A stretch of DNA of 46,233 nucleotides from an archaeon (GTDB lineage: Archaea > Iainarchaeota > Iainarchaeia > Iainarchaeales > 1-14-0-10-31-34), in NCBI GenBank assembly GCA_043815885.1, contig JBDRIL010000026.1, positions 1 through 46,233 of the forward strand. The letters run 5' to 3'. Positions 1-46,233 of this stretch are shown here, piece after piece. The notes beneath the pieces were generated by a model that saw only the letters and a program-made list of their open reading frames with translations, did not search any database and had not been told where the DNA came from. The stretch's first letter is position 1, and each line of letters starts with the position of its first letter. Made by a program: the position numbers and the translations under genes.

Positions 1-275
1 GCCCTGCTTTTGCTTGAGAGCTTGTTTCCTCTCAAATCAGTTCCTCTCCTGTCAATCATTGTAACTAAACCCTTATTCAGTTTAACATACTTCATTGGAG
101 ATCCAGTTCTTGCTCTTTCCTCAAACTGGTCTGAATCAAAGCTTCTCCATTCCTTTCCCATATCAATTGCGTCCTGCTCCATTATCAGTCCGCAGTTCTT
201 GCAGACCAATTCTCCTTTCTCGCTGTCCATTACAACCTTTTTGCTCTTGCACTCAGGACAAACCATCTTACCCAT
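1..275 (-). CDS. tfb: Transcription initiation factor IIB, N-terminal part (runs off the window edge)
   Basis: Manual translation from ATG at 275: MGKMVCPECKSKKVVMDSEKGELVCKNCGLIMEQDAIDMGKEWRSFDSDQFEERARTGSP, i.e. Zn ribbon plus EWRxF B-reader; GGAGG RBS upstream. Not in the ORF track. Confidence 0.95.
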   Translation of the reverse strand, partial: MGKMVCPECKSKKVVMDSEKGELVCKNCGLIMEQDAIDMGKEWRSFDSDQFEERARTGSPMKYVKLNKGLVTMIDRRGTDLRGNKLSSKSR

Positions 276-418
276 AATAATTTCCTCCCTCTAATCTCGC
301 GTAAACCAAAAAATCAATTCTCTTTTGCAATAAAACACCAATTAAATTCGTCTAAGTTCAGAAAATTCAAAACAAAAATAAGAAACCATCACTATAATAA
401 ATGCTGTTTAAGTTATAT

Positions 419-991
419 TTAACCCTTTTCTTTTTCTTCTTTGGGTTCATTACTAGAAACAGGCACTTCAGGCTCGTCTAAAGGTTTTTCCTCGATTTCA
501 GGTCCTTCTAAAGGTTTTTCCTTGATTTCAGGTTTAGTTGGATGTTTTTTCTCTAGCCTGGGCTTTTTTTGCTTTTTTTCAGTCCATTCCACTGTCTTTG
601 CATTAACAATTCCATCTTGACCAGGACGGGAGGTAACCATTGCAGTCTTATTTCCTTCTTTTAATTCAACTTCAATAATGCTTCCCTTTGTAATAATGTT
701 TCTTCTAGCGAACTGTATATTTGAAGGAGTTTCTAAAACCGTCAGAATCTTTGCCTTCAGTACTTTTCCCTTTTCCTTATCAAATAAATTAGCATAAGTG
801 GCTTTCTTTAACTTTACTTTTACACTGCTTCCTCTCTTTCTCTCAACTACTCTTTCCTCGTCCTTTCCCACTACTAGCTTGGTTGAAGAAAAGACTCCTC
901 CTTTCCATGCAAGCTTTTTATTGCATCTCCTTGGAGTGTTTCTTCTTCCTCCGGAACTCTTTTTTCTGGATTTTGTATGCCATTCAACCAT
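419..991 (-). CDS. rps8e: 30S ribosomal protein S8e with a charged C-terminal extension
   Basis: SRKKSSGGRR, RRNIITKGSIIE and VTSRPGQDGIVNA motifs of eS8. Confidence 0.95.
   Translation of the reverse strand: MVEWHTKSRKKSSGGRRNTPRRCNKKLAWKGGVFSSTKLVVGKDEERVVERKRGSSVKVKLKKATYANLFDKEKGKVLKAKILTVLETPSNIQFARRNIITKGSIIEVELKEGNKTAMVTSRPGQDGIVNAKTVEWTEKKQKKPRLEKKHPTKPEIKEKPLEGPEIEEKPLDEPEVPVSSNEPKEEKEKG
477..533. repeat. Tandem repeat with 30-nt period inside the S8e tail (PEIxEKPLxx)
   Basis: tctaaaggtttttcct(c/t)gatttcaggt at 477-503 and 507-533. Confidence 0.85.
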
Positions 992-1142
992 TTACTCACC
1001 TTTCAATCAAGCTTTTAAAAACCTTTAACCAATTATATATTTCTATGAATAAAGATAAAATTAAAGTAATAATTATTACTGATTCTATGCATGAAATTAT
1101 TAAAAAGCTATTGCATTCAAGCAAAGTAGGGGTAGAGAGCCA

Positions 1143-2555
1143 ATGAAAAAGGTTTATTTGGCCTTATTATTGATTCTGTTGCTTGGATTTGCTTTAAGGT
1201 CACATAATGTATTGCTTGAATCCTACGGAGAACCTGATTCACACTTTCACATAAGGCTTTCAGAGACACTGAAAGAAGAAAAAGCAATTCCTGAAAGAGA
1301 TGAATTCTCGAATCAGGGGAGGTTCTACTCCTATCCTCCAATGTATCACCTGAGTTATGCAATTCTTTCAATCCTTTCCTTTATTGATGTAGAATTTCTT
1401 GCAAGAATTTATCCCATTCTTTATGGATTGATTGGAGTGCTTGCAGTGTTTCTCTTTGCAAGAAAGTTATTCAATACAAGGATTGCATTATTTTCAGCTT
1501 TTTTTCTTTCAACAATGGCTTACCACCTGATGAGGACAAGCGCTGAATCTCGTCCGGATGGTTTGGCATTGCTTATCATTCCTTTCATTATCTATCTGCT
1601 TTACTGCAAGAGATTCAAATTAGCCGCAGTAATTTCAGTATTTCAGATACTGCTTCACCCTCTCTCCACGATGTATTTGAGTTTTTTTCTTATTCTGTGG
1701 ATTTTTGTCTTTAAGGTAATGAGAAAACCAATTGAAGCAAAGAAAATATTCATGGTAATCGAATTAATAGTAATAGTATTTCTTTTGTGGGTGATGTCTC
1801 TCCCTTACCCTGCCACTGACTATGTCTCAAATGTTTCTTTTGAATCCAGTGAAATGCAGAAACCATTAATGATGGAATTCTTTACCCTGTTTTCCATTGC
1901 ATGGGCATTCATGATGATTGGATTAATGCAGTCAAAGAAAAAACTCTTCCTGCTCTTGTGGTTTGGTTTTTCCTTTGTCTATGCAATGTTCGGTGCAAGG
2001 CTAGGGATATTTGTTTCATTTCCTGCAGCAATACTTGCAGGAGCAGGATTTGATTTCATTCTGGAAAAAGTAAAGGACTACAAAAAGATTTTTTATTTCC
2101 TTGTGTTATTGCTCTGCCTTATTGCACTGGTGCCGGGAACACAAAACAATTACAGGCTATTGAACGAAAAAGAAATTACTTCAATGTCATGGCTGAAAGA
2201 ATTCACTCACCCTGACTCGAATATTATGAGTGTCTGGGACAGAGGACATCCCCTCACGAGAATCGCCGAAAGAAAAGTCATAATGGACGGCTACTTTGAA
2301 TTCGCTTCAGACCTTGCCGGAAGAAACAAGGCAATGAAGGAACTTGTTTCAACTGCTGACTGCTCAAACATTTATGACAATATTCATTCCTTCAATATTA
2401 ATTACTTTTATCTTTACTCTAAAGCGCTGCATTCAAGAGAATTCCTTTTAGGAGTGCTTGAAGCAAAAGAATGTTATTTAATGAATTCAGTCTTTGAAAA
2501 CGACGGAAGCAAAATAATCCAATACGACTTGAAAAGTATTTATATAGATGAATAA
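1143..2555 (+). CDS. AglB/STT3-like GT-C membrane glycosyltransferase, short form
   Basis: Multi-TM; N-terminal EPDSHFHIR and YPPMYH; C-terminal soluble domain with IMSVWDRGH at the position of WWDYG. Confidence 0.7.
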   Translation: MKKVYLALLLILLLGFALRSHNVLLESYGEPDSHFHIRLSETLKEEKAIPERDEFSNQGRFYSYPPMYHLSYAILSILSFIDVEFLARIYPILYGLIGVLAVFLFARKLFNTRIALFSAFFLSTMAYHLMRTSAESRPDGLALLIIPFIIYLLYCKRFKLAAVISVFQILLHPLSTMYLSFFLILWIFVFKVMRKPIEAKKIFMVIELIVIVFLLWVMSLPYPATDYVSNVSFESSEMQKPLMMEFFTLFSIAWAFMMIGLMQSKKKLFLLLWFGFSFVYAMFGARLGIFVSFPAAILAGAGFDFILEKVKDYKKIFYFLVLLLCLIALVPGTQNNYRLLNEKEITSMSWLKEFTHPDSNIMSVWDRGHPLTRIAERKVIMDGYFEFASDLAGRNKAMKELVSTADCSNIYDNIHSFNINYFYLYSKALHSREFLLGVLEAKECYLMNSVFENDGSKIIQYDLKSIYIDE

Positions 2556-2556
2556 T

Positions 2557-2603
2557 TTTTAATGTAGAATTGGTTTTTCTTGAATTAATTTTAATGTAGA
2601 ATT
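2557..2603. repeat. 15-bp direct repeat upstream of ftsZ copy A (possible operator)
   Basis: ttttaatgtagaatt at 2557-2571 and 2589-2603. Confidence 0.6.
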
Positions 2604-2681
2604 CATTACTTATAAGTTTATAATTACTTTGATGGGAAATTTTTTTATGGAAGATAACTTTTTTTGGCGGGGGGGAAATAA

Positions 2682-3752
2682 ATGAAGAGTTTGATTGAAG
2701 ACAGCATGTCTGCGAGAAGGGTTTCTAATGAAAATGAGAGGTTGGAGGAATTTGGTGCTCCAAAGATAATGGTTATTGGAGTTGGTGGAGCCGGATGCAA
2801 TGCAATGAATCGTTTGGCTAACATGGGTGTTGGAGGAGCACAATTAGTTGCAGTGAATACAGACAAACAGCATTTAGCAATAATTAATGATGAAATAACC
2901 AAGATATTGATTGGAAAGAGTGTTACAAGAGGGCTTGGAGCAGGAGGCTATCCTGACGTTGGATTAAAAGCAGCAGAGGTTTCAAGACAGGCACTCGAAG
3001 AAGTTTTAAGCGGGGTAGATATGCTGTTTCTTTCTGCTGGAATGGGCGGAGGAACAGGAACAGGCGCCAGCCCAGTGATAGCACAAATAGCAAAAGAACA
3101 AGGCGCGATAGTAATTGGAATGGTAACCTATCCATTTGCATTAGAGAGGTCAAGAATAGAGAAAGCAGAAGATGGATTAACTAATTTAACAAATATATGC
3201 GATACAGTAATAGTTGTTGACAACAACAGGTTGGTGGAATTAGTTCCTAATCTCCCAGTACAGGATGCATTCAAGGTTGCAGACGAAGTAATTGCTAGAG
3301 CAGTAAGAGGAATAACTGAAACAATCACTCAGCCCTCAATGATTAACCTGGACTTTGCTGATGTAAGGTCAGTGATGGGAGGAAAAGGCTTAAGCGTTAT
3401 TTCTGTTGGAGAAAGTTCCTCTGTCAATAAAGTGGAAGAAGCAGTAAATGATACCTTAAAGAATTCATTACTGGATGTAGACATTTCTGGAGCTTCTGGA
3501 GTACTGATTCACATCAGCGGTGGAATGGAATTAACCTTGGGAGAAGCAAATGCAATCGGAGAAAAACTAACAGAACAGATTGACCCAAAAGCAATAGTAA
3601 TCTGGGGGGCAAGAGTTGATCCAACCTATTCAAACAAAATAGAAGTAATCGCAATCTTCACTGGAGTGCATTCACCTCACATCAAAGGCTCAAAAGAAAG
3701 AGATTGGGTTCCAAAAAAAGCCAAATCCGAGTTCGGGCTGAAGAGCGTTTAA
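2682..3752 (+). CDS. ftsZ: Cell division GTPase FtsZ, copy A
   Basis: [17 protein letters not shown] signature, INLDFAD T7 loop. Confidence 0.98.
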
Positions 3753-3776
3753 GTAACTCTTCATTTTTTTTCTTTT

Positions 3777-4139
3777 TTATTCAATTATCTTCAGAACTAA
3801 TTCTTTTGAGATCGTTCCAAGCAGGTAATCATAATTATTGAAGTGGTCGTGTACAGTGATCTTTCCTGAGTAAACACCGGCTTCTGCATAATTCATTGAA
3901 TAAATGGAGTAAATTATTTTCTTGGTTTCTCCTGGAGAGATACTTTTTATCTTTTTTTCATCTGTTTTGTTCAATCCGGTTTTGTCCAATGCAAATACTG
4001 ATGGAAGTTTAACTGAAAGAGAAACCATTTTTGCTTTGTTGGTTTCATTCTTTAATTCAATGGTTAACTCCATTGGATTCTTTTCATTCAACCTCGTTCT
4101 GTAAGGAAAAAGAGTAGTGTTTAAATTCAATCCAGCCAA
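3777..4139 (-). CDS. Hypothetical protein, probable Ig-like/CARDB-type beta sandwich
   Basis: Beta-strand pattern ELTIELKN..ISPGETKKIIYSI..GVYSGKITV; G-rich RBS before the TTG. Confidence 0.6.
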   Translation of the reverse strand: MAGLNLNTTLFPYRTRLNEKNPMELTIELKNETNKAKMVSLSVKLPSVFALDKTGLNKTDEKKIKSISPGETKKIIYSIYSMNYAEAGVYSGKITVHDHFNNYDYLLGTISKELVLKIIE

Positions 4140-4220
4140 AATAAATTCCCCCTAAAGACAAAGTCAATAATTAATAGTGCATAAAAAGAGAATATAAATC
4201 AATATTATCAGTATACATAA

Positions 4221-4526
4221 TTAATTCTTCTTTCTGGCTTGATAAGAAATTGGAGAAGTCGCTCTATTTCTTCTTTCTTTATTTACTGCATTCTCAACAA
4301 ATCTTTCTATTCGTCTTGCAATCTCTTTTCTGGAAGGCCCAAAACTGCTTTTGGCTACATTAAGAACCAATCTTACTTGTTCAGCAGGAGGCAATTTAGG
4401 ATTAAACTGAACAGTAGCAGAAGCCCAGGACCTTAAAGCAGATTGTTGTTCAGAGGACACACTAAATGTTTTTGGCATTGCCCTAAAACTCCTTGCTTTT
4501 GTCGTTCCACTTGCTTTTCTATTCAT
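4221..4526 (-). CDS. Basic orphan protein
   Basis: ATG overlaps the hef stop codon (ATGA); K/R-rich; no family recognised. Confidence 0.6.
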   Translation of the reverse strand: MNRKASGTTKARSFRAMPKTFSVSSEQQSALRSWASATVQFNPKLPPAEQVRLVLNVAKSSFGPSRKEIARRIERFVENAVNKERRNRATSPISYQARKKN

Positions 4527-6799
4527 TTTTCTTCACTGTATTTTGCTTCAATTATTTTTCTTATTTCTTTGGCTTTCTTTTCCCCAAGCATTTCCGTCTT
4601 CTTTAATTCGTCTTCTTTTGCAGTGAATATTTTTTCTACTGAACCAAAATTATTTAACAGGTTTCTTGCAAGCACTGGTCCGACAGAAGGAAGGCTTTCA
4701 ACAATGAATTTCTGTAATTCCTGCTGATTCAGCCCTTTTCTTCCAATCCTCAGCTTGATGTCCCTGTATTTTCCCAGCTGTTCCCTTTTTGCAGTGAGGT
4801 AGAGAAATGAAACTGTTTCCTCTAAATCCTTGGTGAAGAGGATTGGAGTCCTATAATCCAGTGCAATTGCTGTAAGGCAGCCCTTAATGGCGTTTTCATG
4901 TATATTTCTTAAACTGTATAGTTTTTCCTGGTCGCCTTCAATCAAAAGCAATGGCTTATCATAATTAGCGCTCATGTCAATCAATTGATTGAACAGCCTT
5001 CCATCAATCATTGATTGCAGGAAGTCTTCAACTGTTTTTCTCTCCACTATTACCTGGTCGCTTAAAACATAGTCCCCTACCTCCAATTGTTTTACCCTTA
5101 CAAAAACATTTTCTTTTCTGGAAAGCTCTCTTGAAACATTTGATGCTTCTTCCCTTGAATCAACATAAATAACTATCTTGTCCTTTGCCTCATCATTAAA
5201 ACTCGTTAAGGTAGTCTGTGAATCCATTTTTCTTTCCTTTAATTCATCTTTTTGCTTCATTGCATAAAGTGTATTCTTCATTTTTCTTTCCTTTGCAATT
5301 GCACTCCAGTAAAATCCTTCATCGCTTGTGCCTTTTGCCATCAATATTACTGCTCTTCCTTTGCTTAATCTTCCTGTACGGCCTCTTCTCTGAATAGAAC
5401 GGATTTCTGATGGAACTGCTTCAAAGAAAACAACCAAATCCACCTCCGGAATGTCCAGACCCTCTTCTCCAACAGAAGTGGATATTATTGTATTGTATTT
5501 TCCTTCCTTTAAGTCATTTATTACTTCAACCTGTTCTTTCTGGCTCATTCCCTTGTCTCTCTGCTTCGTTGCCTGCCCGATAAATTTCTTTGCCTTAATA
5601 AAGGAAAATTCATTCAAGTAATTCTCCAGAAATTTAGCTGAATCCCTGTAATGATTGAATACAATTACCCTGCTTTCAGGATTCCTCCTGAATTGTTCTT
5701 CCAGTAATTCAATTAATTTCCCCACTTTTGGATGGACGACTTTTGATTCAAATAACTGGTTGGTTAAATTAATGGCTTTAATTATCTCATCCCTGTTTAA
5801 AATAAATTTAAGGGATTTAGGGGCAGTAGGGGAAGCTTTTTTTTCATTCATTTTATCAAAGTATGCATGCAGAGAGGGAATCCCCTGTGTTTCCAGGAGA
5901 AGTTCTGCATGGGCAATCTTCAGGATAGAGGCGCACTTCAATGCAGCCTGGTATAATGCGGGAAATCGTTCTCCTTTACTTTTTACATCCTTTATTATCC
6001 TTAACTGCAATTCAATTAACTGCTTTCTTCTCATTGCTCCTGCATTAATTCCTCTTGCATAACCTATCTTTTTCAGAAACTTTAATTGTTCCTGCATGAA
6101 GTTCCTCAATAATTTCTTTATTTCAAGGAATTCCTCCGGAAGCTGTACACTCAGCCACTCCATTTCAATTTCATGGGTATAGGGTTTTACGTCTTCATCT
6201 GTTTCAGATTTTATTTCCACATTCTTAATGAAGAGATTCTTCATTACATCCTTTATTCTTTCAACCCTTCCTCCAGGAGATGCAGTTAATCCAAGAATTA
6301 ATCCTTGCCTGCAATCCTTCACATATTTTTGTGCGAGAAAGACATAGGAATAATCCTTTACTGCCCTGTGGGCTTCATCAAAGATTATTACAGAAATGTC
6401 CTTTAGAGAGATTTTTCCCTTAATTAAATCGTTTTCAATTGATTGCGGTGTAGCGCTAATGATTGAAGCCTCCCTCCACAAAGGAATCCTTTTTTTCGAG
6501 GCAATGGTTCCAGTAAGAAGAATGATTTTTTCTTCAGGGATATTCATTAACTTCACAAATGTTTTATGGTGCTGTACTGCAAGAGGTTTAGTCGGAGAGA
6601 GCAATAAAATTTTTTTATTCTTTTCTTTTTCAAGCAGTTTGGCTGAAAGCATTACTGCAACAATTGTTTTTCCTAAAGCTGTTGGAGCAACAATCAATGA
6701 ATTTCCTTTATCCAGTACTCTTGCAACTAATACTTCCTGAAACAATCTGGATTCAATTAAGTTATCCTTAATCAATGGATGCCTTACAAAATCAGACAT
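4523..6799 (-). CDS. hef: Hef DEAH helicase / ERCC4 (XPF) nuclease
   Basis: PTALGKT, DEAH, QRRGRTGR helicase motifs; VDSRE, GDY, VERKT nuclease motifs; HhH tail. Confidence 0.97.
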   Translation of the reverse strand: MSDFVRHPLIKDNLIESRLFQEVLVARVLDKGNSLIVAPTALGKTIVAVMLSAKLLEKEKNKKILLLSPTKPLAVQHHKTFVKLMNIPEEKIILLTGTIASKKRIPLWREASIISATPQSIENDLIKGKISLKDISVIIFDEAHRAVKDYSYVFLAQKYVKDCRQGLILGLTASPGGRVERIKDVMKNLFIKNVEIKSETDEDVKPYTHEIEMEWLSVQLPEEFLEIKKLLRNFMQEQLKFLKKIGYARGINAGAMRRKQLIELQLRIIKDVKSKGERFPALYQAALKCASILKIAHAELLLETQGIPSLHAYFDKMNEKKASPTAPKSLKFILNRDEIIKAINLTNQLFESKVVHPKVGKLIELLEEQFRRNPESRVIVFNHYRDSAKFLENYLNEFSFIKAKKFIGQATKQRDKGMSQKEQVEVINDLKEGKYNTIISTSVGEEGLDIPEVDLVVFFEAVPSEIRSIQRRGRTGRLSKGRAVILMAKGTSDEGFYWSAIAKERKMKNTLYAMKQKDELKERKMDSQTTLTSFNDEAKDKIVIYVDSREEASNVSRELSRKENVFVRVKQLEVGDYVLSDQVIVERKTVEDFLQSMIDGRLFNQLIDMSANYDKPLLLIEGDQEKLYSLRNIHENAIKGCLTAIALDYRTPILFTKDLEETVSFLYLTAKREQLGKYRDIKLRIGRKGLNQQELQKFIVESLPSVGPVLARNLLNNFGSVEKIFTAKEDELKKTEMLGEKKAKEIRKIIEAKYSEEK

Positions 6800-6923
6800 A
6801 GTAAAAGAATTAGCTGGAATGGGATTAAAAAAATAAGCCCTAAAGGCAAAAAAAGCCCTTTTGAACCGAAATTCTTATTAAGGAGTTCAATTTAATCTTA
6901 TTATCTTAAACGGAGGAAATAAA

Positions 6924-7127
6924 ATGAGCGAATTACCTTTGGCTGCACTTCACAGAATGATAAAGAAATCAACTGGTTTAAGAGTGAGTGATGACGCAGC
7001 AAAACAATTAGGAGAAATGCTTGAAGCAGACGGAGAAAAGATTGCAAGAAATGCAGCTGACTTAGCAAAACACGCTAAAAGAAAAACCATTGTAGCAGGA
7101 GACATCAGGCTGGCAGCAAAAAAATAG
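6924..7127 (+). CDS. Archaeal histone (HMf family)
   Basis: ELPLAA..R, RVSDDA, HAKRKTI..DI histone-fold motifs; GGAGG RBS. Confidence 0.96.
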   Translation: MSELPLAALHRMIKKSTGLRVSDDAAKQLGEMLEADGEKIARNAADLAKHAKRKTIVAGDIRLAAKK

Positions 7128-7129
7128 AA

Positions 7130-7711
7130 TTACTTCTTGAAGGTTTTTTCCAGTACAAGCATTACTATTTCTGCCACTTCTTCTTCATTCAAATAGTCAG
7201 TGTTTAAGATTAAATCAAATTCCTGCAAATCCTTTCCCAGACTGAATCCATAAAGCTTTTTGTATATTTTTGAATCAATTTCATCTCTTTCCCTCAGCTT
7301 ATTCATGCATTCCCCTTTCTTTAAGGCGTCTCTACAAGAAACCCTTTCATCCCTGTTTTCTGCAGAAGCCTTGAGCCATATCTTGAATCCTTTCTTGGAG
7401 AGGTTTCCCATTGTCTTGGAATCCAAAGCAACATTTCCTTCCTCAATTATCTTCAATAACTCTTCATCCAATACCTTGTCAATTGAATTATCCTTTTCCC
7501 TTTTTTTCAGGTATTCTCCTGCTTCCCTGCTTTCCCACCAGTCCTTCTCCTTATTTACTTCATTCTTTTTCCTTACTTCTTCCATTGACTTATTCCTTAA
7601 TTCCTTCAGGATGGCAGAAGCAGAAACATATTTTAGATTAAATCGTTCAGCAATCTTTCTAGCCAAAGTGCTCTTTCCTGTGCCGGCAAAACCAGAAACA
7701 ATCACAATCAT
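7130..7711 (-). CDS. cmk: Cytidylate kinase, archaeal type
   Basis: IIVSGFAGTGKST P-loop, KIWLKAS, YKKLYG, FDLILNT. Confidence 0.88.
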   Translation of the reverse strand: MIVIVSGFAGTGKSTLARKIAERFNLKYVSASAILKELRNKSMEEVRKKNEVNKEKDWWESREAGEYLKKREKDNSIDKVLDEELLKIIEEGNVALDSKTMGNLSKKGFKIWLKASAENRDERVSCRDALKKGECMNKLRERDEIDSKIYKKLYGFSLGKDLQEFDLILNTDYLNEEEVAEIVMLVLEKTFKK

Positions 7712-7762
7712 ATTAGTAAGACTCTCTACAAGTAAATTAATTTAAATAGCTTTGAAAAACAG

Positions 7763-8245
7763 TTATTTTCTCTTTAATTCTTCATCGTCTTTGGATATTT
7801 TTCTTAGGTTTTTTTGCTGTAAGTCCTTTACTTTTTTCTTTAAATCGTCATTATACTGAGCTAAAATCTTTACTGCCATCAGCGCGGCTGATTCCGGCTC
7901 AAGGATTACTGCAGGAGCAATTCCTGAAGGCATTCTGAGAGAAGAAAAAATATCTATTTTATGCAGTTCCTTTGAAATATTCGGGCAAGTGATTACTGGA
8001 TTGCTTGAATTTCCGTCAATCACCCCAACCAATGCATTGCTTCTTCCCGCAACAGCAATATACACTACTTTTCTGTTCTTTGAATCATACTCGTCAATCA
8101 TTTGAAGAAGGTATGGAGTGGATTTATGCGCTGAAGCAATCCTCAATTCAACCTGAACGCCTAATGCCTCTGCGGCTTCCTTTACCTTTAAGCCTAATTC
8201 TTCATCGCTCTTTGAACCCATTACAATTACAATCAATTCATTCAC
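7763..8245 (-). CDS. purE: AIR carboxylase / N5-CAIR mutase
   Basis: MGSKSD, SAHK, AGRSNAL, SSLRMPSG. Confidence 0.95.
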   Translation of the reverse strand: MNELIVIVMGSKSDEELGLKVKEAAEALGVQVELRIASAHKSTPYLLQMIDEYDSKNRKVVYIAVAGRSNALVGVIDGNSSNPVITCPNISKELHKIDIFSSLRMPSGIAPAVILEPESAALMAVKILAQYNDDLKKKVKDLQQKNLRKISKDDEELKRK

Positions 8246-8247
8246 TT

Positions 8248-8604
8248 TTATCCACCTCTTCCTTCAAATGCAATTTCAATAATTTTTTTCTTTAACTCTA
8301 GGTCTTTTACTGGCTCTGTTCCAACTTTAAGAAAGGGAGCTGCGCTTTTAACAGAAGTTGCTATTTTCTCTCCCTTACTATTAATTCTTATTTTGACTAT
8401 ATGGTCCCCCCTGTAAGAAACCTTTTGCGTCATCTCAATTGAATTTCGGGTTGTCCTATTAGAAGGATTCCAACGAAATCCTAAAGATTCATGTGTTTTT
8501 ATAATTTCGCCAAAGTGGGCGTTTACATAGTTCATAGGTAAGCCCTTTTCCCTTTTACGATTTCTATTGCCCTTTTTTATTCCCCCTGTCCTCCTTATAG
8601 GCAT
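8248..8604 (-). CDS. Basic orphan protein inside the pur operon
   Basis: Fills the purC-purE gap with 1-2 nt spacing; N-terminus MPIRRTGGIKKGNRNRKR. Confidence 0.65.
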   Translation of the reverse strand: MPIRRTGGIKKGNRNRKREKGLPMNYVNAHFGEIIKTHESLGFRWNPSNRTTRNSIEMTQKVSYRGDHIVKIRINSKGEKIATSVKSAAPFLKVGTEPVKDLELKKKIIEIAFEGRGG

Positions 8605-8605
8605 A

Positions 8606-9562
8606 TTATTTCCCCAAGACTTCTTTGTAGGAATGAACTACTTCTTCAATTGAAGGAGTTTCTTTCCAGAATTCTTTTTCGCACCAGGCAACTGTAACTG
8701 ATTTATACATATTACCCACGATATCAATTAATTCTTTTGGCAGTAAAGGAGGTTTGGGCCATTTTTCCTCTGGAAGTTCCTGTTTGGCAGTCTCGAATTC
8801 CTTTGCCCAGGGAGTAGTAAAGTAATAGTCTCTAAGCACTTGTTTGCTTACATTGACTGAATTAAAGAGCATCCTGTTTTCGTCCAGTGTACCGCATACA
8901 TCCACCAGAATTAATTCTCTTTCTGGATTCATTCCGAATTCCACTTTTCCGTCTGCATGAATCAATCCAACACTCTCAGCTTTTTCTGTAATGAAGTCAT
9001 TAATCAGGGAAGTCTTTTCCTTTAATTCATTTAATTCTTTATCGCTCAAGCAGGAAATCTTTTGGGCTTCACTCCAATCCAGGTATCTGTCACTTTTCTC
9101 GAGCTTAGTGCTTACATCAATTAATGGCTTGGAGAGTTTTTCTCCTGCTTTTGGAATTTCGCTCAGACCCAAATCTTCTGGAGTAATTTCTCCTTTCTCC
9201 AGTCTCTTGAATACAGAGCTTCCTCTAGGCAAAGAATTCCTGAAAATGATTTCCAGTGGAACAAGGTAATTAGAAGAAGTTTCTTTCAATTCATTTTTTT
9301 GAGGATAAAGAACTTGAACCAGATTTACTTCCATTTCGTTTCCGCTCAATAGTTTCCTGAAATGGCTCTTTACTCTTTTTTTGGCTAATTCCTCGAAATT
9401 GAATGCAGCCATCCTGCATAAGGCTTCCCCTTTTCCTGGAATCCTATCAGGCATTTTTCCGTAATCAAATACACTGTAGTCATCAGTAAACTTAAATACC
9501 CCTAAACCGAATTTAGTTGGAGATGCTTTTTGTTTTACAATTAAATCCTTTACTGAACCCAT
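8606..9562 (-). CDS. purC: SAICAR synthetase
   Basis: GSVKD, YSVFD, STKLE, DGKVEFG, TLDENR, SKQVLRD. Confidence 0.96.
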   Translation of the reverse strand: MGSVKDLIVKQKASPTKFGLGVFKFTDDYSVFDYGKMPDRIPGKGEALCRMAAFNFEELAKKRVKSHFRKLLSGNEMEVNLVQVLYPQKNELKETSSNYLVPLEIIFRNSLPRGSSVFKRLEKGEITPEDLGLSEIPKAGEKLSKPLIDVSTKLEKSDRYLDWSEAQKISCLSDKELNELKEKTSLINDFITEKAESVGLIHADGKVEFGMNPERELILVDVCGTLDENRMLFNSVNVSKQVLRDYYFTTPWAKEFETAKQELPEEKWPKPPLLPKELIDIVGNMYKSVTVAWCEKEFWKETPSIEEVVHSYKEVLGK

Positions 9563-9574
9563 TCTCCCACCAAA

Positions 9575-11017
9575 TCAAAATACTTCTTCCTTTTTCTTGC
9601 TGATTAATCTCTTATTTTTATTCAATACCTTTTTTAATTCCTTTGAAAAAGAAACACTTTTTTCTCCAGACAAGCCTAAATAATTCCCTGCATTAAGTAA
9701 ATGCTCTAATTCCTTTCGCTTTATTCTTTTTCTTACTTCCTTGTTTTTCCATAACAATTCCTTTAATGGATTTTCCTTTCCTTCCTGTACCTCGCCCCAA
9801 GCCTTCATTGAATTAACCCTGATTAATTCATGCGCTTTCTGCCTGCTTAGGCCTCTTGCAGTTAACTTCATCATTAATGCTTCAGTGCCGGCAAACACTC
9901 CGTAGTTAGAGAGATTTCTTTCAATTACTTTTTTATTCAAGGTCATTCCGGAAACAACCTTCTCTGCAATAATGAGTGCTTCCTCTAAAGCAAGGAATGC
10001 TTCTGGAAGGATAATCCTTCTATTGGCTGAATCATCCAAGGTTCTTTCCAAAAGAGTATTGGCTGCATTATTCCATGCAATTGGAGGAAGAGAGGAAACA
10101 AACCTGCTTAATGAACAGATTCTTTCACTGTTCATTGGATTTCTCTTGAAAGGCATTGTAGAACTTCCTACTTGTTTTTTCCTGAATGGTTCACTTACTT
10201 CTCCAATAAATGGATTCTGCAGTATTCTTACATCAAAAGCAAATTTATGCAGTGACTGAGCGATGGAAGCAAGAACACTTAAAAGCAGAAAATCCTGTTT
10301 TCTTGGATAAACCTGAGAGGAAACATCAAAATACTTTAATTTCAGTTCATTCATTACCTCTCTCTCCATTGTTTCGGGAGAGAGTTTCTTTCCCTTCAAT
10401 AATTCTTTAAAAGAAGAATAACTTCCTACAGCGCCCTTAATTCCCTTTCCTTTCAAATTCTCTTCAATGAATTCAATCATCCTTAAATCCATTAACAAGT
10501 CCTGAGCGTAATTGCTGAACCTGTATCCATAAGTTGTGGGCTCGGCTGTCTGCAGATGAGTAAAACCAATACAGCCAAGATTCCAGTTCTGGAGAATCTT
10601 TTTATTGAATTCATTCAATACACTGACTACTCTTGCTTTAATCAGCTTCAATGCCTTTCTTGAACGCATTACCTCTGCATTGTCTTCAATATCCATTGAA
10701 GTAGCGCCTAAATGGATTTTTCCTCCTCCTACAGGGGATTGCTCGGAAAAAACCATTACCTCTGCCATTAAGTCATGCCTTATCTCTTTCTCCAAGGCAT
10801 GAGCCTTATCTAAATCAATTCTTTCCTTATTCTTCTGTAAATCAGCTAATTCTTTCTCGCTGACCAAACCTGCCTTCATTTGAGATTTGGCTAACGCACA
10901 CCATATTCTTCTCCATTCCTTTCTGAATTCAATTTCAGAGAAGATTTTCCTCATTTCATTGCTTCCATAACGCCACGTAAAAGGAGACAAAAAGGAATCA
11001 AAAGAGAACTCTTTCAT
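9575..11017 (-). CDS. purB: Adenylosuccinate lyase
   Basis: RHDLMA, HLGATS, GSSTMPFKRNP signature. Confidence 0.97.
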   Translation of the reverse strand: MKEFSFDSFLSPFTWRYGSNEMRKIFSEIEFRKEWRRIWCALAKSQMKAGLVSEKELADLQKNKERIDLDKAHALEKEIRHDLMAEVMVFSEQSPVGGGKIHLGATSMDIEDNAEVMRSRKALKLIKARVVSVLNEFNKKILQNWNLGCIGFTHLQTAEPTTYGYRFSNYAQDLLMDLRMIEFIEENLKGKGIKGAVGSYSSFKELLKGKKLSPETMEREVMNELKLKYFDVSSQVYPRKQDFLLLSVLASIAQSLHKFAFDVRILQNPFIGEVSEPFRKKQVGSSTMPFKRNPMNSERICSLSRFVSSLPPIAWNNAANTLLERTLDDSANRRIILPEAFLALEEALIIAEKVVSGMTLNKKVIERNLSNYGVFAGTEALMMKLTARGLSRQKAHELIRVNSMKAWGEVQEGKENPLKELLWKNKEVRKRIKRKELEHLLNAGNYLGLSGEKSVSFSKELKKVLNKNKRLISKKKEEVF

Positions 11018-11117
11018 GGTAATTCACATTTAAATATGATAGATTATTAGTAAGAAACAATTAAAATATTAATTTATCCTAAAATGAGTATAGTCTTGAT
11101 TCTGATAGGGTTTTTGA

Positions 11118-11873
11118 GTGGATTGTGAGAAGGTTTACAACAGAATAACGGGAAACGTTAAATTATTTATTCAAGGGAATGGATTCAGGAAGGCTGTTTT
11201 TGGATTGAGCGGGGGGATTGATTCAAGCATGGCTGCTTACGTGTTAGTGGATGCATTGGGAAAAGAGAATGTAACTGCACTGCTGTTGCCTGAAGAAAAA
11301 ATGAAGTTAAAGGAAAGCAAGGAATGCCAGCAATTAATTCTGAAGGAATTGGGAATAAAGCATTACGAGATTGCAATTGATGGGTTTCTTGAAAAATTTT
11401 CTTCAAGTGAATGGACTCAATCAGAGAATGCATTAATGAATTCAAAGGCAAGAATAAGGATGCTCTTGCTGTACAATTACGCTAACTCCGGTAATGCATT
11501 GGTTGTGGGAACAAGCAATAAAAGTGAATTACTTTTGGGTTATGGAACCAAGTACGGGGATTTAGGGTGCGACTTACTTCCATTAGGAGACCTGTATAAA
11601 ACTGAATTATTTGAATTAGCTGAATGGAAAGGGCTTCCTAAAAAGGTAATTGAGAGAAAGCCTTCAGCTGAATTATGCGAAGGACAGACAGATGAAGAAG
11701 AACTTGGAGCTTCTTACGAGAAATTGGATTCAATGCTTAAGGCAATAGAGGAAGGAAAAGCGGAAGAGGAATTAAATAAAACCTTTAATAAGGACTTAGT
11801 GGAGAGAATACTTAAAAGAATTAAGGAGAATAAACATAAACTGAATACTCCTTTTATCATTAAGGCAAGGTAA
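11118..11873 (+). CDS. nadE: NH3-dependent NAD+ synthetase
   Basis: GLSGGIDS, KARIRM, GYGTKYGD, PSAEL. Confidence 0.97.
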   Translation: MDCEKVYNRITGNVKLFIQGNGFRKAVFGLSGGIDSSMAAYVLVDALGKENVTALLLPEEKMKLKESKECQQLILKELGIKHYEIAIDGFLEKFSSSEWTQSENALMNSKARIRMLLLYNYANSGNALVVGTSNKSELLLGYGTKYGDLGCDLLPLGDLYKTELFELAEWKGLPKKVIERKPSAELCEGQTDEEELGASYEKLDSMLKAIEEGKAEEELNKTFNKDLVERILKRIKENKHKLNTPFIIKAR

Positions 11874-11877
11874 GAGA

Positions 11878-12705
11878 ATGATTACTCCAAAAGAAAACAA
11901 TAAACTCATTTATTTTATGGAGAACGATATAGCTGAGAGGGATGTCACTACAGAGCTATTGGAAGAAAGGGAATGCGTTGCTGAAATAAAGGCAAAAGAA
12001 GAGGCAACGATTGCTGGGTTGGATGAAGCAGAGTTATGCTTTGAGTATTTTGGGGTTCAGGTAAAAAGATTAGTTGAAGAGGGAAGCAGGGTTAGGGAAG
12101 GAGCTACTGTAATGGCACTGAAAGGAAGCAATAAAGGCATTCTTCAGGCAGAAAGAACTGCACTGAATATGATGAGCAGAATGAGCGGGGTTGCTTCGCT
12201 TTGTGCTAAAGCAAGGGAATTGGCTGAAGGAAGCAATGTTAGGATTGCTTTAACCAGAAAGACTATTCCCGGATTTAATGAATTCGATAAAAAAGCCGCA
12301 ATAATTGCTGGAATTGACCCCCATAGATTTAATTTAAGTGATATGGTGCTATTGAAAGACAATCACCTGAAGTTCTTTAAGAGCGTAAAGGAAGCAGTAA
12401 GGAAAGCAAAGAAAGAGAGTTCTTTCAGTAAAAAGATTGAGGTAGAGGCAAAGAATAAGGGAAAGGCATTAAAGGCAGCAGAAGAGTGTCCTGACATTAT
12501 AATGCTTGATAATTTTTCTGTAAGAGACGCAGGGCAAACAATCAAGGAAATAAGGGCAATGAATAAAAAGGTTTTAATTGAGTGCAGTGGAGGAATAGAT
12601 TTAAATAACCTAAAGAGCTATATTGAATTAAAGCCTGATATTGTTTCACTCGGTTTTTTGACTAAATCAGCTAGAGGAATTGATTTTTCTCTTAATATTA
12701 AATGA
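11878..12705 (+). CDS. nadC: Nicotinate-nucleotide pyrophosphorylase (carboxylating)
   Basis: ERTALN, TRKT.PG, HRFNL.D..LLKDNH, IMLDN, SGGI. Confidence 0.95.
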   Translation: MITPKENNKLIYFMENDIAERDVTTELLEERECVAEIKAKEEATIAGLDEAELCFEYFGVQVKRLVEEGSRVREGATVMALKGSNKGILQAERTALNMMSRMSGVASLCAKARELAEGSNVRIALTRKTIPGFNEFDKKAAIIAGIDPHRFNLSDMVLLKDNHLKFFKSVKEAVRKAKKESSFSKKIEVEAKNKGKALKAAEECPDIIMLDNFSVRDAGQTIKEIRAMNKKVLIECSGGIDLNNLKSYIELKPDIVSLGFLTKSARGIDFSLNIK

Positions 12706-12717
12706 GGACTTTTTGAA

Positions 12718-13299
12718 ATGAATATAGCAGTTTTTGGCGGTTCATTCAATCCAATCCATTTCGGGCATCTTATAGCAGCGCAGGAAATACTCTGGAGTGG
12801 AATGGCAGAAGAAGTATGGTTCATGCCCTGCTACAAAAATCCATTAAAGCAGAATGGAATGACTGACACTGCAAAGGACAGACTTGAAATGGTTTCCCTT
12901 TCAATTGAAGGAAACCCCAAACTAAGGGTATCAGAGCTTGAACTTAAAAGAAAAGGCGAAAGCTACACAATAGAAACTATAAGAGAATTAAAGAAGTCTT
13001 TTCCAGAACACGGATTCCACTGGGTAATGGGAAGCGATTTAGTGGAAGAATTCCATAAATGGAAGGAAGCAAAAGAAATAGTAAAAGAAGTAAAAATAAT
13101 TGTTTTTCCCTTGCCAGACTTCAAGGAAATAAACAATGAATTAATCAAGAACAGCGAACCATTAATCGTTAATACCCCAATTACAACCAATATTTCTTCC
13201 TCGCTGATAAGGGAAAGAGTAAAGAGAAACAAGCCAGTGGATTACCTCATCACCAGAAAAGTACAAACCTATCTACAGGAACACGAATTATATAAATAA
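12718..13299 (+). CDS. nadD: Nicotinate-nucleotide adenylyltransferase, bacterial type
   Basis: FGGSFNPIHFGH, SYTIET, MGSD, ISSSLIR. Confidence 0.95.
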   Translation: MNIAVFGGSFNPIHFGHLIAAQEILWSGMAEEVWFMPCYKNPLKQNGMTDTAKDRLEMVSLSIEGNPKLRVSELELKRKGESYTIETIRELKKSFPEHGFHWVMGSDLVEEFHKWKEAKEIVKEVKIIVFPLPDFKEINNELIKNSEPLIVNTPITTNISSSLIRERVKRNKPVDYLITRKVQTYLQEHELYK

Positions 13300-13331
13300 A
13301 CTTCCGTGCAACTTTTCAATTAGAGATTGCA

Positions 13332-14069
13332 ATGCCTAAGGAAAAAATAAAGATATTACTAGTTTATGGTCATGACCCCACAGAATCAAAAGTAGCAAAG
13401 GAATGGGTTAAAAAATTGAAAGAATCTCTGGAAAAACGCGGTTTTGAAGTTAAACCTCATCCAATCGACTTAGAAGAAACATGGCAAAGAAAATTAATAA
13501 AAGCTCATAAAGATGGAAAAGATTTTTTTCAGGTTGAAAAAGAATTTGCGACAGAAAAAACAAAGGAAATGAAAAAAGCATTAGTAAAAAAAGTTTCTGA
13601 AGAATACAGAAAATACCACATAATTGATTTACATGCAACCCCTAAAGAAACAGTTAACCTTGATCAACAAAAACCAAAAAGAATTAAAGTGAGAGAAGAA
13701 AGAACAGCATATGAAGGCAATATTTTGTTTATACCAGCCCATACACATGGTTATCAATATAGTAGTAAATCATATTCCTTTTTGGAGTTGCCTGCAGAAT
13801 TCAAAAGGAGTGGGCCTTATAGCAGATGGAATTACCCAAGCCATCTTACAGAAAGTCTTCTAGAAAAAGCAGACTTAAAGGCAACAAGAGCCGCAAACTT
13901 AATTGCGCCCAGAGTAGTTAGGAAAGTAGTGCATTTGATTGATTCAATTATAAAAACTAAAGAAGGAATATATCGTAAGCCAAGAAGACCTCAATACCTC
14001 CAAACAAGGGCGCCTAGAGGATTGAGAAAATCAAGAAAAGTATATGGACGTAAAATGAAAAGAAGGTGA
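13332..14069 (+). CDS. Orphan protein, possibly a degenerate M14/AstE-like hydrolase fold with a basic C-terminal tail
   Basis: ILLVYGHDPTE...IIDLHAT...FLELP resembles the HxxE/DLH/E order of M14-type enzymes; R/K-rich C-terminus. Confidence 0.55.
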   Translation: MPKEKIKILLVYGHDPTESKVAKEWVKKLKESLEKRGFEVKPHPIDLEETWQRKLIKAHKDGKDFFQVEKEFATEKTKEMKKALVKKVSEEYRKYHIIDLHATPKETVNLDQQKPKRIKVREERTAYEGNILFIPAHTHGYQYSSKSYSFLELPAEFKRSGPYSRWNYPSHLTESLLEKADLKATRAANLIAPRVVRKVVHLIDSIIKTKEGIYRKPRRPQYLQTRAPRGLRKSRKVYGRKMKRR

Positions 14070-14073
14070 AGTT

Positions 14074-14871
14074 ATGATTCAGGCAGGAAAAATTCTGAGC
14101 AGGGTAAGAGAACAAAAACCATTAATTCATCATATCACTAATTGGGTTTCAATTTATGATTGCGCGAATGTTACTCGTGCATTTGGCGCTCTGCCAATAA
14201 TGTCTCACGCAATAGAAGAGGTAGAGGAAATGGTTTCCCTGAGCAATGCATTAGTGCTGAATATTGGCACTCTCACAAGGGAATTAATTGATTCAATGAT
14301 TCTGGCAGGAAAGAAAGCAAATGAATTGCGGAAACCAATTGTACTGGATGCAGTCGGAGCAGGAGCAACAAAATTAAGGACAGAGGAAACAGAAAGAATA
14401 ATGAAGGAAGTAAGGATTGATATAGTGAAAGGAAATAAGAGCGAGATAGCAGTACTGGCTGGAGTGAATGCAGTGACAAAAGGAGTAGAGGCAGGAGAAG
14501 TAAAAGAAGATTTAATTGAAATAGGAAAGAAAATATTTAATGAAAGGAAATCCATTGCAGTAATTACAGGAAAAGAGGATTTAGTTATTGGAAGAAGGGT
14601 TTTTTCTGTCAACAATGGGCATGAATTAATGGGAAGAGTGGTTGGAACTGGATGCATGGCTGCAAGCATTATTGCATCCTTTGCTGCAGTTGAAGAAGAG
14701 AAAGAAATTGCTGCTGCCTCCGGACTTTCATGCTTTGGGATTGCAGCAGAATTGGCAGCAGTAAATGCAGCAGGAATCGGTTCCTTCAAGGAAAAAATGT
14801 ATGACGAGATATTTAACTTGAAGGAAGAGAAAGTAAATGAAATGCAGAAAATAAAAGAAGTGAATCCATGA
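14074..14871 (+). CDS. thiM: Hydroxyethylthiazole kinase
   Basis: PLIHHITN, LNIGT, VLDAVG, GNKSEI, VGTGCM. Confidence 0.97.
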   Translation: MIQAGKILSRVREQKPLIHHITNWVSIYDCANVTRAFGALPIMSHAIEEVEEMVSLSNALVLNIGTLTRELIDSMILAGKKANELRKPIVLDAVGAGATKLRTEETERIMKEVRIDIVKGNKSEIAVLAGVNAVTKGVEAGEVKEDLIEIGKKIFNERKSIAVITGKEDLVIGRRVFSVNNGHELMGRVVGTGCMAASIIASFAAVEEEKEIAAASGLSCFGIAAELAAVNAAGIGSFKEKMYDEIFNLKEEKVNEMQKIKEVNP

Positions 14872-15482
14872 AAGAAATTAAAGGATACTACTTTATTACT
14901 GACAGCAATTTAAGCAAAAATGTTCTGGAAGACGCAATAGAAACAATTGAAGGCGGAGCAAAAGTTATACAGTACAGGGAGAAAAAGAAAAGCACTGGAG
15001 AAATGATTAAAGAAGCAGGGAAACTGAAAAAATTGTGTGAAGAAAACAATGTTTTATTCCTGATTAATGACAGGATTGATATTGCATTGGCAGTGAATGC
15101 AGACGGAGTGCATTTAGGGCAGGAAGACTTTCCATTAGAGAAGGCAAGGGAACTGCTTGGAAAGGAAAAAGTAATTGGAGTAACAGTTCATGATGCAGAA
15201 GAAGCAGTAGAAGCAGAAAAAAATGGAGCAGATTACGTTAGTGTTTCCCCTATTTTTCATACTGATACAAAAAAGGATGCAGGAAAAGCAGTCGGAGTGG
15301 AAATGATCAAGGCAGTAAAGGAAAGAGTAAAGCTTCCAATTACTGCGATTGGAGGAATTGATTTCAGTAATCTGAATAAAGTAATTGAGGCAGGAGCTGA
15401 TTCAGTAAGCATGATTTCTGCAGTTTTAGTGCAAGGAAAAGTGAAAGAGAATTCAAGGAAAGTGAGTGAGGCCTTTAAATGA
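14868..15482 (+). CDS. thiE: Thiamine-phosphate synthase
   Basis: QYREK, INDRIDIA, GVHLGQED, TDTKKD, AIGGI. Confidence 0.97.
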   Translation: MKEIKGYYFITDSNLSKNVLEDAIETIEGGAKVIQYREKKKSTGEMIKEAGKLKKLCEENNVLFLINDRIDIALAVNADGVHLGQEDFPLEKARELLGKEKVIGVTVHDAEEAVEAEKNGADYVSVSPIFHTDTKKDAGKAVGVEMIKAVKERVKLPITAIGGIDFSNLNKVIEAGADSVSMISAVLVQGKVKENSRKVSEAFK

Positions 15483-16420
15483 AGATTTCATCCATTGGAG
15501 GGGAAATGAATTTAATTGAGAGAATAAAAGGAATAGCTAAAAGAAAAGAAGTATTGTTAGGGCAGGGAGACGATGCAGCAATAATCAATGCAGGAAAAAA
15601 AGAAGTGCTTTTAACAATTGATTCATTGGTTGAGGGAAGCCATTTCAGTTCATGGTTTTCAGCCAAACAGATTGGAATGAAGGCAATGGAAGTGAATGCA
15701 AGCGACATTGCTGCAATGGGGGGAAAACCATTATATGCACTTGCATCAGTCACATTAACAAAAAATTCCTCTGTTGAATTCGTTGAAGAATTATATAAAG
15801 GAATCAAAGCAGTCGGAAGAAAGTACTGGATAGATGTGATTGGAGGAGACTTTGTAAAGGGAAATGAAAGAAGCATTACTATTGCAATGATTGGGGAGAG
15901 AAGGAAAGGTTTAAGGTGCAGGAGAAGCGATGCAAGGATTGGAGACTACATAATGGTTTCCGGCAGCCTTGGAGCTTCTACAGCTGGATTGAATCTGTTC
16001 CTGAAGAAAATAAAGGGATTTAATTCAGTAAAGAAAAAGCATCTTGAGCCAAAAGCACAATTAAAAAAGGCATTAAAGATTGCTCCTTTTGCGAATGCAA
16101 TGGAGGACGTAAGTGACGGCTTGGCTTCTGAAGTGAAGAATATATGTTCTTTGAGCAAGTGCGGTGCAGTAATTTTTGCTGAAAAAATTCCTGTTTCAAA
16201 AAAAACAAGGAAGGCAGCAAAAAAAATGAGAATGAATGCACTGGATTTCGCTTTATTCGGTGGAGAGGACTTTGAATTAGTCTTCACTGTGAACAAAAAA
16301 AATTTAAGCAAAGTAAAAGGAATAATTGTAGGAAAGATTATAAGAGAGAAAAAAATTTATCTGGAAGAAAAAGGAAAAAAGGAATTACTCAGAAGAAGAG
16401 GATATGATCATTTTGCATAA
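15479..16420 (+). CDS. thiL: Thiamine-monophosphate kinase
   Basis: GDDAA, NASDIAAMGG, IGGD, DVSDGL, GGEDFEL. Confidence 0.97.
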   Translation: MKISSIGGEMNLIERIKGIAKRKEVLLGQGDDAAIINAGKKEVLLTIDSLVEGSHFSSWFSAKQIGMKAMEVNASDIAAMGGKPLYALASVTLTKNSSVEFVEELYKGIKAVGRKYWIDVIGGDFVKGNERSITIAMIGERRKGLRCRRSDARIGDYIMVSGSLGASTAGLNLFLKKIKGFNSVKKKHLEPKAQLKKALKIAPFANAMEDVSDGLASEVKNICSLSKCGAVIFAEKIPVSKKTRKAAKKMRMNALDFALFGGEDFELVFTVNKKNLSKVKGIIVGKIIREKKIYLEEKGKKELLRRRGYDHFA

Positions 16421-16724
16421 AACTTTTTCTGAAAAAGTTCGGGAGAAATTAAAATTAATTCCAAGAGGAAGAATCACTACTTACAGGGAAATAGCCAAAG
16501 CAATTCGCCAGCCTAATGCTTTTAGGGCTGTGGGAAATGCATGCAACAAAAATCCTTTTGCTCCAAAAATTCCTTGCCATAGAGTTGTATTGAGCAATGG
16601 AGGCATTGGAGGATACGCAAAAGGAAAAAAGAAGAAGATTGAATTGCTGGAAAAAGAAGGAATTGAAATTAAAAACAATAAAGTAATTGATTTTAAGGAA
16701 AAATTATTTAGATTCAAAGCCTGA
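16404..16724 (+). CDS. ogt: O6-methylguanine-DNA methyltransferase
   Basis: RAVGNA and IPCHRV active site. Confidence 0.95.
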   Translation: MIILHKTFSEKVREKLKLIPRGRITTYREIAKAIRQPNAFRAVGNACNKNPFAPKIPCHRVVLSNGGIGGYAKGKKKKIELLEKEGIEIKNNKVIDFKEKLFRFKA

Positions 16725-18489
16725 AGTTGTTTTCCTCTTTTTCTGTTTCTTCTTTAAGGTATTTAATGAATTCATCTTTGTAGTTTGAGATATTGTAGAC
16801 CTTTCCTGTCTCAAGGAAGGAAACCACGTTTTTTATGAATACATTGCTTCCAATGATGTCTGTTATTACAACAAAATCAACCTTGTTATCATAGAGAGCT
16901 AAAGCGTCTCTTTTATTTTTTGCCCTTGCAAAAATAACGATGTTTGGATTCATTTGCCTGGCTTTTTCTGCAAGAAAGAGGGAAGCAGCAATTTCAGGGA
17001 CAGCCAAAACAAGCAGTGAGGCCTTGCTTAAATTAACCTTTTTCCATAGCTCGTCATTCTCAATGTTTCCGTAAACAGCTGGAATGCCTTTATTAATCTG
17101 TTTAAAAATTATTTCTGGGTCGTGGTCTATTACAACCAGTTTTATGAAGCTGTGCAGGGCAGAAGCAATCCCTGAACCCATTACGCCTGCCCCAAGAATT
17201 ACGATATGTCCATTCAATTCATCTTTTTCCGGAATCTTCTCTAATTCATTTAATTTCTTTATGAAATGCTTTTTCCTTGTAAATGGAGCAGAAAACCTGC
17301 TTAGGAATACATAGATTCCTTCACTGTAACGCATAAGGTAAGGAGTTAAGGCCATTGTCAAGGCAATAACAATTATTACGATTGAAAAAAGATCTCGAGT
17401 TAGAGCTCCGTAAAGTACTCCATAGCTTGCAAGAATAAAGGAAAACTCTGATACCTGCGCCAAACCAATTCCAGTAACCAATCCATTCCTCATCCCATAT
17501 CCTCCCACTAGATTAAGGAAAGCAAAGATAATCGGTTTAAGGATTAATACTACTGCAAGCATGAAAACAGCAAGCATTATTGTATATGTTAATGAAAAGG
17601 AAGCAAGGGAAGGAGTTATCTGCATTCCAAGCGAGACAAAAAATACTGTGACAAAAAAATCCCTTAATCCCTTAATCTTTCCAGCCAATTCAAAGTTATA
17701 GGAAATAGATGAAAGGCTTAATCCTGCAAGAAATGCCCCTACTGCAGGAGAGAAATCAAGCAAGGCAGAAATAAAGATAAAAACAAAGCAAATGCTCACT
17801 GCACTCAAATACATTAATTCCTGCTGCTTTAAGGAAATGCTGAGGAGCTTGGAGAAGACATATCTTCCCAAAATAAAAGCCAAGGCCACCAATAAAATAC
17901 CTTTAGCAATAATTACCCCAATTCCCACTGGAGCCAAGGTCTGAGAAGTAATCAAGGGAATCGCAAGAATTACCAGAACATCCTGTACAAGCAGGAAACC
18001 AATCATCAGCCTTCCATGAAGAGTATTAATGTCATTTGCATCTGAAAGAAGCTTTACCACAATGACTGTACTGGAGAAAGCAAGGATTACCCCAAGATAA
18101 ATAGAGGAAACAAAGTCCAAGCCCAACAATTGCGCTCCAATAAATGCAATTAACGCTGTAACCGCTACCTGGAATACCCCTCCAGCCAATACAAACAAGC
18201 CAATTTTCTTCAATTTATTTAAATCTGATTCAATCCCTACAGTGAAAAGCAGGAAAGCAATCCCTAATTCACTGATTAAAGCAATATGCTCTGACTGAGT
18301 AATTAAACCTAAACCAATTGGCCCAATAACCAGTCCAGCCACTATGTATGCAAGCATTAAGGGCTGTTTAAGGAATCTCAGGATTATTGCCAGAAAGGTA
18401 GCGAAAACAACTATTATTCCTAGCTCTGCAAGAATCCCTAATTCACTCAATGAACCAAGACTAAGTAAACCAATTGATTGCTCCAACAT
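16714..18489 (-). CDS. CPA2/Kef-type cation:proton antiporter with C-terminal TrkA-N (RCK) domain
   Basis: About 13 TM, FSSTVIV, VQD, QVSEFSF; GAGVMG Rossmann motif. Confidence 0.92.
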   Translation of the reverse strand: MLEQSIGLLSLGSLSELGILAELGIIVVFATFLAIILRFLKQPLMLAYIVAGLVIGPIGLGLITQSEHIALISELGIAFLLFTVGIESDLNKLKKIGLFVLAGGVFQVAVTALIAFIGAQLLGLDFVSSIYLGVILAFSSTVIVVKLLSDANDINTLHGRLMIGFLLVQDVLVILAIPLITSQTLAPVGIGVIIAKGILLVALAFILGRYVFSKLLSISLKQQELMYLSAVSICFVFIFISALLDFSPAVGAFLAGLSLSSISYNFELAGKIKGLRDFFVTVFFVSLGMQITPSLASFSLTYTIMLAVFMLAVVLILKPIIFAFLNLVGGYGMRNGLVTGIGLAQVSEFSFILASYGVLYGALTRDLFSIVIIVIALTMALTPYLMRYSEGIYVFLSRFSAPFTRKKHFIKKLNELEKIPEKDELNGHIVILGAGVMGSGIASALHSFIKLVVIDHDPEIIFKQINKGIPAVYGNIENDELWKKVNLSKASLLVLAVPEIAASLFLAEKARQMNPNIVIFARAKNKRDALALYDNKVDFVVITDIIGSNVFIKNVVSFLETGKVYNISNYKDEFIKYLKEETEKEENNFRL

Positions 18490-18550
18490 TTAAACTCCAG
18501 AAAAATAAAGGAAAAAGAACTATATAAAAGTAATGGATTAGAAAAGGCAA

Positions 18551-19954
18551 TTATTTAATTCTCTTCCATTTAACGCCTTCCTTGGCGTCATCCAGCTGTA
18601 TTCCCCTGGCCTTTAATTTTTCCCTTACTTCATCTGCCTTATCGAACTGCTTCTTCTTTCTGTACTCTTCCCGCTTTTCAATCAATTCCTTTTCTTCTTT
18701 ACTCAGAGGTTTTTCTTCCTCGAATTCCAATAAACCCAATACTTTATCAAATTCATTCATTAATGAAAGAATTGCTTCAGCTTCTGTTTTGGTTAATTTT
18801 TCTTCCCCGATTAATTTATTCACTTCCTTCATGAAATTAAAGACTGAGGAAAGAGCACTGGAAATATTTAAATCGTCATCCAGGCATTTTTCAAATTCTT
18901 TTTTTGTTTTCTCAATTAATTTTTTTACTTCACTGCCTTCCTTTCCTTCCTTCTTTGCTTCCTTTAACTTGCTTAGGAATTCCCTGAATTTCTCCATAAT
19001 ATTTTCTGCTGCCTTTAATCCATCCTCAGTGAAATTCAATTCATTCCTGTAACTGGTTGAGAGAAGCACATAACGAATGGATTTAGGGGAATAACCCTTC
19101 TCCAATAAATCCCTTAAAGTAAAGAAATTCCCCAAACTCTTGCTCATCTTTTTTCCTTCAACAATTAAGTGCGAGCAATGCATCCAGTAATTCACAAACT
19201 TCTTTCCGGTAGAGGCTTCACTTTGCGCAATCTCAGTCTCATGATGAGGAAAGATATTGTCAAGTCCTCCGGTATGAATGTCAAAACTCTCCCCTAAATA
19301 CTTCATGCTCATTGCACTGCATTCAATATGCCAGCCAGGACGCCCTTTCCCCAATTCATTTTCCCAAAATACTTCTCCATCTTCCTCATTCCATGCCTTC
19401 CATAAAGCAAAATCCCTTGCCTCTTCTTTTTCGTATTCATCCTGTTTTACTCTTGCCCCTTCCTTTAATTCCTTTAACTTTAAGTGAGACAACTTCCCGT
19501 AATCCTTGAAAGCAGAAACCTTATAGTAAATGCTTCCATCCTCTCCCTTGTAAGCAAAACCTTTTTCCAGCAATTTCCTGATTAATTCAACCATTTCAGG
19601 AACATGTTTTGTTGCTTCAGGATAATGCTCTGCTTTCTCAATATTCAGTGTCTTAATGTCCTCAAAAAATGATTTCTTGTATTCTTCAGTGAATTCATTC
19701 AAGGAAATTCCTTTCTCCATTGAACCCTTAATTGTCTTGTCATCCACGTCAGTGAGATTCATTACCTGAATCACCCTGAATCCCTTGTATTCAAGGTAAC
19801 GCCTCAACAAGTCCTCGAAAATGTATGCCCTGTAATTCCCTATATGCGCGAAATCATACACTGTCGGTCCACAGGTATACATCCTCACTTCTTTATCCTT
19901 AATTGGCTTAAAGGATTCCTTCTTCCTTGAAAGCGTGTTGTAGAATTGAAGCAT
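18551..19954 (-). CDS. cysS: Cysteinyl-tRNA synthetase
   Basis: CGPTVY, HIGN, GRPGWHIECSAM, KMSKS. Confidence 0.98.
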   Translation of the reverse strand: MLQFYNTLSRKKESFKPIKDKEVRMYTCGPTVYDFAHIGNYRAYIFEDLLRRYLEYKGFRVIQVMNLTDVDDKTIKGSMEKGISLNEFTEEYKKSFFEDIKTLNIEKAEHYPEATKHVPEMVELIRKLLEKGFAYKGEDGSIYYKVSAFKDYGKLSHLKLKELKEGARVKQDEYEKEEARDFALWKAWNEEDGEVFWENELGKGRPGWHIECSAMSMKYLGESFDIHTGGLDNIFPHHETEIAQSEASTGKKFVNYWMHCSHLIVEGKKMSKSLGNFFTLRDLLEKGYSPKSIRYVLLSTSYRNELNFTEDGLKAAENIMEKFREFLSKLKEAKKEGKEGSEVKKLIEKTKKEFEKCLDDDLNISSALSSVFNFMKEVNKLIGEEKLTKTEAEAILSLMNEFDKVLGLLEFEEEKPLSKEEKELIEKREEYRKKKQFDKADEVREKLKARGIQLDDAKEGVKWKRIK

Positions 19955-19993
19955 AAGTATTAAATAAACCAGAACACATTAAATTCTTTTAGG

Positions 19994-20278
19994 ATGCAGA
20001 TAAGAATTAATAGACCTCATAAAGGAAAAAAAGGAATGCCATCAAATCCGAAATCTAAAAGATTATTTGACGTTATATTAAGGAATTTAGGGAAGGACCT
20101 AAGACATTACCCGCCCATTCCTGGATCTCAAGATTGGCATGTTCTTAAGGGAATTCATGGCCCTGGGTATGACCCTCTCAAAACATGGAGAGAAGCATAT
20201 GGTAAACGAATTGTGGATATATTAATTAAAGAACATGAAAGAATAGTAGAAAGAGAAAAGTTAAAAAAGAAAAAATAA
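19994..20278 (+). CDS. Basic orphan protein
   Basis: Only ORF filling the gap between cysS and the Yip1-like gene; K/R-rich termini. Confidence 0.5.
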   Translation: MQIRINRPHKGKKGMPSNPKSKRLFDVILRNLGKDLRHYPPIPGSQDWHVLKGIHGPGYDPLKTWREAYGKRIVDILIKEHERIVEREKLKKKK

Positions 20279-20295
20279 ATTTTATTTGACTAATT

Positions 20296-20925
20296 CTAAG
20301 TAAAGAACGGGGTTATTGCTCCAAGAATTATTATGAATGCAATCCATACAATAATGCTTTTTCCCATGGAGAAACCGCTTGAAACAGAGATAATGCAGTA
20401 ATAAATGTATAAAGTTAACAGGAATAAGATTAATCCGATTAATGCAAACAGCATGAAGATTACTGGATTGAATGCATTAGGGTTATTATTTAATTCCTCT
20501 GAGATTTTTGCGCTTAATTCATTTGTTCCGATTTCTCCTTCCTCGAATTCAGCAAAGGAATGAATTATTTCAGAGGAAATGCTTAATGGAAGCATCAGTA
20601 TTGCAATCAAAAGGAATAAGGAAAGAATTAATTTTACTAAAGAAAGGGCAGTGATTATCCCGCTGAATTTAGTCCTTATCTGCTTCATTCCAAAAAGATA
20701 AATAATTATCAGTAAGACTAATGCAGTGATAAGCCAGAGAATTATTTCTGCAATGAATTTAATTATTATTGAATCAATTGCTACCTGAAAACCAAACAAA
20801 TAGCTTCCAATTGCAGCAATAATTAATGGAAGCAGAATCAAAAATACAGCTAACTTAATGGATGGATGCTCTATTGCATTCTTTACAGTATTTTTTGGAG
20901 AATAAAATACTCCTAATAGATTCAA
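20296..20925 (-). CDS. Yip1-like membrane protein
   Basis: N-terminal FYSPKNT followed by about 5 TM helices. Confidence 0.65.
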   Translation of the reverse strand: MNLLGVFYSPKNTVKNAIEHPSIKLAVFLILLPLIIAAIGSYLFGFQVAIDSIIIKFIAEIILWLITALVLLIIIYLFGMKQIRTKFSGIITALSLVKLILSLFLLIAILMLPLSISSEIIHSFAEFEEGEIGTNELSAKISEELNNNPNAFNPVIFMLFALIGLILFLLTLYIYYCIISVSSGFSMGKSIIVWIAFIIILGAITPFFT

Positions 20926-20999
20926 TTTAGTTCAGCTCTCCTTAAATTAAATGCTAATAATAAATGAGTTTTAGGATTTAAAAAGCTAAGCTTTTTGAA

Positions 21000-21965
21000 T
21001 TATTCAAATGCCTTTCTAACTGGTTCAAGCAATTCAATTAATTCTTCACTCAATCCTTTTTTCAGGTCCTGTGGATGAAGCTTTTTTTCCTTGAATGCCT
21101 TCTCTAATTCCCTGAAAGAATTAAAGGAAATATTTCCTCCGAATTTTGTGTCTCTCTTGAATTCAATTGATTTAACTCTAGGAAAGACAATTAACTGCAT
21201 TATCTCCAGTAAAGGGTTTCCTTCAATAAATCCTTCAGGACAGTAGGCCTTATTTATTTTTTTCTTTATGTCTTCCTCTGAGTCCCTTACAGAAATAATG
21301 GAAGAAGGAACAGAAGAAGACATTTTTCCCCCTGAACCAAGCAATGAATTAATTACCGGAGTGTGAACAAAGAAAGGCTTCCTGTAATTAATTTTATTCA
21401 TTACTTCCCTTGCAAGCATATGGATTTTTCTATGCTCAAGGCCAGCTTCAGCTGCATCCACTTCCAGATACTTCATGTCAACAATCTGCATTAAAGGATA
21501 AATTGTCTGAGAGACAGTTGCATGCTCAATGTCTCTTGCAATCTCCTGCATTGAACGGATTGCTCTCTTCATTGTAGTGTGAAGAGAAATAGTAAGCAAG
21601 TCATCAAGGTATTCATTTTTCTTCTGAAAGGAAGAACCCAAAACATATTCAGCTTTTCCTAAACCGCTTTTCTTGAATGCTTTCTCCCACATCCCGATTT
21701 TTTCCTTTATTTCCTCCCAACTGCCTTTCCTGTTCAGCCAGGTATGATAATCAGCAAACAATACCTTTACCTTGAATCCGGCTTTCTCCAAATCAATTAA
21801 TTTAGTGATAGTAGCAAGATGCCCTAAATGCACTTCTCCTGAAGCCTCATAACCGCAATACACTACCGGATTCTTTTTTGCCTTAATTAATTCCCTTATC
21901 TCTTCCTCAGTAACCAGTTCAGCTGTATTCCTCTTAATTAATTCCATTCTTTCTTCTTCATTCAA
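21000..21965 (-). CDS. tyrS: Tyrosyl-tRNA synthetase, archaeal type
   Basis: YCGYEASG..HLGH, YPLMQ, KMSSS, LHPQDLK. Confidence 0.97.
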   Translation of the reverse strand: MNEEERMELIKRNTAELVTEEEIRELIKAKKNPVVYCGYEASGEVHLGHLATITKLIDLEKAGFKVKVLFADYHTWLNRKGSWEEIKEKIGMWEKAFKKSGLGKAEYVLGSSFQKKNEYLDDLLTISLHTTMKRAIRSMQEIARDIEHATVSQTIYPLMQIVDMKYLEVDAAEAGLEHRKIHMLAREVMNKINYRKPFFVHTPVINSLLGSGGKMSSSVPSSIISVRDSEEDIKKKINKAYCPEGFIEGNPLLEIMQLIVFPRVKSIEFKRDTKFGGNISFNSFRELEKAFKEKKLHPQDLKKGLSEELIELLEPVRKAFE

Positions 21966-22032
21966 TTCAAACCACTCTTTTAATTATGCAATTACTATTA
22001 TTTTAAAGCATTAATCCTTTAAATTAATTAGC

Positions 22033-22461
22033 GTGAACAGAAAAAAAAGAGTACTGGTTTTCGGGACATTTGATTTGCTTCACAGAGGCCACTTATTCTA
22101 CTTAGAGCAAGCCAGGAAAAAAGGAAAAGAACTGATTGTAATTGTCGCCAGAAACAACACAGTAAAGAAAGTGAAAGGAAATCTCCCTGTAATGGATGAA
22201 AAGGACAGGCTTCACTTAATTAAATCATTAAAGGTCGTAGATAAGGCAATCTTGGGTTGTAAGGGCAATATGTATAAAATAATAAAAGAACTAAAACCTG
22301 ACACAATCTGTTTAGGCTATGACCAAAAACCAGGAGTCGAGAAATTAAAGAAAGAATTACTGAAACTAGGATTAAAGCCAAAGATTTACAAAATCAAATG
22401 CTTCAAGCCACACAAACTCAAATCAAGAAAAATAAAAGAAAAAATAAGGAATTCAAAATAA
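22033..22461 (+). CDS. ribL: FAD synthase (cytidylyltransferase family)
   Basis: GTFDLLHRGH, IVAR, LGYDQ. Confidence 0.82.
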   Translation: MNRKKRVLVFGTFDLLHRGHLFYLEQARKKGKELIVIVARNNTVKKVKGNLPVMDEKDRLHLIKSLKVVDKAILGCKGNMYKIIKELKPDTICLGYDQKPGVEKLKKELLKLGLKPKIYKIKCFKPHKLKSRKIKEKIRNSK

Positions 22462-22517
22462 CTGCAAACCTTTAAATACTTCTGAGAACTATTTCTTATT
22501 AGTTGAAGGGATGATAA

Positions 22518-23080
22518 ATGAAAAAAACCACTAGTAAACGCCCCCCCCCCAGCGAGAACCCAAAAAAGACAAAACTGTTTTTGCTTTTCACTCAGGGCAA
22601 ATTGTGCGAGTTCCTTTTGGTAACAAAAAAATTCGTGGAAGAGTTATAGGGCCTGGAAAGAAAGCTAGTGAGGTTGTGGTTAGAGTAGTAGAAAAGCATC
22701 GACACAAGCCAGTTGACAAAAAGCAAAAAGAAGTTGATAGGATTCGAACTCGTTTAGACCAATTATATAGACTACCATTTACTAGAGCAAGAAATTTTGA
22801 AGCAATGCGATTGGATAGACGACTTGAATTATTATTTATCACTAAAGTTTTAACCCTTCCAAAACTAAAAGCTGTTCCAATCAAAGAGATTATTGTTAGA
22901 GAACCAAAAAAACCAACACACCAATTTGTTCCAAGAACTGAAAGAAAAAGACAAAGAAAGAAAACATTGGTTGAAAAAGTAAGAAGAAATAGCGGGGAAT
23001 TCGGAAGAGCAAATCCAAAACGCGTGCAAAGAGAATTGGCAAGAAAGGGTTTTCCAGGAGTAAAATTTAGAAGGCGGTAA
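22518..23080 (+). pseudogene. Basic orphan gene frameshifted at a C10 run (or homopolymer sequencing error)
   Basis: ATG 22518 has a purine-rich RBS but is out of frame with ORF 22604-23080; a C11 or C8 run joins them: MKKTTSKRPPPQREPKKDKTVFAFHSGQIVRVPFGNKKIRGRVI. Confidence 0.6.
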
Positions 23081-23084
23081 AAAA

Positions 23085-23912
23085 TCATTTCTTCTGTTTC
23101 TCAAATTTTTCTTCTAAGTATTTAACTATTTCTTCTGCTACATTGATTTTTGTTGCTGACTCAAAGCCCTTGAATTGAGGGCTTCTGTTGGTTTCCAATA
23201 CAAACCATTTTCCTTTGGAGAGAGCTACATCCACTCCAGTAATCTCTAACTGAACGCTTTTGGCTGCTTTCAAGGCAATTTCCTTTAGTTCTTCAGTTAA
23301 AGGAAAGGGAATTGGTTTGGCGCCTAAAGCAATATTGTGCTTCCAGTCACAGGTTTCTTTGGAGAAAGCCCCTAAAACCTTGTCTCCTACAACCAGGATG
23401 CGTAATTCCTTTTCAATTGGAATGAATTCCTGTATGATATAATTCTTTTCCTTGTCCAGTTTTTTCATTAAGGAATGCAATTCTTCTTTTTTGCATTTAA
23501 ATAAATCACTGCCTCTCTTTCCGCTGATGTCTTTTACCACTATTTCCTTGGAAGAAAAGGTTTTCACTTCTTCTATTGCTTTTGGATTCAATACAATTGT
23601 TTTAGGGACATGTAATCCAGCATTAAAGAAGCCCCAGTAATTATTGAATTTATCTCTTCCAGTGGTAAAGGCAATCCTTTCATCCACTACAACTGAGTTC
23701 TGAGAGAAAAAGGTAGTGGCTAAAGCCCGGGATAAGACTGCCTTGCCTTTCATTGGGCGGAAGAGAACTGCATCAAATCGTTTCCTTCCTCCAACCTCTG
23801 CAATTAATTCATCAGGAGAAAAGATTTCTGCTTTATGGCCTCGCTTTTCTGCTTCTTCCTTTATTCTCTTGTTCTCGTACTGTTCTTCAACAGAAACAAT
23901 TGCAATATTGAT
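23085..23912 (-). CDS. RimK-like ATP-grasp ligase (third of three); probable non-canonical ATC start
   Basis: DKFNNY, VPKT, IIQEFIP, NIALG, GVDV, LETNRSP; frame stays open 53 codons upstream of the track start, reading (M)NIAIVSVEEQYENKRIKEEAEKRGH. Confidence 0.88.
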   Translation of the reverse strand: MNIAIVSVEEQYENKRIKEEAEKRGHKAEIFSPDELIAEVGGRKRFDAVLFRPMKGKAVLSRALATTFFSQNSVVVDERIAFTTGRDKFNNYWGFFNAGLHVPKTIVLNPKAIEEVKTFSSKEIVVKDISGKRGSDLFKCKKEELHSLMKKLDKEKNYIIQEFIPIEKELRILVVGDKVLGAFSKETCDWKHNIALGAKPIPFPLTEELKEIALKAAKSVQLEITGVDVALSKGKWFVLETNRSPQFKGFESATKINVAEEIVKYLEEKFEKQKK

Positions 23913-23923
23913 ATTCTCTCCCC

Positions 23924-24805
23924 CTAATCCTTATGTAGTTCCCTTGCTTTATCGTAAATATATTTCACAATCTTTTTAGCGAATTTATTTCCAAAGTATT
24001 TTGGAATTATCCCTGGAGCAAAATTCACTTCAATGAGTTTGAATTCTTTTTCTCCTGTTTCAATGAAGTCAACCGCACAAATCTCTGCTCCAATCAGTTT
24101 AGCCACTCTTACTGCAGTAGACTTCATTTCCTCGCTTAATTTCACTTCCTCTGCTCTCCCGCCTCTGGAAACATTTGACCTCCAGTCTTCTCCTTCTCCT
24201 GTTCTCTTTACTCCAAAGGCTTCTTCTCCAAACACATAGCACCTGATATCATAATTTTTGTCAGGAAAGTATTCCTGGGTGGAAATGAATTCCTTAAAGA
24301 CTCTCAAGGTGTCCAGAACTGGTTTAAGCTCTTTTTCGTTTTGGGCAAGCATTACCCCTCTTCCGCCAAAACCACTCAATAACTTTATTATTACCGGAAA
24401 CCCGATCTTATTGGTGACAGAGACAGCTGTTTCAGCCAGGATTGCAAGAGAGGATTTCGGGATAGGGATATTTCCCTGGGACAATAATTTAATGGTGTAA
24501 TATTTGTGGTTGCAGATTTGATAGGCTTCAGAGGAAAGAGGGACATATACATTGCTTTCATTCAGTATATCCAGTACTACCTCTCCAAAAATAAAGTCCC
24601 TTGAGAATAAGCGAAGATAGCATGCATCAAAAGAAGTTAAATCAGTTCCCCTGAATGAAAGCTTTGTTTTTCCTTCAATGCATTCAACCTTTATTTTATC
24701 CAGCGGAACATAGAGAACTGAATCAAAGAGCTTTTGTGCTTCCTCTAAGATATATTGCTTTACTATCTTTTTTTCCTTTGAACCGCCAATATAAAGAAAC
24801 TTCAA
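23924..24805 (-). CDS. RimK-like ATP-grasp ligase (second of three)
   Basis: HKYY, GFPVIIK..GFGGRGV, QEY, DIR, WRSNVSRGG, VDFIE, IEVNFAPG. Confidence 0.92.
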   Translation of the reverse strand: MKFLYIGGSKEKKIVKQYILEEAQKLFDSVLYVPLDKIKVECIEGKTKLSFRGTDLTSFDACYLRLFSRDFIFGEVVLDILNESNVYVPLSSEAYQICNHKYYTIKLLSQGNIPIPKSSLAILAETAVSVTNKIGFPVIIKLLSGFGGRGVMLAQNEKELKPVLDTLRVFKEFISTQEYFPDKNYDIRCYVFGEEAFGVKRTGEGEDWRSNVSRGGRAEEVKLSEEMKSTAVRVAKLIGAEICAVDFIETGEKEFKLIEVNFAPGIIPKYFGNKFAKKIVKYIYDKARELHKD

Positions 24806-25650
24806 TTTTCTTCACCTTTATCCAATTTATTGGAGTAAAACTTGACTACTTCCTGCCATAAATCCTTTCCACTGCACTGGCTCATAAAAGAAAAATCAAT
24901 TAAAGGGCTTACACTCAATACAATTCCGTTCACTGACTTGACTGTTGCAATTTCTGCTCCAAGAGAGATTGCTGCATTAACCACCATTTCTTTATCCTTT
25001 TCATTCAATGAACTGAAGTGGCCTTTTTTAGCGTATTCAAGTTTTTCCTTATTCCATTTTCGTTTCACAGTAAACAGGGTTTCTCCAATTACCACGCTGT
25101 GGTCTAAGTCACTCTCATAATAATCCTGAATCATTAATGAATCAATCTCTGTCTTAATGCTCTTCACTGCAGAAATAAATGACCTCTGGCTTTCAATCAG
25201 CATGTTTTGGATTTTCTTGTATCCTTTAAAGGTTTGAAGAAGCAAGGGATAAGAGAATTCCTTAAAAGAGCCATTAACAAAGGAAAAGGAACTGAATATA
25301 GTGGTGTTTGGAATCCTTATTCCACTGCTGTTAAGAATGCTTGTTTGGAATGCCTTATTGGACATCAAAAAATAGGATTCAGGCTTTATCTGGCAATAAA
25401 TTCCTCTCTGGCTTAATTCATCCAGGAATGGTTCAATGAATTGAGTTAAATCAAAACTTGATTGAATGAAACAGGCATCCACTTCATTGAAATCAATTCC
25501 CTCAAGGAAAATACTGGTTGAATCTTTTTCTGTAAGCAATCCAATACTGCCTATCCTTTCATAGCTGGCAGTAATTCCTTTGGCAGTAAACGCTTTCTTT
25601 AACTTCTCTAAATCCTCGTTCCTTGATTCAGAGACAATCAGGACATTCAT
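24802..25650 (-). CDS. RimK-like ATP-grasp protein, probably inactive (first of three)
   Basis: RimK scaffold (NKAFQ, IPNT, YPLLL, MIQDY) but no Gly loop and LSVSP in place of E-x-N. Confidence 0.7.
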   Translation of the reverse strand: MNVLIVSESRNEDLEKLKKAFTAKGITASYERIGSIGLLTEKDSTSIFLEGIDFNEVDACFIQSSFDLTQFIEPFLDELSQRGIYCQIKPESYFLMSNKAFQTSILNSSGIRIPNTTIFSSFSFVNGSFKEFSYPLLLQTFKGYKKIQNMLIESQRSFISAVKSIKTEIDSLMIQDYYESDLDHSVVIGETLFTVKRKWNKEKLEYAKKGHFSSLNEKDKEMVVNAAISLGAEIATVKSVNGIVLSVSPLIDFSFMSQCSGKDLWQEVVKFYSNKLDKGEEN

Positions 25651-25654
25651 TACA

Positions 25655-27238
25655 TTACTCCTTTTCTTCCATTCCCTCTTCTTTAACTTTTTTAATTCGC
25701 CTTAACTTCTTTTTCTCTTCCTTTATGTCTGGCTTCCAGATTCTTCTAACCCCTCTCCCCTCTCTCCCGCTCAAAAAACTAACCACATGCTCTGAGAGAA
25801 GTTCATGGATTATGCTCTTCCTCCTAACCCATTTCTTTAGGTATCTTTCAAGTGATTTACTCAAGGTTCTGTAAGAGGAAACATCTGCATAAATTAATCC
25901 TTCCTTTATCCTCCAGAATGCAGGAGTGCCTTTCTTTACAAACACTAAATAACCTCTTCTCTTATCGTATTCGCTCATTGCTTCCTCCAGTAACCTGTAA
26001 TCAATCAAGTAAACTCCTGCTGTCTGGCTGCTTGGATCCAGTACAATTAATTCATCTCCCTCTATTCCAACACATAAAACAAAATGGCCTCCCTGGGAAC
26101 TTTTTTCAGGAAAGAGAACCGGCTTCTTGTACCATAAAATTATTAATGCTCCGTCAGCAATCCATGACTTTACTTCCTCCCCCAAATGATAGATTTGGTT
26201 GTAGCGAACTATCTGTCCAATTACATTGGATGCAGTTAATTTCTTTACTGCAGTAATCAATTTATTGGGTCCAGTGCCTCCAGGGGACTTGGTCTGGGAT
26301 TCCTTTCCAATATCTTCCTGAGTGAAGTCATACCCAAAAAAGCTTAACATCATTTGGGCTGCAGCAGGCCCGCAATAGTAAGGCAATTGACAGACATACT
26401 TTGAACGGATTTCCTCTAACTTGGAGATATCGCTTCTTGCTCGTTTCAGGAAAATTTTTTCGTTTAAAATTGTTTTATTTGGAATGATTGCATTATAGCC
26501 GTCAGGAAGCCTGATCATTACTCCGTGAATGTTTACTCCAATAACCTCTCCTATCTTGTCTCCAACCCTTATCTGCTGTCCCGGTTTAAGCAGAGTCCTT
26601 TCAATAAACATTGATGCAAAGAAGTTAGTGAAAAAGTCCTTGAAGGAAAAGAAAAGGATCGCTATTACTAGAATGACTAATCCAAACACTAATCCAGTTA
26701 AAAAGTTTGACAAAATCGTAACACTTATTCCTACTGAAGAAAAGGCAAGGATTATTACTATTACAAACAGGAATATCTTTACCAGCAGGAAAAAGATTCC
26801 AATTAATTCCTTGCTGATTCCTATTTCCTGCAGGAATTCCTCTGAACCAAATCTCTCAAATAAAGACTTCATTACTCCAACAATCAGTGTAACTACAATG
26901 TATCCCAAAACCAGTAAAAGGAATAAAATAACCACCATTGGAATAAAGTAAAAGATGTTTGAAAGAAGCTCTCTTGCAGCCGAAACCTGGAGAAAGCCTA
27001 AAGCAATAATTATTGATACAACAAAAATAAATAATTCAATCAATCTTACTGCGGATCTTACTGCAAGAATTTCTTCCCTGTTTTTCCTGTAAGCATAAAG
27101 AATCAGTTTTCCAATAACCTTTGCCGCAATCAATCCAATGATTACTGTAATAATAGCCAAGACAATCGGACTGAACAAAACCTCTTGAACTAATTCATTG
27201 CTCAAAGCAATTAAACCAGATAAATCCGTTGGAAGCAT
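25655..27238 (-). CDS. MscS-type mechanosensitive channel fused to a C39-like cysteine peptidase
   Basis: About 5 TM, MscS beta domain (LKPGQQIRVGDKIGEV...IIPN), then QLPYYCGPAA, GHFVLCVG, LIVLDPS. Confidence 0.85.
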   Translation of the reverse strand: MLPTDLSGLIALSNELVQEVLFSPIVLAIITVIIGLIAAKVIGKLILYAYRKNREEILAVRSAVRLIELFIFVVSIIIALGFLQVSAARELLSNIFYFIPMVVILFLLLVLGYIVVTLIVGVMKSLFERFGSEEFLQEIGISKELIGIFFLLVKIFLFVIVIILAFSSVGISVTILSNFLTGLVFGLVILVIAILFFSFKDFFTNFFASMFIERTLLKPGQQIRVGDKIGEVIGVNIHGVMIRLPDGYNAIIPNKTILNEKIFLKRARSDISKLEEIRSKYVCQLPYYCGPAAAQMMLSFFGYDFTQEDIGKESQTKSPGGTGPNKLITAVKKLTASNVIGQIVRYNQIYHLGEEVKSWIADGALIILWYKKPVLFPEKSSQGGHFVLCVGIEGDELIVLDPSSQTAGVYLIDYRLLEEAMSEYDKRRGYLVFVKKGTPAFWRIKEGLIYADVSSYRTLSKSLERYLKKWVRRKSIIHELLSEHVVSFLSGREGRGVRRIWKPDIKEEKKKLRRIKKVKEEGMEEKE

Positions 27239-27365
27239 TCTAAATCAACCTAATATAGAAATAACAGTAAATAATATAAAACCTTAACTGATTGATTCTC
27301 AGAATCCAAAACAAATTATTTTTATACCAGAAGGGAGTTTTATATTAACAGAGGAGAAAAAAACA

Positions 27366-27812
27366 ATGCACAAAGCAGTAACAAAAAAAAGAAATCATAA
27401 AACCTTTGTTTTCTGCAAAGGAATGCATATACCTAAACCAAAAAAAGGGCGTTTTTATGTTAGGGCAGAGAAACTTTTGGAAAGGAGTGTAATACTGCCT
27501 GAACAAATTCAATTGCTTGCGGGGGCAGGAGTAAAAACCAGGGCAGGAGATTACGTGTTTATGGAACTTAAGGAAAAAGTTGCTGGAAACCCTTGCAGGG
27601 ATTTAGAGCTAACCAAGAAATATGGCACGGTCTTCCTTGGAAAAATACACGAATTAGGATACAGAATCACTCATTATCAAACAAGAGAAGGATTTTTCCG
27701 TGAATTGGGAAAAGACGCTGCTACACACGAACCAAAACAAATTAATTACGCTGCCCCGATTGCAATCTTGGGACGCCCAGAAAAAGGCGGAAAAAGAACA
27801 AAAAAAAGGTAA
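27366..27812 (+). CDS. Basic orphan protein
   Basis: GAGGAG RBS; K/R-rich termini; no family recognised. Confidence 0.6.
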   Translation: MHKAVTKKRNHKTFVFCKGMHIPKPKKGRFYVRAEKLLERSVILPEQIQLLAGAGVKTRAGDYVFMELKEKVAGNPCRDLELTKKYGTVFLGKIHELGYRITHYQTREGFFRELGKDAATHEPKQINYAAPIAILGRPEKGGKRTKKR

Positions 27813-27865
27813 AAATCAATTATTGATTTTACGTCAATCGTATTATTTTTTGGGAATGGAATTGA

Positions 27866-29353
<1,488 letters not shown>

Positions 29354-29385
29354 ACCTTTTATTCAGGTATTCTTATTATTTATCA

Positions 29386-30318
29386 ATGTTAATTGAAACC
29401 ATTATATTCATTGTTGGATTCATTTTCTTGTTCAAGGGAAGCCAGATAGTTATTGATTCATCCATCAAGATTTCAGAATATCTGGGCATTTCAAGATTGG
29501 CTGTAGGGTTCATTATTGTTGCAATGGCTACCTCTATCCCTGATTTTATGGTGGCAGTAAACGCTTCCTTGATTGGAGAAACCCCAATGGCAATAGGAGA
29601 CGCTTTGGGATCAAGCATAGCAAACATTACTCTGGTACTAGGAATAGCTGCATTGATAAGGAATCTGAATGTAAAAAGAGAACAAACCATTGCAAGCGCA
29701 GAATTACTTTTCCTTATTTCATTAGTACCATTAATAATTCTTTCAAGAGGCACCGTTACACAAATCGAAGGAATGCTATTGTTATTGTTCTTTGCCTTTT
29801 ACTGCTTCTTTATCCTAAAGAAAAAATTTACCATGAATATTACTGGAAAGATTTCAAAGAAGGAATCAAAAAAGGCCTTCTTCTTTTTCGTTATAGGAAT
29901 CTCAATAGTGATATTAAGCGCTCACTTCGTTGTTTCTTCTGGCGCGAGTATTGCCTCATCCATTGGAATTTCCTCTGCATTGATTGGAATGACAGTAATT
30001 GCGTTCGGGACAACCCTTCCAGAGCTAGCAATAGACCTTGCTGCAATAAGAAAAGGCCACACAGCTTTGGCAGTAGGAGACATTCTTGGAAGCTGCGTAA
30101 TCAATCTCACCCTAGTAATGGGAACAGCAATAATAATCAATCCAATTGGAGCTGCATTCGAGCAATTCTCCACAGCAATAATCATCCTGGTAGTAGTTAA
30201 TTCCCTGCTCACTTATGCCTTACTAAAACACGAAGGCATCACAAAAACACTCGGAATAGTATTCATCCTGATTTACATCTTATTCCTGTTAATCCAATTC
30301 AGTTCAGGCCTAATCTGA
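29386..30318 (+). CDS. Ca2+:Na+ antiporter (CaCA, YrbG-like)
   Basis: Two alpha repeats ATSIPD/GSSIAN and GTTLPE/GSCVIN. Confidence 0.92.
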   Translation: MLIETIIFIVGFIFLFKGSQIVIDSSIKISEYLGISRLAVGFIIVAMATSIPDFMVAVNASLIGETPMAIGDALGSSIANITLVLGIAALIRNLNVKREQTIASAELLFLISLVPLIILSRGTVTQIEGMLLLLFFAFYCFFILKKKFTMNITGKISKKESKKAFFFFVIGISIVILSAHFVVSSGASIASSIGISSALIGMTVIAFGTTLPELAIDLAAIRKGHTALAVGDILGSCVINLTLVMGTAIIINPIGAAFEQFSTAIIILVVVNSLLTYALLKHEGITKTLGIVFILIYILFLLIQFSSGLI

Positions 30319-30381
30319 TTTCTTTAATTCAATGTATTTTATAAAGTTTATTGAACTATTTATTTGGGGGGGGATAAAAAA

Positions 30382-30663
30382 ATGATGTCAAATATTCCTT
30401 TAAAACTAGAAAAATTAAAAAAAGAAGAATTAGACAGAGAAATACTCAGAGTAGGCATGATTGCTGAATTAGATGCAGTGAATCTCTACGAGCAAATGGC
30501 TGCAATGACTGAAAACCAAAATATTAAGAAACTTCTTTTGGATATCGCAAAAGAAGAAAAGACTCACCTAGGGGAATTCCAGACAATGCTGTTAAAGCAG
30601 GACAAAGAACAAGTCACAGAATTAGAAAAAGGAAAGAAAGAAGTTGAAGAATTAATTGAATAA
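30382..30663 (+). CDS. Short ferritin-like protein (EncFtn/Flp-like)
   Basis: AELDAVNLYEQ...IAKEEKTH.GE; ATG 30382 follows a G-rich RBS. Confidence 0.85.
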   Translation: MMSNIPLKLEKLKKEELDREILRVGMIAELDAVNLYEQMAAMTENQNIKKLLLDIAKEEKTHLGEFQTMLLKQDKEQVTELEKGKKEVEELIE

Positions 30664-30673
30664 AGGTGAAAGA

Positions 30674-31192
30674 ATGGTTAAGTTATGGAGATGCGAGATC
30701 TGCGGAGACCCGTATATTGGAGAAGTGGCTCCTTCCAACTGTCCTTTCTGCGGAGCATACAAGAAATACATTAAAGAGACAAAAAAAGCAAAAGTTAATT
30801 TCGATGTACAGCTGAATGAAAAAGATAAAGCGAATGCTGAAAGAGCACTGCAAGTAGAGGTAAGCAATGCTACATTCTATTTCTGTGCCGCAAAGAAAAC
30901 AGATGACTCAGAAGGAAAGTTATTGTTCAAGGCATTGGGAAAAGTGGAAGCAGAACACGCTAGCATCTGGAGAAAGATATTGAAATTGGAGAGTATTCCT
31001 GAAGGAAAAGAAGACTGCAGTGAAAGAAATAAAGAGAATTTAGAGAATTCACATGCAAGAGAGACAAGAGCAATTGAATTCTATGGGAAAGCTGCAGCTG
31101 AATCAGAAAACGAGAGAGTAAAGCAAATTTTTAGGGCATTAGTTGAGGTTGAAACAGACCATTTGAATCTTTCGGAGGAGAGACTGAAATGA
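30674..31192 (+). CDS. Rubrerythrin-family protein with N-terminal rubredoxin-like domain
   Basis: WRCEICG..CPFCG then EAEH and ETDH diiron motifs; GGTGA RBS. Confidence 0.88.
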
Positions 31193-31563
31193 CTGAATTG
31201 AATGAAATATATAAATGCAATGTCTGTGGGAATATTGTTCAGGTAATTCATTCAGGAGCAGGAGAATTAGTTTGCTGCGGACAGCCAATGGAGTTATTGA
31301 AGGAAAAGACTGAAGATGCCGGACAGGAAAAACACGTTCCGGTAATAGAGAAAACAAGGAAGGGAGTAAAAGTAAAGGTTGGTTCAGTTCCACACCCAAT
31401 GGAGGAAAAGCACTTCATTGAATGGATTGAAGTAATTGCTGATGGAAGTTCTTACAGAAAATTCCTGAAGCCGGGAGAAAAGCCGGAAGCAGAATTTGAA
31501 GTGAAAGCAGAAAGCATTACTGCAAGAGAATACTGCAATATCCATGGATTGTGGAAGAAGTGA
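31189..31563 (+). CDS. dfx: Desulfoferrodoxin (superoxide reductase)
   Basis: CNVCGN, CCGQPM, EKHVP, HPM...H, CNIHG. Confidence 0.96.
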
Positions 31564-31567
31564 AGGA

Positions 31568-32194
31568 ATGCAAGAGTTATTGAAAGAAATTGAATGCTTA
31601 AAGAATAGTGAAACAAGAAAACTAATTGATTCCAGAATAAAGGAATTCCAGGAAATTGGAAAAAATGGAAGCAATGAATTATTCAAGGAATTGTGTTTCT
31701 GCATTCTTACGGCTAACTGCAGTGCAGAGAAATGCATTATTCTTCAGAAAAAACTGGGAAACGATTTCTTAACTCTTTCAGAAAAACAGTTAGCCAAAAA
31801 ACTGAAGCAATCGGGCTACAGGCATCCGAATATCAGAGCAAAATATATTTTGGAAGCAAGAAAATACAAGAATTCATTAAAGGAAACAATTAATTCTTTT
31901 AAGAATGAATCAGAGGCAAGGGAATGGCTTGTCGGGAATGTGAAGGGAATCGGCTTCAAGGAAGGAAGCCATTTTCTAAGGAATACTGGAAAGAAGAATG
32001 TTGCAATAATTGATTTCCATATAATTGATTTACTGGTTAAAGAGAAATTAATTGATAAACCAAAGACACTAAATAAAAAAAAGTATCTTGAAATTGAAAC
32101 TCTCCTGAAGAAAATTGCCAGAAAATCTAATTTGAATTTAGCTGAACTGGACTTGTATTTGTGGTCTAAGGAAACAGGGAAAGTATTGAAGTAA
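31568..32194 (+). CDS. ogg: 8-oxoguanine DNA glycosylase/AP lyase (Ogg2 type)
   Basis: ELCFCILTAN, KGIGFKEGSHFLRN, IIDFH, C-terminal TGKVLK. Confidence 0.93.
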   Translation: MQELLKEIECLKNSETRKLIDSRIKEFQEIGKNGSNELFKELCFCILTANCSAEKCIILQKKLGNDFLTLSEKQLAKKLKQSGYRHPNIRAKYILEARKYKNSLKETINSFKNESEAREWLVGNVKGIGFKEGSHFLRNTGKKNVAIIDFHIIDLLVKEKLIDKPKTLNKKKYLEIETLLKKIARKSNLNLAELDLYLWSKETGKVLK

Positions 32195-32197
32195 AAA

Positions 32198-32381
32198 CTG
32201 CCTTTTTGATTAAGAGAGGTATCGGAACCTTTTTTTTGCGCGCCTGCTTTTTTTAAAAGCGGGCTTCTGATGCAGGGGGGAGAATCCAAAAAACCTTTTA
32301 CGAAAAGGTTTACGAAAACTCAAGTATACTGCCCCTGCCTTTTTGATTAACCTTTTTTCAAAAGGTTAATGCAGGGGGGAG
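32198..32381. repeat. Duplicated tRNA-Leu 3' end and trailer containing hairpin-plus-A-tail repeats
   Basis: ctgcctttttgattaa at 32198-32213 and 32335-32350; atgcaggggggag at 32270-32282 and 32369-32381. Confidence 0.7.
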
Positions 32382-32508
32382 GATTCGAACCCCCGAAGGC
32401 ACTAAGCCCCCAGATATCTCGAACTTTTTCTTTTCGTTAACGTTTTCTTTTTTACAAAAAGAAAAGGTTACTTGAGTCTGGTCCGTTTGACCGCTTCGGT
32501 ACCCCTGC
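32370..32508 (-). tRNA. tRNA-Leu(CAA) with 55-nt intron at 37/38 (32416-32470)
   Basis: GCAGGGG/CCCCTGC acceptor, CCAGA-CTCAAG|A-TCTGG anticodon arm, long variable arm, GGTTCGAATCC. Confidence 0.93.
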
Positions 32509-32573
32509 ATTAAGGAATAACTAATAATGAATGAAAAGGTATTTTATTTTAATTATTAGAAATTTGCCTGAGA

Positions 32574-32921
32574 TCACTCCAAAGCCAGGCTTGTTTTTAG
32601 TGCTTCATCTACCTTGCGCATTGTGCTTGGTTTTATTGCTCCAATTTTTTTGATTACTCTGTGTTCTATTGAAACAGTTGCTATCTGAGAGCAGTTTATT
32701 GTTCCGTCTCTTTGCAAGCCAGTGTCCTCTGCTTTAATAAAAACATCTGTTGGATATGCTTTTTCCCTTATCCTGCTTGTTATTGGCACTACAATGGTTG
32801 TACTTGAATACTGATTCCCAATATTGTTTTGTACAACAACTGCAGGCCTTATTTTTCCTTGTTCCGAACCCATAGCTGGATTAAAGTCAACCAGAATTGT
32901 GTCTCCTCTTTTAATGTTCAT
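32574..32921 (-). CDS. mazF: MazF/PemK toxin endoribonuclease
   Basis: KRGD....FNP..GSEQGK.RP.VVVQN..GN, VPITS; likely start ATG 32921 overlapping the antitoxin end. Confidence 0.93.
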   Translation of the reverse strand: MNIKRGDTILVDFNPAMGSEQGKIRPAVVVQNNIGNQYSSTTIVVPITSRIREKAYPTDVFIKAEDTGLQRDGTINCSQIATVSIEHRVIKKIGAIKPSTMRKVDEALKTSLALE

Positions 32922-33177
32922 CTGAAAACCCGCTTGCTTCTGCACTAGCATTTATCATTTCTTCGCTTAGCTCTTTGTTTTCCTTTGCATGTCTTACATA
33001 GTATTCTTTCATCAACTCTTCTTTCTGCTTTTTACTAAAAGCTTTCTCAACCGTTATTTTGTTGTTTTCTATTCTCACTATTACCCTGTCCTTTGGCTTT
33101 ATTTTCTCTATTTCCCTGATGTCCTTAGGAATAGTTATTTGACCTCTTTCTCCAACAACCGCAATACTCTCATACAC
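32911..33177 (-). CDS. AbrB/MazE-family antitoxin
   Basis: VGERGQITIPKDIRE...IKPKD; directly upstream of mazF. Confidence 0.9.
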   Translation of the reverse strand: MYESIAVVGERGQITIPKDIREIEKIKPKDRVIVRIENNKITVEKAFSKKQKEELMKEYYVRHAKENKELSEEMINASAEASGFSDEH

Positions 33178-33339
33178 TCACATCACCAAACATACTTATT
33201 ACATACTATTTCATATCAAAAACATATTTAAGTATTGCGTAGCAGACAGCACAAAAATATAAACTCCAAAGCAATTATATACGATTTCGGGAGAGTGAAT
33301 TTCCCCTGAAACACTAACACCGAAGGAAAAGTATTTTTA

Positions 33340-33708
33340 TTATATATTATTCCTTTTAATCCAAAGCATTCTTTGAATACTTCTAATTTCCTTTTGGTCT
33401 TTTTTGTCAAAGGGATTCAATTTATATGCATTCGCCAAAAATCCTTCTTTTCCTAAAACACTCTTTAATTTTCTTACATTTATTTTAAATCCCTTTGGAG
33501 GAGCAAAAAATAAGGGAGCCATTAATGTCTTGAATGGCCTTATTCCAGCCACAACAACTATTTTTGGGTTCACCATTCTTCCACTGACAATCCAGCAATC
33601 GCCCAATCTGCGCTTTTCCTTTTTTGCTCTGGCAAATCGTTGTATACCTCTAGGCTTACGAAAATCAATTCTTCGGCTCTGTTTGTGAACTCCCCCTTTT
33701 CCAGGCAA
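33340..33708 (-). CDS. Basic orphan protein
   Basis: TTG start 6 nt after the upstream gene; MPGKGGVHKQSRRIDFRKPR. Confidence 0.55.
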   Translation of the reverse strand: MPGKGGVHKQSRRIDFRKPRGIQRFARAKKEKRRLGDCWIVSGRMVNPKIVVVAGIRPFKTLMAPLFFAPPKGFKINVRKLKSVLGKEGFLANAYKLNPFDKKDQKEIRSIQRMLWIKRNNI

Positions 33709-33714
33709 AAGACA

Positions 33715-34068
33715 TCAACCAAATAAAATTATTCCTGCTACAACCAATGCATTAAATATCACCCAAAGAGAGTAATTAAGGATTATTGGTTTTTCTTTAT
33801 GCATTAAACCATAGACAACCCAAATGCATGAAAAGACAAAAAAAGAAACCCATGAAATAAGTGAAACCCCTGAAGCATTCCTTTCAGACCAAATCTTCCA
33901 TGCCTGAGGGAAAGCCATTATTGGCCCAATTATTCCAACCAAATAAATCAGGTAATCCATTCTCCTCTTCCATTTGTCTGGATGAGGAAAAGGCTCATGC
34001 TTTAAATGAATCCGCTTCCTCAAATGGGAATGATGCATTCCTTTATCCATGATATTCATAAAGGGCAA
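33715..34068 (-). CDS. SemiSWEET/PQ-loop family 3-TM transporter
   Basis: AFPQAWKIW..NASGVS..W..YG..PII.N; true start may be a later Met. Confidence 0.8.
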   Translation of the reverse strand: MPFMNIMDKGMHHSHLRKRIHLKHEPFPHPDKWKRRMDYLIYLVGIIGPIMAFPQAWKIWSERNASGVSLISWVSFFVFSCIWVVYGLMHKEKPIILNYSLWVIFNALVVAGIILFG

Positions 34069-34109
34069 AAGAAATATTTAAAGCTTCCGTAAGAACTGAA
34101 TAATTAAAA

Positions 34110-34297
34110 CGCGGAGGGTGGGATTTGAACCCACGAGGGCTTTCGCCCAAGAGCTCACTGCAAACAACAATTAATCCCTTTCTTTTTTGGGATTACGTTC
34201 CCTTTTTCTTTTGGGGTAACGTAGAACTTTTCTTTTTCGGGAAAAAGAAAAGGGCTCGTAGCAGGCTCTCGCCGTAACCGGACTGGGCCACCTCCGC
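34110..34297 (-). tRNA. tRNA-Ser(GCT) with 103-nt intron at 37/38 (34156-34258)
   Basis: GCGGAGG/CCTCCGC acceptor, G73, AGAGC-CTGCTA|A-GCTCT, GGGCGAAAGCCC variable arm, BHB helix CTGC/GCAG. Confidence 0.93.
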
Positions 34298-34300
34298 ACC

Positions 34301-34412
34301 AGAAACTACGTTTCCGGTACCTTCCTTACCGAAGATACCTTTTCCTTAATCAGAAACTACGTTTCCGATACCTTCCTTTTTGATCACTTTGTGGTATTGC
34401 AAGCAATACCAC
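34301..34412. repeat. Direct repeat plus perfect hairpin upstream of tRNA-Ser
   Basis: agaaactacgtttccg(g/a)taccttcctt at 34301-34327 and 34352-34378; gtggtattgc-aa-gcaataccac at 34391-34412. Confidence 0.8.
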
Positions 34413-34529
34413 TCATTACACATTAATAATTTTGGATAAAGTTAATAAAAAGCATTCCTTCCGCGGATTCAGGAATAATTAAATAAAGTATGGACTAGAA
34501 AGTATTTAGATTTTTTGGGAGAATCATTT

Positions 34530-34724
34530 ATGGAGACTGAATTCAGGTTGCTGGCTGGATTCATTATTGCAATAGTATCTATGCCCTTTTTCTTCTTGAA
34601 TAACACACTCATTACAATAGTTGCATTGGGCGTGCTTGCAGTTGGAGCAGCAATTTTCTTTAAATCATTGGGAGAACTGTACCTCTTCAGAGGACAAGCA
34701 ATGAAAGAAAAAGAAAACAAATAA
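34530..34724 (+). CDS. Small 2-TM membrane protein
   Basis: GGGAG RBS, two hydrophobic segments. Confidence 0.6.
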   Translation: METEFRLLAGFIIAIVSMPFFFLNNTLITIVALGVLAVGAAIFFKSLGELYLFRGQAMKEKENK

Positions 34725-34783
34725 ACTTTCAAGAATTAAATTAAATCCTAACTAATTCACTTAATTTTTTTAAAAATAAGCCA

Positions 34784-34935
34784 CGCCCAAGGTCGGACTC
34801 GAACCGACAACCTACCGGTTGCTGCAATACCAAAATGAAACTATTTTTCTTTTTGGGCAACTTACACTTTTTCTTTTTCTAAAAAGAAAAAGGGCAGTTA
34901 ACAGCCGATTGCTCTACCAATTGAGCTACCTGGGC
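34784..34935 (-). tRNA. tRNA-Asn(GTT) with 79-nt intron at 37/38 (34820-34898)
   Basis: GCCCAGG/CTTGGGC acceptor, ATCGG-CTGTTA|A-CCGGT, GGTTCGAGTCC, BHB helix CTGT/GCAG. Confidence 0.94.
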
Positions 34936-35419
34936 AGTAGAACAAAAGAAGTAAAGAAAAATATATTAAAATATTGTATGGAAAAGAGGAAAAAAGGCAA
35001 TGGAAGAGAATTGGATAAGAGGCATATGAGGCATATATATTACTATTAATTATACATAATAATATTATAGGGGGCATAAAGCAAAAATCAAACAAAAGAG
35101 TTTGTTTGTGGGATAAGGGAAAAAATACGCTTTATATGGGATTTAAGCGGATATAACCCGTTTAAATGAATAAATTAATTTTTTCACTTAAATAGTTGAA
35201 TTATACATTACTTTTTTCCTCGCAAAAAGGATTTTTTTAGTTTAGGCATCCTATACATAAGAAAAAAAGTGTATTTTTAAACTTTTCTTTTTTTTTGGGG
35301 GAAAATCAGGCTCTTTTCGGGAAACAAAAGCTATTTAAAGGATTATAGCGTAATATTATTGCAGTAACACTTTTATGCATAAGTGTTTTATTGACTTGTT
35401 TGGAAGAGGGGTGATTTAT

Positions 35420-36493
35420 TTGAGAAGTGTTATAGAAGAAGCTATTCATAAGGGTACTACCAAAGTCGAGGAAAAGATTGAGGAATTTGGTGCTCCAAAA
35501 ATAATGGTAATTGGTACTGGTGGTGCAGGATGCAATGCTGTAAACAGATTGGCTAATATGGGTATTAGCGGAGCCCAGTTAGTTGCAGTGAATACAGACA
35601 AACAGCATCTTTCAATCATTAATGATGAATTGACTAAAATCCTTATTGGAAAGAGTGTCACTAGAGGGCTTGGAGCAGGAGGCTATCCTGACGTTGGAGC
35701 AAAGGCAGCAGAGGTTTCAAGACAGGCACTCGAAGAAGTAATGAGCGGAGTTGACATGCTGTTCCTTACCGCTGGAATGGGCGGAGGAACAGGAACTGGT
35801 TCTGCTCCAATAATCGGAGAAATAGCAAAGGAACAGGGAGCAATAGTTATTTCCATTGTCACTTATCCATTTGCTTTAGAGAAAGCAAGACTGATTAAGG
35901 CAGAAGACGGAATAGAGGACTTAAGAAAGGTAACAGATACAGTTGTTGTTATTGACAACAACAGATTAGTGGAATTGGTTCCTAATTTGCCTATACAGGA
36001 TGCATTTAAAGTAGCTGATGAAGTAACCGCAAGAACTGTCAGAGGGATAACTGAAACCATTACACAGCCTTCATTGATTAACCTGGACTTTGCTGATGTA
36101 AGGTCTGTAATGGGAAACAAGGGATTGAGTGTTATTGCTGTAGGCGAAAGCAAGTCAGTGAATAAAGTGGATGAAGTGGTTGATGACACACTCAAAAATG
36201 TATTGCTTGACGTGGACTTCGCTGGAGCTTCTGGGGCATTGATTCACATTACCGGAGGGCCGGAATTAACTTTAGGAGAAGCAAATGCAGTGGGAGAAAT
36301 GCTGACAGAACAGATTGACCCAAAAGCAATAGTAATCTGGGGTGCAAGAGTTGACCCAACCTTTGAAAACAAGATGGAAGTAATCAGCATCTTCACTGGA
36401 GTGCATTCCCCTTACATCAAGAGCCCTGATGCAGGAGAAACAATGGTTGCAAAATCAAAATCAAGGAGCAGTTTAGGATTAGGGTATGTTTAA
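35420..36493 (+). CDS. ftsZ: Cell division GTPase FtsZ, copy B
   Basis: [16 protein letters not shown]; start placed at TTG 35420 after GAGGGGTGA RBS, matching the N-terminus of copy A. Confidence 0.97.
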   Translation: MRSVIEEAIHKGTTKVEEKIEEFGAPKIMVIGTGGAGCNAVNRLANMGISGAQLVAVNTDKQHLSIINDELTKILIGKSVTRGLGAGGYPDVGAKAAEVSRQALEEVMSGVDMLFLTAGMGGGTGTGSAPIIGEIAKEQGAIVISIVTYPFALEKARLIKAEDGIEDLRKVTDTVVVIDNNRLVELVPNLPIQDAFKVADEVTARTVRGITETITQPSLINLDFADVRSVMGNKGLSVIAVGESKSVNKVDEVVDDTLKNVLLDVDFAGASGALIHITGGPELTLGEANAVGEMLTEQIDPKAIVIWGARVDPTFENKMEVISIFTGVHSPYIKSPDAGETMVAKSKSRSSLGLGYV

Positions 36494-36499
36494 AACCAT

Positions 36500-36523
36500 C
36501 CCTTTTCTCTTTTTCTTTTTTTT
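36500..36523 (+). terminator. Oligo-T archaeal terminator after ftsZ copy B
   Basis: Long T-rich tract directly after the stop codon. Confidence 0.5.
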
Positions 36524-36569
36524 AATGAAAGATTTATTAATGAGTTAGCTTATTCTTTTATTGATTTTA

Positions 36570-36722
36570 ATGGATAACAGAAGCCAGGCGGCATTGGAAT
36601 ATCTTTTATTAATTGGAGCCGCAATACTGATTGCTGCAGTGGTTGTTGTCGTACTTGATAATTTATCTAAGAATCTAACAAACAAAATAGACAATAGGGT
36701 TAACGAAATTGATGAATGGTAA
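36570..36722 (+). CDS. Small class III signal peptide (type IV pilin-like) protein, 50 aa
   Basis: Manual translation MDNRS/QAALEYLLLIGAAILIAAVVVVVL...; Q+1/E+5 pattern; below the ORF-track cutoff. Confidence 0.85.
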   Translation: MDNRSQAALEYLLLIGAAILIAAVVVVVLDNLSKNLTNKIDNRVNEIDEW

Positions 36723-36739
36723 AAGCTTAGTTTAATAAT

Positions 36740-38194
36740 TCAAATAAACTGTGATCCAAGCCATAATAGCATTGGCAGTACTAATACAAACATTATTGGA
36801 AGAATCAGTAACAGGAATATCTTTGAAACAAATTTCTCTTTTTCTTCTATTGGTTCTTTTCCAGGGAGATAAGAAGCAAAAATTATTTTTGCTATCCTTC
36901 CTCCGTCAAATGGTTCTATAGGCAGGAAGTTAACTATTGCGATAAGGAAACTCAATAACGTCAGCCACCATAAAAAATTATTTCTTGAGGTTGGGTCAAG
37001 GAATTGGTCATAGAGAATCAAGGTTATTTCTTCTTCTGTATTGTAGGGCTCTGCGACTTTTTCTCCTAAAGCAAAACCATAGGCATTAATTTCTTCATTT
37101 ATCCCTAATGTCACGTTCTTTAATTCATTTGTTTCAGTCAAGACAAGTAGGTCAATGCTCTTGTTTTCTGAAGCAGTGTTTCCAATCAAGTCCTCTCTAA
37201 CGTTAATCTTTTTTCCGTTTACTTCAATTACCTTCCATCCTCCCTCCAGTTTTCCGTAAGCCGGAGATGCATAAATTGTTCCGCATAAATTGATGTTCTG
37301 GTCGACTCCAACTATATACATTCCTTCCACGTGTGGTTCCTTGAATTCCTGAATCCATGGAACAATTGAAGGCATGAAAACAAATAAAACGAAAAGATTC
37401 AGTAAAAGAATAAAGAACAACAAGGAAATAATGTTTCCCATTGGGCCAGCAGCAAATATTCTCAGAGCCTTTCTTTTATCTAATTTCTTTAATTGTTGTT
37501 CGTCTGGTTCAACAAAGGCTCCAACCGGAAGAAATCCCAATAAAAGCAGTCCAGTGCTCTTTAATTTTATTTTTTCCTTTACAGCAGTTATTCCATGGAA
37601 TCCCTCGTGAATTATCATTATAATGAAGAAGGAAATCCATACATGAAGTGGGACAGTGATTGGAACTGTTGGAATCTTTACTCCTGGAATGATTGGAGCG
37701 ATTCCAGAACAGGTCTCGATTCCTGCAATCGTTTTAATTAGAATGTCTATTGCAGTGAAGATTAAGAGAAGCATTGTAAAGCCAGCCAAGCCGAAGAGAG
37801 AAAAGGCAAGGCTTACAGGATTTATGGGGAGAGAGGGAAGGTATATGAGAATGAATGATTTGAGGAAGGCTTCCCCAAAAAATAAATTAAATAAAAAATA
37901 AATCACGGAAAGAGAAAAAACGAATAAAAGGATTCTTTTTATGCCTCCCAGCTTTTTTCCATAAAGGTAATCTATTGCAATTACTCCAAAACCAAGAATT
38001 AAACCTGCTTCAGCCAGAAAATTAATCAGTTTAGGGTATTTCGAGAATTTATTGAACCAGGGAAGTGGCTTTCTTGTCCTGATCATTGAGGCAATAAAGT
38101 AGGTTTGGGCTCCAAGGAATCGCTTGAATAAATAAGTGATTACAATGAATACCGCAATAAGAATCCATAGAATTATTGCCCAGTCAAATTCCAT
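36740..38194 (-). CDS. Site-2 protease (M50) with PDZ-like insert
   Basis: HEGFH, GAFVEPD, AAGPMGN, NFLPIEPFDGG. Confidence 0.93.
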   Translation of the reverse strand: MEFDWAIILWILIAVFIVITYLFKRFLGAQTYFIASMIRTRKPLPWFNKFSKYPKLINFLAEAGLILGFGVIAIDYLYGKKLGGIKRILLFVFSLSVIYFLFNLFFGEAFLKSFILIYLPSLPINPVSLAFSLFGLAGFTMLLLIFTAIDILIKTIAGIETCSGIAPIIPGVKIPTVPITVPLHVWISFFIIMIIHEGFHGITAVKEKIKLKSTGLLLLGFLPVGAFVEPDEQQLKKLDKRKALRIFAAGPMGNIISLLFFILLLNLFVLFVFMPSIVPWIQEFKEPHVEGMYIVGVDQNINLCGTIYASPAYGKLEGGWKVIEVNGKKINVREDLIGNTASENKSIDLLVLTETNELKNVTLGINEEINAYGFALGEKVAEPYNTEEEITLILYDQFLDPTSRNNFLWWLTLLSFLIAIVNFLPIEPFDGGRIAKIIFASYLPGKEPIEEKEKFVSKIFLLLILPIMFVLVLPMLLWLGSQFI

Positions 38195-38213
38195 TCAAAA
38201 TCCTTCTTAAAAT

Positions 38214-38678
38214 TCATTTCTTTTCCTTTAAAAAATCAGCAAGAGTTATTGCGCCTGCTTCATCCCTGCCTTCATCCTTTACCTGGTCTTCCTTTTTTTC
38301 TCTTAAACTTCTTCCAATAAATTTCTCCAGTTTTCTTATTACTTCATCTGTTGGAGTGAATTTTCCTGACTCAATTCTCTGGACTACTGATTCCTTTTCA
38401 AAAATCTTTTCAGCCAATTCCTTTATTTTAAGGTTTCTTTTTTCTCTTTCTTTTCTGATTATCTCTCCAATTCCGTCAATTAACTCCATTTCATATGATT
38501 CCGCTCTCTTAAATGGGTTAGGAGAAGGTTTTATTATCCTTGCGGGTTTTTTTGGAGGAGTATGAAGGACTTTTCCATAAGAAGAGCAATCATCACATAC
38601 ATTCATCTTCACTCCATCAGTTGAAATAATGAAAGCATTCTTTCTTGCAATCAGTTTCCCGCAAACCTCACACTGCAT
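38214..38678 (-). CDS. Archaeal multiprotein bridging factor MBF1 (Zn ribbon + HTH)
   Basis: CEVCG..VCDDC..YG, HTH with IESGKFTP, ITLADF tail. Confidence 0.92.
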   Translation of the reverse strand: MQCEVCGKLIARKNAFIISTDGVKMNVCDDCSSYGKVLHTPPKKPARIIKPSPNPFKRAESYEMELIDGIGEIIRKEREKRNLKIKELAEKIFEKESVVQRIESGKFTPTDEVIRKLEKFIGRSLREKKEDQVKDEGRDEAGAITLADFLKEKK

Positions 38679-38811
38679 AAAAAATAATAGAAATAGAATA
38701 AGATTAATAAATTAATGATTTGGCTAGTAATGGAACTAATTAATTTTTTATCCCAAAAAAAGTTTTTTTCGAGTTAAATTTATTAATAAAGAAAGCGTTT
38801 TAGTTATTGAA

Positions 38812-38988
38812 ATGGATTGGGAAACAAAAAAAGTGCTTTTATTGATGCTTGGGGTAATTATTATTTTACTGATTACTTGGTACATTGTATTGATAATTAC
38901 TTACACTCCTCCCTCATATGTTGGAGAGTATACTAATCTTCGACAAACAGACCACGTTTACAACTATCTTTGGCATTTAGATACATAA
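38812..38988 (+). CDS. Small single-TM membrane protein, 58 aa
   Basis: Manual translation MDWETKKVLLLMLGVIIILLITWYIVLIITYTPPSYVGEY...; TATA-like tttattaa upstream. Confidence 0.55.
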   Translation: MDWETKKVLLLMLGVIIILLITWYIVLIITYTPPSYVGEYTNLRQTDHVYNYLWHLDT

Positions 38989-39184
38989 TAGATTCACTTA
39001 AACCCTTAACTAAATTCACTTATTTCTTTCGTTTTCTGTCGTTGAAACTTTATCTAAAAAGAGCATGATTAAGTAGGATGCAATACTACTTACTTAATGA
39101 TTAGAAAAGGAAAAATGCTTTAAATAAGAATTCAAGAAATTTGCCGTGAAGAATAATAGGGAAAGCCTCCAATGAAAAAAATTT

Positions 39185-39392
39185 GAGATAAAAAAGAAAA
39201 AGAAGGTTTTATTTTCTCTTTTTTTTGCTTTTGTCTTTCTGCACAGCGACCCCCCCAAGTGAACAGTGAAATATTCGCCTGTATCTTGGAAAGAAAATAG
39301 GAGGAAAGAAAAGGGTTCTTTCCTCAATTCTAAGAGAGTTGGTTGAACTTAGCGGATATAGAATCGGAATAGGCTCACCTTGCTAAGTTCAT
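39185..39392 (-). ncRNA. Candidate structured RNA or leader (strand uncertain)
   Basis: Stems at 39344-39391, 39301-39325 and 39255-39289; TATA-like element at 39416-39424; T-tract on the minus strand near 39190-39205. Confidence 0.3.
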
Positions 39393-39458
39393 ATATAACT
39401 GCGCTTGAGGTTATATTTATATATTTCTCTTTCTTGTTATTAGTTGGGGGAAAACGTT

Positions 39459-40484
39459 TTGGGAGTAGCTATTGGAGAACTAATTGAAAAAGAAGAAATA
39501 GAACTGGATTTACTGGAAGGAAAGATTGTTGGAATTGATTCCTTTAATATTCTTTATCAATTTCTTTCAAGCATCAGGTCCAGAGAGGGAGAGCCATTAA
39601 TGGACGGAGAGGGAAGGGTCACTTCTCACTTGACTGGATTACTGTACAGGACAAGCAATCTGATTAATCGAGGCATTAAGCCAGTGTTTGTGTTTGACGG
39701 AAAGCCATCAAAATTGAAGGAAGATACAAGAAAGAAGAGAAGAAAGATAAGGACTGAAGCAAAAAGCAAGTATGAGAAAGCCAAAAAAGAAGGAAAGACA
39801 GAGGAAATGAGGAAGTACGCCCGGCAGACTTCTTCTCTGGATGAGGAAATGATTAAGGAAAGCAAGGAGTTGGTTGAATTTATGGGTCTGCCGGTAATAG
39901 AGGCGGCTTCAGATGGAGAGGCACAGATTGCATTCATGGTTGAAAAAGGAGAGCTTTACGGAACAGTAAGCCAGGACTATGATTCACTGTTGTTCGGTTC
40001 ACCAATACTCTTAAGGAATATAACTGTTACCGGAAAGAGAAAGTTGCCTGGAAAGGATGTTTATATAGAGGTTAAGCCAGAACAAATAAAATTAAAAAGC
40101 TTTTTAGAGAAATTAGGAATAAACAGAGAGAAATTGGTCTGGATGGGGGTACTGGTGGGAACTGACTTCAATAAAAAATTTCCAGGCATTGGCCCAAAGA
40201 CTGCATTGAAGTTAGTCCAGGAAAATGATTCATTTGAAGAAATAATAAAGGAAACAAAATTCAAGCCTGACTTTGATTACAGGGAAGTGGAAAAGATTTT
40301 TATGAAGCCGGCATACTCAAATGAATACAGCATTAAATTCAGTGAACCAAAAAGAGACAAGATAATCGAGTTATTGGTTGAAAGGCACGACTTCAATAAG
40401 GAAAGAGTCCAGAGTGTAGTGGATAAGCTGGAGGAAAAGGCAGAAGAAAAAGGAAGCCAGACTTCTATAGGGAAATGGATGTAA
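39459..40484 (+). CDS. fen: Flap endonuclease 1
   Basis: MGV start at TTG 39459, YQFLSSIR, VFDG, DGEAQ, SQDYD, GTDFN, C-terminal PIP box QTSIGKW. Confidence 0.97.
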   Translation: MGVAIGELIEKEEIELDLLEGKIVGIDSFNILYQFLSSIRSREGEPLMDGEGRVTSHLTGLLYRTSNLINRGIKPVFVFDGKPSKLKEDTRKKRRKIRTEAKSKYEKAKKEGKTEEMRKYARQTSSLDEEMIKESKELVEFMGLPVIEAASDGEAQIAFMVEKGELYGTVSQDYDSLLFGSPILLRNITVTGKRKLPGKDVYIEVKPEQIKLKSFLEKLGINREKLVWMGVLVGTDFNKKFPGIGPKTALKLVQENDSFEEIIKETKFKPDFDYREVEKIFMKPAYSNEYSIKFSEPKRDKIIELLVERHDFNKERVQSVVDKLEEKAEEKGSQTSIGKWM

Positions 40485-40485
40485 A

Positions 40486-40513
40486 AAAACTTTTAATAAA
40501 AGTTTTATCAAAA
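40486..40513 (+). repeat. Short hairpin-plus-A-tail repeat
   Basis: aaaactttt-aat-aaaagtttt-atc-aaaa; same layout as copies at 32290-32318 and 32341-32369. Confidence 0.6.
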
Positions 40514-40559
40514 AAACATTGCATACCTTCGGTATACAATAAAAAAGGAGTGATTTAAA

Positions 40560-41876
40560 ATGAATAGAAAAAAGGCAATAATAATGGGGGCTGCAGGAAG
40601 GGATTTCCATGAATTCAATGCATACTTCAGGGACAATGAAGAATTTGAGGTTGTTTGCTTTACTGCAGAACAGATTCCAGGAATAGATGGAAGAACCTAT
40701 CCAAAAGAATTATCAGGAAAACTCTATCCAAAGGGAATTCCAATCTATCCTGAATCAGATCTCCCCAAGCTAATAAAGGAAAAAAAAGTTGATTTGGTGT
40801 TCTTTTCTTATTCCGATGTCTCATTCAATTACTTAATGCAGAGGGCATCAATTGCCTTGGCTGGGGGAGCTACATTTAGCATTAATGGGCCAGGGCAGAT
40901 TCAATTAAAGAGCTCAAAGCCGGTGATTGCAGTCAATGCAACCAGGACAGGCACTGGTAAAAGCCAGACTACAAGATATATTGCAGAAATAATGAAGAAG
41001 AAAGGAAAAAAGATTGTTGTAATAAGGGAACCCATGCCTTATGGTGACTTAGTGAAGCAGGCAGTAATGAGGTTTGGAAAGTACGAGGACTTAGAGAAGA
41101 ATAAATGCACTATTGAGGAAATGGAGGAATACGAGCCACACATAATGAATGGAAACATAGTTTATGCCGGAGTGGACTATGAAAAAATTATCAGGGAAGC
41201 AGAGAAAGAGGCTGAAGTGGTTTTATGGGATGGAGGCAACAATGAATTGAGTTTCTATGAAACAGATGCATTGTTTGTAGTGGCTGACCCTTTCAGGGTA
41301 GGGCATGAACTGAGTTATCATCCCGGAATGAGTAATTTACTGATAGCCGATGCAGTAATAATCAATAAAGTGAATACAGCTGAAAGGAAAAAGGTTGAGG
41401 AATTAAAGGAAAATATAAGAAAGTATAATCCGAATGCAAAAATAATTGAAGCAAACTCTACACTTATAGTGGAAGGAAACGAGGAACTGAAAGGAAAAAA
41501 GGTTTTGTGTGTAGAGGACGGTCCTACTCTAACACACGGAGGAATGAATTTAGGAGCCGCATATATGGCTGCAAAGCAGGCTGGAGCTGAAATCGTTAAC
41601 CCTAAGCCTTTTGCTGTAGGGGAAATAAAGAAGACCTTTGAAAAGTATCCTCACTTGAAGGACGTGCTTCCTGCAATGGGTTACGGAGGCCAACAGGTAA
41701 AGGATTTAGAGGAAACAATAAAGAAGGTTGAATGCGATATAGTTTTGGTGGGGACACCGATTGATTTAAAGAAGATAGTAAAGACTGACAGGAAAATGGT
41801 TCGAGTAAAATACGATTTAGAGGAAGTGAATCCAGGAGAAATAGAGGCAGTGATTGATGAAAAGTTAGAAAGCTAA
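40560..41876 (+). CDS. cDPG-synthetase-like P-loop NTPase (COG2403 type; arginine synthetase ArcE candidate)
   Basis: MGAAGRDFH, RTGTGKSQT, PMPYGDL, WDGGNN, VEDGPTLTHGGM, LPAMGY. Confidence 0.8.
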   Translation: MNRKKAIIMGAAGRDFHEFNAYFRDNEEFEVVCFTAEQIPGIDGRTYPKELSGKLYPKGIPIYPESDLPKLIKEKKVDLVFFSYSDVSFNYLMQRASIALAGGATFSINGPGQIQLKSSKPVIAVNATRTGTGKSQTTRYIAEIMKKKGKKIVVIREPMPYGDLVKQAVMRFGKYEDLEKNKCTIEEMEEYEPHIMNGNIVYAGVDYEKIIREAEKEAEVVLWDGGNNELSFYETDALFVVADPFRVGHELSYHPGMSNLLIADAVIINKVNTAERKKVEELKENIRKYNPNAKIIEANSTLIVEGNEELKGKKVLCVEDGPTLTHGGMNLGAAYMAAKQAGAEIVNPKPFAVGEIKKTFEKYPHLKDVLPAMGYGGQQVKDLEETIKKVECDIVLVGTPIDLKKIVKTDRKMVRVKYDLEEVNPGEIEAVIDEKLES

Positions 41877-41914
41877 GTTAAGCTTAAAAAGAATAAAAGA
41901 GTTATTCTAAAGAA

Positions 41915-43063
41915 ATGAATAAAAAAATCGTTCTGATTTCTTTATTGCTGGCTTTATTATTATTTCAGGGCTGCTTACAGATAATGAAGTCGGCTGAAAA
42001 AACCACTGTTTATGAGTACAGGGCTAATGGAAGTGTTTTAATTAAGGAAATATATGAGGGAAGACTGGAAAATGATACTGAGGAATGGGAGGAAGACTGC
42101 ACTAAACTGTTAAGGGAAAGAATTGATTCCTTTATAAGTGACATGAATTCATCCAGGGGAAGGACTCAGGATAAAGAAAAACTGGCTGAACTGGATAAGG
42201 CGATTGAAGTATCCCAAGGGATAAGGAATAATACTGCCTGCAGGTTAGTGAGAGATAATTTGGATGGAGTGTTTACTCTTTCAATTGAATTCAGTCCAGA
42301 ACTCATTCAAAAGATAAATGATTTAAATGAAGAGGAAGTCAGTAAAGGCGGTTTCTCACTGAGCGTAATTGGAAAAAAATTGAATGATGGTTCAATTGAA
42401 GTCAGAATCCCTGTAAATAAAGAAGAAGGAGGAATATTTGATTTGGCTCCGGATGCTAGAGAGAAAGCCATAAAGATTAAGGTTGAAGGAAACGTAATAG
42501 AGTTGGAACCAAAAGAATACGAGGAAGAGGACGGTTACTATATATTCAGGGATCCAGGGGAATTATATGAGGACGAAATATCCCTGAAGTATGCATTTAA
42601 TCCTTTTGCGGTATTGTTTGGAGGCATTGGAGAAATAGCTTTATTGGTTGGATTGTTGTTTGGAATACTTCTAATAATAATCTTAATCGTGGCAGTGATA
42701 AGCATGAAGAAAAAGCCAGTGAAAAAAGTAGAAATAAAAAGAGGCCATGATTCTACTCCAAAAAAGGAAGAATCAGTTCAGAAACCAGTGGAAGAACTAG
42801 AGGAAGTGACATCAGAAACCGTAAAAAAAGAAAAACAGGAGGAAGAAAAAGCTTCCTCAGAACCCCTTAGTGAAGACGATATGGAATTGCTGAGAGTAAA
42901 GTTAATGGAGTTATTGAGAGAGGAAATGGGTACAACAGAAATAGAGTTAAAAACAATAACAAAAATCAAGGACGCCTATATGGCAAAAGTAATAATAATG
43001 AACAAAATATATTTACTGGAGCTTGACTCAAAACTAAGGATAAAGGACTTCAAAAAAGTCTAA
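41915..43063 (+). CDS. Putative lipoprotein with an additional C-proximal TM helix
   Basis: MNKK-hydrophobic-FQGC lipobox-like N-terminus; second hydrophobic stretch then a charged tail. Confidence 0.7.
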   Translation: MNKKIVLISLLLALLLFQGCLQIMKSAEKTTVYEYRANGSVLIKEIYEGRLENDTEEWEEDCTKLLRERIDSFISDMNSSRGRTQDKEKLAELDKAIEVSQGIRNNTACRLVRDNLDGVFTLSIEFSPELIQKINDLNEEEVSKGGFSLSVIGKKLNDGSIEVRIPVNKEEGGIFDLAPDAREKAIKIKVEGNVIELEPKEYEEEDGYYIFRDPGELYEDEISLKYAFNPFAVLFGGIGEIALLVGLLFGILLIIILIVAVISMKKKPVKKVEIKRGHDSTPKKEESVQKPVEELEEVTSETVKKEKQEEEKASSEPLSEDDMELLRVKLMELLREEMGTTEIELKTITKIKDAYMAKVIIMNKIYLLELDSKLRIKDFKKV

Positions 43064-43722
43064 TTTTTAAGGTAGGCGCCCTTCAATGGAACAAATACAA
43101 AGAATCCCTTCATTGAATCCCTGTTGAATGGCTTATCTTTAATTTTTTCCATTATCATCATCTGCTGGGAGAAGGAGTCTCCTACTGGAGCAACTGCCCT
43201 GCCTTTTTCATTTAATTGTTCAAACAATGGTTTTGGAATGAACGGACAGGCAGCAGAAACAAGTATCCTGTCAAAAAGAGCTTTTTCCTCCAAACCTTTA
43301 CTTCCATCCCCAAGAAATAATTCAATATTCTTGCTTCCGTTTACTTCAAGATTCTTTTTTGCCTGTTCAAATAATTCCTTTACTAATTCAATTCCATACA
43401 CTTTTCCTTTTTCTCCAACTAATTCTTCAAGCAATGCACAGACATAACCGCTTCCTGCTCCTACCTCCAATACCTTCATTCCTTTTTTTACATCCAATAA
43501 TTCCATCATTATTGCAATAGTGGAAGGCTGGCTGATTGTTTGATTGAATCCAATAGGAAAAGCGTTATCAGAGTAAGCTTGCTCTTTCATGTGTTGAGGA
43601 AAAAAGACTTCTCTCTTTAATTTCAGGAAGGCATTCTCTAATTCAATTGATTCAATTGCCCCTGAAGCTTTCATGAAGTACACTAATTGCTTTCTTTTTT
43701 CAGTGAAAGCGTCTTCTTTCAT
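43060..43722 (-). CDS. pcm: Protein-L-isoaspartate O-methyltransferase
   Basis: QTISQP, VLEVGAGSGY, GDGSKG, FVFVPL. Confidence 0.96.
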   Translation of the reverse strand: MKEDAFTEKRKQLVYFMKASGAIESIELENAFLKLKREVFFPQHMKEQAYSDNAFPIGFNQTISQPSTIAIMMELLDVKKGMKVLEVGAGSGYVCALLEELVGEKGKVYGIELVKELFEQAKKNLEVNGSKNIELFLGDGSKGLEEKALFDRILVSAACPFIPKPLFEQLNEKGRAVAPVGDSFSQQMMIMEKIKDKPFNRDSMKGFFVFVPLKGAYLKN

Positions 43723-44648
43723 TTATTTTCCCTCTTCTTTACTTCAGCCATTAATTCCTGTATTTTTTTGTAGGAGTCCAGTTCTTCTTCCTTCATTACA
43801 GCAGTAGAGGCAATATTACTCAAATCAAATTTCTTGGTAATTATCAATGAATGGGTATCCAAGACTGCTTTCGTCTTTTCTAAAACTAACGCTTTTTTCT
43901 TTAATTCTTGTTTTTCCTTTCCCTTGTCTATAATGAGGTATTCTTTCTTGCTTCCGACTGCCTTGAATGGAGAGTGGCTCAATTCAATTAAATCCAATCC
44001 CATTCCATGGATTTTTTCCAATACTTCGTCCCTTATTTTTTCTCCGAATAATTCTTTCTTCTTTTGAAGCTGTGATTTATAGAATTCTTCCAGTAAATTC
44101 TTTTCCAGAATTAAATCAGTCTTCAGGACTTCCTCTAACTTCTTTGCTGTTTCAAGAGAAGTAGAAGCCCCGTGCTCAAACCTATAGAGAGATTCTTTTG
44201 CCAGACCCACTCTTTCAGCCAGTTTTTCAAGTGAGAGCTGAAGTTCCTTTCTCTTATCCCTTAATTTATCTGCATTGATTTCCACTATCCCTCTTCCCTT
44301 AAAGGATTTAACATACGGAGAAAAGGAAGAAAGCATTGAAGTAAAGGTGGAGAAATTCATTACCGGAATGGAATACCTTTCATAAGTCATTCCGTTCTTT
44401 AAAACAAATTTTTTTGTTTTCTCTCCTATAATTAATACCATTGCATTGAATGCATTCCCTACCTTCAATAATTCTTCTGCCTGTTCTGGCCTTACTCCAT
44501 CAATATTGGAATAGACTTTTATTATGAGGCTTAATCCATTTCTCCTTGCAACCAAATCAAAGCATGAATTGGAATCAATAAATGAATTAACAGTAAATCC
44601 GTTTTGTTTCAGAAAAGAAATTACTTTTGCCAGCAGTATTTCTCTCAT
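43719..44648 (-). CDS. Archaeal HTH transcriptional regulator (COG1395 type)
   Basis: SCFDLVARR, IKV..NID, central XRE HTH SLEKLAERVG...YRFE. Confidence 0.85.
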   Translation of the reverse strand: MREILLAKVISFLKQNGFTVNSFIDSNSCFDLVARRNGLSLIIKVYSNIDGVRPEQAEELLKVGNAFNAMVLIIGEKTKKFVLKNGMTYERYSIPVMNFSTFTSMLSSFSPYVKSFKGRGIVEINADKLRDKRKELQLSLEKLAERVGLAKESLYRFEHGASTSLETAKKLEEVLKTDLILEKNLLEEFYKSQLQKKKELFGEKIRDEVLEKIHGMGLDLIELSHSPFKAVGSKKEYLIIDKGKEKQELKKKALVLEKTKAVLDTHSLIITKKFDLSNIASTAVMKEEELDSYKKIQELMAEVKKRENK

Positions 44649-44659
44649 TTCAATTCCTT

Positions 44660-45484
44660 CTACAATAATCCCAAAAGGAATGCAATTAAACCCAAACCCA
44701 TTCCAATCTTGCTGTAGGCTTGGCTTTTCCTGAAATTTCTTCCTTGAAGTAATTTAACTGAATACATTAAGGAAATAACTGCAAGAACCATAAAGAAAAG
44801 ATAAAAGACATTGTTTAATCTATTCCAGTAAAGAGGAATAAACCCGATAATTATTGCCCCCAAATAAAGAATCAGAATAAAGTGATTCAGTACTGGGAAA
44901 GAGATTTTTTGCGGGAGAGTAATTTTTACTCCTTTTTCTGTTTCAAGGTCCTCCATGTCCTTGGTTATTTCCCTTCCTGCATTGGATAGCAATGCAGAAA
45001 AGAATAACACAAGTGGAAGACAGAACCACATTTCAATCAATGCCCCGTAAATTATGGTAAAAGCAACACTGAAAGCAACAATCCAGTTTCCAATGAATTT
45101 ATATTTTCCCAGAAAACCTGAATAAAAAATCAAGAGCAGGGAAAAAATTATTGCTACAATGAATGCAGTGAAGTGAATAAAGTAAGAAATAATTATTCCT
45201 GTTAAGAATAATATAAATGAATAATAAAGGGCATTCATTCTGCTGATATTTCCTTTTACTAATGCCCTTTCTTTTTTTGCTTTCCTGTCTATTGCAAAAT
45301 CAAAGTAATCATTTATTGTCTGGCCTCCGGCACAGACAAAGAATACTGCAAGCATTGCATACATTACAAGAAGGTTACTGAATTGAATTGAACCAATTGC
45401 CAGAGAATAACCAATGAATGCTCCAATTGCTGCAATAAAACAATTCGTTGGACGGATTATGAGAAAGTAATCTTTTAGATTCAT
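44660..45484 (-). CDS. UbiA-family prenyltransferase (DGGGP synthase-like)
   Basis: RPTN, NDYFDFAID, REITKDMEDLE. Confidence 0.88.
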   Translation of the reverse strand: MNLKDYFLIIRPTNCFIAAIGAFIGYSLAIGSIQFSNLLVMYAMLAVFFVCAGGQTINDYFDFAIDRKAKKERALVKGNISRMNALYYSFILFLTGIIISYFIHFTAFIVAIIFSLLLIFYSGFLGKYKFIGNWIVAFSVAFTIIYGALIEMWFCLPLVLFFSALLSNAGREITKDMEDLETEKGVKITLPQKISFPVLNHFILILYLGAIIIGFIPLYWNRLNNVFYLFFMVLAVISLMYSVKLLQGRNFRKSQAYSKIGMGLGLIAFLLGLL

Positions 45485-45485
45485 T

Positions 45486-45650
45486 TTAAACCTTTTTAAC
45501 AGCCTTTCTCTTTAACCTCAATCTCTTTGAACTACATTTCCTGCACTTAGAGGGTTTTTTCCCTGGAGAAGCCTTGTTCTTTGCATTACACTTCATGCAA
45601 ATCCATACATTGCTGAAAATCCTTGCTTCAGCCTGCTCAAATTTAGCCAT
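45486..45650 (-). CDS. rpl40e: 50S ribosomal protein L40e
   Basis: Manual translation MAKFEQAEARIFSNVWICMKCNAKN...KCRKCSSKRLRLK; AGGTGA RBS; below the ORF-track cutoff. Confidence 0.95.
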   Translation of the reverse strand: MAKFEQAEARIFSNVWICMKCNAKNKASPGKKPSKCRKCSSKRLRLKRKAVKKV

Positions 45651-45775
45651 TTTTTTATTTCACCTTAAAAAACAAGTAACACTAAGAATTTATAAACAAT
45701 TATACATAGGATTATTTAATATCTTAAACCTAATTAATTAAAAAGAAATGAGTTTAATATTCTTTCTATAGCAAT

Positions 45776-45925
45776 GCTCCGATAGTGTAGCCGGTTAAGC
45801 ATTCAGGCCTTTCACCGCCCTTTTCTTTTAGAAAAAGAAAAGTGCAGGTTGCCCAAAAGAAAAAGGGATTATTTATTATCCGCGGAAGATAGCCTGTGAC
45901 CCGGGTTCGAATCCCGGTCGGAGCA
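45776..45925 (+). tRNA. tRNA-Glu(TTC) with 76-nt intron at 37/38 (45815-45890)
   Basis: GCTCCGA/TCGGAGC acceptor, CAGGC-CTTTCA|A-GCCTG, GGTTCGAATCC, BHB helix CTTT/GAAG. Confidence 0.94.
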
Positions 45926-45987
45926 TTCAACCTCCAGTTAAAAAGCACCCAAAACTCTTAAAAAGAAAAGAAAAAGGGTGTTTTGGT

Positions 45988-46233
45988 ATGACTGGAGAAA
46001 TTAATTCTTTTCACAATTTCCAAAAAATCCATGAAAATTTAGTGAAAAGGTATCAGGAAGACGAAACTATTTCTAAAGAAAACAAGGCACTACTAAATAA
46101 ATACCTTCAATCCCTCTACAACGATGACATAAAGCTTTCAAGAGTAAATAAAGTATTCTATCAAACCTATTTCTTAACCAAAAAAATCAATAAGGACTGG
46201 AGTAAAGTAACAAGAGAAGACTTAGAAAACCTG
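45988..46233 (+). CDS. Probable tyrosine recombinase/integrase, N-terminal part (runs off the window edge)
   Basis: Open to the window end: ISKENKALLNKYL...LSRVNK...KDWSKVTREDLENL, resembling the N-terminal domain of archaeal tRNA-targeting integrases; starts 62 nt after tRNA-Glu; catalytic domain not visible. Confidence 0.65.
   Translation, partial: MTGEINSFHNFQKIHENLVKRYQEDETISKENKALLNKYLQSLYNDDIKLSRVNKVFYQTYFLTKKINKDWSKVTREDLENL

Follow-up and report, generated by a model that had tools for sequence, protein, structure and literature searches.

Each of the four tRNA introns found in the window (the whole stretch of DNA analysed: 46,233 nt, positions 1-46,233 of the forward strand of contig JBDRIL010000026.1, assembly GCA_043815885.1, Iainarchaeota) carries one copy of a dispersed repeat found in one order of Iainarchaeota (DPANN). 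Judged from its sequence, the repeat may be, at about even odds (probability near 0.5), an A/T-rich archaeal analogue of the bacterial PIT, BoxC and TMECO repeats: a dispersed, probably mobile structured element carried passively by tRNA introns. No description of the repeat family was found in the literature searched.

A common module in four tRNA introns

With introns allowed, ARAGORN called four intron-bearing tRNA genes in the window, none of which it called without introns: tRNA-Leu(CAA) (32369..32509, minus strand, intron 32416-32470), tRNA-Ser(GCU) (34109..34298, minus strand, intron 34156-34258), tRNA-Asn(GUU) (34783..34936, minus strand, intron 34820-34898) and tRNA-Glu(UUC) (45775..45926, plus strand, intron 45815-45890). 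An Infernal search with the Rfam tRNA model confirmed tRNA-Asn and tRNA-Glu at the gathering score; tRNA-Leu (40.5 bits) came up only in the E-value run, and tRNA-Ser(GCU) was not reported by this search of the window and is an ARAGORN call only. All four introns occupy the canonical 37/38 site. An earlier note on this DNA had described them as homologous introns. The module they carry is homologous, structured and multi-copy, and the sequences quoted in the note are present as written, but the remainder of each intron is unrelated to the others, so that the module alone is common to them.

The module lies inside the intron, adjoining the 5' splice site, and is of one type in all four cases: YYGCCC, a pyrimidine arm, a loop, a purine arm, a linker and a second purine arm. 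By sequence parse, the Asn copy (34844..34898, minus strand) comprises the flank ACTGCC (34898-34893), C plus the pyrimidine arm T5CT5 (34892-34881), the loop AG, the purine arm A5GA5G (34878-34867), the linker TGTAAGTTGCCC (34866-34855) and the third arm A5GA5 (34854-34844). The Glu copy (45814..45867, plus strand) has the flank ACCGCC (45814-45819), C plus T4CT4 (45820-45829), the loop AGA, A4GA4G (45833-45842), the linker TGCAGGTTGCCC (45843-45854), the third arm A4GA5 (45855-45864) and a terminal GGG (45865-45867). As the note had claimed, only 2 of 13 positions distinguish the Glu linker from the Asn linker, and the longer Asn stem goes with a longer tail (T5CT5 with A5GA5, against T4CT4 with A4GA5 in Glu). 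The Leu copy (32425..32467, minus strand) is a short-linker variant: CC plus T4CT5 (32467-32456), the loop GTA, A5GA4 (32452-32443), the linker CGTTAACG (32442-32435) and A4GA5 (32434-32425). In the Ser copy (34200..34254, minus strand), CCC plus T4CT5 (34254-34242) is followed by the loop CCCG, A5GA4G (34237-34227), the linker TTCTACGTTACCCC (34226-34213) and A4GA5 plus GGG (34212-34200). The Ser intron also holds an extra linker-plus-tail unit, AACGTAATCCC then A6GA3GGG (34176..34199, minus strand), with no match to the Ser stem; by analogy with the uS10 site of genome G007 described below, it may be a tail left over from an earlier copy. In the same genome the module is also present in at least two further introns and in tRNA 3' trailers.

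We searched for pyrimidine 8-mers followed by a hairpin partner and by a tail that is their exact parallel complement. There were four such modules in the window and none in each of 300 first-order Markov windows. Since the bare word AAAARAAAA occurs at expectation (33 observed, 32.3 expected), it is the arrangement, not the composition, that carries the signal. Within the window an 8-mer test could not separate mirror from direct order (4 versus 4) because the arm cores are nearly symmetric, and larger sets decide the matter.

Arms, linker and folding strand

The repeat is non-coding and about 45-62 nt long. Its left flank, (A)CYGCC, is followed by C and a pyrimidine arm of 8-15 nt, a loop of 3-5 nt, a first purine arm complementary to the pyrimidine arm by Watson-Crick pairing, a linker of 8-14 nt with the conserved form G-T-G-Y-A-R-G-T-T-G-C-C-C, whose first half is complementary to the left flank and would pair back with it, and a second purine arm that matches the pyrimidine arm as its parallel complement. 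We parsed 63 hairpin-bearing copies from 15 genomes (set 1) and a further 39 from 16 genomes belonging to other families (set 2). The linker pattern used to collect them requires purines on each side, copies with different linkers going uncounted, and the counts pool related genomes that are not independent of one another. The third arm was exact in 58/63 copies of set 1 and 36/39 of set 2; pooled, it was an exact, register-anchored parallel complement in 94 of 102 copies (31 genomes). When arms were re-paired across copies, the mean was 10.8 exact matches and the maximum 22 (2000 permutations). Counted by distinct stem core, 35 of 39 had an exact third arm, and stem pairs were Watson-Crick in 1231 cases and otherwise in 8. 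Among 78 asymmetric stems the mirror order was better in 63 and the direct order in none, with 15 ties. The mirror relation that the note had drawn from four introns thus holds in a much larger sample.

This last comparison bears on a two-state hairpin switch, in which the pyrimidine arm alternates between the two purine arms and no third strand is involved. In the Leu copy RNAfold did pair the pyrimidine arm with the second purine arm, which is possible because A4GA4 cores are symmetric, and the linker halves could self-pair (GCA/TGC, with a 5-bp variant CCGCA/TGCGG in G007). Such a switch is nonetheless extremely improbable, since the third arm is a parallel and not an antiparallel complement, and the pairable, direct order was never the better one. 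The arm arrangement instead reads as the sequence code of a putative intrastrand triple helix, in which the strand drawn here would be of the purine motif, class II (A.A-T, G.G-C), and its complement of the pyrimidine motif, class IV (T.A-T, C+.G-C).

The flank-linker helix was examined in the 83 of 102 copies in standard register. At Y2-R6' we counted 58 T-A, 23 C-G and 2 other combinations; at C4-G3', 73 C-G, 3 T-A and 2 T.G; and at G3-C4', 39 G-C, 39 G.T and no C.A. The G.T wobbles are confined to the strand drawn, which favours this strand as the one that folds, because the same pair is a mismatch on the other strand. In ten imperfect copies, tallied by eye, the odd arm was Y1 in 5, R1 in 2 and R2 in 3. 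Loop CC and tail GG occurred together in 18 of 21 copies, mostly from one genus, and counted by distinct type in only 3 of 6. As guides to the folding strand, the wobbles, the odd-arm tally and the loop-tail complementarity are weak signals.

The same data bear on duplex-level H-DNA, in which the mirror repeat of the purine arms would be extruded as a triplex under supercoiling and would locally modulate transcription, replication or recombination. In its favour, the purine arms form an exact mirror repeat, and the uS10 site has undergone local rearrangement. Yet H-DNA needs neither the inverted-repeat pyrimidine arm nor the flank-linker helix, both of which are kept by covariation; the one-strand wobble points to a folded single strand; and a structured spacer of 12-14 nt is long for H-DNA, which also counts against it. 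We regard H-DNA as unlikely, although passages of Holder et al. (2015; PMC4666352) state that it forms from mirror repeats and link triplex repeats to genomic instability.

Genomic contexts

Of 41 relatives, 21 have the linker pattern, among them 7 of the family's 8 other genomes, and the reversed pattern had almost no matches in the same 41. A scan of the phylum found the linker pattern in 61/215 genomes; every holder belongs to the same order, many of whose families share the conserved linker, and none of 19 genomes of other orders had it. The contexts of the 63 set-1 copies, assigned by heuristics, were tRNA introns in sense at the 5' splice site (17) or antisense at the 3' splice site (10), tRNA 3' trailers (9), tRNA 5' leaders (2), positions 0-4 nt after a stop codon (12), positions beside a divergent gene start (6) and unclear (7). 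Among 40 loci checked with Infernal there were confirmed examples of each tRNA context. Among relatives (Iainarchaeota/Diapherotrites), the module occurs at both intron ends in either orientation, in tRNA leaders and just after stop codons. The earlier tie to BHB introns is therefore lost: the same module stands outside them.

An excised, possibly circular intron acting as a stable structured RNA with a triple helix would account for a module common to the four window introns and at least two more, and the hairpin and flank-linker helix tolerate G.U as RNA structures do. We nevertheless consider a family of functional intron-derived RNAs, the note's other suggestion, very unlikely. The module also lies outside introns and in either orientation within them, and introns are not conserved in orthologues. 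Moreover, the tRNA-sense order is pyrimidine-purine-purine, the purine motif, which is said not to form in RNA in passages of Holder et al. (2015; PMC4666352).

A likelier rival, though less probable than the mobile element, would be a cis-element serving the host where transcription units end, either a bidirectional terminator or a folded insulator or end-protecting structure. A structure of the latter kind, standing next to ends made by RNase P, RNase Z or the splicing endonuclease or to mRNA 3' ends, would be compact and nuclease-resistant through its triplex-type fold. The YYGCCC/hairpin side adjoins the gene or exon end in 56/56 classified set-1 copies, and this strict gene-proximal polarity, together with the 0-4 nt stop-codon spacing, is not accounted for by random insertion. 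T-runs of 4-7 on both strands would suit a terminator, and conservation of the linker across families would suit any host function. In four Infernal-confirmed copies (L009, L030, L208, L217) the pyrimidine-motif orientation stands directly upstream of a tRNA 5' end. There the RNase P site follows within a few nucleotides, as it follows the triple helix in MALAT1, and the antisense element order (U-rich, stem, U-rich, A-rich) resembles ENE-type RNA triple helices (MALAT1/MEN-beta). The sequences are unrelated to the MALAT1/MEN-beta ENE, however, and most copies of the archaeal element differ in orientation and context from these four.

Against a host cis-element, orientation to the host transcript is mixed (38 sense, 18 antisense in set 1), and the element is often absent from orthologous genes. 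T-tracts within tRNA introns would be harmful if they terminated transcription, and in the L040/L049 pair the element separates co-directional genes, where a Shine-Dalgarno-like motif is present and a promoter would not fit, which argues against a strong terminator. Bacterial PIT repeats are described in passages of Holder et al. (2015; PMC4666352) as without promoter or terminator activity.

Turnover and comparison with known elements

Orthologous sites included empty, replaced and nested copies. The tRNA-Asn gene has no intron in 5 of 10 relatives (G006, G007, G009, G010, G011), unrelated introns in G001, G004 and G008, and, in G002 and G005, the element with a linker of a different type. 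At the 3' end of uS10, the element directly follows TAA in G004; in G006 the flanks are conserved but the site is empty; in G007 a leftover of the old tail accompanies a copy with a different stem; and in G008 a G004-type copy is interrupted by an insertion of about 100 nt. Five other genomes have no element there. This turnover fits a mobile or readily lost element and in that respect agrees with the note's suggestion of a mobile element, although the module is not tied to BHB introns. At uS10, the one filled/empty pair examined, neither terminal inverted repeats nor a target-site duplication was seen, and precise deletion would explain the empty site just as well. The tRNA-Pro(CGG) trailer copy of this genome has an apparent counterpart kept in G002; copies kept at orthologous sites, together with linker conservation, would also fit host function. 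No copying enzyme, transposase included, was found to follow the element's distribution: the Y1 transposase (PF01797) was not found in the holders G000, G001, G004, G006, G007 and G008 but was found in G003, where the linker pattern was not, and reverse transcriptase (PF00078) showed no association.

If the repeat is a mobile structured element, its three arms would stay matched through copying or recognition of a folded single strand. By analogy with bacterial PIT and TMECO, this would most likely be the drawn strand in the form of single-stranded DNA. It would spread, or be repeatedly replaced, at the edges of transcribed units without harm there; in the window tRNAs it would ride in the intron beside the 5' splice site and be lost on splicing.

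Passages of Holder et al. (2015; PMC4666352) report that the TMECO repeat forms an intrastrand triplex in vitro and assign the Y-R-R layout to class II. By that account, the archaeal repeat resembles PIT, BoxC and TMECO in having pyrimidine, purine and reverse-Hoogsteen purine tracts on one strand (ITxF class II; Hoyne et al. 2000, cited therein), in a complementary strand of the pyrimidine-motif class, in being multi-copy, non-coding and dispersed with no associated transposase, and in a neighbourhood that varies between close relatives. It has no sequence homology to them. Where the bacterial consensus CCCTCNCCC is G/C-rich, the archaeal repeat is A/T-rich, with A.A-T triads and 1-3 G.G-C; its arms vary (39 variants) whereas TMECO is near-identical to its consensus; its second loop is a conserved linker of 12-14 nt pairing with the left flank, as against 3 nt; and it is polar to gene or exon ends and enters tRNA introns, whereas TMECO is given as always intergenic with no orientation bias (PMC4666352).

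Small palindromic (MITE-like) repeats such as REP/BIME are likewise short, structured, extragenic, placed at gene ends, non-autonomous and present or absent between relatives. Unlike them, the archaeal repeat has a third, mirror-order arm and occurs inside tRNA introns, and a RAYT/Y1 transposase was not found in most element-holding genomes tested. In Thermoproteales, as summarised in passages of PMC4090602, BHB introns of very similar sequence occur in unrelated tRNA genes (Fujishima et al. 2010), and introns are presumed to be gained at the DNA level by an unknown mechanism. The very similar sequences in introns of unrelated tRNA genes are a likeness to that case. The lineage here is DPANN, unlike that case; the window introns are all canonical, and the shared unit is a module found also in trailers, in leaders and after stop codons.

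A repeated module at the anticodon-loop splice sites

With introns allowed, ARAGORN found four tRNA genes in the window, tRNA-Leu(CAA) (complement 32369-32509), tRNA-Ser(GCU) (complement 34109-34298) and tRNA-Asn(GUU) (complement 34783-34936) on the minus strand and tRNA-Glu(UUC) (45775-45926) on the plus strand. Infernal confirmed the Leu, Asn and Glu genes, placing the insert in the anticodon loop of each, and gave no match for the Ser gene. All four are interrupted at the canonical 37/38 site (ARAGORN gives intron positions 39-41 in its gene strings, which begin one base ahead of the acceptor stem). The intron ends are pairable, as CUGC/GCAG in Asn and Ser and as CCGC/GCGG in Glu; the exact 3-nt bulges of a bulge-helix-bulge were absent from the MFE folds. 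Without introns, ARAGORN reported no tRNA gene across the window, missing all four; the modules described below conceal tRNA genes from default finders.

In each intron a module starts 0-4 nt past the 5' splice site. It consists of a flank (such as ACTGCC or ACCGCC), a C and a T-rich pyrimidine arm, a loop of about 3-4 nt, a complementary purine arm, a linker and a second purine arm, hereafter the third arm; the strand that reads in this order is called the strand drawn. The linker is GTGTAAGTTGCCC in Asn and GTGCAGGTTGCCC in Glu and is longer or shorter in Ser and Leu. Outside the module, the four intron sequences are unrelated to each other. The sequences quoted in the earlier note, which had described these introns as homologous, are present exactly as written, and its hairpin was recovered, although the true hairpin is longer than the one it saw, being extended by a helix between flank and linker. 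The note had also proposed comparing the matches with a composition control: a scan found 4 modules in the window and 0 in 300 Markov-simulated windows, which rules out chance or low complexity as their source. The only significant Rfam matches near the modules were to tRNA.

Three matched arms and a flank-linker helix

According to the earlier note, the tail mirrors the purine strand of the stem rather than copying it directly; a mirrored third arm reads as the parallel complement of the first arm, whereas a direct one would be antiparallel and pairable. Because the arm cores are symmetric, an 8-mer comparison of mirror with direct order was uninformative (4 vs 4 in the window, 9 vs 10 in the genome), and it was replaced by an anchored test on full arms. 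As the variable-length arms left a MAFFT alignment of ten copies too ragged for a covariance model, we relied on pattern searches and scripted parsing, in which copies were parsed via the linker and the whole first arm and the G positions of the arms were left free. A first set of 81 matches gave 66 unique copies, of which 63, from 15 genomes, were kept after removal of 3 without a hairpin; a second, of 41 copies from 16 genomes of other families, lost 2 for the same reason and retained 39.

The third arm was the exact parallel complement of the first in 58/63 copies of set 1, where the match begins right after the CCC preceding both arms, and in 36/39 copies of set 2. Taken together, 94 of the 102 copies have an exact, register-anchored third arm, as do 35 of the 39 distinct stem cores; when arm pairing was shuffled, the mean number of exact cases was 10.8 and the maximum 22. 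Within the stems, tract 2 is the reverse complement of tract 1 (1231 Watson-Crick pairs vs 8 others). Tract order was Y, R, R on one strand in all 102 copies, the purine nature of both R tracts being partly imposed by the search pattern and the Y tract being free. Of 78 asymmetric stems, 63 favoured the mirror order and 15 were ties; not one was fitted better by the direct order. These copies come from related genomes, which are not independent, and were collected with a pattern that requires purines next to the linker. The mirror covariation therefore survives the larger alignment that the earlier note had named as its own test, and the alternative-hairpin reading is removed: a switch between two hairpins is left as the least credible explanation, since the direct order never beats the mirror.

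It is rare for natural sequences to evolve in a way that calls for a three-stranded fold. Here, the three strands stay matched through 39 arm variants from at least 31 genomes, which is, as far as we know, unusually clean comparative evidence of selection on an intrastrand triplex or on some fold that obeys the same pairing rules.

In the DNA fold of the Glu module the linker's first half pairs back onto the flank to the left, and we counted covariation between the two in 83 copies in standard register. Flank position Y2 and linker position R6' form T-A in 58 copies and C-G in 23 (other, 2); C4 and G3' form C-G in 73, T-A in 3 and T.G in 2 (other, 5); G3 and C4' form G-C in 39 and G.T in 39 (other, 5, no C.A among them). 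C5 opposite T2' is a conserved mismatch and A5' a conserved bulge. These wobbles are sensible on the strand drawn only, the complement having a C.A mismatch in half the copies. The folding strand is most likely the DNA of the strand drawn. A structure extruded from duplex DNA, as H-DNA, would share the mirror arrangement of the arms; with the one-sided wobbles also in view, we consider it improbable. Since the covariation partner of R6' lies in the left flank rather than in the linker itself, the flank-linker helix is better supported than a linker mini-hairpin (GCA-AGT-TGC); the two may alternate. As DNA, hairpin-only folding of the module gave -7.7 to -12.5 kcal/mol. A loop CC accompanies a tail GG in 18/21 copies, and a loop GG a tail CC in 4/12, tentatively a clamp of 2-3 bp. 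Use of this loop/tail extension to identify the hub strand was abandoned, the link being weak by distinct types and CC/GG being blind to parallel vs antiparallel order.

This layout is that of the class II intrastrand triplex motif of Holder et al. (class IV on the other strand) (PMC4666352): the module has the Y-R-R order, a tract 2 that is the reverse complement of tract 1 and a mirror tract 3, giving A.A-T and G.G-C triads. The same paper describes the bacterial TMECO/BoxC/PIT repeat as folding to a triplex in vitro, marking unstable intergenic DNA and having no promoter or terminator activity, and gives the TMECO consensus as CCCTCNCCC-N3-6-GGGNGAGGG-N3-GGGNGAGGG, with G/C-rich 9-nt stems and a second loop of 3 nt. 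The archaeal module shares no sequence with TMECO. Its arms are T/A-rich with 1-3 C/G and vary freely; its second spacer is a conserved, structured linker of 8-14 nt instead of 3 nt; and it shows polarity toward gene ends and also lies inside tRNA introns, whereas TMECO is described as always intergenic and without orientation bias. We therefore class it outside the TMECO family, as a variant of the same kind. With it, the PIT/TMECO phenomenon reaches Archaea and takes on an A/T-rich form. A literature search of article texts, supplements aside, found no description of a triplex-type repeat in archaea, archaeal tRNA introns or DPANN genomes.

Genomic contexts and a possible role at RNA ends

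Contexts of the 63 set-1 copies were assigned by ARAGORN calls, T-arm motifs and open-frame tests. tRNA introns house 27 of them, 17 in sense orientation at the 5' splice site and 10 antisense at the 3' splice site; 9 lie in tRNA 3' trailers, 2 antisense in tRNA 5' leaders, 12 are 0-4 nt past a protein stop codon, 6 are beside a divergent gene start and 7 are unclear. Thus, the module is not a feature of introns. In all 56 classified copies it is the flank and hairpin that lie toward the gene or exon, with the third arm on the far side. An Infernal check of 40 loci, in which many long-intron tRNAs went uncalled at the gathering score, confirmed leaders (L009, L030, L208, L217), antisense introns (L010, L066), trailers (L026, L074, L202, L226, L230, L236) and sense introns (L016, L023, L223, L224, L228, L235). 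With this polarity and the lack of terminator activity described for TMECO both in mind, we rate as unlikely, though ahead of the other rival readings, a host element that would terminate transcription or would protect and insulate ends. In one orthologous pair, on contig C18 of the window's genome and at L074, the third arm carries at its distal end a GGAG that gives the next gene a Shine-Dalgarno-like motif.

In the pyrimidine-motif orientation, copies lie immediately ahead of the 5' ends of tRNAs and at the 3' ends of introns. It is conceivable, though doubtful, that a true intramolecular triple helix forms in vivo and is used by these archaea at RNA-processing boundaries. RNA ends produced by RNase P or the splicing endonuclease would then be capped by a U.A-U/C+.G-C triple helix, a prokaryotic equivalent of the MALAT1-type 3'-end module. 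On this reading, the confinement of the element to places where RNA is cut and joined might even reflect spread via RNA or a single-strand intermediate. In ENE/MALAT1, two U-rich strands clamp the A-rich 3' tract of one RNA, whose 3' end is made by RNase P; only the antisense copies upstream of tRNA 5' ends (the four leader loci) have this sequence layout. At L009 (genome G038) the pyrimidine-motif copy ahead of tRNA-Arg is itself preceded, at a distance of 41 nt, by the end of a small Cys-rich ORF (1350-1460), so that gene, triplex module and tRNA follow in that order. Holder et al. state that purine-motif triplexes do not form in RNA (PMC4666352).

The genome of the window (G000; 1.16 Mb, 62 contigs, 36.8% G+C) has introns in about 20 of 43 ARAGORN tRNA genes, and the strand drawn is tRNA-sense for every module copy in it. 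Its nearest FtsZ matches, in MAGs labelled Candidatus Iainarchaeum or Diapherotrites, place it among the DPANN archaea, in the Iainarchaeota. Further copies lie in a tRNA-Asp intron (contig C28) and directly past the 3' ends of five tRNA genes, on C18, C19, C45 (two) and C48. The clearest asymmetric module (stem AAAAGAAAAGAAG, tail GAAGAAAAGAAAA) is in the intron of a long-arm tRNA gene, C29:17774-17969, labelled Ala-tgc by ARAGORN with an odd intron position; its long variable arm and loop CUUGAG suggest tRNA-Ser(UGA) instead. The tRNA-Ile(tat) genes C19:1651-1726 and C45:11389-11464 have identical module-bearing trailers, which may reflect a true duplication or one introduced by assembly. 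The introns of tRNA-Ser(GGA) (C29:19624-19764) and tRNA-Ser(CGA) (C53:1463-1589) have a pyrimidine/purine hairpin only, or a degenerate one, with no matching third arm, and may be truncated copies.

Turnover, distribution and probable mobility

Among relatives, tRNA-Asn is intron-less in five genomes (G006, G007, G009, G010, G011), has introns unrelated to the module in three (built from another small hairpin repeat in both G001 and G008, and different again in G004) and carries a triplex module with another linker in G002 and G005. Downstream of uS10, G004 has a module right after the TAA; the site is empty in G006, where the flanks are still recognisable as conserved; G007 carries another arm variant (linker CCGCAAGTTGCGG) and, behind it, the tail of the old copy; in G008 an insertion of about 100 nt interrupts a copy of the G004 type; and five further genomes have nothing. 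The "second linker and tail" seen by the earlier note in the window's Ser intron is probably likewise a leftover tail of an earlier copy, as in G007. The pattern at the two sites looks like that of a mobile or frequently converted repeat; the empty site may equally be a precise deletion. At uS10, the single locus examined, there was no clear terminal inverted repeat or target-site duplication.

A linker-based pattern found the module in 21/41 relatives and in 61 of the 215 genomes of the phylum (154 non-holders), all 61 in the same order, and in 0/19 genomes from other orders of the class. It gave 172 matches vs 17 for a reversed control (tallied from the table) in the 215-genome scan. Other linker types fall outside it, for example GTCTACGGTCTRTCC (tRNA-Asn introns of G002 and G005) and CGTTAACG (the window's Leu intron). 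The Y1 transposase PF01797, the cognate Y1/HUH enzyme that a MITE, an IS200-IS605 derivative or a REP-like repeat would call for, was not found in G000, G001, G004, G006, G007 or G008, all module holders, and is present in G002, G003, G005 and G019; neither it nor reverse transcriptase co-occurs with the element, and both were rejected as mobilisers. Part of the window's sequence was matched by no RNA run and by only three DNA runs, all of groundwater metagenomes, whose contigs had short-sided joints and other organisms' pieces only, with no usable excision or variant evidence.

We favor, at a probability of about 0.5, the reading that the element is dispersed, structured and probably mobile, that the folded single strand is what matters and that tRNA introns carry it passively. 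This agrees with one half of the earlier note's proposal, a mobile structured element; the other half, a functional intron RNA, appears very unlikely, the same module lying in introns and outside them alike. Long tRNA introns are typical of DPANN genomes, and the triplex-repeat phenomenon is here tied to them and to tRNA exon boundaries. The element is also a concrete candidate for the source from which archaeal tRNA introns arise and lengthen. In a 2014 review, the mechanism of archaeal tRNA intron gain is called unknown, as is that of the intron transposition between tRNA genes described in Thermoproteales (PMC4090602).

Other small repeats were seen beside the module. A hairpin repeat, AAAACTTTT-loop-AAAAGTTTT-ATCAAAA, fills the tRNA-Gly(GCC) intron of G000 (C31:683-825) and the tRNA-Asn introns of G001 (L180) and G008 (L185). 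Another hairpin, with a GCTTTATGC-type loop (e.g. GCACAGCTTTATGCTGTGC), recurs intergenically at L042 (G006), L051 (G005), L066 (G007) and L195 (G008), and one copy sits within the insert that interrupts the G008 module downstream of uS10. The 71-nt tRNA-Trp intron of G000 (C45:381-525) has GATGA motifs that look like C/D boxes, much as in the known tRNA-Trp intron guide RNA of other archaea. In the window, downstream of tRNA-Glu (45944-45988, plus strand), a purine run, AAAAAGAAAAGAAAAAGGG, lies in the loop of a small stem (CCAAAAC ... GTTTTGG) and, having no pyrimidine arm, may be a relic tail. An ORF (32574-32951) with a strong PemK/MazF-like toxin domain (Pfam E 2.7e-34) shares the minus strand with the tRNA-Leu gene and lies about 65 bases upstream of it.
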